NCBI GenBank assembly: GCA_048938295.1
Contig: JBHLMI010000007.1
Coordinates: 55,978 to 87,977, forward strand
Direction of reading: 5' to 3'
Source of the DNA: Promethearchaeota archaeon
Lineage (GTDB): Archaea; Asgardarchaeota; Hermodarchaeia; Hermodarchaeales; Hermodarchaeaceae
Length of the DNA: 32,000 nt
Shown here: positions 1 to 32,000 of the stretch, one piece after another
How the letters are laid out: the number at the start of each line of letters is the position of its first letter
Numbering within the stretch: position 1 is the stretch's first letter
The notes under the pieces: generated by a model
Databases searched by the model: none
The model's input: the letters and a program-made list of their open reading frames with translations, nothing else
Told to the model about the DNA's origin: nothing
Position numbers and translations under genes: made by a program

Positions 1-5
1 AGGAT

Positions 6-2387
6 ATGCAGCTAAAAGAGAAGCGCTGGAAACCAGAAATCGAGGAAGAAATCCTCAAGTTATGGATCAAGGACCAACTCTACGCCTTCAATAAAGATAC
101 AAAAAAACCTGTTTTCTCCGTTGACACCCCACCGCCATATCTTAGCGGGCCATTGCATGTAGGCGGCTCCATTCACTATGCACAAATCGACATGATTGCC
201 CGCACCAAGCGCATGGAAGGATTTGACGTCATTTTTCCTATGGGATTAGATCGGAATGGATTACCAATTGAAGTTCAAGTGGAAAAAGCGCACAAAAAAA
301 GTATGCATGAAATTCCACGGCAACAATTCCTTGAGTTTTGTGCCGAGTTTTTAGATCGTAATGAAGCACTCGTTGTTGCACACGCTCAACGCTTGGGCCT
401 TAGCTGTAATTCCTTCAAACATGATGAAATGTATCGCACTGATAGTCCGGATTATCGGGCAGTGACTCAACGCACCTTCATCGAATTGTATAATAAAGGC
501 CTTATCTACATCGACGACCGCCCCAATAATTGGTGTCCCGAATGCGGAACCACCATTGCGGATGCGGAAGTCGAATACAAGGATCTGGAAACCACTCTCT
601 CAACCCTTAAGTTCACCATCGAAGGCACAGAAGAGGAATTACCCATTGCTACAACCCGACCCGAACTCCTCTCAGCCTGTGCGGCCGTTCTAATTAATCC
701 TGACGACGACCGATACAAACACCTTCATGGAAAAACTGCAGTTACTCCATTGTACAACAAGAGTGTTCCCATCATCCCCCACCATGAAGCTCATATCGAA
801 TTTGGCACAGGGGTTGTCATGGTCTGCAGTTATGGCGATTACACCGACGTCCGCCTTTTCCGAGAATTACAGTTAGAACCGATTAACGCCCTTGACCCAG
901 ATGGCAAACTCACTGAAGTTACTGGTCCATACAAAGGTCTCACGGTCACAGAAGCCCGGAAGGCCATCCGCAAAGACTTGAAAGCCAAAAACCTTATCCT
1001 GAAAGAAGAAGCCACAATGCATCGCACACCCACGTGCTGGCGGAGTCGGAACCCCATCGAGTTTGTTGCAATGCCCGAGTATTATCTGAAACAACTCCAA
1101 TACATCGATGATCTCCGAGTCGCTGTTGACCAAATGCTTTTCTACCCTCCCAAGAACAAGCAGATATTAGTGGACTGGATTAACAGCGTCAGCCATGACT
1201 GGCCAATCAGCCGGCGCCGTTACTATGGGACCGAAGTTCCCCTTTGGTACTGCAAAAAATGTAACGAAACAATAGTCCCACCCCCCGGATCTTACTACCA
1301 ACCATGGAAAGATTCACCACCTGTCGATATATGCCCTAAATGTGAAGGTACTGGTCCGTTTGAGGGTGAAACCCGAACACTAGACACCTGGATGGATTCT
1401 TCCATAAGTGGCCTAATCACCATCTTCTATACTAAGGACAACAAATTCTTTCAGACACACTTCCCACCCAGTATCCGCCCACAGGGTAAGGATATAGTTC
1501 GCACATGGCTCTATTACTCCATCCTGCGCACCTACCAACTCTTCCAAGCCCCTGCCTTCAAATACGTCTGGATTAGTGGCCACGGCCTCGACGAGAAGGG
1601 CGAAGCCATGAGCAAATCACGTGGCAACACCATCGACCCAAACCCAATTATCAAGAAATACGGTGCCGATGCGTTCCGCCTCTGGGGAGCACTTGAAACT
1701 TCTCTTGGCTCAGACTACCGCTTCAATGAAGGTCGTCTCACTGGTGCCCACAGATTCCTTACTAAACTTTGGAACATCTCCCGTTTCATCTCTGGATTCC
1801 CCCAACCTAGAGAAAAAACCATTAATTACCAACCAGCCGACAAATGGATTCTCTCCGAACTAAACCAGCTTATCCAAAAAGCGAGAGCAGGATATAACAA
1901 ACTAGATTTCATCATTCCTTCCCGTGAGTTGCGCGCATTCACTTGGGACCTCTTCGCTAGCCACTATCTTGAACTCGTAAAAGGTCGTGCTTATTCAGAA
2001 CAGGATAAAGCAGGCAGTTCCGCAGCCTGGCATACGCTTCACACCGTCCTTAAAACCATCCTGAAACTCCTAGCCCCTATCTGCCCCTTCATTACAGATA
2101 AGATTCACCGCGAACTCTATGACCCCAAGACTTCTATTCACAAATACCAATTCCCAGAACCTATCAGAAATATCACAAATGACCACCCAACAGAAGCGCT
2201 TACTCAATTCAATGCTGAAATCTGGAAACATAAAAAAGACAATAAGATAAGCCTTCGAGAAGCGCTTCCAACAGTTATAGCACCCAAAAATCTCCAACCT
2301 TATGCTGAAGACCTCAAACGCATGCATAACATCCAAACCCTGAAGTTCCACACAAAGGATAACACAAAAATACCTCCGCCCAAATAA
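6..2387 (+). CDS. valS: Valyl-tRNA synthetase (archaeal type)
   Basis: 793 aa; PPPYLSGPLHVG (HIGH), AMSKSRGN (KMSKS), TTRPELL, EFGTGVVM, DTWMDSS class I motifs. Confidence 0.95.
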   Translation: MQLKEKRWKPEIEEEILKLWIKDQLYAFNKDTKKPVFSVDTPPPYLSGPLHVGGSIHYAQIDMIARTKRMEGFDVIFPMGLDRNGLPIEVQVEKAHKKSMHEIPRQQFLEFCAEFLDRNEALVVAHAQRLGLSCNSFKHDEMYRTDSPDYRAVTQRTFIELYNKGLIYIDDRPNNWCPECGTTIADAEVEYKDLETTLSTLKFTIEGTEEELPIATTRPELLSACAAVLINPDDDRYKHLHGKTAVTPLYNKSVPIIPHHEAHIEFGTGVVMVCSYGDYTDVRLFRELQLEPINALDPDGKLTEVTGPYKGLTVTEARKAIRKDLKAKNLILKEEATMHRTPTCWRSRNPIEFVAMPEYYLKQLQYIDDLRVAVDQMLFYPPKNKQILVDWINSVSHDWPISRRRYYGTEVPLWYCKKCNETIVPPPGSYYQPWKDSPPVDICPKCEGTGPFEGETRTLDTWMDSSISGLITIFYTKDNKFFQTHFPPSIRPQGKDIVRTWLYYSILRTYQLFQAPAFKYVWISGHGLDEKGEAMSKSRGNTIDPNPIIKKYGADAFRLWGALETSLGSDYRFNEGRLTGAHRFLTKLWNISRFISGFPQPREKTINYQPADKWILSELNQLIQKARAGYNKLDFIIPSRELRAFTWDLFASHYLELVKGRAYSEQDKAGSSAAWHTLHTVLKTILKLLAPICPFITDKIHRELYDPKTSIHKYQFPEPIRNITNDHPTEALTQFNAEIWKHKKDNKISLREALPTVIAPKNLQPYAEDLKRMHNIQTLKFHTKDNTKIPPPK

Positions 2388-2401
2388 CCCCGCCACTCAG
2401 T

Positions 2402-2476
2402 GGGGTGATAGATCAATGGTAGATCGCGTGCCTCGCACGCACGAGGTTCCGGGTTCAAGTCCCGGTCACTCCACCA
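2402..2476 (+). tRNA. tRNA-Ala(CGC), CCA encoded
   Basis: Full cloverleaf: GGGGTGA/TCACTCC acceptor with G3:U70 Ala identity pair, anticodon loop CTCGCAC, T-loop TTCAAGT, 3' ACCA. Confidence 0.95.
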
Positions 2477-2553
2477 ATTATGTCCAGCTCTGATTGACTG
2501 ACAAAAATCATATAAGCAACGAACCCCCACGCCCAACACCGTACAATTTCCGT

Positions 2554-2659
2554 GGCTCAGTGGCCTAGAAGTTACCTCCTTGTGGGTATCTGGGCAGACT
2601 GGTGGGGCACCTGACTGATAATCAGGTGGTCGCGGGTTCAAATCCCGTCTGAGCCACCA
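2554..2659 (+). tRNA. tRNA-Ile(GAT) with a 29-nt non-canonical D-loop intron (2569-2597, position 15/16)
   Basis: GGCTCAG/CTGAGCC acceptor, CCTGA-CTGATAA-TCAGG anticodon arm, TTCAAAT T-loop, ACCA. Removing 2569-2597 gives a normal 77-nt tRNA; junctions form AGA bulge / GCCT:GGGC helix / AGA bulge. Confidence 0.9.
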
Positions 2660-3222
2660 TTTCCTTTTTCTAATTCATTCTTCAAGATCCTTGAATCATT
2701 GGATTCAGAGAAGATGCGTGTTTGAAGGTATTCACTGAGTACTGTTAATGCGTAGCTGGCTAGACGAGAGTTTTCGCATTCTGGGTTCCTATACCTTTGA
2801 AGTTGTGCCGCGTTAAGAATCCGATTTAAGGTGATGAAAACGTCGCGTGAATCATTTACAAGAAGCGAGATACGATCTTCGGGTACATCGATTTGCTCCT
2901 TTAAAGAAATGCGCCCTCTGCGGCCTTCATCAACAAATAGAATCAAAAAAAGAATTGCTGCAGTAGCTGTAATAGTGTACCGCATTGGAACAGACAAGAA
3001 AGAAGGTGGAACATAGTTAACCGTGATTAAGATAAGTAGCTCTGACCCAGCAAAGCTAATCGCAACTATGGCTAAACCAAGAAGGGAGAATATTGCACGA
3101 ATACGACGGCGAGCATATTTGTCTTTTATTATGGTATCAATGAATAGGAATTCACCAATGAGTGGATAAAGCAGGAAGAGTAGCGTTGCTCGCATTCCAG
3201 AAACTGGCTTAGGTTGGTCCAT
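2638..3222 (-). CDS. Hypothetical membrane protein (about 3 N-terminal TM segments); last codons overlap the tRNA-Ile 3' end antisense
   Basis: 194-aa ORF with hydrophobic helices followed by a soluble C-terminal domain; no family recognised. Confidence 0.6.
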   Translation of the reverse strand: MDQPKPVSGMRATLLFLLYPLIGEFLFIDTIIKDKYARRRIRAIFSLLGLAIVAISFAGSELLILITVNYVPPSFLSVPMRYTITATAAILFLILFVDEGRRGRISLKEQIDVPEDRISLLVNDSRDVFITLNRILNAAQLQRYRNPECENSRLASYALTVLSEYLQTRIFSESNDSRILKNELEKGNGGSDGI

Positions 3223-3330
3223 AAACTAATCCCGTTCTCACCACTTGGCTATCGTAAAGGATACGATAGTAAAGAATATATAGCGTTCGTATGGTCTATT
3301 TCAAAACCACTCGCATGCTTTGGTGAATAG

Positions 3331-3756
3331 ATGTCAGATCTTTGGTGGCCAAAATTTGTCCGTAAACCACGGTTAAAACTCCGTCGACCGAGGTTTGGTG
3401 AAATTCGTCTACCCTCAAAGTGGATACTATTTGCTGTCGTGTTAGTAGTCTACTATTTTGTTGTAAGTGGAGGAATGTTTGTTCTCTCCTATGAAACACC
3501 TCCTTTCATTACGATATCAGGCAGAGCAATTCCATATTACCCCGGACTAAACCGCCAAGTTTTGATAGAAGGAATCGTCGGTGGCGCACTTTTCTTTCTT
3601 GGATTTGTAGGCTTCTACTTAATTTACCAAAGCACACGGAACATTTACCGACCACGATATGCACAGATGATGCTGGCAATCGGAATAGTAACTATCCTAA
3701 TATCCTTCTTTGGTTGTCAGTGGCTTATCGCGGCGAAGTTAGCGTTATTAGGATAA
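3331..3756 (+). CDS. OST3/OST6-family (OSTC/DC2-like) oligosaccharyltransferase subunit, a eukaryotic signature protein
   Basis: PRLKLRRP, LPS, YYFVVSGG, ETPP, NRQVLIEG, LFFLGFVGF, IGIVTILISFF, AKL line up with eukaryotic OSTC motifs as recalled (PNLKLKKP, MPS, SYFLITGG, EPP, NGQYIMEG, LFTMGGLGF, IGFVCVLLSFF, MKL); 3 TM segments, similar length. Confidence 0.85.
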   Translation: MSDLWWPKFVRKPRLKLRRPRFGEIRLPSKWILFAVVLVVYYFVVSGGMFVLSYETPPFITISGRAIPYYPGLNRQVLIEGIVGGALFFLGFVGFYLIYQSTRNIYRPRYAQMMLAIGIVTILISFFGCQWLIAAKLALLG

Positions 3757-3803
3757 ATCCAAGAAAAGCTAGATTGCAATTTAGGTACCTAATCAGTTTT
3801 GAT

Positions 3804-4379
3804 TTACCATGGTTCCTGTTTCAGCCCAATGAGATAGCCGATGATATTTGCCGCCAGATGTATAATCGGGGTTAGAATCACCATGAAGATGGCAAGAACC
3901 CAATGAATTGGCGTTATGAGAGCACCCAAAAGCATTGCCCCTATAAGAAAATCAAGCTGATCAAGTAGGGGGGCAGGTCGCCCTCGAGCAATCATAAATC
4001 GCCGTTTAATAAATGAGCCTACGAGATCACCTACAAGAGCACCGAGTGCCACCAGGATTACAAGTGGCAGAGTAATCAATACGATAGGAACAAGTTCTGG
4101 AGGAAGATATACGTACTGTACAATAATGGAGAGAAGAATTGGAGCGGTCACGATTTGGAGTAGGCCAATTAGCACACCTGCTACAAATCCAACAATAAAA
4201 CCTTCCCATGTCTTTCCGGGACCGAAGACTGGTTGACCGTCTTCAAGAATCCTACCTCCATCAATCGTGTGACGTGGTCTGATGAATTTACCAAATACTG
4301 CGAAGCCATTTGCCACATAAGTGGGAAGAAAATACCAAAAGCCGAGAAGAAGTAGAATTGGGTGAAACATCGCAGTCAC
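3804..4379 (-). CDS. carS: CDP-archaeol synthase (DUF46 family)
   Basis: PTYVANG, IDGG, FGPGKTWEG, GDLVGSFIKRR, APLLDQLDF motifs; polytopic membrane protein. Confidence 0.9.
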   Translation of the reverse strand: MTAMFHPILLLLGFWYFLPTYVANGFAVFGKFIRPRHTIDGGRILEDGQPVFGPGKTWEGFIVGFVAGVLIGLLQIVTAPILLSIIVQYVYLPPELVPIVLITLPLVILVALGALVGDLVGSFIKRRFMIARGRPAPLLDQLDFLIGAMLLGALITPIHWVLAIFMVILTPIIHLAANIIGYLIGLKQEPW

Positions 4380-4382
4380 TTT

Positions 4383-5063
4383 TCATGCTGATCTAAATCC
4401 GGATGACTGTAGGTTCATCATCAAGATTATTGGTTCACGGATTTTCTCTTTGATTAACTTAAATTCTCTGTAACCCTTCGACTCCGCCCGAGTTATTTGC
4501 AGAATATAGGTGCTCCAATATGATGTAACTGATTCAGCAACTGGTAAAAAATGGTTTCTGTCTTCAATGTCCCCACGAACCTGGTTTATCATGATTACTG
4601 AAAACCCTGATGAGCGAGCAGCACTAACGATCAGACCTAATTGTTGATTCAATTTGCGATTCAATATCACATTATTCGTTCCGTATTCTTTACGGTAGTG
4701 AGATACAATTGTGTCAAACACTAACAGCTTGGTATCAGAAGTGAGTATTGAATCAAGTTGAGAAACAAAGTTTGCTTGTTCTATGAAATTAGTGGGTGAC
4801 ACTATGGAAATTAACGGGGAAATCGAATCGAAGTCAGTAGGAGTCATCTGTTTTAATCGAAGAATCGGAAACTTTCCCTCTGAATTGACATAGATTACTC
4901 TGTTTCCCTTTCGAGCAACATTTATCGAAAATTGTAGGGCTAACGTAGTTTTTCCTACGCCACCAGGTCCAAAAACTTGAAGAACCTCGCCTTCATTAAG
5001 CCCGCCTCCTAAGACTTCATCCAAAGATATTGCACCCGATTGGAGTGGCTTAATTGTAGACAT
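4383..5063 (-). CDS. radB: DNA repair and recombination protein RadB (RecA family)
   Basis: LDEVLGGGL, Walker A GPGGVGKT, YVNSE, LLVFD, INQVR; short 226 aa with no RadA N-terminal domain. Confidence 0.85.
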   Translation of the reverse strand: MSTIKPLQSGAISLDEVLGGGLNEGEVLQVFGPGGVGKTTLALQFSINVARKGNRVIYVNSEGKFPILRLKQMTPTDFDSISPLISIVSPTNFIEQANFVSQLDSILTSDTKLLVFDTIVSHYRKEYGTNNVILNRKLNQQLGLIVSAARSSGFSVIMINQVRGDIEDRNHFLPVAESVTSYWSTYILQITRAESKGYREFKLIKEKIREPIILMMNLQSSGFRSA

Positions 5064-5080
5064 GCCCGAGACACCAGAGA

Positions 5081-5116
5081 TTCATTAAATTCAATGAATT
5101 TGTTATTTTTAATGAA
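5081..5116. repeat. 9-bp iteron array 1 (TTCATTAAA TTCAATGAA TTTGTTATT TTTAATGAA)
   Basis: Period-9 copies of palindromic TTCAWTGAA in the xpd-radB gap. Confidence 0.7.
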
Positions 5117-5128
5117 GTAGAAGAGGAT

Positions 5129-7126
5129 TCATGTAACTGAATAGAAGTTCTTTAGGTGAGTATAAAGTACTCCTTCAGCGTCATTTGAGCCCCTTAAGTG
5201 TTCGTTTATCCATTTGGGGAGCAAACGTTTGCAAGCTGGCGTAGCATAACGGTCATCTAAAAATACAATCGCACCCCTGTCCTCAAGTGTGCGAACTGAA
5301 CGCCCTGCTGCCTGAGACGCGGTTCGCAGAGCAGGCAGTTGGTACCCATATAACCGACCCTTCTGAGGAAATTGGCTTTCAAGGTACGCGATTCGAGTCG
5401 CCTCCTTTGGAGTAGGCTTTGCGTAAGGAACCCCAACAATCACTACCGTCTCCATCTCATTCCCCGGATAATCCTCCCCCTCACTGTTCCTCCCGCCAAG
5501 GACCCCAATAAGCATGGCACCGTCATGAGCTTTGCGTTTAAACTTCTGAATTAAGGAATCGTTTTCGCTCGAAGACAACTTCGGTTTCTCAATGAATAGT
5601 TCCCGATTAGATACCTCATCTAAACCAGCATCAAGAAGAGATTGTAGTACCGAGTATGATGGAACAAAAACACCAACGTTATGGGGTGTAGCCTGGCAAA
5701 CCTCTAGAACTCGGCGATTAATTTTTTTGTACATTTGAGGCGTTCTGTATTTCATGGCCGTTGTGACTCCAAGACTGATTATTGGGAAAATTTGGTTCTG
5801 AGTAAAAGGAAAAGGTAAATTGAGAACCACCGTTTTTTTCGGTAAACCAACAAGATCAATATGGGCACTTGTTGGCTCCAAGGTCCCCGATAAATGAACC
5901 GAAGAATAGCAAGATTTCAGAATCGAAGTAGTTGCTATACGCGGGTCTAATGCAACTACTTCAAGATATGTAGGCGTATGATTTGGTTTATTTTGGATAA
6001 TGAAGAAGGCTGCATCTTTTCTTTTAAGAAAGAAACACCAGTTTATGAAGAACTGAGCCAGGGAATGGATGTAGCTTATCGGTGGTTTTCCTTCGTTTAG
6101 TAATTGGTTAAGCACCTTACTACCCAATTGTAACAAAGTTTCAACAAAGTTATTGAAATCATTAATTTTAAGAACTTGACATAATCGTGAAGTTAACTCA
6201 ACTGGGTCAAATCGAACCTCCCGTTCTGAATAGCCATCTATCAATTGTTGAATGAAATGTTCCAAGGTGAGTACGAAATGTTTGATTGATGAAAGGCCAT
6301 AGCGATTCGCTTCTTTCACTGACTGCTTTATTGATGTCAACGAAAGGCGTGCAGATGCTAAATCGACGGCAATCCGAGGTAGATTGTGGGCTTCATCTAA
6401 AATGAGGATTGTGTGAGACAATGGATGACCAAAAGCCTCAAAGAACAGGGTATTTATATGCGGATCAAAGATCTGAAAATAAGTGGTAGCCACAACAGTT
6501 ACCAAAGGCAGCAGGCATTTTGAAAGCTCATAAGGGCACACCTTATCAGACTCACACTTTTTCCGAAACTCCAAACCTGTGAGAGGTGTTTGATAATAGT
6601 TGCTAAAATAATCCCGCTCTCTTTTCTTCCTTTTTACGAGATTTTGATAATACTCACAGCGTCCCGCACGTTTCAATTGACTGCAAATGAACATGGCAAG
6701 TTGAGCACTTTCAGCATATTTGCGAACTATTGGATTCAGGCATGTGGATGCGCGTCCTCGTAATACCACTCCATTGAAGCCAGTCGATTCGGAGATTAGT
6801 CGTAATTCTTGCATCACCCGATCTAATTGTTTGTGAGTTCTGGCAACATAGACTATCCCAAAACTCTTCCTCTTAAGGAGTGACAAGACCCCCGATAAGG
6901 CAGCGATAGTTTTCCCAAAACCATTAGCAGCCTCAACGCACATATGTTTCCCAGCCCCGACATCATCATGAATTGCTTGAATTAATGATAGTTGACCAGG
7001 CCTTGGAGAAGTATAGGGAAAATAGCGTTGGGTATGGTTTGAACACATTTTGCGTGTCCTCATCATTTGATAAAGCTTAGAGAATAAAAACTTCGTTTTG
7101 GTTTCATGCTTCAGAATAGAATTCAT
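5129..7126 (-). CDS. xpd: XPD/Rad3-type Fe-S 5'-3' DNA helicase
   Basis: Q-motif PRPGQ, EAANGFGKT, Fe-S cysteines, DEAHNL, SGTL, GVLGGRNSEGED, QAAGRSVR. Confidence 0.92.
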   Translation of the reverse strand: MNSILKHETKTKFLFSKLYQMMRTRKMCSNHTQRYFPYTSPRPGQLSLIQAIHDDVGAGKHMCVEAANGFGKTIAALSGVLSLLKRKSFGIVYVARTHKQLDRVMQELRLISESTGFNGVVLRGRASTCLNPIVRKYAESAQLAMFICSQLKRAGRCEYYQNLVKRKKRERDYFSNYYQTPLTGLEFRKKCESDKVCPYELSKCLLPLVTVVATTYFQIFDPHINTLFFEAFGHPLSHTILILDEAHNLPRIAVDLASARLSLTSIKQSVKEANRYGLSSIKHFVLTLEHFIQQLIDGYSEREVRFDPVELTSRLCQVLKINDFNNFVETLLQLGSKVLNQLLNEGKPPISYIHSLAQFFINWCFFLKRKDAAFFIIQNKPNHTPTYLEVVALDPRIATTSILKSCYSSVHLSGTLEPTSAHIDLVGLPKKTVVLNLPFPFTQNQIFPIISLGVTTAMKYRTPQMYKKINRRVLEVCQATPHNVGVFVPSYSVLQSLLDAGLDEVSNRELFIEKPKLSSSENDSLIQKFKRKAHDGAMLIGVLGGRNSEGEDYPGNEMETVVIVGVPYAKPTPKEATRIAYLESQFPQKGRLYGYQLPALRTASQAAGRSVRTLEDRGAIVFLDDRYATPACKRLLPKWINEHLRGSNDAEGVLYTHLKNFYSVT

Positions 7127-7148
7127 TGATTACAATGAGATTATTGAG
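7122..7148. repeat. 9-bp iteron array 2 (TTCATTGAT TACAATGAG ATTATTGAG)
   Basis: Period-9 copies overlapping the xpd start in the divergent promoter region. Confidence 0.65.
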
Positions 7149-7191
7149 TATATTGATATCCAAGAGCGTGGAAAGTGTTTAAAGTACCAAC

Positions 7192-7761
7192 GTGTTTTTA
7201 AGTATCGATTCGAGACGTATACAATATTGTATCCATGGGGGTAAGGATTTGTCTCAAAGAAACGAAGTCAAGGAAACGCGTTCTTGGGCGCGTAGAATGC
7301 TACAGGATCCAATAACAGTATTGTTGGCTAAAAAAAGCCACCTGTCCCAAGTGCAGCTAGAAACTCTAGTGCTTGATTATCTTCTCGACGGTTTCAGTGG
7401 AAAGCGCATTGACTATCAAACCAAAGCAGCTCTGAGAGATAAAAAAGATAAAATGCAAAAACAGGCAGGTGTTAGTAGAGGAGCTTTCAACCGTTCGCTC
7501 GCTCAGGCACGTCAGAATGTTACGAAATCTGTTTTTACCGTGGTACTGTTAGGCTATCTTGGGCTATTTGAATCACCTTCTCTGATGCGTTATCAAGACT
7601 TGGCAGAGGACATTCGAAGTTATGCGCGCGAATACGACATTGTCGCTACAAAAGACGAAAAGCCAACCCCCACCCACCTAGGCACCCTCAAACAGAGCCA
7701 AAATCGCATTCTAGAGCTCATTGAGGCCCTTGCCCAACCATTGGCACTTAAACCCGACTGA
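7192..7761 (+). CDS. Conserved archaeal hypothetical protein with a putative HTH (true start possibly TTG at 7249)
   Basis: DPITVLLAKKSHLSQVQLETL and GVSRGAFNRSLAQARQNV resemble an uncharacterised TACK/Asgard family with an HTH_10-like recognition helix (from memory, not searched). Confidence 0.75.
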   Translation: MFLSIDSRRIQYCIHGGKDLSQRNEVKETRSWARRMLQDPITVLLAKKSHLSQVQLETLVLDYLLDGFSGKRIDYQTKAALRDKKDKMQKQAGVSRGAFNRSLAQARQNVTKSVFTVVLLGYLGLFESPSLMRYQDLAEDIRSYAREYDIVATKDEKPTPTHLGTLKQSQNRILELIEALAQPLALKPD

Positions 7762-7763
7762 GT

Positions 7764-7787
7764 AATTTCAATGAACTCATTGAAATT
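7764..7787. repeat. 9-bp iteron array 3 (TTCAATGAA CTCATTGAA), a perfect 11-bp inverted repeat
   Basis: AATTTCAATGA-AC-TCATTGAAATT in a convergent intergenic gap. Confidence 0.8.
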
Positions 7788-7810
7788 CCATAATTACGGT
7801 ATTAAGGCAG

Positions 7811-8383
7811 TCAGGACACAAAAGTCAAAATTTCTTTTCCTTTTGTCGTGAGTGTGAGAGTCCCTTGGGATTCGCTGAGTAACTTTTTAGATGTAAGGTA
7901 GTCAATGGCTTGGTCGATAAACCCAGTATCAAACCCGACATCAAGTAGAGAGGAATCTTGGATGGTTCCTCCCATATTTTGAACCTGCAATAGTATGGAA
8001 TAATACCCGAGGGCGCCAATTAGGTTAGTAGCAAGCCCAGCCTCTTCTTCCAATTTTTTTGGCCAAAGATGGATTGGCAGCCACCCAATGAAGCTATAAA
8101 CCACTACTTCTTCAAAGGCATGGAGTAAGTTGAGAACGGCATCCTCAGTTCCAGGTTGAATGGCGATCACACTTTTCCCAAGCTTCACGTATGGTATCTG
8201 GTCTAGCACCCCGGGATAGTGGTACGTTCGAGTTACAATTTCTCCATCTTTCAGTTCCTGTTTGATTTGCTGAGTATACCCATACAACTCTCGAAAGAAC
8301 CGTGTTTTTCGAGCTTGGCTCGATCCCTTAGGCTGCTTGAAATCAAAAGAGATCACATATACTCGTCGTACATCATGCGACAT
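7811..8383 (-). CDS. Cas2/VapD-like ferredoxin-fold domain fused to a C-terminal winged helix
   Basis: VYVISFDF resembles the Cas2/VapD beta1 ending in Asp; KLGKSVI resembles the Cas2 RVQxSVF strand; C-terminal IDQAIDYLTSKKLL...TLTLTTKGKEIL is wHTH-like. Confidence 0.6.
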   Translation of the reverse strand: MSHDVRRVYVISFDFKQPKGSSQARKTRFFRELYGYTQQIKQELKDGEIVTRTYHYPGVLDQIPYVKLGKSVIAIQPGTEDAVLNLLHAFEEVVVYSFIGWLPIHLWPKKLEEEAGLATNLIGALGYYSILLQVQNMGGTIQDSSLLDVGFDTGFIDQAIDYLTSKKLLSESQGTLTLTTKGKEILTFVS

Positions 8384-8480
8384 CCGTTAGACCCACCCGA
8401 AATGCCAAATGAAGATTCTATATCCGAGCGGACCTTATAATTTATATCGACTGCTATCGACTGATAGTGATTTGAAGAAT

Positions 8481-8516
8481 AATATTAATTTCATTGATTT
8501 TAATGAAATTAATAAT
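8481..8516. repeat. 9-bp iteron array 4 (AATATTAAT TTCATTGAT TTTAATGAA ATTAATAAT), with a perfect 13-bp inverted repeat
   Basis: TATTAATTTCATT-GATTTT-AATGAAATTAATA (8483-8514), just downstream of the RHH gene. Confidence 0.8.
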
Positions 8517-8529
8517 TTCACGAGTAAGA

Positions 8530-8898
8530 TTATCCTTCTCGTTGTAATTCATTGTATACTTCAGGAAAATCAGACTTCAGCTTTTCCTCAAGAGCTTCAG
8601 CAATGAACCTAGATTTCCCACCAAAGCCTGCATATTGTCCCTGTCCTGATTTCGTAGCCGCTAACGATACGAAATCTAAAGCCGCTTTAATCCAAGCGGG
8701 TACACTGGCACTGATAGTTCGACGCCCCTCATACTCGCTTTCGATACGCAATCTCTTCAACCCCGAATCTCCAACCCGTGCCGACAGTTCTTCGAGTTCA
8801 ATTTCCCGAGTTTCTGCTGACTGGGTTTTTTTCGGTGGTTTGGGTTTTGATTCTTTTTCCTTTTTCATCCGTTCTCTAATGAGATCAGTAGCTGACAT
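8530..8898 (-). CDS. Ribbon-helix-helix DNA-binding protein with a Lys/Pro-rich flexible N-tail (ParG/SegB-like architecture)
   Basis: RRTISASVP (beta strand), AWIKAALDFVS (helix 1), GKSRFIAEALEEKL (helix 2); N-terminal MKKEKESKPKPPKK tail. Confidence 0.7.
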   Translation of the reverse strand: MSATDLIRERMKKEKESKPKPPKKTQSAETREIELEELSARVGDSGLKRLRIESEYEGRRTISASVPAWIKAALDFVSLAATKSGQGQYAGFGGKSRFIAEALEEKLKSDFPEVYNELQREG

Positions 8899-8909
8899 TT
8901 ACACTCACC

Positions 8910-10229
8910 TCAAACAAACGTGGATCCTTTAGTCCAAAGCTCGGTGGCTTGTATCTTGCCGGCTTCGGGACTGTATATGAGCCCCTGCTTTTCGAATAAG
9001 TCGAAATCTTCTAGCACACTTTCCCATGAACGTTCCTGATTCTGGAGCCAAGACTCAATATCATCTAGCGAACGAGAAACGGAAAGAAAGCCTAAGAGCT
9101 CAGTTTGAAAGTTAGTAAACTCTGCTCGCGCACGGGTTACTTCCTTTTGGACAAATTGTTGAACATATTCTGAATTAATTTGGTAAACTGATATGACTTG
9201 ATCCAATGAGTACCCATCATTGATGAGAACCTCAGCACCTCGGATTGCATCCTGAAGACACCGGAGAAGTAGTTCAAGCATAATCCCAGGATTTCCTCCG
9301 GAATAGTTGAATATTGCTTCCAGCGCCTCTCCTGTGAAGGGAACAAGTAACCCCTGGATCATGGGTGAATCGAAATTAATACGTTCATCGAGTTCCTTAC
9401 TAATTTTATCCAATGAACCTTTGAGATAGGCCAGTCTCCAGAGCAGTACTTTCAAAGCAGTGCTCTTTTTCATTCGACGCATATCGTAAATCTCAACGAA
9501 CCTTCGCCGAATAGCTGACTTGCTTCCATGGCCTAAGGTTTCCCCTACTGAGGAAAGGAGTTCGAGCGTCTTTACTGCACTTTCCCCAACACGTGTAATG
9601 ATGGCTAAAGCTAGCACGAGAAATCGGCGACCATCTCTGGTCTTATCATTGACCATCCGAAGAAGGGTATCAACTATACGTACACGATTGTCTGGTCGTT
9701 GACGTTCTAGCTGGCGAAATTCGTCGATTAACAAGACATACGAGGTTCCATTCTCTTCTGCATCTGTTCGCAGGGCTAATAAGAGACGCGAGAGTCGTTT
9801 GGCAATGGAGCCGCTTCTTACTACACGAACCCCCACTTTATCAATTAAAAAGTCCCGAACGGTTTGTACTCCTATATCAGCATGGAGAAGATCGTCAATC
9901 AGCGCGTCGGCTGAACTGACTCCTTCAAGACGAACGGCACGTATATTCGGTAAGCGATTCAATGACTCTTGAATCATCTCCAAGAAGGTAGTCTTTCCAG
10001 CACCGAGGGGACCAGACACAACGATACTCGCGGTCTGATTTCGAAGATAGTTGACCGCCCTTTTGATTGCCAAAGCCTCCTCCTCAGGGACGACATATAA
10101 ATCCGGTGAATCTATCCCAAAGAGCTCAATCCGTTCGGTTTTGAAACCCCATTTTGCTAGCATTTGCTGATCAAATTTGTGCGTTTGCTCGACTAACCGA
10201 TCAAGTTCACTCAGACTAAACACACCCAA
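8910..10229 (-). CDS. ExeA/TniB/MuB-like AAA+ ATPase with C-terminal winged helix
   Basis: Walker A GPLGAGKTT, Walker B LLIDE, RRRF (putative arginine finger), PFTGEALEAIFNYSGGNPG ExeA-type lid, wHTH-like last ~70 aa; TTG start; 11-bp gap to the RHH gene. Confidence 0.8.
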   Translation of the reverse strand: MGVFSLSELDRLVEQTHKFDQQMLAKWGFKTERIELFGIDSPDLYVVPEEEALAIKRAVNYLRNQTASIVVSGPLGAGKTTFLEMIQESLNRLPNIRAVRLEGVSSADALIDDLLHADIGVQTVRDFLIDKVGVRVVRSGSIAKRLSRLLLALRTDAEENGTSYVLLIDEFRQLERQRPDNRVRIVDTLLRMVNDKTRDGRRFLVLALAIITRVGESAVKTLELLSSVGETLGHGSKSAIRRRFVEIYDMRRMKKSTALKVLLWRLAYLKGSLDKISKELDERINFDSPMIQGLLVPFTGEALEAIFNYSGGNPGIMLELLLRCLQDAIRGAEVLINDGYSLDQVISVYQINSEYVQQFVQKEVTRARAEFTNFQTELLGFLSVSRSLDDIESWLQNQERSWESVLEDFDLFEKQGLIYSPEAGKIQATELWTKGSTFV

Positions 10230-10300
10230 GAATGTTGATAGAGAAGGGAGTCCAGTGATAAAAAATTATTGATTGTATTTAAGATAAAAAACTAATTGGT

Positions 10301-10327
10301 CGTAATGAATTCAATGAAATTATTGAT
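10301..10327. repeat. 9-bp iteron array 5 (CGTAATGAA TTCAATGAA ATTATTGAT)
   Basis: Period-9 copies about 70 bp upstream of the AAA+ gene start, next to a TATA-like element on the minus strand (CTTAAATA, ~10275-10282). Confidence 0.75.
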
Positions 10328-10340
10328 TTGCTAGATAATT

Positions 10341-10937
10341 TCATGGTTTTGTATAGGCAATGACGTCGATTTTAGTAATTATTCCAATTGGCCTGTCTTC
10401 ATCTAATACTAAGACAGCTTCAACCCCGGCAGCGATTTTAGAAAAGGCTGTTTCTACTTTATCTCTAATGTCAATTGTTGGAAAAGGAGGTTCCATGATT
10501 TCTTGAACAGAAAGACCAAATACTTTCTGTGATTCCATGACCATTAGCTGTTTGATAATTGTTCCCTCACTGATGGCTCCAATTGCTTTGTTTCGTTTCA
10601 GCACGGGTAACTGTGAGATACCATGACGTCGCATGAGAATCACAGCTCGTCGAACCCTATCTTCAGGGCCAACCCAGATCAAGGGATTCAGCTTTGATTG
10701 GCCTTTCCACCTCAACAAATCACTAAGAGAGGAATAGGTGTGTTTATGCTCTTCGATTACGGCGAGTATACGTTTGAGCGTACCGACACTGGGATTTACC
10801 TGACCCTTTTCAATGCGTGCCACCAAAGACTGACTTATCCCGACGTGTTTCGCTAGCTCAGATTGGGTTAATCCGACTTGTTTTCGTAATTCTTGGAGTT
10901 CTTTGGGTGAAGGAACGCGAAATTCAGTCATTAGCAA
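10341..10937 (-). CDS. XRE-family HTH + CBS-pair transcriptional regulator
   Basis: ELRKQVGLTQSELAKHVGISQSLVARIEKGQVNPS followed by CBS motifs (GISQLPV, GIITKID). Confidence 0.9.
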   Translation of the reverse strand: MLMTEFRVPSPKELQELRKQVGLTQSELAKHVGISQSLVARIEKGQVNPSVGTLKRILAVIEEHKHTYSSLSDLLRWKGQSKLNPLIWVGPEDRVRRAVILMRRHGISQLPVLKRNKAIGAISEGTIIKQLMVMESQKVFGLSVQEIMEPPFPTIDIRDKVETAFSKIAAGVEAVLVLDEDRPIGIITKIDVIAYTKP

Positions 10938-11008
10938 GCACGCACCGATATCTTATACTATTGATAATAACTCCAAAAGAATTAATACTCTGCCTGAATC
11001 GGTGAAGG

Positions 11009-13348
11009 ATGGAGATGACGACAATGCCCAACGCTCAACAAGCTGAAATTCGAGTCGTTGGTGTCGTTCAAGGAATTGGTTTCCGTCCATTTATTTATGC
11101 GCAAGCTACCCAGCGTGGGCTTGTTGGGTTTGTTTTGAATACTGGAAATTCGGCAGTACTAATTGTTGTGGAAGGAGAAAAAAAGAAAATCATTGAATTT
11201 ATTGAATCCATTGAAAGAGATAAGCCCTACCTGGCTGTTATTGACAGCATTCAAACCATCTGGCACACTACTGCAGGCAAATTTAAGGACTTCCAGATTC
11301 GCATCTCCAAAAATGAGCAGAAAGCGGGTGGTTCAGTTATCCCCGCCGATATCGCTGTGTGTACTGATTGCATAGAAGATATGAATAACCCCCAATCACG
11401 CCATTATCAATACCCGATGACCTGTTGTGCCATCTGCGGCCCTCGTTACACCACCATCACGGATACCCCCTATGATCGTGAACGTACTACAATGAACGAG
11501 TTCCCTTTATGCGAAGCCTGTGACAAAGAATACAACAACCCCATCGACCGACGGTATAATGCCCAAACTATTTGTTGCCCCATTTGTGGTCCACATTTTA
11601 CCATATTAGAAGCCGATGGAACAGCTCTCAAAGTTAGGGATCCCTTTATCGAATCTGTGAAATTACTGAATGAAGGTGCAATCGTCGCGGTTAAAGGATT
11701 GGGTGGAATTCATCTGGCAGTCAGGTCTACACTAGATGACCAAGTCAAACGTCTCCGCGAACTTCGGAACAAACCGAACAAACCCTTCGCCATTATGTCC
11801 AAAGACCTTGAGGCAGTACAGAAGTATGCGGCAATCGACTCAACCGCGGAACGATTGCTCTTGTCATGGAGACGTCCCATTGTGGTAATACCGCAACGAA
11901 CCCCGTTTCCACTCTCAAAATTTCTTTCTCCAGGATTGGACACCGTTGGCGTCATGCTTCCATATTCAGGAATCTATCTTCGACTTTTCGAAGGGTTACA
12001 AGATCTTGCCTTGGTAATGACCAGCGCTAATCCTACAGGCTTGCCCACGATGATCCATGCTTCTACATTTCAAGAACGTTTTATGGATATGGCAGATTAT
12101 TTCTTAACACATAATCGAACAATCTTCCAGCGATGCGATGACTCCGTGCTAATTCCTATATTCGATCAAGAGTTGATAATTCGGCGATCACGAGGGTACA
12201 CTCCCGAACCCATCGACACCGCGGATGGAGGTCCTACAATTCTTTCACTCGGTGCTTTAGAGAAAAACACCGGGTCTATTTACCATAAGAGACGGGTTTT
12301 TCTTACTCAGCACATTGGAGATATTGATACAGTCGAATCCCTCCAATTTCTCCAGGAAAGCCTCTCTCATCTAAAGAACTTGCTACGGGTTAATACCTTC
12401 GATGCGGTTGCCTGTGATCTGCACCCAGATTTCTTAACCACTCAATACGGAGCAGAGTTATCGAAAGCACAGCAAGTTCCACTTGTCCAGGTGCAGCACC
12501 ATCATGCTCACCTAGCTGCTATTCTCGCCGACCACAAATTACCTCTTGATGAAGAGATCGTGGCTATTTGCTGTGACGGTGCAGGATACGGTCCAGACAA
12601 AACCGTGTGGGGTGGGGAAATTCTTACAGGAACCGCGTACAACTACACAAGATCGGCGTATCTCGAGCCACAACCCATGCCCGGTGGAGATCTGGCCGCA
12701 AAGTTCCCTTTCCGAATGCTACTTGGTATTCTCTCGAAGAAATATTCAGAAACAGAATTACGTAGCCTTTTCGAGATAAGGGCAAAGGATTCATTACCAC
12801 AGGGAACCGCGGAATTTGAAATAATCCTGACTCAAATATCTCAAAAGATTAACACGCCGATAACTTCGAGTACGGGCCGCGTTTTAGATTCACTGGCTGC
12901 GCTATTGGGTGTATCCACCCAGCGAACCTATGAAGGGGAACCCGCCATTCGACTTGAAGCCTTCGCGAATATGGGAACCTACCGACCAGACATTCAGTTA
13001 GATATTCCAGTGAACCAGGAAGGAAAAGTACAGGTGTTAAAGACAAGTAATCTTGTGGATCAGGTCTTACAACTCCAGGGTGAATTTAGTGGTTCTGATC
13101 TCGCTCTAGCTGCACACCAATCTTTAGGAAAAACTCTTGCACATGCGGCTATTGGCGCGTCAAAATCTAATGGAACAACAAAAATCGGATTTACCGGCGG
13201 AGTCGCCTACAACAAAATTCTCACACGTACAATTCGAAGCATTATCGAAGCAGCAGGGTATGAGTTCCTGATGCACCGAAAGGTCCCTGCAGGCGACGCA
13301 GGTATCGCGGTGGGGCAATCCCTGGTCGCACGTGCCAATCTTCGATAG
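11009..13348 (+). CDS. hypF: Hydrogenase maturation carbamoyltransferase HypF
   Basis: GVVQGIGFRPF acylphosphatase domain, two CxxC zinc fingers (CAICGPRY, CPICGP), KGLGG, QHIGD, DLHP, QHHHAH, DGAGYG, TSSTGR, PAGDAGI. Confidence 0.95.
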   Translation: MEMTTMPNAQQAEIRVVGVVQGIGFRPFIYAQATQRGLVGFVLNTGNSAVLIVVEGEKKKIIEFIESIERDKPYLAVIDSIQTIWHTTAGKFKDFQIRISKNEQKAGGSVIPADIAVCTDCIEDMNNPQSRHYQYPMTCCAICGPRYTTITDTPYDRERTTMNEFPLCEACDKEYNNPIDRRYNAQTICCPICGPHFTILEADGTALKVRDPFIESVKLLNEGAIVAVKGLGGIHLAVRSTLDDQVKRLRELRNKPNKPFAIMSKDLEAVQKYAAIDSTAERLLLSWRRPIVVIPQRTPFPLSKFLSPGLDTVGVMLPYSGIYLRLFEGLQDLALVMTSANPTGLPTMIHASTFQERFMDMADYFLTHNRTIFQRCDDSVLIPIFDQELIIRRSRGYTPEPIDTADGGPTILSLGALEKNTGSIYHKRRVFLTQHIGDIDTVESLQFLQESLSHLKNLLRVNTFDAVACDLHPDFLTTQYGAELSKAQQVPLVQVQHHHAHLAAILADHKLPLDEEIVAICCDGAGYGPDKTVWGGEILTGTAYNYTRSAYLEPQPMPGGDLAAKFPFRMLLGILSKKYSETELRSLFEIRAKDSLPQGTAEFEIILTQISQKINTPITSSTGRVLDSLAALLGVSTQRTYEGEPAIRLEAFANMGTYRPDIQLDIPVNQEGKVQVLKTSNLVDQVLQLQGEFSGSDLALAAHQSLGKTLAHAAIGASKSNGTTKIGFTGGVAYNKILTRTIRSIIEAAGYEFLMHRKVPAGDAGIAVGQSLVARANLR

Positions 13349-13382
13349 TAATCTGAACAACGAAGGCGGCTTTGTATCATTC

Positions 13383-13418
13383 AAGAATGATTTCATTTAT
13401 TTCATTGAATTCAATAGG
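13383..13418. repeat. 9-bp iteron array 6 (AAGAATGAT TTCATTTAT TTCATTGAA TTCAATAGG), abutting an ORB
   Basis: Period-9 copies whose last base is shared with the ORB at 13418. Confidence 0.75.
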
Positions 13419-13431
13419 TTCCAGTGGAAAT
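13418..13431 (+). promoter_or_regulatory. ORB core (GTTCCAGTGGAAAT) without a G-string
   Basis: Match to the archaeal origin recognition box core GTTCCAGTGGAAA. Confidence 0.75.
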
Positions 13432-13486
13432 CATCCACAACTAATATAAATACCCGATATTTATCTAGACATGGAGTTGTAGTATT

Positions 13487-13783
13487 ATGGCCGCTACCCG
13501 AACGTCACAACAGACCACTCAAAACGCCCAGAAGACAAAAACACGGCAACGACCAGCAACCATAGTTCCCACAGAAACAGCAGAGGTTAAGAGCCACATA
13601 ACTGCACTTCTACGATCAAAAGGTGCCCTCACCAGAGGAGAAATAACTACCAAAACGGGAATACCCCGAACCACAGTTTATGACACCCTTATGAACTTGC
13701 TAATCTGTGGTGTCGTTGAAAAATATGTTGAGCGAAATGGTCGTCGTGGCCGTCCTTCTGTCTATTATCAACTAGTCGCTTAA
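13487..13783 (+). CDS. Small TrmB-like winged-helix protein between ORBs
   Basis: LTRGEITTKTGIPRTTVYDTLMNL...GVV...RRGRPSVYY; T/Q/K-rich N-tail. Confidence 0.8.
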   Translation: MAATRTSQQTTQNAQKTKTRQRPATIVPTETAEVKSHITALLRSKGALTRGEITTKTGIPRTTVYDTLMNLLICGVVEKYVERNGRRGRPSVYYQLVA

Positions 13784-13796
13784 TTTTTTAGATAAT

Positions 13797-13817
13797 CCCC
13801 CTTATTTCCACTGGAAC
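13797..13817 (-). promoter_or_regulatory. Full ORB with G-string (GTTCCAGTGGAAATAAGGGGG)
   Basis: Plus strand reads CCCCCTTATTTCCACTGGAAC. Confidence 0.9.
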
Positions 13818-14000
13818 CTCTTTTTTGTCGGTTTTATTGTTAATAGTTAATCTTTTCATGAAATGCGCAAAAGTGTCTTGTGAAATATTTACAGAGGATA
13901 TGGAGAGACTGTAAACTATTTATATAAGATAGAAGGAAAACAAACGGGGAGTATTCTTCGAATAATTAAAAACAAATTACAAACTCTAATAATTCTTCGA

Positions 14001-14023
14001 GTTCCAGTGGAAACAAAGGGGAG
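14001..14023 (+). promoter_or_regulatory. Full ORB with G-string (GTTCCAGTGGAAACAAAGGGGAG)
   Basis: Near-perfect match to the archaeal ORB consensus. Confidence 0.92.
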
Positions 14024-14143
14024 TATCGAGAAACACCAAATAAGAGCTTATTTCTTTGAACTTTGGTGATCTATTTGTTAAGAGTTTATAACTATAGTGC
14101 ATAACTCATTCATATGCAAAGGAAAATCAAATAGTTTTTGGTC

Positions 14144-14614
14144 TCAGGTTTTATCTGCAAGTACTGCTGCGATCTCATCAGTGAGTTCTTCAATATTCAC
14201 ACGATATTCGCGTTGAGCGGCTGATCCTCTTCGGCTTAAGCTACCTTCTTTGTGCATACGAGAAAGGTAGGTTGAAGCGGTTGCTAGGGGGATTGGTGGG
14301 TGGAAGGCGTGTTCGTAGAGCTCCTGGACGTCCTTTGATGTGAACCAACCGTGGCGGCAGTTACGCAAGACGATGTATCGGACTTTTTGCCTGACGGTCC
14401 AGGATTCATAGTCTGGTATTTTCAATGCATCGGGTGGTGTGTCCGTTGTGGCCTCTTGTTTGTCTGGGGACTGCAAGGCTGTTGCTATGGTTTCAGTGAT
14501 GGACAATGGTAGGCCGTCATTGAAAGTAATAGTGATGTCGCAAGGTTTTCCATCGATTGTGAGACCTTCAATGGTGATCTTCTGTTTCTGTTTCTTCATT
14601 GATCCATACCCCAT
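14144..14614 (-). CDS. Winged-helix protein within the origin region (likely start ATG 14599)
   Basis: GWFTSKDVQELYE...PIPLATASTYLSRMHKEGSLSRRG...YRV wHTH pattern; short beta-rich N-terminal region plus linker. Confidence 0.8.
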   Translation of the reverse strand: MGYGSMKKQKQKITIEGLTIDGKPCDITITFNDGLPLSITETIATALQSPDKQEATTDTPPDALKIPDYESWTVRQKVRYIVLRNCRHGWFTSKDVQELYEHAFHPPIPLATASTYLSRMHKEGSLSRRGSAAQREYRVNIEELTDEIAAVLADKT

Positions 14615-14842
14615 TAGGGTGTATGTGGCTCTCCATGTCCCTTCTAGGTTTCATGTTCACAGCATTAAAAGTGTGACGGTGTGAACTGGCTCGAAACTAA
14701 AATGTAGCATATTGTCAGCAGTTCTGTATTAGTGATACATTAGGGTCTGGTGTGTTCTTATGTATTTAATCGGATAAATTGTGAAATAAGGATTATCCGC
14801 CCTCTATTTTTGATTTAGAGGTTTTTCTCCAAGTTTTTAATA

Positions 14843-15036
14843 TGTTCACCTGTTGTTAACATGTTAACAATTAAATTCTGGTAAATATGCCCTTAGATTA
14901 GTTTTCCAATGGAAATGAAGGGGGGAGGCGATGTTAACAAGAATAATACTATGGATAAGTATTTTTTCGCAAAAAGAAGGCTAAATTATTGTTATTCAAT
15001 AAAATATGTTAACGTTTTTGGCGCCAATTGTGAACA
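14843..15036. repeat. Cluster of palindromic TGTTAACA octamers
   Basis: Perfect at 14854, 14862 (tandem) and 14932; near-perfect at 15007 (TGTTAACG), 15029 (TGTGAACA) and 14843 (TGTTCACC). Confidence 0.65.
14904..14925 (+). promoter_or_regulatory. ORB with G-string (TTCCAATGGAAATGAAGGGGGG)
   Basis: One core mismatch to the ORB consensus, followed by a G-string, 240 bp upstream of cdc6. Confidence 0.85.
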
Positions 15037-15086
15037 AATTAACTATTAATAGATGAACTATGTGTTTGAGAAGTATCTCTTTCTGC

Positions 15087-15136
15087 GAAACGCTAATATT
15101 GTAGGACAGTAACCTTCCAAAAGAAACGCTAGTATT
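15087..15136 (+). promoter_or_regulatory. cdc6 leader: direct repeat GAAACGCTARTATT x2 and mini-ORB TTCCAAAAGAAAC
   Basis: Copies at 15087-15100 and 15123-15136; mini-ORB at 15115-15127. Confidence 0.55.
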
Positions 15137-15165
15137 TCCTTTGGGATTTTGGAGGATCACTTGAC

Positions 15166-16401
15166 ATGGACGACCCCAGACCACTTGACCGCATCTTCGA
15201 CCGATTGAGCTCTGGTCCGACCCTCATCGAGGATCGAAAAGTGTTACGGCATGAATACGTTCCTGACGTACTTCCCCACCGGGAGGAGCAAATTACGCAG
15301 ATTGGAAGTATACTAGCCACGGGATTAAAGGGAGGTCGGCCTTCAAACGTTTTTGTGTTTGGGAAACCGGGAACTGGAAAAACTGCTGTGACCCAATATG
15401 TGCTTCGGGAATTGGCGACGAAATTTGGCGAACTGCAATTGCCTTTCAAAGCAGTATATCTGAATTGTCAGCATGTGGATACCGATTATCGGGTGTTGGC
15501 TCGGATTTGTGCTGAGTTGGGGCAGAAAGTGCCATTTACTGGATTGCCAACAGATGAAGTTCATTCACGTCTCGTCGAATTATTAGAAAGTCAGGATCGG
15601 TTGACCATAATCGTATTGGATGAGATTGACCGATTGGTAATGAAAAGTGGAGGTGATACTCTCTACAAACTGACGCGTATAAACTATGAGCTATCTAAAG
15701 CGCGGGTTAGTCTGATTGGGATTTCAAATGACCTGCAATTCCCGAGTTATCTTGATTCTCGGGTGCTGAGTAGTCTAAGTGAAGAAAAGGTGATTTTTCA
15801 TCCGTATACTGCTCCACAATTGCAAGATATTCTGCGTCGGCGAAGCTCAACCGGTCTAAAAGAAGGAATATTAGAAGAACCTGGGGTCATTAATCTTTGT
15901 GCGGCTTTGGCTGCAAGAGAGGAGGGAGATGCCCGCCGGGCACTTGAACTCCTGCGTGTGGCGGTGGAAATTGCGGAAAGAGAAGGCAGTGCTGAAGTAA
16001 AAGTCGAACACGTTGAGAAAGCGCGTTCAAGTATTGAGCGTGATACGACATTGGAAGTGTTACGTACGCTGCCTGTTCAACAGAAATTAGTGCTTTATGC
16101 AGTCTACCTGCTTGAAAAGCATAAACATCCGCATCCTGTGACAGGGGAGGTTCAAGACGTGTATGGTGATCTTTGTAATCAACTTGGTATGGATCCGTTG
16201 ACTCAGAGGAGGGTAGGCGACCTTATCAATGACCTTGATGGGATCGGGCTTGTCAATGCGAAGGTTATTAGCAAAGGGAGGTATGGACGGACAAAGAATA
16301 TCCGCCTCAGTGTACCAAAGAATATAGTCTCCGATGTGTTGGAACGTGACAGTCGTATCAAAACCCTCGCAAATTATGTACCTCCTACCTTGAGAAAATA
16401 G
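15166..16401 (+). CDS. cdc6: Orc1/Cdc6 replication initiator (origin-associated)
   Basis: YVPDVLPHREEQI, GKPGTGKT, IVLDEID, GDARRAL, C-terminal wH (LTQRRVGDLINDLD...SKGRYGRT); next to the ORB cluster. Confidence 0.95.
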   Translation: MDDPRPLDRIFDRLSSGPTLIEDRKVLRHEYVPDVLPHREEQITQIGSILATGLKGGRPSNVFVFGKPGTGKTAVTQYVLRELATKFGELQLPFKAVYLNCQHVDTDYRVLARICAELGQKVPFTGLPTDEVHSRLVELLESQDRLTIIVLDEIDRLVMKSGGDTLYKLTRINYELSKARVSLIGISNDLQFPSYLDSRVLSSLSEEKVIFHPYTAPQLQDILRRRSSTGLKEGILEEPGVINLCAALAAREEGDARRALELLRVAVEIAEREGSAEVKVEHVEKARSSIERDTTLEVLRTLPVQQKLVLYAVYLLEKHKHPHPVTGEVQDVYGDLCNQLGMDPLTQRRVGDLINDLDGIGLVNAKVISKGRYGRTKNIRLSVPKNIVSDVLERDSRIKTLANYVPPTLRK

Positions 16402-16406
16402 TCATT

Positions 16407-16994
16407 TTGGTGAAACGAAGGATGTTCACTGAACCAAAGGACCCCCTTGGGCTGGTGGACTATGCCTTTCGAGCTTTGGGAAAAACTCAGGTCTCATTGC
16501 AGCAATTAGTGTTCTTCATCTCGTTTGATCTGCGTGCACTCCCCCCTTCTAAGGCGATGCAACTTGTCCGAAATCTGCAAGCAAAAGCCCAGCTCGAAAT
16601 TCATGATGGAATAGTGGTACGGCCACAAGATGTGCTTCCTGAACCTGAATCTGCTGTTTCTCCTTCGAATCTGGGCGATCTGCTTCGGCTCTTTGTGAGT
16701 TCATCGCGACTCACTCGTGCAGTGGGTATGGCTGATAACTCTGTCGAGTTCCAACGAATTTCTCCGAATCCTTTGAAAATTCAGGCTATTGTTCATGGCT
16801 CTAAAGATTATGTGATTGAGCTAGATGAGGAAAGAAGATCCATTTCGCATAATTGTCCTGATTGGCTCAGGGTAAGTGTTCTCCATCGATTCTGTAAACA
16901 TGTGGCTAAACTTCTCTTATTGTTGGAAGAAGAGGAGGCTCTCCGCATTCTCCATTCGTTGCAGAAGGATTCATGGGAGTTTATTCAAGTTTAA
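16407..16994 (+). CDS. DUF2240-like N-terminal domain fused to a SWIM-type zinc-finger domain
   Basis: FFISFDLRALPPSKAMQLV (DUF2240-like, from memory); HNCPDW...FCKHVAKLLL (SWIM variant); 5 bp after the cdc6 stop. Confidence 0.7.
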   Translation: MVKRRMFTEPKDPLGLVDYAFRALGKTQVSLQQLVFFISFDLRALPPSKAMQLVRNLQAKAQLEIHDGIVVRPQDVLPEPESAVSPSNLGDLLRLFVSSSRLTRAVGMADNSVEFQRISPNPLKIQAIVHGSKDYVIELDEERRSISHNCPDWLRVSVLHRFCKHVAKLLLLLEEEEALRILHSLQKDSWEFIQV

Positions 16995-18535
16995 GTAAAG
17001 TTAAGTGTCTTTACACTCAGGGTCCTCAGATTCACCAGAGGAACGACTCCCGGTGTGGGTTCGATTCCGATTAATTTCTGGTATTCTGTTTGACTTTGAA
17101 ATGTTCCGGAGTTAATCATCAGGGTATTTCGGTAACTACCTACACTTGTCACATGAATGTGCCCGCAGTGTAGAATGTCGGGAACCTCATCGATGACCAG
17201 CCAATCTCGTGGTTCGGCGACGATTGTGGTGCTTTTTCCATAAATAGGCGCAAGGTGGCGTCCCCTCAACATTTCGCGCATAGCGGCATAACCGGCCTCC
17301 ACATCTGGTTTAGAGAGAGCACCCATGATATCTATGAGGCTATCTCCATGGTAGATTAAGAGATTGACACCGTGCAGGCTTACTTGCGCCGGGCACCCCA
17401 AAGACAACACCGATAATCCTGCATCCTTAAGTTGACCTAGGAATTGATCTTCAATTGCAGGTCGAGGGATGGCCACTCTAACCCCATCATGGTTCCCCGG
17501 GGTTATGATAATTTCAATATGATTAGGTATCTCTTCAAGGAGCTGATTTAGTCCGCTAAACTGGCTGTCAAGATCGTATAATAACAATTCGGACAGCTGT
17601 TTTGGGTATACGCCAACACCATCGACCAAATCTCCGTTTATTATGATGTATTTCACTGAATTGGCCAAGGCTATATGGTCATCATCGCCCTCGTTTCCTT
17701 GGAGCCAGTCGAGAAAGCGTCGAAATACCTTATCTAGGAAATGCTGGCTCCCAAAATGGATGTCAGAAAGAAGTAAAGCACTGATATCCTCTTTTGCCCG
17801 GTTGTTCTTTCGGTTTGATGGAGTGTCAGGTAAATATAGGTCATTTGCGATGAGCATATCCGCACCAAATGCAGTGCCCTCAATAACCAGAACCTGGTCC
17901 AGTAAAATCACACTGGCTTTCTTCATAATATTCGGGTCACGTTGTTGGACAATGACTATAATGCGACCCGTTGGATCTTCAACTTCCAAAGCGATGTTTC
18001 CACTTTTTGTCATCGTCTTATTCGTAACTAATCCGATGATCTTCACTGGAGATGTCTTTTCATTTGGGTCGTGTGTGCTAGTTGCATCACGAATATCTGT
18101 AATCCCTCTGCCATCAACCCGTTGAGCGAAAATATCTCGGAGCCGGTAATATCGGTCCTGGAAATTAGCTGCAAAATCCTCGATAGTCCCCTTACCTTTC
18201 AGCTCCGGTGTTGGATCTTTAATGATTCGTATATCCGCCTTAACTCCCTCAGCAACCTTCGTTGAACTAGTGAGTTGTGGGATTTGTATTTCTTGGCTGC
18301 TAGTCTCTTCTCCTTGGAGTATTTCCATGGGTTCTTGCTGAGGAATTTGAAAGTGAAAAGGTTCAAGGACGGGTGTCTCTGTCGGGTGAACGGCATCTGA
18401 GGCTAAAAACCGGTCAACAATCTGTTTTGGATTCTTTTCCATTTGTAGCATCGCTAGGGTAGCCGGACTAATTTGAAACCCCACTTTGAGAAGTTTCGTA
18501 ATTGCATTCTGAACCTTCGAATCGTTTTCTGACAC
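16991..18535 (-). CDS. polB: DNA polymerase D small subunit DP1 (archaeal DNA polymerase II small subunit)
   Basis: OB fold, LSDIHFGS, NGDLVDGVGVYP, PGNHD, YHGDS, RHLAPIYG, CGHIH, NSGTFQSQTEYQ calcineurin-like motifs. Confidence 0.93.
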   Translation of the reverse strand: MSENDSKVQNAITKLLKVGFQISPATLAMLQMEKNPKQIVDRFLASDAVHPTETPVLEPFHFQIPQQEPMEILQGEETSSQEIQIPQLTSSTKVAEGVKADIRIIKDPTPELKGKGTIEDFAANFQDRYYRLRDIFAQRVDGRGITDIRDATSTHDPNEKTSPVKIIGLVTNKTMTKSGNIALEVEDPTGRIIVIVQQRDPNIMKKASVILLDQVLVIEGTAFGADMLIANDLYLPDTPSNRKNNRAKEDISALLLSDIHFGSQHFLDKVFRRFLDWLQGNEGDDDHIALANSVKYIIINGDLVDGVGVYPKQLSELLLYDLDSQFSGLNQLLEEIPNHIEIIITPGNHDGVRVAIPRPAIEDQFLGQLKDAGLSVLSLGCPAQVSLHGVNLLIYHGDSLIDIMGALSKPDVEAGYAAMREMLRGRHLAPIYGKSTTIVAEPRDWLVIDEVPDILHCGHIHVTSVGSYRNTLMINSGTFQSQTEYQKLIGIEPTPGVVPLVNLRTLSVKTLNFT

Positions 18536-18591
18536 TATTCATCGCCTAAATATTCTAGTTGCATTTGTTCAGAGAGGCAATGAGAAGCAAG

Positions 18592-18688
18592 TGGCGCGGA
18601 GTAAGGGACTTGAACCCTTGCGACCAGAAGGTCACTGGATAACCCGATTCAACTCGAGTCCAGCGCGTTACCGCTCCGCCAACTCCGC
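18592..18688 (-). tRNA. tRNA-Ser(CGA) with a 12-nt canonical 37/38 intron (18641-18652), CCA encoded
   Basis: GCGGAGT/ACTCCGC acceptor, G73, long variable arm GACC-TTCT-GGTC, anticodon loop CT-CGA-G[TTGAATCGGGTT]A. Confidence 0.92.
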
Positions 18689-18810
18689 TGAAGACTAGAC
18701 TATGAAAATGGTACCCAATAAACATTCTTTTCTTTACAAGGAATTTTCAGCAACACCCAAACACTTTACTTAGGATAATCAGTTCTCCCATCGCATCAAG
18801 GTGTAACCTC

Positions 18811-19659
18811 ATGACATTAACTAAAGAAGTCATGACGATCCAACGCAAATACAAAATCATCGGACGCACAGATATCATCACTCAATGCCTAGCGGCTGAT
18901 ATGGCAAAGAAGCATTTGCTTATTGAAGGCCCAGTAGGAGTTGGGAAAACGACCATTGCATCTGCAATCACAGATTATCTTGGTCGCACGTTTCTTCGTG
19001 TCGATGGTGATGAACGGTACACGTCTGCAAAACTTGTCGGCTGGTTTGATCCTCCTGTTGTGTTGAAAGACGGTTATACCCGTAACACCTTCATTCCTGG
19101 TCCCCTTGTTGAGACCATGGAAAACGGTGGGGTCCTCTTTATCAACGAAATCAACCGGATGCCTGAAGCCACTCAGAATACACTTCTTCCTGTAATGGAC
19201 GAAGGATGTTTACACGTTCCGAAACTCGGAGAAATCAGAGCAAAAAATGGATTTCGTATTATTGCCACTCAAAATCCTGAAGCAAGCGTAGGGGTCACCC
19301 CGTTAGGTGAAGCTCTTCGTGACCGGTATGTCTGGCTCTATTTAGACTATCATACCGAAGTGGAGGAAAGGGAAATCGTACAGACGAACACGACCATCAA
19401 AGATGAAGAAATCGTCAATATCGCCGTGGCTATCACCCGGGCTACACGTGACCATCCAGATATTCGCCGTGGGTCAAGCGTCCGTGGCGCCCTTGACATT
19501 GCAAGTCTATACACGCAAATACCAGGTAACGGGCAAGTCATTTGGGAACAGGCAGCGATCATGTCTTTAGTTCCAAAAATCGAACTCAATGATAACACCC
19601 AAAAAACACCCGTTGAAATCATTAGGGCGTTAGTCAAAGCAGTTTTAGCAAATTTTTGA
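18811..19659 (+). CDS. MoxR-family AAA+ ATPase
   Basis: GPVGVGKTT, FIPGPL, LFINEINR, IATQNP, ALRDRY, RRGSSVRG. Confidence 0.9.
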   Translation: MTLTKEVMTIQRKYKIIGRTDIITQCLAADMAKKHLLIEGPVGVGKTTIASAITDYLGRTFLRVDGDERYTSAKLVGWFDPPVVLKDGYTRNTFIPGPLVETMENGGVLFINEINRMPEATQNTLLPVMDEGCLHVPKLGEIRAKNGFRIIATQNPEASVGVTPLGEALRDRYVWLYLDYHTEVEEREIVQTNTTIKDEEIVNIAVAITRATRDHPDIRRGSSVRGALDIASLYTQIPGNGQVIWEQAAIMSLVPKIELNDNTQKTPVEIIRALVKAVLANF

Positions 19660-20729
19660 TCTCCGAGGAGGCACCGCCCTCCGATGACGTGCCCATCGTC
19701 CTCTCCGGGACCATCTCAGACGAGAAGCTCTTCGAATCTGAAATCCGTACCAACGGTCGAGACTTTCAATATTATTTGCGGTTAGGCAGAAACTTCGATT
19801 ATACAACAACCAAAGATATGGCTGAAATCGCAATCGAGTTTGGCAACGTTACAGCTCTTCAGGCCCTAGCGCAACTTCAACCAATCGCTACAAGTCAAGC
19901 GATCTCCACCCAGGATGGCGTCCACCTCCTCGCTAAATCCGCACGTGACGGGAACGTAGCAGCACCACTCTTGTTCTTCCAGCTCCGAAACCAAATCCGC
20001 GGGCAATACCGGCATACATTCCGCCAACTCGCACGGGCCACTATAATCCATTCGGCACTAAGAATTAGTGGGGGAGGTCTTCGACCAGAAAAAATCAAAC
20101 AGGTCCCTTTTCAACCCGGGCTAGATGAGTTCGACCTTGAAGCAACCTTGGAAGAAACACTGCTCAAACCCGAGTATGTAAACTATAATGACATTATCGG
20201 CATTGATCGGGTTGCACGCAAAAAAGTGGGAACAATCATCCTTGACACCTCAGGTTCCATGGCTGGAACTAAACTCCTCACTGCCGCAACCGCGGCTGCC
20301 GTTGCTGCTTATCACCTCCGTCACGATAAATACGCCCTCATCGCCTTCAACACCGTAGCTAGCACCATCAAGACTATGGACCAATACACAACTATAGACC
20401 AAATAGTCGATACCATCCTCGACACCGAGCCTGCTGGTTACACCAACATCTCCGACGCTCTCAGACTAGCCCATAGTCAATATAAACGGATAAATCAACG
20501 TGAATCTTGGGCCATCCTCATCACCGATGGCATCGCTAATCGGGGTGGCCCTCCAGAACCTGAAGCCCGGAGATATCATAATCTTCATGTCCTACAAACA
20601 CCGGGAACCCACCCCCAAGGGGAAGAAACCTGTCAACAAATCGCCAGACTTGGACGTGGACGTCACCTAAAAGTCAATACCTATACCGAAGTACCTCGAG
20701 CCCTTATCCGCCTACTAAGGCACACCTAG
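19656..20729 (+). CDS. von Willebrand factor A (vWA) domain protein, partner of the MoxR ATPase
   Basis: MIDAS DTSGSM, GYTNI, LITDG; DLEATLEE; 4-bp TTGA overlap with MoxR. Confidence 0.88.
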   Translation: MISEEAPPSDDVPIVLSGTISDEKLFESEIRTNGRDFQYYLRLGRNFDYTTTKDMAEIAIEFGNVTALQALAQLQPIATSQAISTQDGVHLLAKSARDGNVAAPLLFFQLRNQIRGQYRHTFRQLARATIIHSALRISGGGLRPEKIKQVPFQPGLDEFDLEATLEETLLKPEYVNYNDIIGIDRVARKKVGTIILDTSGSMAGTKLLTAATAAAVAAYHLRHDKYALIAFNTVASTIKTMDQYTTIDQIVDTILDTEPAGYTNISDALRLAHSQYKRINQRESWAILITDGIANRGGPPEPEARRYHNLHVLQTPGTHPQGEETCQQIARLGRGRHLKVNTYTEVPRALIRLLRHT

Positions 20730-20765
20730 AGTTAACATATAATTACACTGGACAAACTTCGTCTC

Positions 20766-20782
20766 CACGTGCGGGGTACATT
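20766..20782 (+). repeat. 17-bp direct repeat copy 1 (CACGTGCGGGGTACATT)
   Basis: Identical to 25280-25296; both copies lie just downstream of a plus-strand stop codon. Confidence 0.8.
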
Positions 20783-20935
20783 ATGTTCACCATCAGTTTA
20801 CATCGACTAGAGTATAAAACCCCAACAATAATTTCGCACTATAGTATCGAAATATAACTACTACAACGAATATTCTACAAATTAGGCATAAAGCTTAAAT
20901 CACTCTCACGGGTCCATCACTACCAAAAATAACAC

Positions 20936-21013
20936 AGCGGGGTGGGGTAGCCAGGATATCCCGCGGGGCTCATAACCCCGAGATCAATAGTTCAAATCTA
21001 TTCCCCGCTACCA
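20936..21013 (+). tRNA. Initiator tRNA-Met(CAT), CCA encoded
   Basis: A1:U72, AGCGGGG/CCCCGCT acceptor, three consecutive G-C pairs in the anticodon stem, CTCATAA loop. Confidence 0.95.
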
Positions 21014-21042
21014 CTTCTTTTCCACAACAACATAGAAATAAG

Positions 21043-21260
21043 TGGCCCAGGGGCCGTGCCCGACTACCAGATTATACCCCCGGCACTTCCGGACCCTCAA
21101 TCGGCAGTCGGATCCCACACGGGGAGGTGCACAACCCGTACCAGACGAGGCATCCAACCAGTCCAAGGATCGCACACCGCTCAGCCACCCGGAACACGAC
21201 CAAGCAGCCGCGTCAATAATCCCCAGACGGAATCATAGAAAAACTCCACACCCAAAGCCC
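21043..21260 (-). ncRNA. Candidate structured non-coding RNA (~215 nt), family unassigned
   Basis: GC-rich with no credible protein; terminal stem plus several hairpins that pair fully only on the minus strand because of many G-U pairs. Confidence 0.6.
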
Positions 21261-21343
21261 AGGTTTACCTTCCGAATACTATTAAGAAAGTGACGTAAAG
21301 TAATCTAAGCTCATGGGAGAAACAGCAAAGGGTCTTTCCTACA

Positions 21344-23077
21344 ATGACACCTAGCCAGTCACGAGATCAAACTACATTCCTTAGCCAAGCCCAAGCGGAA
21401 GCCATTAACAAATTTGATGCTGTCGCAACTATGATTGAAAACCTCCTCGGGTCATCTCCCATTGACTATTATTCAACTTTGAGTTTTGTATCTTTTCCAC
21501 TCCAACTCAAAGGACCTAGATTCGGTGTAATAGAACACAAAGACAAGAAAGACCAAAATTTTCTACAATTTTCGAAGGACTTACTCACAAAGTATCCAAA
21601 ATACCTCGAGCCAATTCTCTGGCGTGAAGCTTTTCTCCTACACCTGCCTAGTTCTATCCGTAAAGTTTCGCTGGCTGCTGACCTTGGGCTGTACTGTTAT
21701 TACCGTTTCGGGCTCAGAACAAAAAAACAAAAAGACCAGTTCCTCCAAATCTGGCAAACGACTTCACCGCCCATCGATTATACCTTTTACCGCTATTATC
21801 CTACAGCTGGGTTTGAATACTTCGACAATCTTGTTGATGGTAACTTTCTCAAAATGGCAAAACGGTGGTTCAAACCGTTCATCCAAGTGACAATACCGAT
21901 AAGTGAAAAAACGTATACCGAGAACCTCGAGCGATGGATGTTCAATTATCATCGGAACCTTCGTCCCATAGAACACAAAATCCTTTGCGGTTTAAACACT
22001 TGTCTTACCTGCTCACAAACCGAATTGGCAGAAGACCTCAACCTCCGTCAACCAACAATTAGTCAAATAATCAAAAGACTAGCTGAGAAACACCTATTGC
22101 GGTTTATTATCTTCGAAAATTATCCCAAACTTGGGCTCCAGCCCATAACAGTCAATATAATCTTCGCAAAAATGAAAACCGTCGATTCTATTATACGTTT
22201 GTTTTCCCAAGTTCGATATTCACTTGCAATGATGGTATTTGATACTCTGCTCCTTGCAACTTTTTTAATACCTACAGAGCGCGTTAGTCGCTTCCAGCAA
22301 TGGCTAAAACAAATCTCTTCTAGTTTTGATCTTGCGACACCACAGCTAAGTCAAATTTCGGAAAGAATGCATTCCCGAAACTTTAACCTTTACAATCCAC
22401 GAATAGGAGAATGGTCAACAGAAACCGAATCACTCCTTGAGAGCTTTTCCAGATTAATCTCTGAAAAATTAACATCACACCTACCGCCTATCAATTCATT
22501 TAGATTGGCACCATCTACTACGAAAAAAACCCTCAAAATCAAGCAACAAGATTTCATCTACATGCAAAGGGCAACTGAAGCTTATCTAGCTACAAGGCAT
22601 ATGAAGTTTTATGAATCTCATGAGTTGCGAAAAGCTGGTTACAAAGAATCAGAACATATGGCTTATCGGCGACATGTAAAATTTTTAGAAAGAAACGAAA
22701 TTATCAGCCCACCACTCGGAGTAGGATTACTAAATATTGGGTTAAACACAGTAATCCATCTATACCTTGGTTCTTCTAAGGATGAAACAAGACGGATCTT
22801 TACTGCATTCCAACTCTTTCCACATATTTCTTGTATGCTATTGGAAAATGGGGCTGGTGCTGCTACTCTCCCTGTTCCATCAGAAATCGCTGTTTCACTT
22901 ACGGCATCTTTAGAAGGTTTGTTCAGGTCTTTAGAAATTCCTGCAGTCATCACTATGAAACCTGCTTGGAACGCGTATGGGTGGACTTTTCCTCCCGTAT
23001 TAAGTTCGATAAATTTCGAGTTCGAGACTAATCGATGGATCTGGGCTAAAGATACGTTGCCAACACCCCGTATCTAA
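21344..23077 (+). CDS. Large multi-domain winged-helix regulator (WREA N-domain plus duplicated wHTH/Lrp-RAM-like module), paralog 1
   Basis: ILWREAFL, SQTELAEDLNLRQPTISQIIKRL, NYPKLGLQP, C-terminal aromatic motif NFEFETNRWIW. Confidence 0.8.
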   Translation: MTPSQSRDQTTFLSQAQAEAINKFDAVATMIENLLGSSPIDYYSTLSFVSFPLQLKGPRFGVIEHKDKKDQNFLQFSKDLLTKYPKYLEPILWREAFLLHLPSSIRKVSLAADLGLYCYYRFGLRTKKQKDQFLQIWQTTSPPIDYTFYRYYPTAGFEYFDNLVDGNFLKMAKRWFKPFIQVTIPISEKTYTENLERWMFNYHRNLRPIEHKILCGLNTCLTCSQTELAEDLNLRQPTISQIIKRLAEKHLLRFIIFENYPKLGLQPITVNIIFAKMKTVDSIIRLFSQVRYSLAMMVFDTLLLATFLIPTERVSRFQQWLKQISSSFDLATPQLSQISERMHSRNFNLYNPRIGEWSTETESLLESFSRLISEKLTSHLPPINSFRLAPSTTKKTLKIKQQDFIYMQRATEAYLATRHMKFYESHELRKAGYKESEHMAYRRHVKFLERNEIISPPLGVGLLNIGLNTVIHLYLGSSKDETRRIFTAFQLFPHISCMLLENGAGAATLPVPSEIAVSLTASLEGLFRSLEIPAVITMKPAWNAYGWTFPPVLSSINFEFETNRWIWAKDTLPTPRI

Positions 23078-23212
23078 ATATGAATTTGATTCCTAGAGAT
23101 CCATTGATTGCAATCTAGCGCACAAAATGATTTGATATTTGAAGATTTCTTTCCGTTTTTTTGCAGATATTTCTTGGTCTTTATACCAGTCACTCAGAAC
23201 GAAATGGTAATT

Positions 23213-23336
23213 GAACATTATACGGAGGCATCCTATCCTTTGTGGCCCCCTTCTCGTCCTGAACCATTCTAAAACAAAGAACCGAACATTATACGGAGGC
23301 ATCCTATCCTTTGTGGCCCCCTTCTCGTCCTGAACC
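23213..23336. repeat. Perfect 53-bp direct repeat x2 (23213-23265, 23284-23336) with an 18-bp spacer
   Basis: GAACATTATACGGAGGCATCCTATCCTTTGTGGCCCCCTTCTCGTCCTGAACC occurs twice. Confidence 0.95.
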
Positions 23337-23389
23337 TGACCAAGATTAGAAACCAGGATGATCAAATACCAAGACCCTAGAATAACAAA

Positions 23390-23410
23390 AGGAAACCAAA
23401 TTGGTTTCCT
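23390..23410. promoter_or_regulatory. Perfect 21-bp palindrome AGGAAACCAA-A-TTGGTTTCCT (operator or terminator-like)
   Basis: 55 bp upstream of the paralog 2 start; followed by a pyrimidine/T tract. Confidence 0.6.
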
Positions 23411-23465
23411 CTCCTCTTTTTTATCCCTTTCACCGTAATCGGAAGGTACAATTAGCCTAACATCT

Positions 23466-25232
23466 GTGTCTAATCGTTGCTTGGATGGTTGGGCTATGTC
23501 GTCGGCGTCTCGTGAGTTATTTCAGGAATTCCATCGCAAACAAGACGTGCTAGCGAAGATATTAGATCTTGAGGTCTTGCCCCGCCGGAAAGATCGACTA
23601 CTCCATTTCTCGTGGAGCGATGTCCCATTGGTCTATGATCGGCCCCGGTTTGGCGTACTTGAAAGTGAACTCGCTGACAGCCTTCATGGTGGATGGCAGA
23701 TTAAGCTGGCTCAGGGGTTCCAAGACGCTGAGACGTATGTGTTGGACTGGGTGCTTTGGCGGGAAGCCCTCCTTGGTTTTTTGCTTCCGCATCAGCGGCA
23801 TATCCCCGAAGCCGCCGACCTTGGCCTGTATGCAGGCCTTCAATATGGGAAATTCACCGAATCAGACCGTGAAGCCCTCACAGTATTATGGAAGCAGGTC
23901 TCTCCGCCCCAACATTTCCAGCATTACATCTATGATGGACCCTTTGGGTTTCCGCTTTTTGACCAAGTCGTCTCCGGTTTCTTTCTCCAACGGGTTATAC
24001 CATGGTTAAATACGCTTCGTCGAACAGCTACCGGGGCGACCTTGACCACGGCAACCTACACTGCTGCTTTGGAACGCTGGATGCTTGAAACTCACATTAC
24101 CCTCACCGAACCTGAACACCAGATCCTTACTGCGCTGAGCCGCCTTACCACCCCTCTCCATCAAAGTCGGCTCGCTGAGGAGCTCAACATGAGTGTCTCC
24201 GGGCTCAGCCAACACCTCACTGCCCTGGCACAACGACACGCTCTTCGGCTCAACCATTTCATCAACCTTCCTCTCATAGGTCTCACACCTTACGAGCTTC
24301 TCATCCACGCCCCTAGCCAACAAACTCGCCAACGTATTGTCAAACTCTTTAGCCAAATCCGTTACACCTGGTTCATCAACCCAATCCAAAATCACCACCT
24401 CCATTGTCGTGTCTTCATACCCACCAGAAACACAGAAGAATTTCAAGACTGGCTCGCAGAACTTGCTAAACAACATGATCTCTTGCCTATTGAGCCCTTT
24501 CGAACAGCGGGTATCATACAAACCTGGAACTTCGGCATCTACACTCCTAACCAGGGATGGATTGAAGACTTTGCATTTCAATTTCATCTATTGCAAGCCA
24601 TCTTCGACGATGAATATACTTCTCCACTGCCCCCCATTTCCTCATCATCGATGTCTTATGAGCTTTTAGAAGACAAACAGAAATATCCAATCGCGTTACG
24701 TCATGAAGATTTCACTTATTTTCTCCGGGCTGCTGATATCCATCAAATCACCGACAGCATCACTTCTCACGCCTCTACAGAGCTGCAAGAGGCTGGCATC
24801 TCCCAAACTGCCCATATGGTTTACAGGAGACGGATTAAGCAATTGGAGAAGATGAAGGTTAGTTCGGTGAAAGGCATGTTTCCTCTGCATTTGGGGCTTG
24901 ATTCAGTACTCCAGATCTATGTGAACGAATCACGAGTAATAACTGAGCAAGTACAAAAGGCGTTGAGTGTGTTTCCTAATCTAAATGGATTGAATTTTGA
25001 TAATGGTTACGGAATGATCTTCTTGTATATTCCAAATCCTTGCGCAGTAGAGGTCGTATCTGAAATACGTAAGTTGTTTTCTATGAATGACATTGATTCA
25101 ACTATCGAGGCAAAACCTTCTTGGCAATCAATAACTGGATTTGAATATCCAGTTAACCTTCGTAATTATGACACTGAAAAAAGAGAATGGAAGTGGGAGC
25201 GAACTACTCTACCAAAACCTGGTTCGATGTAA
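23466..25232 (+). CDS. Large multi-domain winged-helix regulator, paralog 2
   Basis: VLWREALL, EAADLGLY, HQSRLAEELNMSVSGLSQHLTAL, NLPLIGLTP, NYDTEKREWKW. Confidence 0.8.
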   Translation: MSNRCLDGWAMSSASRELFQEFHRKQDVLAKILDLEVLPRRKDRLLHFSWSDVPLVYDRPRFGVLESELADSLHGGWQIKLAQGFQDAETYVLDWVLWREALLGFLLPHQRHIPEAADLGLYAGLQYGKFTESDREALTVLWKQVSPPQHFQHYIYDGPFGFPLFDQVVSGFFLQRVIPWLNTLRRTATGATLTTATYTAALERWMLETHITLTEPEHQILTALSRLTTPLHQSRLAEELNMSVSGLSQHLTALAQRHALRLNHFINLPLIGLTPYELLIHAPSQQTRQRIVKLFSQIRYTWFINPIQNHHLHCRVFIPTRNTEEFQDWLAELAKQHDLLPIEPFRTAGIIQTWNFGIYTPNQGWIEDFAFQFHLLQAIFDDEYTSPLPPISSSSMSYELLEDKQKYPIALRHEDFTYFLRAADIHQITDSITSHASTELQEAGISQTAHMVYRRRIKQLEKMKVSSVKGMFPLHLGLDSVLQIYVNESRVITEQVQKALSVFPNLNGLNFDNGYGMIFLYIPNPCAVEVVSEIRKLFSMNDIDSTIEAKPSWQSITGFEYPVNLRNYDTEKREWKWERTTLPKPGSM

Positions 25233-25279
25233 TTCACTCCTCTTAAGATTCTTTTATATTATTTATGAAGGAAATGGGT

Positions 25280-25296
25280 CACGTGCGGGGTACATT
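25280..25296 (+). repeat. 17-bp direct repeat copy 2 (CACGTGCGGGGTACATT)
   Basis: Identical to 20766-20782. Confidence 0.8.
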
Positions 25297-25685
25297 GTTT
25301 AGATGCCTCCGAGAGATTGGTACTACTAGGGGCGCTCTGAAAACCGTATATAAAGACGAAAAAACCGGTGCAAAAAAGCCAATGAATCCCATCTGCATGA
25401 TGGAATTATTTTGCATACGAAAGTTCGGTTACGTATCCCATTTTCATACGGGAAGGATGCCGAAAACAATGGAAATCGAAGCGGCGTTCTGAAGCCGATT
25501 TTTGCATTAAGCTTGGATGAACCCATGAAAGTAGATCTCTGTTCGTTTTCAGGCATATTTCGAACAGTTACGCGATAAGTCGGGTTTTCGGGCTCTCCTA
25601 ATACATCGTTCACTTATCGCCAACTCTGTCTGCGCTTTTATTACACCCGCTCAATGTTCAAAATACAGCGAACGGAGAAAAAAGG

Positions 25686-26906
25686 ATGGAGATTATCCGA
25701 CATGAATTGCAACGCCCATCTGTATTCATCGATGAGGCGAAGCTGTCCATTGATTATGTTCCTCCCAACCTCCCCCACCGTGAGGAACATCTCCGTAAAT
25801 TAACGCAGTTGTTTCGTGGCGTCGTCGAGGCACCCGGTCAAGTGTCACAAAAGGTAATCATTATCGGTAATACGGGATCAGGGAAGACCTCAGTCACTAA
25901 ACTGTTTGGAAAACTGCTCTGCGAAGTGGCGAAGAGCCACGGCTTTAATCTGGTATACGTGCATGTGAATGCGCGTCGTGAACGAACCGAATACATGATT
26001 CTGAACAAGATCCTCTCTGCCTTTCAGAGAGGAATACCGCTTCGTGGGTTATCAGCACAAGAATTGCTTTCAATCATTTTGGAGTATATTGAATCGAATA
26101 ATCTCTACCTGCTAGTCACGTTAGATGAGCTTGGGGTGTTCCTCAAGCGTCGTGGAGAAGAGATACTCTATCTCTTGTCACGCACGGTGGATGATCAACT
26201 CAATGCCCAACAGCGCATCTCCCTGATTGGCATAAGCCGTGATCCATTGTTCGGCTTCATCCTTGACCCGAGCACCTGGAGTACTCTACAGAAGAATGTC
26301 CTTCATTTTAATCGCTATGATTCACGTCAGCTTCGAGATATCTTGGAGTTTCGGGTAAAAGCGGCAGTGTTGGACGGCGCAGTACCGGCGAGTACAATCG
26401 ATCTAATCGCCGATATCGCAGGCGCCTCTGGAGACGCACGTTACGCCTTGGAGCTGCTCTACAACGCAGGCAAAGTAGCCGACGAGAAAGGAGTGCTTCG
26501 GATACTGCCTGAATATGTACGGAGCGCGAAGGCGTTCATTACGCCGGAAATACGACGCGAAGTCCTTGTCGATTTATCGCTGCACCGTCTTTTCCTTCTG
26601 CTTGCGGTTTGCAGATTGTTAAAGCCTTCAGAAGATGCCTACATTACCACTGGCGACCTTGAAGCTCGTTACGAGCTTATCTGTGAAGAGTATACACGGA
26701 GCCCCCGCGCCCATACCCAGGTATGGACATATATCCAAGACCTTGTGGGGCTTGGGATTCTCACTTCAAAGATCTCCGGTACTGGACAACGCGGAAAAAC
26801 TACGCTAGTTAGTCTCCCTGACATTCCTGCGGCTGTCCTAGAACATGAGCTGGAATTACTCCTTGAGAAACGGAGAGTTGGTGCTAAAGGTGGTCGAAGA
26901 AACTAA
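25686..26906 (+). CDS. cdc6: Second Orc1/Cdc6 paralog
   Basis: YVPPNLPHREE, GNTGSGKT, VTLDE, SGDARYAL, HTQVWTYIQDL...GQRGKTT winged helix. Confidence 0.92.
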   Translation: MEIIRHELQRPSVFIDEAKLSIDYVPPNLPHREEHLRKLTQLFRGVVEAPGQVSQKVIIIGNTGSGKTSVTKLFGKLLCEVAKSHGFNLVYVHVNARRERTEYMILNKILSAFQRGIPLRGLSAQELLSIILEYIESNNLYLLVTLDELGVFLKRRGEEILYLLSRTVDDQLNAQQRISLIGISRDPLFGFILDPSTWSTLQKNVLHFNRYDSRQLRDILEFRVKAAVLDGAVPASTIDLIADIAGASGDARYALELLYNAGKVADEKGVLRILPEYVRSAKAFITPEIRREVLVDLSLHRLFLLLAVCRLLKPSEDAYITTGDLEARYELICEEYTRSPRAHTQVWTYIQDLVGLGILTSKISGTGQRGKTTLVSLPDIPAAVLEHELELLLEKRRVGAKGGRRN

Positions 26907-27210
26907 CACTACACTCATCGCGCAGATACCCAATGCGTCTCCAATCCCTGTCGAAATTCTCTTTTCCTCCCGGGGTCGGATCAAGATAATTCGTCTTCTA
27001 GCGGAATGCGGGGAATTGAACATCTCTGAGATTGCGAGGCGAACACAGTTGAACCATAGTACCACACGAAGACATCTTCTGTTCTTAGAACGTGCAAAAC
27101 TTGTTCAAGAGAAAACCTTTGGTCGAATTCGGATATATCGTTACAAAATTGAGAATCTACGGGCGCTCGCGCTTCGACGATTTATTGAACTCTGGGAAAA
27201 GTCGGAGTGA
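26845..27210 (+). CDS. ArsR-like winged-helix protein (true start probably downstream of 26845)
   Basis: LFSSRGRIKIIRLL...ELNISEIARRTQLNHSTTRRHL...KTFGRIRIY. Confidence 0.82.
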   Translation: MSWNYSLRNGELVLKVVEETNTTLIAQIPNASPIPVEILFSSRGRIKIIRLLAECGELNISEIARRTQLNHSTTRRHLLFLERAKLVQEKTFGRIRIYRYKIENLRALALRRFIELWEKSE

Positions 27211-27218
27211 AACGAGTA

Positions 27219-28448
27219 TTAGTCTTTGAGGAGAAATTGGATTAATTCGTCTGTTAGCTCCAAATTTCTCGTAATCTCTTCTTTCAGACCATCGGTTTCT
27301 ATTAGAGCTTTAAGTACAATTTTGTATTCTTCGTAGGCTTTCTTAGAGGAAAGATGTACAATTGGCGAAAGTGATTGGCCAATTAAGGCGCGCTTTTGAC
27401 GGAGTCCTCGAGAAAATCCCATCTGGCGAATCCATTCGGGGAAGCTATATTCTGGGTGTGTTTCAGCAGGCTTTCCACCTAATATGGATGCGGATAGGCT
27501 CATGAGCTCTTTAGAATAGGGAAGTAATCTCCAGTTTTGTGTTTGTTTCATTCGTTGATTGTGGATGCTTGCTTTTGACAGTATTGCCAATCCTTTCTCT
27601 TGTTGTGCTAGATTAGGAAATACAAGAGGCAGATTGTTGCTTACCCACCTGAGTAATTCATCAGGGTATGCATCGGTTTGGTTTGCCGCATAAATGGCAT
27701 CGTTCCAGGTTTTGGCATAGAAAATTCGGTCAAGAGCCTCATTGATGTCAATCGTTTGGTCTCTTGCGTTAAGAAGCTCGGTTACTCTTTCAGTAGTGAT
27801 TGTTGACCCCCTTTCGGCAAGACGCTGCAAATCGTTAATGGCCGCTCGAAGATCACCGCGAGACCCTAAGGCCAGTTGCTCCAATGCCGCTCTATCATAT
27901 TTGAGTGCCTCCTCATGGCAGATACTTTGAAGCTTATCGGCGATTTCCGAATTTGATATTAGCTGAAACTCAATATATGTGCACAACTTTCGCAAGGGGC
28001 TGATTTTAGCATCTGTAACATCGTTTGTGATAAGTATGATTGGCACTTGCGTTTCTATGACATAATCTTTGATTGCCGAAGTTGCCCCTCTATCGGATTT
28101 CCCACTAAGTCCTTCCAGTTCATCGATTAGGATTACACGTCCTCGTTCGCTTGTGAGGGTTCTAGTCATTGTTGAGATTTTCAGCAATTCGTTCATCAAT
28201 TTCTTGCTGCGTTTCACACTCGAATTTATCTCAAAAACCTCATAACCCACTTCGTTGGCAATTGTATATACTGCTAGGGTTTTTCCAACTCCAGTAGGAC
28301 CAAAGAGCAAGAGTGCACGTTGGTTACGTAAGACGCTTTTAGGCCATTTTTGCAACCATTCTAAAATCCTAGAAGTAACTGTCTTGTTTCCAACTAGGTC
28401 CTTCGTGTGGCGGGGCTTGTATTTTTCAACCCAAGGTTGGTCTATCAT
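27219..28448 (-). CDS. rfcL: Replication factor C large subunit
   Basis: PWVEKYKP, GPTGVGKT, EINSS, LIDE, GDLRAAINDLQ, QNWRLLPY. Confidence 0.92.
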   Translation of the reverse strand: MIDQPWVEKYKPRHTKDLVGNKTVTSRILEWLQKWPKSVLRNQRALLLFGPTGVGKTLAVYTIANEVGYEVFEINSSVKRSKKLMNELLKISTMTRTLTSERGRVILIDELEGLSGKSDRGATSAIKDYVIETQVPIILITNDVTDAKISPLRKLCTYIEFQLISNSEIADKLQSICHEEALKYDRAALEQLALGSRGDLRAAINDLQRLAERGSTITTERVTELLNARDQTIDINEALDRIFYAKTWNDAIYAANQTDAYPDELLRWVSNNLPLVFPNLAQQEKGLAILSKASIHNQRMKQTQNWRLLPYSKELMSLSASILGGKPAETHPEYSFPEWIRQMGFSRGLRQKRALIGQSLSPIVHLSSKKAYEEYKIVLKALIETDGLKEEITRNLELTDELIQFLLKD

Positions 28449-29419
28449 TTTTGAAAATCACTTGACTGCGCTAATAGAGAAAATCTCGCTAATATGTGAC
28501 TTAGCTGAATTTCAGGATCTGCGCCTTCGGTTAAGCGGAATTCCGCCTCTCCTACCATATCTACCATTTGTACCTTCACCGATTCATCAATACCTAGTTT
28601 CAATACTTCTCGGTGTATCTGTCGAATGATGTCGGTTCCGGATAGTCCCTGCCAAATCAATAGATTGCGTAGTTTCTCTTGAGCGTCTAAGAATTTGCCG
28701 TTGAGTGCTGATTGAAGTATCTGGTGAATATCCTCTGGTCGCGCTTTACCTGTCGTCGCAAACACGGCATCTGCATCAACCTGTTTCTTAATGACTGAAG
28801 CGGCTTGAAGAACGTTAATTGCACGCCGCATGTCCCCTCCTGATACATATAATATCGCATCGAGGCCTTCTTCAGATGCTTTGACCTGCTCTTTCTGTGC
28901 GATGAAACTCAATCGTTTACGTATTTCCTTTTCGTCTAATCGTGGAAAGCGAAAAATGGCACACCGGGATTGGATGGGATCAATTATTCGACTCGAATAG
29001 TTACAAATTAGACAAAACCTGCAGCTAGAAACATATCGTTCCATAGTCCGACGCAAAGCATGTTGCGCATCCCGCGTCAAGCTATCCGCCTCATCCAGGG
29101 AAATAATCTTGAATGGGACATCACCCAAGGGGCTGGTTCGTGCGAAGCTTTTTACTCGGCTTCGAATAACATCGATCCCACGCTGGTCCGACGCGTTAAG
29201 CTCTAAAAAATTTCCCTGAAATTGATCGCCATAGAGTTCATTGGCAAAGGCGATGATTGCTGTGGTTTTTCCTGTTCCTGCAGGGCCGGCAAACAGAAGG
29301 TGTGGTAAATCACTTTCGACTAGGAATTTTTGCAGTCGGTCTGTTATTGGTCGTTGACCTATAACCTCTTTAAGCTTCTTGGGGCGGTATTTCTCTGTCC
29401 ACATCCAATGCTCTGACAT
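28445..29419 (-). CDS. rfcS: Replication factor C small subunit (start taken at MSEHW)
   Basis: WTEKYRP, GPAGTGKT, ELNASDQRGID, LDEAD, ALRRTME, IQSRC, GDMRRAIN. Confidence 0.95.
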   Translation of the reverse strand: MSEHWMWTEKYRPKKLKEVIGQRPITDRLQKFLVESDLPHLLFAGPAGTGKTTAIIAFANELYGDQFQGNFLELNASDQRGIDVIRSRVKSFARTSPLGDVPFKIISLDEADSLTRDAQHALRRTMERYVSSCRFCLICNYSSRIIDPIQSRCAIFRFPRLDEKEIRKRLSFIAQKEQVKASEEGLDAILYVSGGDMRRAINVLQAASVIKKQVDADAVFATTGKARPEDIHQILQSALNGKFLDAQEKLRNLLIWQGLSGTDIIRQIHREVLKLGIDESVKVQMVDMVGEAEFRLTEGADPEIQLSHILARFSLLAQSSDFQK

Positions 29420-29492
29420 GTACTCTTTAACCTCATGGTAATTGTAAGGTGCTCTTCGATTAAGCTTTCGACAGTACAACAGGCATTTCTTT

Positions 29493-30593
29493 TTAATGTG
29501 ATACGATGCGTTTGGTCGATCGTTTCATTCTCAAGGTTAGAATTGAACTTCCGATTGTCAAACAACCAATGGTAACAAGGCTAATTTGGTGAAGCACAGA
29601 AATCCAAACATAGGCTGGGGTTGGCTCGATAGACTGAGTAAAGGGATTATAGGGCGGGCTAGCAATGATCCCTACGATGGCTTGTGCTCCACTATATCGG
29701 AGAATAAGGTAACGGCTATTGTGAAGCGCTTCAGCGGATTCATAGAGGTCGAAGCGGAATTTTCCGTCATTTTCAGTTCGAGAAAACGAGAGAGATTGAC
29801 CTGAATCGCTCGTCAGTTCAATTGAGGCGTTAGCGATACCCGTGTTTGTGGGGGTGATTAATCTGCCACAAAGAGAATAGCCGTGTGAAGGATGCCAAAA
29901 CGAGGGAAGGCCAACGAATAAGGCTGTGACATTTTCAAAAAACACTTGGATTACATTTTCAGTTTCATTATAGTACCCTTGGTTCAGACTTTTGATTCTG
30001 AAGGTGGCTACAGGGCTTAGAGTGCGATTCAAAGTACAACGCAATACAAGGGATCCGTTCTGGGGGGTATTCTTTTCCGCGAGAATCATGCCCGGTTCTA
30101 AAATTAGTTGGACTGTAATACCTTCCATTGGTTCCATGTTATCATCGGTTACTTGGGTGTGAAAAAGGAGTTCTTGTCCAATTTGAACCCTCGATTCAAT
30201 TGGAACACCGTCATCATCAGTGACGTTCAAGTAATTCTGAAGCTGTGCATAGATGGTCAAAGGAATCGGAACCATGCTTGGAAGAAGAAATCGCTCTGGA
30301 TCTCCTCGGAACGTTGCATTTAACTGAACTGGACCTAGCGAATGTAAAGCAGGAATTGCCCAGATGAACTGCGCGTGCCCCGTTGAATTTGTCGTGACGG
30401 TACCCAGATACATATCCTGCGTTTCGTGAAAGAACAGAACTGTAGCATTTTCAATAGGGAGACCACTCTGGCTTCGAAGTTGCACTGTTAAGGGGATTGA
30501 TGTTCCTCTGAATGCACTAGTTTGAAGGGAGGGAACAGGGATTGGTGCTGGTGCCAATGCTGAGAGAATCAAGAATGCCAAGAGCACCTTCAT
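29493..30593 (-). CDS. Secreted, membrane-anchored protein with Ig-like beta-sandwich repeats (start taken at MKVLL)
   Basis: Signal peptide MKVLLAFLILSALA, TTNSTGHAQF/LNATFRGD Ig-like strands, NxS/T sequons, C-terminal TM and basic tail. Confidence 0.75.
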   Translation of the reverse strand: MKVLLAFLILSALAPAPIPVPSLQTSAFRGTSIPLTVQLRSQSGLPIENATVLFFHETQDMYLGTVTTNSTGHAQFIWAIPALHSLGPVQLNATFRGDPERFLLPSMVPIPLTIYAQLQNYLNVTDDDGVPIESRVQIGQELLFHTQVTDDNMEPMEGITVQLILEPGMILAEKNTPQNGSLVLRCTLNRTLSPVATFRIKSLNQGYYNETENVIQVFFENVTALFVGLPSFWHPSHGYSLCGRLITPTNTGIANASIELTSDSGQSLSFSRTENDGKFRFDLYESAEALHNSRYLILRYSGAQAIVGIIASPPYNPFTQSIEPTPAYVWISVLHQISLVTIGCLTIGSSILTLRMKRSTKRIVSH

Positions 30594-30613
30594 TTGAATC
30601 ACTTCATCACCAC

Positions 30614-31978
30614 CTATATCCAACTTCCTTGACTCAACTTTGCTCGGGGGTCAATAGCGGCAATTTTAGCGTTTTCCACAACGATGGGATCTCTCCAGGT
30701 CCAGCTGCAACTCTCCAAGTCGAAGGTTTCAAAGGTTAGGGGCCATCCGCCATTTTCAGGACCAGTAATGAAGACATCAGATGGGGTGTGGATGTATTTG
30801 CTGAGATAGTAGCGAATCAGAGAAAAAGAACCAGGTGGTAGCGTTGTGTAGACGAAGAACTCGTTTTCATGGGTCTGATATTTGGTAAGCTGTCTTATCC
30901 ACGCTTGGGGCAGCTCGTTGACGATTCCAAGTAATCGCTCGTCATTTTCCTTCACCCGAATAATGACGTCTTCGAGTAATCCTATTCTTCTTATCAGAGG
31001 TGTAGGTTGTATCACACCGAGTTCTATCAGTTTGGATCTTCGACGACTAACTTGAGATATACTCATTCCCGCGATAGCTGCAAGCTTTTCTAGCTTTATT
31101 CTGGCGTCGGGTGCTAGCAACGGTATCAATCGCTTATCTTTACTGTCTGGAACGTAATACCGGTGTGTTCGTGGGCGTGTATCATCGTGAACCGTTGGTT
31201 GAAGATTAAGACAGCGGTTGTGAAGAAGATGCGCGCCGATGAATAGTTTCTGCCAGTTAATCGTCCATCGTTTTTGATCGATTTTGTAGTGTGTGAACTC
31301 GACTGTTCGTCCTACGTCTTCAACTAGAAACAGAGTATATGTTGTTCCAAAATTAGAGCGGAGAAAACCGGAAAGCTGTGTAAGCCGTTCCTTTGGCACA
31401 GCCATAAAGTATAGTGTTCGTCTTACGTTACCTGCGAGTTCAATATACGAAAGCATGTAAGGGCTTTGAATCGAAGCATTTGTATCATGAAGTTCAATGA
31501 AAACCGGAACCAATCCTAGACTTTGATAATTCACCTGAGCAAGTATTCGGCATATGTTTAATCGCCGCAACCGGTTCCAACGGCTGCGTGTTTTCTTGTA
31601 AGAACTACCTAATAATCGGGCAAGTGCAGGAATGGTAATCATTGGCATGTTGCTGAAAGCTTTGATGATGTGAATGTCAAGGGAAGATAAAGGAAACACC
31701 GTGAATTTGCACAACTCAGTAGCCAAGTTCCAAAACTGCTCGACAGACAATGGGGCGGCTGTGCACTTCGCGATCGATTGTAGCAAAACAATTATACGAT
31801 CAAGGAATTGCCCATCCAGTTTTCCATCCCATTCGATGAAATCAGCTACTCCTCGATACCCGCCGGGTTCAAATCTCACCTTGAACTTGGTAAAGGATGA
31901 ATCCATACAACTACGAAGCCAATCAATTTTGCCTGAGAGCTTATTATCAAAGAATACTTGGAAATCCTCTCTTACCAT
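30614..31978 (-). CDS. Multi-domain winged-helix regulator, paralog 3 (lacks the WREA N-domain)
   Basis: Two clear HTHs (IPALARLLGSSYKKTRSRW; LEKLAAIAGMSISQVSRR), NYQSLGLVP, TFDLESCSWTW. Confidence 0.8.
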   Translation of the reverse strand: MVREDFQVFFDNKLSGKIDWLRSCMDSSFTKFKVRFEPGGYRGVADFIEWDGKLDGQFLDRIIVLLQSIAKCTAAPLSVEQFWNLATELCKFTVFPLSSLDIHIIKAFSNMPMITIPALARLLGSSYKKTRSRWNRLRRLNICRILAQVNYQSLGLVPVFIELHDTNASIQSPYMLSYIELAGNVRRTLYFMAVPKERLTQLSGFLRSNFGTTYTLFLVEDVGRTVEFTHYKIDQKRWTINWQKLFIGAHLLHNRCLNLQPTVHDDTRPRTHRYYVPDSKDKRLIPLLAPDARIKLEKLAAIAGMSISQVSRRRSKLIELGVIQPTPLIRRIGLLEDVIIRVKENDERLLGIVNELPQAWIRQLTKYQTHENEFFVYTTLPPGSFSLIRYYLSKYIHTPSDVFITGPENGGWPLTFETFDLESCSWTWRDPIVVENAKIAAIDPRAKLSQGSWI

Positions 31979-32000
31979 TTCTGGTAAAATAGGCGGAATC

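Follow-up and report, generated by a model that had tools for sequence, protein, structure and literature searches.

The window analysed here, a 32,000-nucleotide stretch of the genome of an uncultured Asgard archaeon (Hermodarchaeia), carries a replication origin and, beside it, a group of genes interspersed with short tandem repeats. The origin oriC (13418-14915) contains ORB cores at 13418-13430 (+), 13805-13817 (-) and 14001-14013 (+) and a degenerate one at 14903-14915; its inverted ORB pair bears G-strings, and an identical ORB core adjoins cdc6 in the loci L048, L050 and L064. The orc1/cdc6 initiator gene lies at 15166-16401 (+; Pfam Cdc6_C, Cdc6_lid and AAA). An operon on the minus strand encodes, as its first gene, an ATPase of 439 aa (AAA439, P0004; 8910-10229) with an AAA+ base, a lid and a winged helix, and a protein of 122 aa (RHH122, P0001; 8530-8898) with a conserved N-terminal peptide, a basic linker and a predicted C-terminal ribbon-helix-helix (RHH) domain. 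The gap between the two genes measures 13-16 bp in 12 genomes. The conserved neighbour upstream of this operon is a regulator with HTH_3 and CBS-pair domains according to Pfam (P0007; 10341-10937, -), which is present in Hermodarchaeia, L049, L050 and the genome G022. Two further genes encode u189 (P0003; 7192-7761, +), a conserved protein with a probable helix-turn-helix for which Pfam and NCBIfam searches gave no match, and wH156 (P0006; 14144-14614, -), a probable winged-helix protein located among the ORBs. Both have orthologues in L048, L050 and G022 and, judged by these, are members of a conserved origin-side gene set. Also present at the locus are several small genes for DNA-binding proteins and one Cas2-like/winged-helix gene.

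Between positions 5081 and 13418, seven tandem arrays of a 9-bp palindrome were found. Six of them had been reported in a preliminary description as TTCAWTGAA repeats in exact 9-bp register, and direct reading of the sequence confirmed all six; the observation is stronger than first reported. Array 1 (5081-5116; four units) is placed 18-53 bp before the ATG of radB, in the gap that separates this gene from the xpd stop, and eight genus genomes share its position and four-unit layout. Array 2 (7122-7148; three units, with weaker ones out to 7113-7166) occupies the divergent xpd/u189 gap and is conserved across the genus, even in genomes without xpd. Array 3 (7767-7784; two units) begins 5 bp past the u189 stop in a convergent gap (7761/7811) and was found in 11 of 12 relatives. 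Array 4 follows the stop of the RHH gene by 14 bp, about 100-130 bp upstream of wH190; three good units (8490-8516) stood up, while the first unit originally proposed at 8481 is weak. Array 5 (10301-10327; three units, with weaker ones out to 10292-10336) follows the HTH-CBS stop by 13 bp and precedes the AAA+/RHH operon by 72-98 bp. Array 6 (13383-13418; four units) lies past the hypF stop, and its last unit touches the outermost ORB (core 13418-13430), a junction that is conserved genus-wide. Nearly every intergenic gap had been described as occupied, and indeed six of the seven gaps longer than 20 bp in the span hold an array. Confinement to gaps, however, applies to these six only: the newly found array 7 (11189-11215; three units) lies within hypF, at codons 61-69 (IIEFIESIE). 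It is the top-scoring array of the genome (24 of 27 matches) and is present in 13 genus genomes, in which ATT encodes Ile at unit positions 4-6 in 39 of 39 cases, compared to 55% gene-wide; this synonymous-site constraint indicates that the array is retained. In hypF outside the genus, no array of this kind was found. A weak match inside xpd (6140-6184) shows no conservation among relatives and probably arose by chance.

The exact 9-mer TTCAWTGAA occurs six times in the window (0.99 expected; six or more copies in none of 100 shuffles), but only four of these copies fall within arrays, which are degenerate and follow the consensus TTYAWTRAA. A matrix built from 313 units of 13 genomes is mirror-symmetric, with A and T interchanging freely at the centre base. 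Across the 13 genus loci there are 95 cases in which one TYAWTRA core follows the next at exactly 9 bp and almost none at 8 or 10 bp, and on all contigs of this genome other than that of the window only two cases of the 9-bp spacing occur. The mirror symmetry, the free A/T centre and the exact period are what would be predicted for one two-fold symmetric dimer per unit. A genome-wide scan (2,519,385 bp) at a threshold of at least 21 of 27 matches to three TTCAWTGAA units yielded eight arrays, seven within 5081-13418 and one on another contig. The 8.3-kb span amounts to 0.33% of the genome, yet it holds seven of the eight arrays, and it ends at the outermost ORB of the cdc6-linked origin. Clustering was thus seen only beside the origin, apart from the single distal site, and the scan revealed neither scatter through AT-rich intergenic DNA nor a known regulon. 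The distal array, conserved in five genus genomes, lies in a divergent promoter gap with a longin-like/Ras GTPase operon on one side and a GNAT gene on the other; this location leaves room for a regulatory reading.

Across 12 genomes of the same genus (all genomes compared are metagenome bins), the arrays have stayed in syntenic positions, with the surrounding intergenic DNA diverging. The RHH family was detected in 14 of 14 genus genomes and in none of four genomes of the sister genus, in which the AAA+ ATPase and the arrays were likewise not found. In two or three further Asgard lineages, with an ATPase about 55% identical, the same unit and period recur beside cdc6, and the system always lies 2-5 kb or less from cdc6. 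An array upstream of the AAA+ gene, equivalent to array 5, is present in L048, L049 and L050, and one straight after the RHH stop also in L050 and L051; the order AAA+ gene, RHH gene, array is shared by three lineages. The convergent gap of L048 (7320-7364) is array-filled as well. In the distant lineages the arrays surround the AAA+/RHH operon, but among other genes (Alba, POR, aminotransferase), and therefore track the operon and the origin and not particular target genes. The gene pair noted in the preliminary description is real, and it travels with the arrays and cdc6 in several Asgard lineages. In G022 the ATPase was not found and the N-terminal motif of the RHH protein is missing; only one or two weak arrays are left, yet the RHH core, HTH-CBS, u189, wH156 and cdc6 are retained. 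By its gene content G022 would be a lineage that lost the ATPase and whose arrays decayed, a 'natural knockout' that represents a single lineage with AT-rich DNA and a genome 93% complete with 8% contamination.

The model of AAA439 (pLDDT 85) supports an Orc1/Cdc6-like three-domain fold, with structural matches to Aeropyrum ORC2 (Z 17.2), Sulfolobus Cdc6/Orc1 (Z 16.6), TnsC (Z 15.4) and MuB (Z 14.1), and ORC/Cdc6 proteins also rank top in Foldseek. The Walker A and B residues are invariant. AAA439 is not of the ParA, ParM or TubZ type. For RHH122, sequence comparison with RHH families and with solved RHH proteins gave no match, and the family is tiny (three clusters among 1.84 billion proteins). 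While the monomer model is poor (pLDDT 54), the modelled homodimer scored 0.54 against 0.01 for the best control, a mark reached by 20 of 30 proteins solved as same-chain pairs and by one of 23 solved as single chains. Three runs agreed in at least 85% of contacts, with a partner pLDDT of at least 69 and strand pairing 63:63. RHH122 is therefore predicted to form an RHH-type dimer. Its strand R-x-T-I-S-[AG]-S and GFGGKS helix cap are invariant across lineages, so that invariant ribbon residues match an invariant DNA unit.

A palindromic unit with a period equal to its length fits cooperative binding by RHH dimers, and RHH122 is the most likely candidate for the array-binding protein. Counted against it are the HTH-CBS regulator, itself a rival candidate binder, u189, wH156, Trm98 and the winged helix of the ATPase, all of which are conserved local DNA-binding domains with invariant reading heads. 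We infer that the arrays might act as iterons, i.e. candidate protein sites of the palindrome TTYAWTRAA repeated head-to-tail two to five times. Each unit would be bound by one RHH122 dimer, whose two-stranded ribbon would occupy the major groove at the central W, and dimers 9 bp apart would touch, resulting in a short cooperative protein filament per array. Spread over 8.3 kb up to the Orc1/Cdc6 site that lies farthest out in oriC, seven such arrays would build a nucleoprotein domain flanking the origin, in which the conserved N-terminal peptide of RHH122 may recruit or regulate AAA439 from the same operon. Structurally, AAA439 would belong to a clade (ORC, MuB, TnsC) whose members assemble on DNA with ATP. 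Such a complex would most likely mark, compact or position the origin region, and occupied promoters and gene ends would probably also tune local transcription. That dimer-bound iterons and the ATPase form an origin-flanking complex, centromere-like or origin-organising, has in our estimate an even chance of being correct. The locus has the appearance of a protein-DNA assembly that is linked to the origin and has not been described before, and it may be a chromosome 'handle'. Points counted against this reading are the RHH assignment, which comes from a modelled dimer, the operator-like placement of the distal array and of arrays 1 and 2, and the motor, since we know of no segregation system with an AAA+ motor. 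The parS-like centromere suggested earlier is partly supported, by the origin clustering, the gene pair and the RHH-compatible unit; its limits are the type of ATPase, four other local candidate binders and the distal promoter-gap array.

The proposed logic would be that of ParG-ParF, omega-delta and SegB-SegA with a different motor class. In the plasmid systems ParG/parH (TP228), omega (pSM19035) and ParR/parC (R1, pSK41), a small RHH dimer with a flexible N-tail binds short iterons in exact tandem register, cooperatively and with one dimer per unit, as might be the case here. There, the same sites serve as centromere and operator and the gene order is NTPase, binder, repeats, but the motors are ParA-type or actin-like instead of AAA+, the iterons form one or two blocks beside the operon instead of seven arrays over 8 kb of chromosome, and the periods are 7-8 or 10-11 bp instead of 9 bp. 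MetJ boxes (8 bp) and omega heptads (7 bp) parallel the 9-bp period observed here. The met boxes are likewise palindromic units, two to five in a row with a period that matches the length of the unit, bound by one RHH dimer each with neighbouring dimers in contact; their 8-bp unit (AGACGTCT), however, occurs at promoters of a dispersed metabolic regulon, with neither a partner ATPase nor an origin link. Bacterial ParABS resembles the locus in having several short palindromic sites confined near the origin beside the system genes, but ParB is a spreading HTH CTPase clamp, parS a single 16-bp site and ParA a Walker ATPase, and none of the three was found at this locus. Orc1/Cdc6, MuB and TnsC have the fold of AAA439 and assemble on DNA with ATP, MuB being switched by MuA and TnsC by TnsB/TniQ as site-specific partners; no transposase was found near AAA439. 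SegAB of the Sulfolobales likewise combines an RHH protein and a partner ATPase with sites near the operon and the origin. SegB, a chromosomal RHH protein of archaea, stimulates its partner ATPase through an unstructured N-terminus and builds assemblies of multiple dimers that resemble chromatin (PMC8682754); the strongest of its sites cluster at its own operon and oriC1, with a few distal ones (bioRxiv 10.1101/2025.02.07.637068). The differences lie in the ATPase (ParA-type Walker versus Orc1/Cdc6-fold AAA+), the site (a single, mostly intragenic 13-bp palindrome TCTAGA-S-TCTAGA versus tandem, almost all intergenic 9-bp units), the lineage (Thermoproteota versus Asgard) and the binder, as RHH122 has no detectable sequence similarity to solved proteins including SegB.

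A plain local operator regulon, in which an RHH (auto)repressor or the ligand-sensing HTH_3-CBS protein controls the genes beside the origin together with one distal operon and plays no part in chromosome mechanics, is a somewhat unlikely account. It would explain why arrays 1 and 2 overlap likely promoters, why array 5 precedes the AAA+/RHH operon, why the sole distal array occupies a divergent gap and why the array surviving in G022 lies upstream of the RHH gene, like an autoregulatory site; moreover, MetJ operators are built exactly as tandem palindromic boxes, and the HTH of the HTH-CBS protein is invariant across lineages. Arrays 4, 5 and 6, however, lie about 25-70 bp upstream of conserved TATA-like elements and not over them by our reading, and arrays 3 and 7 occupy sites where a promoter is unexpected, with arrays retained in convergent gaps of two lineages and within hypF. 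Arrays also persist although their flanking genes differ completely among lineages, they decayed where the ATPase was not found though all candidate transcription factors remain, and it would be unusual for a repressor to have seven of its eight sites within 8 kb that border on an ORB.

It is decidedly less probable that the arrays are loading, titration or sequestration sites for AAA439, reached via its winged helix or the RHH protein, through which firing of the adjacent origin is modulated as by a second initiator-like factor or a datA/SeqA-like brake. In favour of this, the best structural matches of AAA439, which cover all three domains, are archaeal Orc/Cdc6 and eukaryotic Orc1/Orc4/Cdc6, the winged helix at its C-terminus hardly varies, cdc6 is never far away, and in G022 too an array abuts an ORB. 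On the other hand, the arrays lack the ORB core and differ from known Orc1/Cdc6 sites, which are unlike tandem 9-bp palindromes, they are spread across 8 kb to a single side of the origin, AAA439 is not matched by the Pfam models of the Cdc6 lid and winged helix, and its fold is equally near to PF01637 'archaeal ATPases' and to TnsC/MuB.

Readings in which the arrays are not protein sites, be they repeats that arose by chance in AT-rich DNA, hairpins of cruciform or terminator type, an RNA element or remains of an integrated mobile element or a defence island, are very improbable and largely refuted, for all that the small DNA-binding and Cas2-like genes of the locus count in their favour: 11 palindromic, composition-matched control units gave 0-3 arrays each genome-wide against eight, Rfam gave no match, PADLOC returned generic domain matches only, base composition resembles that of the remaining window, radB, hypF and cdc6 synteny is stable genus-wide with the core retained across classes, and, although 10-13-bp hairpins can be folded from two arrays, three of five fold no better than shuffles.

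The tandem arrays of the palindromic 9-bp unit TTCAWTGAA constitute a conserved origin-flanking iteron system that is tied to an operon encoding an Orc-fold AAA+ ATPase (AAA439, 439 aa) and a ribbon-helix-helix (RHH) protein (RHH122, 122 aa), and that occurs in a few Asgard lineages. The preliminary description had listed six arrays. Direct reading of the sequence confirmed all of them in exact 9-bp register, at 5081-5116 (array 1), 7122-7148 (array 2), 7767-7784 (array 3), 8490-8516 (array 4), 10301-10327 (array 5) and 13383-13418 (array 6), but the set was incomplete, as a seventh array inside hypF (11189-11215, array 7), the top-scoring one in the genome, had been missed. The arrays are degenerate, and four of the six exact TTCAWTGAA copies of the window fall in them. 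The window occupies positions 55978-87977 of contig C47 in the genome, a metagenome bin of 2.52 Mb in 66 contigs with ~45% G+C; its close homologues carry source names of Hermodarchaeia/Hermodarchaeota, an Asgard group. The whole genome was scanned for two, three or four tandem units. With three units and at least 21 of 27 matches, eight arrays were obtained, seven within 5081-13418 and one on contig C32; with four units (at least 27 of 36 matches) there were seven, five of them within the array span. Eleven control palindromes of identical composition gave 0-3 arrays each. This clustering at the origin bears out the confinement noted earlier; on the strength of the scan and the controls, a global regulon and a common AT-rich repeat were both rejected.

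The two-unit pattern (at most two mismatches) yielded 5-13 matches per genome of the genus, save one in a fragmented genome, and a single match in each of four genomes of the sister genus, with 0-1 for the reversed-pattern control. A phylum-wide scan allowing at most one mismatch was uninformative beyond the genus, AT-rich Asgard genomes yielding 1-4 scattered matches. A matrix built from 313 units of 13 genomes is mirror-symmetric: T at position 1 (61%) is matched by A at position 9 (62%), T at position 2 (83%) by A at position 8 (90%), C/T at position 3 by G/A at position 7, and A at position 4 (93%) by T at position 6 (93%), while A and T are about equally frequent at the central position 5. 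The unit is thus a true palindrome with a period equal to its own length, and an orientation bias, in which the TGA half seemed better kept, was dropped because of this symmetry. The TYAWTRA core recurs at exactly 9 bp in 95 cases among the 13 loci of the genus and in 34 among three distant loci, against two cases in the rest of the source genome (all contigs except C47); spacings of 8 or 10 bp are almost absent.

In listed order, the region comprises carS, radB (4383-5063, minus strand), xpd (5129-7126, minus), u189 with a probable helix-turn-helix (HTH; 7192-7761, plus), wH190 (7811-8383, minus), RHH122 (8530-8898, minus), AAA439 (8910-10229, minus), an HTH_3+CBS regulator (HTH-CBS; 10341-10937, minus), hypF (11009-13348, plus), a small TrmB/Lrs14-like gene (13487-13783, plus), wH156 (14144-14614, minus), orc1/cdc6 (15166-16401, plus) and the gene for PolD DP1. 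Short iterons in exact register stand in tandem upstream of the operon and directly 3' of the RHH stop. Classical cores of Orc1/Cdc6 origin sites (ORBs; GTTCCAGTGGAAA) lie at 13418-13430, 13805-13817 and 14001-14013, with a degenerate one at 14903-14915; two carry G-strings. As the outermost core is situated at 13418, the end of array 6, the cdc6-linked origin begins exactly where the last array ends. The ORB/mini-ORB core TCCAGTGGAAA, with or without G-string, is absent from the arrays, and the ORB cores are separate elements. The only sizeable gap without an array, between the divergent HTH-CBS and hypF genes (10960-10995), holds a different motif, TAACTCCAAAAGAATTAATACTCTGC. Throughout the genus this motif is almost invariant; it probably represents a further operator or promoter element.

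The hypF neighbourhood was compared among 12 further species of the genus. Gene order is identical, except that xpd is missing in two genomes, and every locus of sufficient length carries six or seven arrays at the same syntenic places. In alignments of the gaps, the arrays are conserved blocks amid diverged DNA, and the point where array 6 meets the outermost ORB is likewise conserved. The array in the convergent gap between u189 and wH190, to which the preliminary description had drawn attention, is real and was kept in 11 of the 12 relatives. In the two species in which xpd is absent between radB and u189 (loci L031 of genome G014 and L041 of G011), arrays 1 and 2 share one gap; G014 retains a remnant of the xpd start (…GGATAAAAACCTCAT). 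A weak array inside xpd (6140-6184) was rejected, as relatives lack it. Array 7 codes for IIEFIESIE in HypF. At unit positions 4-6 fall three Ile codons, which in 13 genomes are ATT without exception (39 of 39), compared with 55% ATT gene-wide; the Glu codons are GAA with one exception. Outside the genus, only the hydrophobic I..F..L pattern of HypF is retained and there is no array. At array 7, selection acts on the nucleotide sequence.

Beyond the genus, homologues of AAA439 in a collection of 5.8 billion proteins were confined to Hermodarchaeia (76-100% identity) and a Ranarchaeia-labelled group (52-56%), and the RHH122 family comprised no more than three clusters (50% identity) in a set of 1.84 billion representatives. 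On three Ranarchaeia-type contigs (L048, L049 and L050) the AAA+ gene is followed by a 122-130-aa RHH122 homologue and the operon is usually preceded by HTH_3-CBS and u189 homologues; it lies 2-3 kb from cdc6, with an ORB core as in the source genome. This operon, too, lies amid six or seven arrays with an identical unit and period, located between quite different genes (Alba, pyruvate-ferredoxin oxidoreductase subunits, an aminotransferase); one of them, in L048, takes up a convergent gap of 44 bp. Since the flanking genes differ, the arrays track the operon and the origin and not a set of target genes. The gene for the chromatin protein Alba lies inside the array domain in all three loci (L048 6460-6765, L049 7128-7403, L050 7458-7787), with arrays on one or both sides. 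A 689-bp contig belonging to a third RHH cluster carries the ATPase C-terminus and the RHH gene, whose stop is followed after 38 nt by an array of three units.

A survey of 400 genomes from the phylum detected the RHH family in 14 of 14 members of the genus, in none of four members of the sister genus (80-83% complete) and in one other genome, G022. A profile search with AAA439 gave no match in the sister genus or in G022. The latter retains cdc6, the ORBs, wH156, u189, the TrmB-like gene, HTH-CBS and the RHH core, while the ATPase gene is missing between HTH-CBS and RHH and the RHH protein is without the N-terminal motif. Just one array still has at least 21 matches, located 5' of the RHH gene; a weak array abuts an ORB. 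This pattern, from one lineage with AT-rich DNA, hints that ATPase, RHH tail and dispersed arrays function as a triad, and not that the arrays serve simply as operators for one of the transcription factors still present.

AAA439 consists of an AAA+ base, a lid and a C-terminal winged helix, with invariant Walker A (GPLGAGKTT) and Walker B (LLIDEF) motifs and an invariant winged helix. Its model (pLDDT 85) matched Aeropyrum ORC2 (Z 17.2, residues 21-431), Pyrococcus PAB2304 (Z 16.9), Sulfolobus Cdc6/Orc1 (Z 16.6), TnsC (Z 15.4) and MuB (Z 14.1), the best matches spanning all three domains, and the top Foldseek matches were archaeal and eukaryotic ORC/Cdc6 proteins. In sequence searches, only generic AAA models and PF01637 were recovered, Pfam Cdc6_lid and Cdc6_C giving no match, and human Orc4 was a weak profile match (E 0.007). 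Both Cdc6 models match the neighbouring cdc6 product but miss AAA439, which is therefore described here as having the Orc1/Cdc6 fold, not as a member of the family.

RHH122 opens with a conserved N-terminal peptide (MSxxDLIRERMKKEK), which is followed by a basic linker that varies and by a C-terminal domain. Two elements of this domain, the strand R-x-T-I-S-[AG]-S-x-P and a helix cap, GFGGKS, do not vary in any lineage. The monomer model was poor (pLDDT 54), and a structure search from it was dropped for that reason; it places a strand at 59-63 and helices at 68-83 and 96-110. Two copies of residues 50-122 were modelled as a dimer with a score of 0.54, compared with 0.01 for the best control; 20 of 30 proteins solved as one-chain pairs attained this mark, as did one of 23 solved as single chains. 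Runs agreed in at least 85% of contacts, with partner pLDDT of at least 69. The predicted contacts (63:63, 61:64-66 and 102:102) describe an antiparallel two-stranded ribbon and paired second helices, which supports an RHH dimer; in the model, RHH122 has the strand-helix-helix topology and intertwined dimer of the superfamily. None of 12 members matched a Pfam family, RHH122 had no NCBIfam match, and no RHH chain was found among PDB matches at E up to 10; the only lead came from a language-model neighbour cluster, 45% of whose members carry CB_ParB_C.

A palindromic unit repeated at its own length in exact register and with a free centre is what a symmetric dimer per unit with side-by-side contacts predicts. 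In established RHH systems one dimer occupies each unit, as with MetJ (8-bp boxes), omega (7-bp heptads), and ParG and ParR (iterons). Three-unit arrays are harder to reconcile with an HTH dimer that needs two units (18 bp), since its sites would overlap at an offset of 9 bp and clash. This geometry favours RHH122, which is reasonably likely to be the reader of the arrays, and the ATPase AAA439 would be engaged via the RHH122 tail.

As in RHH-type partition systems (type Ib ParFGH/omega-delta and type II ParMRC), tandem iterons in register lie beside the operon, but the NTPase of those systems is a ParA-type Walker protein or actin-like ParM, whereas the partner here belongs to the Orc/Cdc6-MuB-TnsC clade of AAA+ proteins. 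The array locus has no ParA-type gene, and the ParA/MinD-like genes of the genome are located elsewhere. MuB and TnsC, DNA-bound AAA+ assemblies that are switched by a site-specific partner, are the nearest mechanistic analogy for AAA439. To our knowledge, a motor of this type resembles nothing in segregation, and no description of this array/AAA+/RHH system was found in the literature. Positionally, the arrays resemble bacterial parS clusters. The strongest sites of Sulfolobus SegB cluster around segAB and oriC1, and SegB forms chromatin-like assemblies (PMC8682754; bioRxiv 10.1101/2025.02.07.637068). The concentration of sites at operon and origin is shared, with seven of eight arrays here beside the ORBs and one conserved distal array; in contrast, SegA is ParA-type, the SegB site is TCTAGA-S-TCTAGA and not TTCAWTGAA, and RHH122 has no sequence match to solved chains. 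The earlier interpretation as a centromere or nucleoid organiser is partly supported. Within the RHH-iteron theme, both the partner ATPase and the layout of this system are without precedent, and its function is still a proposal. In the most novel but rather doubtful reading, AAA439, its RHH adaptor and the dispersed arrays would represent a chromosome-handling machine of a new class, used by Asgard archaea. Such a machine would be an origin-tethered, centromere-like system in which an initiator-clade AAA+ protein acts as motor or scaffold in place of a ParA, actin or tubulin relative, and the segregation or organisation complex would be physically coupled to the outermost Orc1/Cdc6 site of the origin.

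In a more modest reading, the arrays would be operators of a local repressor. The only distal array (C32:25110-25154; L043 7111-7155), which is conserved in five genomes of the genus (the source genome and L044-L047), lies in a divergent gap between an operon of a 272-aa longin/roadblock-like gene and a Ras-family GTPase on one side and the gene of an Rv0428c-like GNAT acetyltransferase on the other, and looks like a regulon member. Moreover, the HTH of HTH-CBS, the probable HTH of u189 and the winged helix of the ATPase are as invariant as the RHH ribbon. Arrays 4, 5 and 6 lie ~25-70 bp upstream of conserved TATA-like elements and arrays 1 and 2 probably overlap promoters, so some transcriptional effect is likely; the public sequencing runs listed as carrying this stretch included no RNA data set. 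Yet this is not the whole story, as arrays 3 and 7 are sited where no promoter is expected and a transcriptional effect alone is insufficient to account for them. MetJ-type operators sit at the promoters of dispersed regulons; here some arrays overlap likely promoters and the distal one lies in a promoter gap, and others are found in convergent gaps or coding sequence. The data also allow a role in replication control, in that an array abuts an ORB and the ATPase fold is Orc-like. A Ras/Arf-like GTPase gene beside cdc6 in the distant loci and another beside the distal array were provisionally taken as coincidence, since Asgard genomes are rich in such genes. Hairpins, cruciforms or terminators were rejected, two of five arrays folding better than shuffles and three no better. 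A known RNA family was rejected as well, no Rfam family attaining its gathering score within 4500-15500, and a defence island was dismissed, as PADLOC returned only generic P-loop, HTH or winged-helix matches.

The organisation and segregation of archaeal chromosomes are largely unexplained, and we know of no description of either in Asgard archaea, the closest known relatives of eukaryotes. The locus offers a concrete, testable handle, because its 9-bp unit is defined, its two proteins are small and soluble, and its place relative to the replication origin is fixed. If ATPase and RHH protein do act on the arrays, an ORC-like AAA+ protein would have been recruited to a non-initiator, DNA-organising task beside the origin, which recalls the non-replicative roles of ORC in eukaryotic chromatin, and a fourth motor class for DNA partition would be added. 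Were the arrays merely sites of a local repressor, they would be the first defined cis-regulatory code of an Asgard lineage, and array 7 a rare case of a binding-site array kept within coding sequence by synonymous-site selection.

Several further features of the locus were observed. The wH190 product begins with a Cas2/VapD-like beta-alpha-beta element (VYVISFDF) and has a winged helix at its C-terminus; the gene is restricted to the genus, the distant loci being without it, and neither a CRISPR array nor cas1 lies near it. Upstream of it (8444-8467), a direct repeat TATCGACTG(C/A) occurs twice in the source genome only, being absent from the closest relative. Two additional Orc1/Cdc6 paralogues (window 25686-26906 and G000:C39:30260-31429), neither of which has period-9 arrays nearby, share 31% and 25% identity, respectively, with the cdc6 at 15166, so that the genome encodes three Cdc6-type proteins in addition to the Orc-fold AAA439. 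In one species of the genus (L033, G012), an additional cdc6-like gene (6616-7716, 31% identity) is inserted upstream of carS, ~2.5 kb from array 1. Just 5' of cdc6 (15087-15136), two copies of the direct repeat GAAACGCTA[AG]TATT lie 36 bp apart, kept across the genus within ...TTCCAAAAGAAACGCTAGTATTTCCTTTGGGA; this may be a cdc6 autoregulatory site. Finally, a conserved block adjoining the start of wH156 (14640-14700; CTCTCCATGTCCC ... GTGTTCACA ... ATAAAAGTGTGACGGTGTGAA) contains an imperfect inverted repeat and is a candidate operator for wH156 or origin element.

Follow-up and report, generated by a model that had tools for sequence, protein, structure and literature searches.

A putative origin-linked module of an AAA+ ATPase, a ribbon-helix-helix-like protein and 9-bp repeat arrays in an Asgard archaeon

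The window, a 32,000-nucleotide stretch of a Promethearchaeota contig, carries a two-gene unit beside a replication origin. The unit encodes an AAA+ ATPase and a small protein that is probably a ribbon-helix-helix (RHH) DNA binder, and it sits among tandem arrays of a 9-bp palindromic unit, TTCAWTGAA. Our preferred interpretation, which we put forward tentatively and would not call probable, is a nucleoprotein module tied to the origin and acting in the manner of a partition or organising cassette. The features are listed below in order of position.

5081-5116, array 1 of 9-bp TTCAWTGAA-like units, upstream of a RadA-like gene
7122-7157, array 2, four phased units in the divergent gap between XPD and the 189-aa gene
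7192-7761, plus strand, HTH-like protein gene (189 aa) with an invariant RGAF.R...QA..N motif, adjoining the RHH gene or the pair in all four lineages
7767-7784, array 3, between two convergent stop codons; position kept in L001 and L007
8490-8516, array 4, immediately downstream of the RHH gene; block conserved in 12 species
8530-8898, minus strand, small RHH-like protein gene (122 aa): N-terminal S-A-T-D-L-I-R-E-R-M helix, K/P-rich linker, C-terminal RHH-like beta-alpha-alpha domain
8899-8909, minus strand, intercistronic gap of 11 nt, with Shine-Dalgarno-like GGTGA ahead of the RHH ATG; read directly
8910-10229, minus strand, AAA+ ATPase gene (439 aa)
10301-10327, array 5, about 75-100 nt upstream of the ATPase start; block conserved in 12 species
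11189-11215, hypF array (seventh), three phased units within the 5' part of hypF; position kept in L001 and L007
13392-13418, array 6, abutting the outermost ORB
13419-14915, oriC core, with ORB boxes at 13419, 13805 (reversed), 14002 and 14904, three followed by G-strings; the genome's only such boxes
15166-16401, plus strand, bona fide orc1/cdc6 gene with Cdc6_lid and Cdc6_C Pfam signatures

Judged from its sequence, the ORB cluster beside the module is the sole recognisable replication origin of the genome. The word TTCCANTGGAAA has three matches in the whole genome, all within 13419-14915, and the window holds two true orc1/cdc6 genes. The first-pass annotation had placed the unit about 3.5 kb from the oriC core; the ATPase start lies 3.2 kb from the first ORB. 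It had also reported that no transposase is present, and we likewise found none among the window ORFs scanned, nor in loci L001, L003, L007 and L047. At the ATPase loci examined there were no secretion or peptidoglycan-binding neighbours, and homologues there are thus tied to neither a transposase nor a secretion system, either of which would have told against the original proposal.

Both ORFs of the proposed two-gene unit exist, 11 nt apart, although database copies of the ATPase begin two codons inward, at GTG 10223. The GGTGA ahead of the RHH ATG points to operonic translation of the two genes. The pair is kept, with identical gene order and gaps of 8-33 nt, in three branches (ATPase identity 100, 55 and 29%), and a Shine-Dalgarno-like site stands ahead of the second gene in both g1 and L047. 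An NTPase and a small DNA-binding-like adaptor therefore share one operon, as is generic for partition cassettes.

The ATPase has an N-terminal WGFK...ELFG motif, Walker A and B motifs, RRRF, SGGNPG and an acidic C-terminal winged helix. Across 24 homologues there is no change in Walker A (GPLGAGKTT), Walker B (LLIDEF), RRRF or SGGNPG, and the 29%-identity branch likewise has invariant Walker A, Walker B, RRRF and the N-P-G of SGGNPG. By alignment, the sensor-II arginine position is a glycine (G315), invariant in all branches, which bears out the earlier observation that this arginine is missing. The structure model (pLDDT 82) contains an AAA+ core, a lid and a C-terminal winged helix. The description of a 439-aa AAA+ ATPase is thus secure, and the ExeA/MuB-like clade suggested for it agrees with our fold comparison, which gives an ExeA/Orc/MuB-clade AAA+ fold with a winged helix. 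The net charge of the winged helix is -7, and therefore DNA reading by this domain is unlikely.

A sequence search with the ATPase gave three matches among 1.84 billion representatives, and the family is, at the sequence level, an orphan with no relatives outside the module. The modelled fold is that of an initiator-clade AAA+ protein with lid and winged helix, nearest to Cdc6/Orc1, ExeA, PF01637 and TnsC/MuB. PF13401 (AAA_22) scores 31.1 bits against a gathering score of 27, and 22.4 bits on the ATPase of the L047 branch. However, unlike ExeA/GspA proteins of this family, the ATPase has no secretion partner and no peptidoglycan-binding domain, and the ExeA equivalog TIGR03015 reaches 18.3 bits, below its cut-off of 324.5. 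The match to PF01637 archaeal ATPases (PDB 2qen and 2fna) is partial, spanning profile positions 7-155 of 225, and is gone in the 29% branch. Unlike MuB, TnsC and TniB, the ATPase is chromosomal, syntenic and origin-linked, and the five loci of its family with full gene listings showed neither a transposase nor transposon ends. The deviant Walker A (KGGxxK[ST]) and SIMIBI-class fold that mark ParA/SegA-type partition ATPases are not those of this protein. Searches with PADLOC and PHROGs gave P-loop-level matches only, and defence and phage readings were dropped on that ground.

In the small protein, a basic K/P-rich linker leads into the beta-alpha-alpha pattern TISASVP / AWIKAALD / GGKSRFIAEAL. 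We take it for a putative RHH DNA binder. Pfam and NCBIfam reported no RHH family, whether the protein was searched singly or with all 25 alignment members, and a PDB sequence-profile search with the alignment returned chance-level matches only. The sole Pfam match of the L047 orthologue is RHH_1 at E = 0.05, an hhalign comparison with the genome's own RHH_1 proteins finds the correct register at P = 0.027, and language-model neighbours include RHH families at 0.90-0.92. The monomer model has a pLDDT of 60, too poor for a fold search, and a predicted complex with the ATPase scored 0.01, which counts neither for nor against contact. Of the RHH protein with a basic N-tail claimed previously, then, the 122-aa ORF, the basic linker and the beta-alpha-alpha pattern stand, and the fold itself is only tentatively placed by these statistics.

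Every ATPase-linked small protein carries an N-terminal S-x-T-D-L-I-R/K motif (SATDLIRERM, SVTDMIKERL or SIADLIRKQY). In a lineage that lacks the ATPase, this motif is mostly missing, being absent or vestigial. This co-occurrence fits a proposed contact between the tail and the ATPase. The HTH-like protein at 7192-7761 is likely a third member of the module, and as a candidate reader of the arrays it appears equally available as the RHH protein.

The window holds 6 exact copies of TTCAWTGAA, where 0.99 would be expected. Four of the five runs of at least three phased units in the genome (2.52 Mb) fall in the window at 5081-13418, as do 7 of its 28 two-unit phased pairs; the arrays are almost private to the origin stretch. 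One further array lies elsewhere in the genome, in a divergent promoter gap (C32). All six of the intergenic arrays reported between 5081 and 13418 were recovered, and a seventh was found inside hypF at 11189. Footprint-like conservation of the arrays extends to 12 species and to the 55% branch, and the conserved ones stand both upstream and downstream of the operon, as tandem repeats do around partition cassettes. In the L047 branch the beta-strand of the RHH protein differs, and the array word differs too (CAWTGTRA).

A tandem 9-bp palindromic unit is on the footprint scale of one RHH dimer, as in MetJ metboxes and omega heptads. Metboxes (8 bp, palindromic) and heptads (7 bp) likewise form arrays of abutting short units, each bound by one RHH dimer with neighbours cooperative, whereas the unit here is 9 bp long and a putative binding site. 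Arrays also occur in gaps between convergent genes at window position 7767, L001 12438, L007 11139, L003 7329 and L047 about 11712. No promoter is expected at array 3, since it lies between convergent stop codons. Arrays in such gaps and inside hypF are therefore not only operators.

The downstream small gene is kept in all three ATPase branches, each of which lies 0-4 kb from ORB boxes and next to orc1/cdc6, with the other neighbours differing. The pair, for which a gene-neighbourhood survey had been suggested, is thus linked to orc1/cdc6 and ORBs in three branches down to 29% identity. In a fourth lineage, the RHH gene and weak arrays are kept at the origin without the ATPase; two weaker arrays were seen there by a laxer phased scan, and none by the strict scan. 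Of 85 genera of the phylum sampled, only 1 yielded the ATPase, and on this evidence it is not a general Asgard system. Each of 15 genus genomes has a single match, and the five longer loci examined share one gene order. ATPase and Orc1 identities are 81.5 and 86.9% in L001 and 55 and 52% in L003, so the ATPase is conserved about as well as Orc1. In a GTDB search, homologues at 76-95% identity all came from one genus, and the deep conservation of the ATPase therefore rests on the 55% and 29% branches. That the sister genus g2 gave no match was not counted as evidence: an orthologous orc1 was present in only 1 of 4 assemblies, on a contig ending 1.8 kb upstream of orc1.

The module shares several traits with type Ib/II partition cassettes (ParF-ParG, delta-omega and ParM-ParR) and with archaeal SegAB. 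These are likewise two-gene operons of an NTPase and a small RHH-type adaptor, with the NTPase first, a flexible N-terminal tail on the adaptor, and tandem short repeats flanking the genes close to a replication origin. However, the NTPase here belongs to the AAA+ proteins and its Walker A is classical, unlike a deviant-Walker ParA, an actin or a tubulin, and the repeats are divided into 6-7 small arrays over 8 kb. We know of no AAA+ protein among partition motors.

In the mechanism we propose, RHH-like dimers would bind the 9-bp palindromic units side by side and coat arrays of 2-4 units, which are spread across about 8 kb to one side of oriC. The N-terminal helix of the RHH protein, on its flexible basic linker, may then dock on its operon partner and regulate it. 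The ATPase, having no sensor-II arginine of its own, could assemble ATP-dependently on or between DNA segments, and such an assembly might serve to gather the freshly replicated origin region, to position it or to separate it. A more specific version, which we regard as doubtful, is a chromosomal machine for origin segregation or organisation whose initiator-clade AAA+ motor is switched by the N-tail of the array-bound RHH protein, making a fourth class of partition NTPase, in Asgard archaea.

The partition-like cassette proposed in the first-pass annotation holds up in its operon, AAA+ fold, private arrays and oriC linkage. It is weakened by the occurrence of the ATPase in 1 of 85 genera and by best full-length fold matches that are replication initiators; the ATPase-less lineage, the rival reader at 7192-7761 and the weak statistics for the RHH fold also weigh against it. 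The genome encodes six ParA/MinD-type ATPases, which could serve segregation. No ParB_N was detected in the genome, which is 91.6% complete.

As a reading, replication control is roughly on a par with partition because the best full-length fold matches of the ATPase are Cdc6/Orc1 and MJ0774. The ATPase would be a very divergent Orc/Cdc6-like factor, recruited by the RHH protein to sites beside oriC. There it would assist, license or hold back the initiation that depends on Orc1 and MCM, for instance through remodelling or sequestration of the DNA flanking the origin. It shares the architecture of AAA+ core, lid and C-terminal winged helix with archaeal Orc1/Cdc6, eukaryotic ORC/Cdc6 (PDB 1w5s, 2qby and 7jgr for these two) and MJ0774. 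The last is the best Swiss-Prot match in AFDB and was once proposed as the M. jannaschii initiator (PMC3914693). Furthermore, nearness to ORBs, orc1/cdc6 and PolD genes is conserved in the three branches, the L003 pair abuts ORBs, and array 6 touches ORB1. However, the Cdc6_lid (PF22703) and Cdc6_C WHD (PF09079) signatures carried by both true orc1/cdc6 genes of the window were not found in the ATPase, and no homology to Orc1 was detected beyond the P-loop region (hhalign profile comparison, P = 0.0088, aligned from Walker A to Walker B only). Where Orc1/Cdc6 has the sensor-II GDAR, the ATPase reads GNPG; its winged helix is acidic, and its N-terminal part has an additional conserved motif, WGFK/ELFG. 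The arrays spread over 8 kb rather than focusing on an unwinding site. Taken as a specific claim, an initiation factor of this kind seems to us unlikely, if credible.

Local transcription control is somewhat less plausible still. The RHH protein or the 189-aa HTH protein would repress or activate a small origin-proximal regulon (RadA-like, XPD, the operon, hypF and TrmB-like), with the ATPase as a nucleotide-sensing co-regulator. Autoregulation is typical of RHH proteins, 5' intergenic regions hold most of the arrays, and the extra array at C32 occupies a divergent promoter gap. In 12 species a further conserved unit-like block, ATCAATAAT, separates a TATA-like box from the ATPase start. There are also precedents in RHH factors aCcr1-3, which control the Sulfolobus cell cycle (PMC9976892; bioRxiv 10.1101/2025.10.16.681758), and in the Orc1/Cdc6 paralogue Orc1-2, which acts as a regulator in Saccharolobus (PMC12490963). 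However, five loci preserve arrays between convergent stop codons, hypF also contains a conserved one, and the flanked genes differ wholly between branches while the oriC link is kept. An energy-consuming AAA+ partner would also be unusual for a simple operator-repressor pair.

RHH and NTPase pairs and iterons are common on plasmids, and archaeal origins are thought to have captured extrachromosomal elements. A relic of some captured mobile replicon, or else a pair with a defence or toxin-antitoxin role that lies near the origin by chance, would accordingly suit the patchy distribution and plasmid-like traits of the pair and its iterons, but is very improbable: profile, PADLOC and PHROGs searches found no integrase, transposase, Rep, defence or phage family match beyond the P-loop, the single match and constant gene order persist across the genus, conservation is similar to that of Orc1, and the arrays are interleaved with housekeeping genes.

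A compact module thus recurs at ORB/orc1 origins in several Asgard lineages, joining an ATPase, an adaptor and an HTH-like protein to a defined 9-bp site. It has the appearance of an as yet undescribed system for handling DNA at the origin. If the segregation role is true, the ATPase would represent a new class of motor beside ParA, actin and tubulin. If the initiation role is true, it would be a new Orc-like accessory factor in the lineage that gave rise to eukaryotic ORC. Either way, the defined binding-site candidate and protein motifs make the question directly testable in vitro.

The source assembly is a 2.52-Mb, 91.6%-complete Asgard MAG, whose close relatives carry submitter labels varying between Hermod-, Hod-, Thor-, Odin- and Promethearchaeota. 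The window is a replication island, with two orc1/cdc6 genes and genes for the PolD small subunit, RFC, an XPD helicase and a RadA paralogue. The ORFs central to the analysis are as follows.

8910-10229, minus strand: ATPase, 439 aa
8530-8898, minus strand: small protein, 122 aa
15166-16401, plus strand: first bona fide orc1/cdc6
25686-26906, plus strand: second bona fide orc1/cdc6 (paralogue), with Cdc6_lid and Cdc6_C

The first two form the two-gene unit described in the first-pass annotation, with an 11-nt gap and GGTGA immediately 5' of the second ATG. The second orc1/cdc6 adjoins a minus-strand stretch (27219-29479) that holds an RFC large-subunit-like gene (27219-28448) and an ORF that is likely the RFC small subunit, from synteny with locus L007 of the source genus; no ORB core was found beside this orc1/cdc6. 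ARAGORN also places a 97-nt tRNA-Thr(AGT) at 18592-18688 (minus strand), which exceeds standard tRNA length and may contain an intron.

Genome-wide, the ORB core TTCCANTGGAAA has three copies, all within 13419-14915, plus a fourth, reversed one at 13805. Three of the four copies bear G-strings, and the ORBs lie directly upstream of the first orc1/cdc6. The window contains six copies of the 9-bp palindrome TTCAWTGAA, where 0.99 would be expected. The proposed iteron arrays near oriC held up under phased 9-bp tandem scoring, with 7 of 28 two-unit pairs and 4 of 5 runs of at least three units genome-wide falling in 5081-13418. The arrays occupy a single flank of oriC, and between 5.1 and 13.4 kb all gene boundaries bear one except HTH-CBS/hypF, where the array sits 180 bp inside hypF. 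This array (11189-11215) comprises three phased units in the 5' coding part that encode IIEFIESIE, and selection could be on the DNA site or the peptide. The sole run of at least three units outside the origin region (contig C32, 25119-25154; L046 3620-3655) separates two divergent genes, an unannotated 272-aa gene heading a Ras-family GTPase gene and one for a GNAT (Rv0428c-like) acetyltransferase. Between array 5 (10301-10327) and the ATPase start, 12 species share the block ATCT(T/C)(A/C)AATAC(A/T)ATCAATAAT (10255-10290 and the equivalent place in L010-L019), probably a TATA box plus one array-like unit.

All 75 ATPase homologues at 76-95% identity come from one GTDB genus; the gene is present in 15/15 genomes of that genus and in 0/84 other sampled genera. 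Deep conservation of the ATPase rests on two further branches, at 55% and 29% identity. In the 55% branch ('Ranarchaeia', L003), the pair abuts ORB boxes 1.7 kb from orc1/cdc6, among otherwise different neighbours. In the metagenomic 29% branch (L047, L048 and L004), 8 nt separate the ATPase gene from a downstream gene for a 108-aa protein, and orc1/cdc6 is 3.8 kb from the pair, which has both PolD subunits as neighbours. Origin linkage holds in the source genus and in both branches. The ATPase is conserved about as well as Orc1 (81.5 versus 86.9% identity in L001, of the source genus; 55 versus 52% in L003). A fourth lineage (L005, L037, L038 and genome G001) keeps the RHH gene, with ORB boxes and orc1/cdc6 1.4-3.8 kb away; the ATPase was absent there, also when a 93%-complete genome was searched by profile.

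Pfam matches to the ATPase are weak and generic to AAA+ (ATPase_2, 36 bits; AAA, 32.5; AAA_22, 31), and HMMER matched three proteins among 1.84 billion representatives; at the sequence level it is an orphan. An AlphaFold model based on 24 homologues (pLDDT 82, pTM 0.73) shows, in order, an N-terminal helix, a WGFK...IELFG segment that is invariant yet poorly ordered, an AAA+ core in which three helices separate beta2 from beta3, a lid and a C-terminal winged helix, in agreement with the architecture first proposed. A Foldseek search of the PDB places archaeal ORC2, Orc1 and Cdc6 and eukaryotic Orc1, Orc4 and Cdc6 on top. The best Swiss-Prot AFDB match is MJ0774 (TM 0.56/0.59), formerly suggested to be the initiator of M. 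jannaschii (PMC3914693), and Orc1-type proteins and ExeA come next; the AFDB clusters contain many ExeA-type AAA_22 proteins that fit residues 23-358 with an R.M.S.D. of 4-5 Å. Profile-profile comparison with Orc1 aligned only Walker A to Walker B (P=0.009). Walker A, Walker B, RRF and SG-x-NPG are invariant in every branch. The NPG glycine aligns with the sensor-II arginine of Orc1 GDAR, so the arginine replacement noted earlier extends to all branches. The winged helix has 12 acidic and 5 basic residues (net -7) and WESVLEDFDLFEKQG as its third helix; therefore, it is more likely to contact protein than to read DNA.

The small protein has no Pfam match. In its alignment, a conserved N-terminal helix (SATDLIRERM) and a linker rich in K and P precede a conserved middle segment and a C-terminal pattern of strand TISASVP, helix AWIKAALD and GFGGKS capping helix RFIAEALEEKL. 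With hhalign, it aligns weakly but in the expected register with four RHH_1 proteins from the same genome (P=0.027). The 29%-branch orthologue has a more canonical strand and an SELIR helix, and its sole Pfam match is a weak RHH_1 (E=0.05). Among the language-model neighbours are Antitox_RHH, RHH_4, RHH_1 and CB_ParB_C clusters (0.90-0.92). This evidence is consistent in direction and weak in every item. The fold in the earlier ParG-like RHH assignment is probable. The N-terminal motif reads SATDLIRERM in the source genus, SVTDMIKERL in L003 (from an upstream GTG start) and SIADLIRKQY or SIADLIKKQY in the 29% branch, and is absent or vestigial in the ATPase-less lineage, the pattern that would be expected if the RHH tail contacts the ATPase.

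Two further proteins recur in the four lineages.

7192-7761, plus strand (L003 8954-9463; L005 7222-7722; L047 11753-12235): HTH-like protein, ~160-190 aa, invariant RGAF.R...QA..N segment
14144-14614, minus strand (L003 12021-12479; L005 6738-7205; L047 4002-4400): ~130-156-aa protein

The HTH-like protein, which in the window probably starts at M36, adjoins the RHH gene or the pair beside oriC in 4/4 lineages (31-72% identity) and is a likely third member of the module. Its tblastn match in L047 is 37.8%, versus 28.6% for the ATPase. An array usually lies at the 3' end of its gene, and it is an alternative candidate array reader. The second protein, 156 aa in the window and with no Pfam match, lies among or beside ORB boxes in 4/4 lineages (37-63% identity). 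Downstream of the RHH gene, a 190-aa protein (7811-8383, minus strand) carries a winged helix at its C terminus (HTH_45, E=8e-4; PADLOC WH_III-A, E=2e-4) and gave no Cas2 family match; its homologues occur within the source genus only, with none in L003, L005 or L047.

In L001, L007 and L003, the TTCAWTGAA word recurs around the pair with the same 9-bp period, and L005 has two weaker arrays, one beside an ORB. The arrays 5' of the ATPase and 3' of the RHH gene are conserved blocks amid variable spacers in 12 species from the genus. Arrays lie between convergent stop codons (window 7767, L001 12438, L007 11139, L003 7329) and inside hypF in all three genus loci scanned there (window, L001 and L007), which argues against a purely promoter-operator role. 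L047 has a three-unit CAWTGTRA array between the RHH and HTH-like genes; RHH beta-strand and array word are both changed there, a single case of covariation. In the origin region of L005, from the ATPase-less lineage, a 47-nt palindrome (GTGTTAGGGGG, AT-rich loop, CCCCCTAACA) is present twice, at 7788-7834 and 9656-9702, on either side of the TrmB/HTH-CBS genes.

A literature search found no paper describing this module. Replication control through an Orc-like accessory factor, favoured by the fold matches to Orc/Cdc6-type proteins and the tight ORB linkage, ranks second and is somewhat unlikely. A local regulon comes third, also improbable, with precedents in RHH cell-cycle regulators (PMC9976892; bioRxiv 10.1101/2025.10.16.681758) and in the regulator Orc1-2 (PMC12490963). 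A mobile, defence or toxin-antitoxin remnant is very unlikely; PADLOC, PHROGs and NCBIfam searches of the pair returned P-loop matches only, and the window ORFs scanned include no transposase, as first remarked, to explain a TniB-like gene.

Asgard segregation may employ ParA/ParB homologues, according to a review (PMC7617429). The source genome encodes six ParA/MinD-type ATPases, and ParB_N was undetected in this 91.6%-complete assembly. Like partition-type cassettes, the module combines an NTPase, a small flexible-tail adaptor and tandem repeats on both sides, beside the origin. MuB and TnsC, members of the AAA+ clade to which the ATPase belongs, form polymers on DNA, and peptides of their partners switch them. 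Because of this cassette anatomy and the placement of the ATPase in the MuB/TnsC AAA+ clade, we tentatively rank first an origin-organising or partition-like role, which the module may serve.

Follow-up and report, generated by a model that had tools for sequence, protein, structure and literature searches.

The minus strand between positions 21048 and 21214 of the window (the whole 32,000-nucleotide stretch of DNA analyzed here), and possibly up to 21249, holds a stand-alone gene, present once in the genome, for a non-coding RNA that folds and belongs to an undescribed family; the gene lies beside the initiator tRNA gene and is found in Hermodarchaeia only. The minus strand is the RNA strand, the RNA is conserved in both genera of the class, and it folds through helices Pb, P1, P2 and P4. 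An earlier note on this DNA had described a "novel multi-branched archaeal ncRNA" here; the strings that it quoted sit where it placed them, and its description is supported by the absence of an Rfam match, by homologs in Asgard genomes and by compensatory base changes.

We observed that the element forms a G+C island, with a G+C content of 0.63–0.65 in 100-nt windows across it vs ∼0.42 in the flanks. The minus strand of 21040-21265, folded as RNA, reached −102.5 kcal/mol, with a z score of −2.97 against dinucleotide shuffles, and 0 of 200 shuffles equaled it; the plus strand of the same region gave a z score of −0.09. In the source genome, the 60 consensus pairs comprise 45 Watson-Crick and 13 G-U pairs, and this share of G-U pairs identifies the minus strand as the RNA strand, so that the strand argument made from G-U pairs in the earlier note was upheld. 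BLAST found no paralogs in the genome. The element is non-coding, since relatives differ by 1- and 2-nt indels and the variable columns show no 3-periodicity (41/35/41); a protein-coding reading based on the long stop-free frames of the C-rich plus strand was rejected because the same indels disrupt these frames among relatives.

The overall architecture is a 5' hairpin, Pb, followed by a helix, P1, that closes a four-way junction with P2, P3 and P4 (Table 1). Pb, P1 and the four-way junction make up the core common to every homolog's own minimum-energy fold. P1, in which CCGGGUGGCUGAGC pairs with the consensus GCACRGCCMCUG, is predicted in the single-sequence fold of each homolog, and 93–94% of its cells pair. 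When the 10 genus sequences were aligned with MAFFT, independently of the structure, 91.8% of cells paired vs 35–43% in slid registers, and 8 compensatory pairs were counted vs 3.3 ± 1.4 in shuffles (0/500). With the sister genus added, 89.6% of cells pair vs 34–43% in slid registers, and 19 of the 60 pairs have changed on both sides vs 9.0 ± 2.3 in shuffles (0/500); these 12 sequences represent two genera only, the shuffle control ignores kinship, and the 12-row alignment was fitted to the covariance model.

Compensatory changes occur at 10/14 pairs of the P2 main helix and, within P4, at 6/14 pairs of the lower stem and 2/5 pairs of the upper stem; in the sister genus, for instance, CCAG/CUGG takes the place of CCGG/CCGG. 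For P1, Pb and P3, the support consists of invariance or of one-sided G-U/A-U exchanges only. Across the homologs, conservation sits in the helices, the junction and the internal loops, and the terminal loops vary; P1, the junction, the P4 internal loop and the P2 tip are fixed while the stems drift and compensate. A search for extra pseudoknots, which required complementary windows of 4 nt to be shared by 11 or more of the 12 sequences, returned only overlaps with known helices, and we could not establish a K-turn, an Sm-type motif or any other motif known to bind proteins.

Table 1. Features of the RNA gene and its immediate neighbors (positions in the window)
Feature	Position	Strand	Observation
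Convergent tRNA-iMet	20936..21013	+	Rfam match; neighbor, outside the RNA
3' tail, T-rich	21031..21047	-	Likely termination zone
P1 3' strand (GCACGGCCCCUG)	21048..21059	-	Pairs with 21179-21191; conserved A-A mismatch
P4, long arm	21060..21111	-	Conserved 4x4 internal loop (AGGG opposite GGUA); covarying 5-bp upper stem
P3, short hairpin (UCCC / GGGA)	21113..21125	-	Two invariant C-G pairs, covariation absent; weak support
P2, long arm with conserved apical GGUUGGRU hairpin	21126..21178	-	∼90% of cells pair
P1 5' strand (CCGGGUGGCUGAGC)	21179..21191	-	Near-invariant in both genera; pairs with 21048-21059
Hairpin Pb (GACGCGGCU / GGUCGUGUU)	21192..21214	-	92.6–95.6% of cells pair; G-U to A-U changes preserve pairs
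Spacer, sequence variable, length fixed (earlier hairpin AUGAUUCC/GGGAUUAU)	21215..21235	-	0 indels in 12 sequences
GTGGAG + TTTTTCTA (octamer at 21243-21236)	21236..21249	-	Invariant in 10 genus sequences
BRE/TATA-like element (plus strand TCCGAATACTATTAAGA), contains CTTAATAG	21271..21287	+	17 nt, conserved in all genus loci
Divergent 577-aa gene	21344..23077	+	Sole neighbor kept at all 12 RNA loci, in both genera

This consensus departs from the fold first drawn for the region. The long hairpin at 21060-21111 covaries and became P4, the sole survivor of the five helices in the earlier note. An 11-bp hairpin at 21182-21210 is broken by G-to-A changes in relatives, which fit the smaller Pb and the long-range P1 in its place, and the segments of two further hairpins, GUACGGG/CCCGUGU and GCGAUCC/GGAUGC, fall in P2 and P3. 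The proposed terminal stem (21259-21251 with 21052-21044) was lost as well: no relative shares the spacer sequence that supplies its 5' half, and leader-trailer pairing in 13 homologs was no better than in shuffles. Leader-trailer duplexes at shuffle level in these 13 homologs also led us to reject the terminal stem as a processing or bulge-helix-bulge stem. A hairpin between AUGAUUCC and GGGAUUAU in the spacer ("Pa") fared no better, since 63.5% of its cells pair vs 62.5% when it is slid by one column, and 87 of 500 shuffles match it. We also discarded an alternative helix of the 5' tail, in which 74% of cells pair and covariation support is absent.

We then followed the family across genomes. 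BLAST detected homologs in 9 of the 14 other genomes of the genus, at 71–95% identity, and a covariance model built from these homologs (R1) detected full-length copies in 2 of 4 sister-genus genomes, at 51–56 bits. The two genera are the entire class as sampled (19 genomes), and homologs with compensatory changes are present in both, in keeping with the archaeal RNA family that the earlier note had suspected. R1 and a broader model, R2, run over 151 Asgard genomes under stricter Infernal filters that weak matches could escape, recovered the family only, with none in the 132 genomes outside the class. R1 with filters off found nothing beside distant paralogs of the neighbor gene in other Asgard families. 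A degenerate DNA pattern matched only Hermodarchaeota/Promethearchaeota MAGs among 185,579 species genomes, apart from chance matches in high-G+C bacteria; among JGI metagenome contigs, the same pattern gave one further variant (contig SMTZ1_10000606). The RNA is restricted to Hermodarchaeia and has been lost in some species. Five genomes of the genus (G002 and G005-G008) lack it, with the syntenic site assembled in each. These sites hold only the upstream TATA-like box, remnants of the GTGGAG/T-run block and ∼60–100 nt of unrelated sequence. In a tree of the neighbor protein, three of the RNA-less genomes group as one clade and the other two branch separately, and the basal branches and the sister genus carry the RNA, which is therefore ancestral in the class and was lost one to three times. 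Given these losses within the genus, we consider the RNA to be accessory rather than housekeeping.

Two observations concern individual loci. In G006 (L040 3280-3400) and G002 (L041 ∼1300-1400), the body is missing, the GTGGAG/T-run block is partly kept, and a short hairpin and a T5 run follow; the partial block is either a vestigial promoter or part of a much shorter transcript. In the closest relative, the assembly breaks within the RNA gene (G001:C76 end, L002; G001:C47 start, L011), and the two contig ends overlap over ∼125 nt of the gene at 93–95% identity, which suggests strain heterogeneity at this locus.

Two boxes precede the conserved body. The nearer, GTGGAG + TTTTTCTA, is separated from it by exactly 21 nt in 12/12 sequences; the sister genus has GTGTGG + TTTATTAG at this position and has no conserved box further upstream. 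G+C is at background level both across 21236..21249 and in the spacer 21215..21235. The nearer box is likelier to be the BRE/TATA box of the RNA gene, the reading that we favor, than the single-stranded 5' end of a longer RNA. The further box, CTTAATAG (21286-21279), lies at a variable distance of 22 to 30 nt from the GTGGAG block and is also kept in the five genus genomes without the RNA body. On the plus strand, it reads as CCGAAT followed by an AT-box, resembling tRNA promoters of the source genome such as TCCGAATGATTAATC. This box probably serves the divergent protein gene as its core promoter; that it also acts as a second promoter for the RNA is no more than a possibility. The TATA-like CTTAATAG of the earlier note is present and conserved, but it more likely serves the protein gene than the RNA.

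The fixed spacer also bears on where the RNA starts. In archaeal termination, a run of five T about 10 nt into a transcript is poorly placed. We reasoned that a start near 21214 is favored because the 21-nt spacer of fixed length is unconserved, forms no supported hairpin and is at background G+C, and because a run of five T would be misplaced 10 nt into the longer transcript. A start near 21214/21213, which gives an RNA of ∼175 nt, is thus fairly likely, and one near 21250, which gives ∼205–210 nt, is the less likely of the two. A Gibbs-sampled promoter matrix, derived from the regions upstream of 17 ncRNAs, carried too much noise to separate the two TATA boxes. At the other end, runs of 4–8 T lie 5–20 nt past the conserved 3' end in 9 of 13 homologs; weaker runs are TTATTTC in the source genome and its two nearest relatives and TTT in one homolog. 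In the source genome, the RNase P, SRP and tRNA genes are likewise preceded by TATA-like boxes, and the RNA gene has what is generally expected of an ncRNA gene, with a candidate TATA-type box at the usual distance and a T-run terminator in most homologs.

A weak hint of expression came from one metatranscriptome run (X20, labeled leaf litter). It contains a 310-nt contig, ∼90% identical, that spans 21007-21256 and a 132-nt contig of another relative that ends near 21248, with zero cover at 21270-21450; contigs of this kind reveal neither the strand nor the ends of a transcript and could come from DNA carry-over, and their gaps and ends cannot be read as transcript boundaries. The DNA runs that hold the element are sediment, soil and mangrove metagenomes, and its share is small in most.

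Next, we considered the genes around the RNA. On the minus strand past the RNA come the convergent tRNA-iMet and then plus-strand genes for >2 kb. The adjacency to tRNA-iMet is kept at most loci; G010 and G013 carry tRNA-Ile/tRNA-Ala there, and even at these loci the 577-aa gene stays beside the RNA. At both (L006 2023-2245 and L009 128-351), the RNA and the 577-aa gene lie beside tRNA-Ile(GAT) and tRNA-Ala(CGC), two genes that in the source window are ∼18.5 kb off, at 2402-2659. This suggests that the region around the origin was rearranged, with tRNA genes as the breakpoints.

The model of the 577-aa protein (pLDDT 88) has an N-domain with an M1/thermolysin-type zinc peptidase fold (Z 10.0, rmsd 4.1, 169 residues), in which WREAxLLH stands at the expected HExxH position. 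C-terminal to it are two wHTH + RAM-like units of the kind seen in NirDL and in Lrp/AsnC regulators. A tandem paralog, ∼30% identical, lies at 23466-25232 (+), the proteins being 577–588 aa long, and contig C33 carries a third paralog. Relatives of 520–550 aa are found, without the RNA, in several other Asgard families. Orthologs are present in 14/14 other genus genomes, the RNA-less ones included, and a protein that persists where the RNA is missing is not its obligate partner. Regulators of the Lrp/AsnC type often control genes that diverge from their own, which makes the 577-aa protein a plausible regulator of the RNA.

Some further genes for structured RNAs are unusual in this genome and its relatives. 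In G007 (L036 3402-3493), the neighboring tRNA-iMet measures 92 nt, and its anticodon as read by ARAGORN has four bases (cata), suggesting an intron in or near the anticodon loop that is absent from other species. A tRNA-Thr at 18592-18688 (-) of the window has a 16-nt anticodon-loop insertion and a long variable-region insertion in the Rfam alignment (52 bits), and probably has more than one intron. The only 16S and 23S pieces in the assembly (G000:C48:36-1167 and G000:C20:44859-46418), both from incomplete genes, span 1132 nt for 514 model positions and 1560 nt for 830 model positions, which implies large insertions (introns or expansion segments).

What might the RNA do? Since the stems change and compensate around a fixed P1, junction, P4 internal loop and P2 tip, we reasoned that the RNA presents a three-dimensional recognition surface, the simplest version of which would be a protein-binding scaffold. 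Judging from sequence and its comparison among homologs, we lean with modest confidence toward a dispensable, architectural protein-binding RNA, the product of an undescribed single-copy family, with a start at ∼21214 and a T-rich end. Transcription from the minus strand would start at ∼21214, driven by the TTTTTCTA box at 21243-21236, and would end in the T-rich stretch at ∼21031-21047. The transcript would then fold into Pb and the long-range P1, with the long arms P2 and P4 and the short P3 around the four-way junction. The fixed P1, junction, P4 loop and P2 tip would offer recognition surfaces for a protein, and the RNA might work as a ribonucleoprotein component or as a protein-sequestering RNA. 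Its expression may be under the control of the divergently encoded Lrp/AsnC-like regulator.

Other readings of the same gene have to be weighed against a protein-binding scaffold. A trans-acting antisense sRNA, pairing with mRNAs through the P2 apical loop or, in the long form, through a 5' GUGGAGUUUUU tail, would agree with a stand-alone gene that lies by a regulator gene and is dispensable in some species, like many regulatory sRNAs, and a few short segments are conserved and unpaired. This reading is nevertheless unlikely: conservation is found in the helices, junction and internal loops rather than in the variable terminal loops, both the size and the four-way junction would be atypical of a seed-type sRNA, and a search of the genome for antisense targets or rRNA mimicry returned 12-mer and short-BLAST matches at chance level, the 12-mer antisense matches showing no enriched target. 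An invariant junction and P4 internal loop between covarying stems, as in natural ribozymes and aptamers, could instead form the active or binding site of a ribozyme or a ligand-sensing RNA. We give this little credence, since known ribozyme and riboswitch families were unmatched even at E ≤ 10, a same-strand downstream gene that a riboswitch or cis-leader would regulate is absent at the locus, no tertiary pairing supported by covariation was found, and the sequence points to no cleavage site. Similarly doubtful is a Hermodarchaeia-specific ribonucleoprotein core or catalytic RNA that other archaea lack, perhaps a partner of the adjacent peptidase-like/Lrp-like family, itself widespread in Asgard archaea, or a new four-way-junction ribozyme; if true, the closest prokaryotic relatives of eukaryotes would gain their first described RNA machine that is both lineage-specific and functionally distinct.

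Some loose resemblances would suit a known class (H/ACA or C/D guides, or RNase P/MRP-like, SRP-like or Y-like RNAs) of which the element might be a highly divergent member: GAGGGUCCGG is reminiscent of the CR-I motif of RNase P, 6/12 sequences have ACA after the P4 hairpin, 8/12 have CUGA, and a vWA-domain gene lies nearby. The class tests make such membership very improbable. At gathering scores, Rfam 15 matched four tRNAs only in the source window, and even at E ≤ 10 nothing overlapped the element in the window or in five homologous loci, six loci in all, as the earlier note had expected of a novel RNA. The genuine RNase P RNA (RF00373; G000:C47:7929-8306, 177.3 bits) and SRP RNA (RF01857; contig C35, 123.1 bits) are encoded elsewhere in the genome, which settles a point that the earlier note had raised, and neither RF00373 nor the SRP helix 8/helix 5 core of RF01857 matched at the element. 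Where an H/ACA box would be expected, half of the sequences have ACG or CCA rather than ACA, paired within P1 and ∼21 nt from the loop; the CUGA, also within P1, is replaced by CUAC, CUAA or CUGU in the others, and a conserved C box (RUGAUGA) is absent. For an L7Ae K-turn or K-loop, we found an upper stem of 5 bp with a variable 5–7-nt loop, and tandem sheared G-A pairs were not seen in the alignments. Just as hard to credit is a non-functional origin, in which the region would be what is left of an insertion, or else an element that acts as DNA close to the replication origin or the tRNA gene, with G+C palindromes that mimic RNA structure. Such an origin would explain presence and absence within one genus, the 7-mer that flanks the region in the source genome and the adjoining tRNA genes, which are common integration sites. 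Against it, the G-U pairs and strand asymmetry favor RNA over DNA structure, and the compensatory changes attest selection on pairing. The earlier note had raised a small inserted element on account of the GCCCAGG 7-mer at both ends, but the 5' copy is absent even from a 95%-identical relative; we therefore take the repeat, which is private to the source genome, as chance and not as a target-site duplication. In the tests for a mobile element, a target-site repeat was absent in relatives and the RNA was single-copy, syntenic in two genera and ancestral in the class, and the inserted-element alternative was dropped.

A dispensable, protein-binding RNA thus continues to be the reading that we prefer. 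The non-coding RNAs of Asgard archaea are nearly unexplored, and here one Asgard class gains a concrete RNA family with a covariance model. Its defined fold, its conserved gene neighbor and its natural knock-outs (the species without the RNA) make the function testable. Because the family is narrow (two genera), dispensable and without a tie to a eukaryote-like process, the likely pay-off is an orphan RNA family and not a changed view of Asgard biology.

Full-text searches of the literature returned no paper on this RNA or on structured ncRNAs of the lineage. Like RNase P RNA (RF00373), the element is a multi-branched RNA of the kind found in ribonucleoproteins, with a long-range closing helix and a motif similar to GAGGxxUCCGG; unlike it, the element has no covariance-model match, shows neither a P4 pseudoknot nor the CR-IV/CR-V motifs, and can be dispensed with by some species. 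Archaeal H/ACA sRNAs share with it a hairpin with a large internal loop, here P4, followed by ACA in half of the sequences, but this ACA is ∼21 nt from the loop vs 14–16 in H/ACA sRNAs, and an internal loop of 4x4 is no pseudouridylation pocket. In its possible working, the element resembles Y RNA/YrlA, 6S and 7SK, which are stand-alone structured RNAs of 100–300 nt, often non-essential, whose helices and loops are protein platforms; it lacks a Ro-binding bulged helix, a tRNA-like module and an open-promoter mimic, and we do not claim membership. Klein, Misulovin and Eddy reportedly found, in 2002, orphan G+C-rich archaeal ncRNAs (Hgc) by their composition bias. The element has no sequence or structure match to any Rfam family, Hgc among them, and differs from the Hgc RNAs in its Asgard host and its ∼175-nt four-way junction. 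The Hgc RNAs of Methanocaldococcus/Pyrococcus are nevertheless alike in being encoded by stand-alone genes for G+C-rich structured RNAs in an A+T-richer genome, with an archaeal promoter, a T-run terminator and a range of one lineage.
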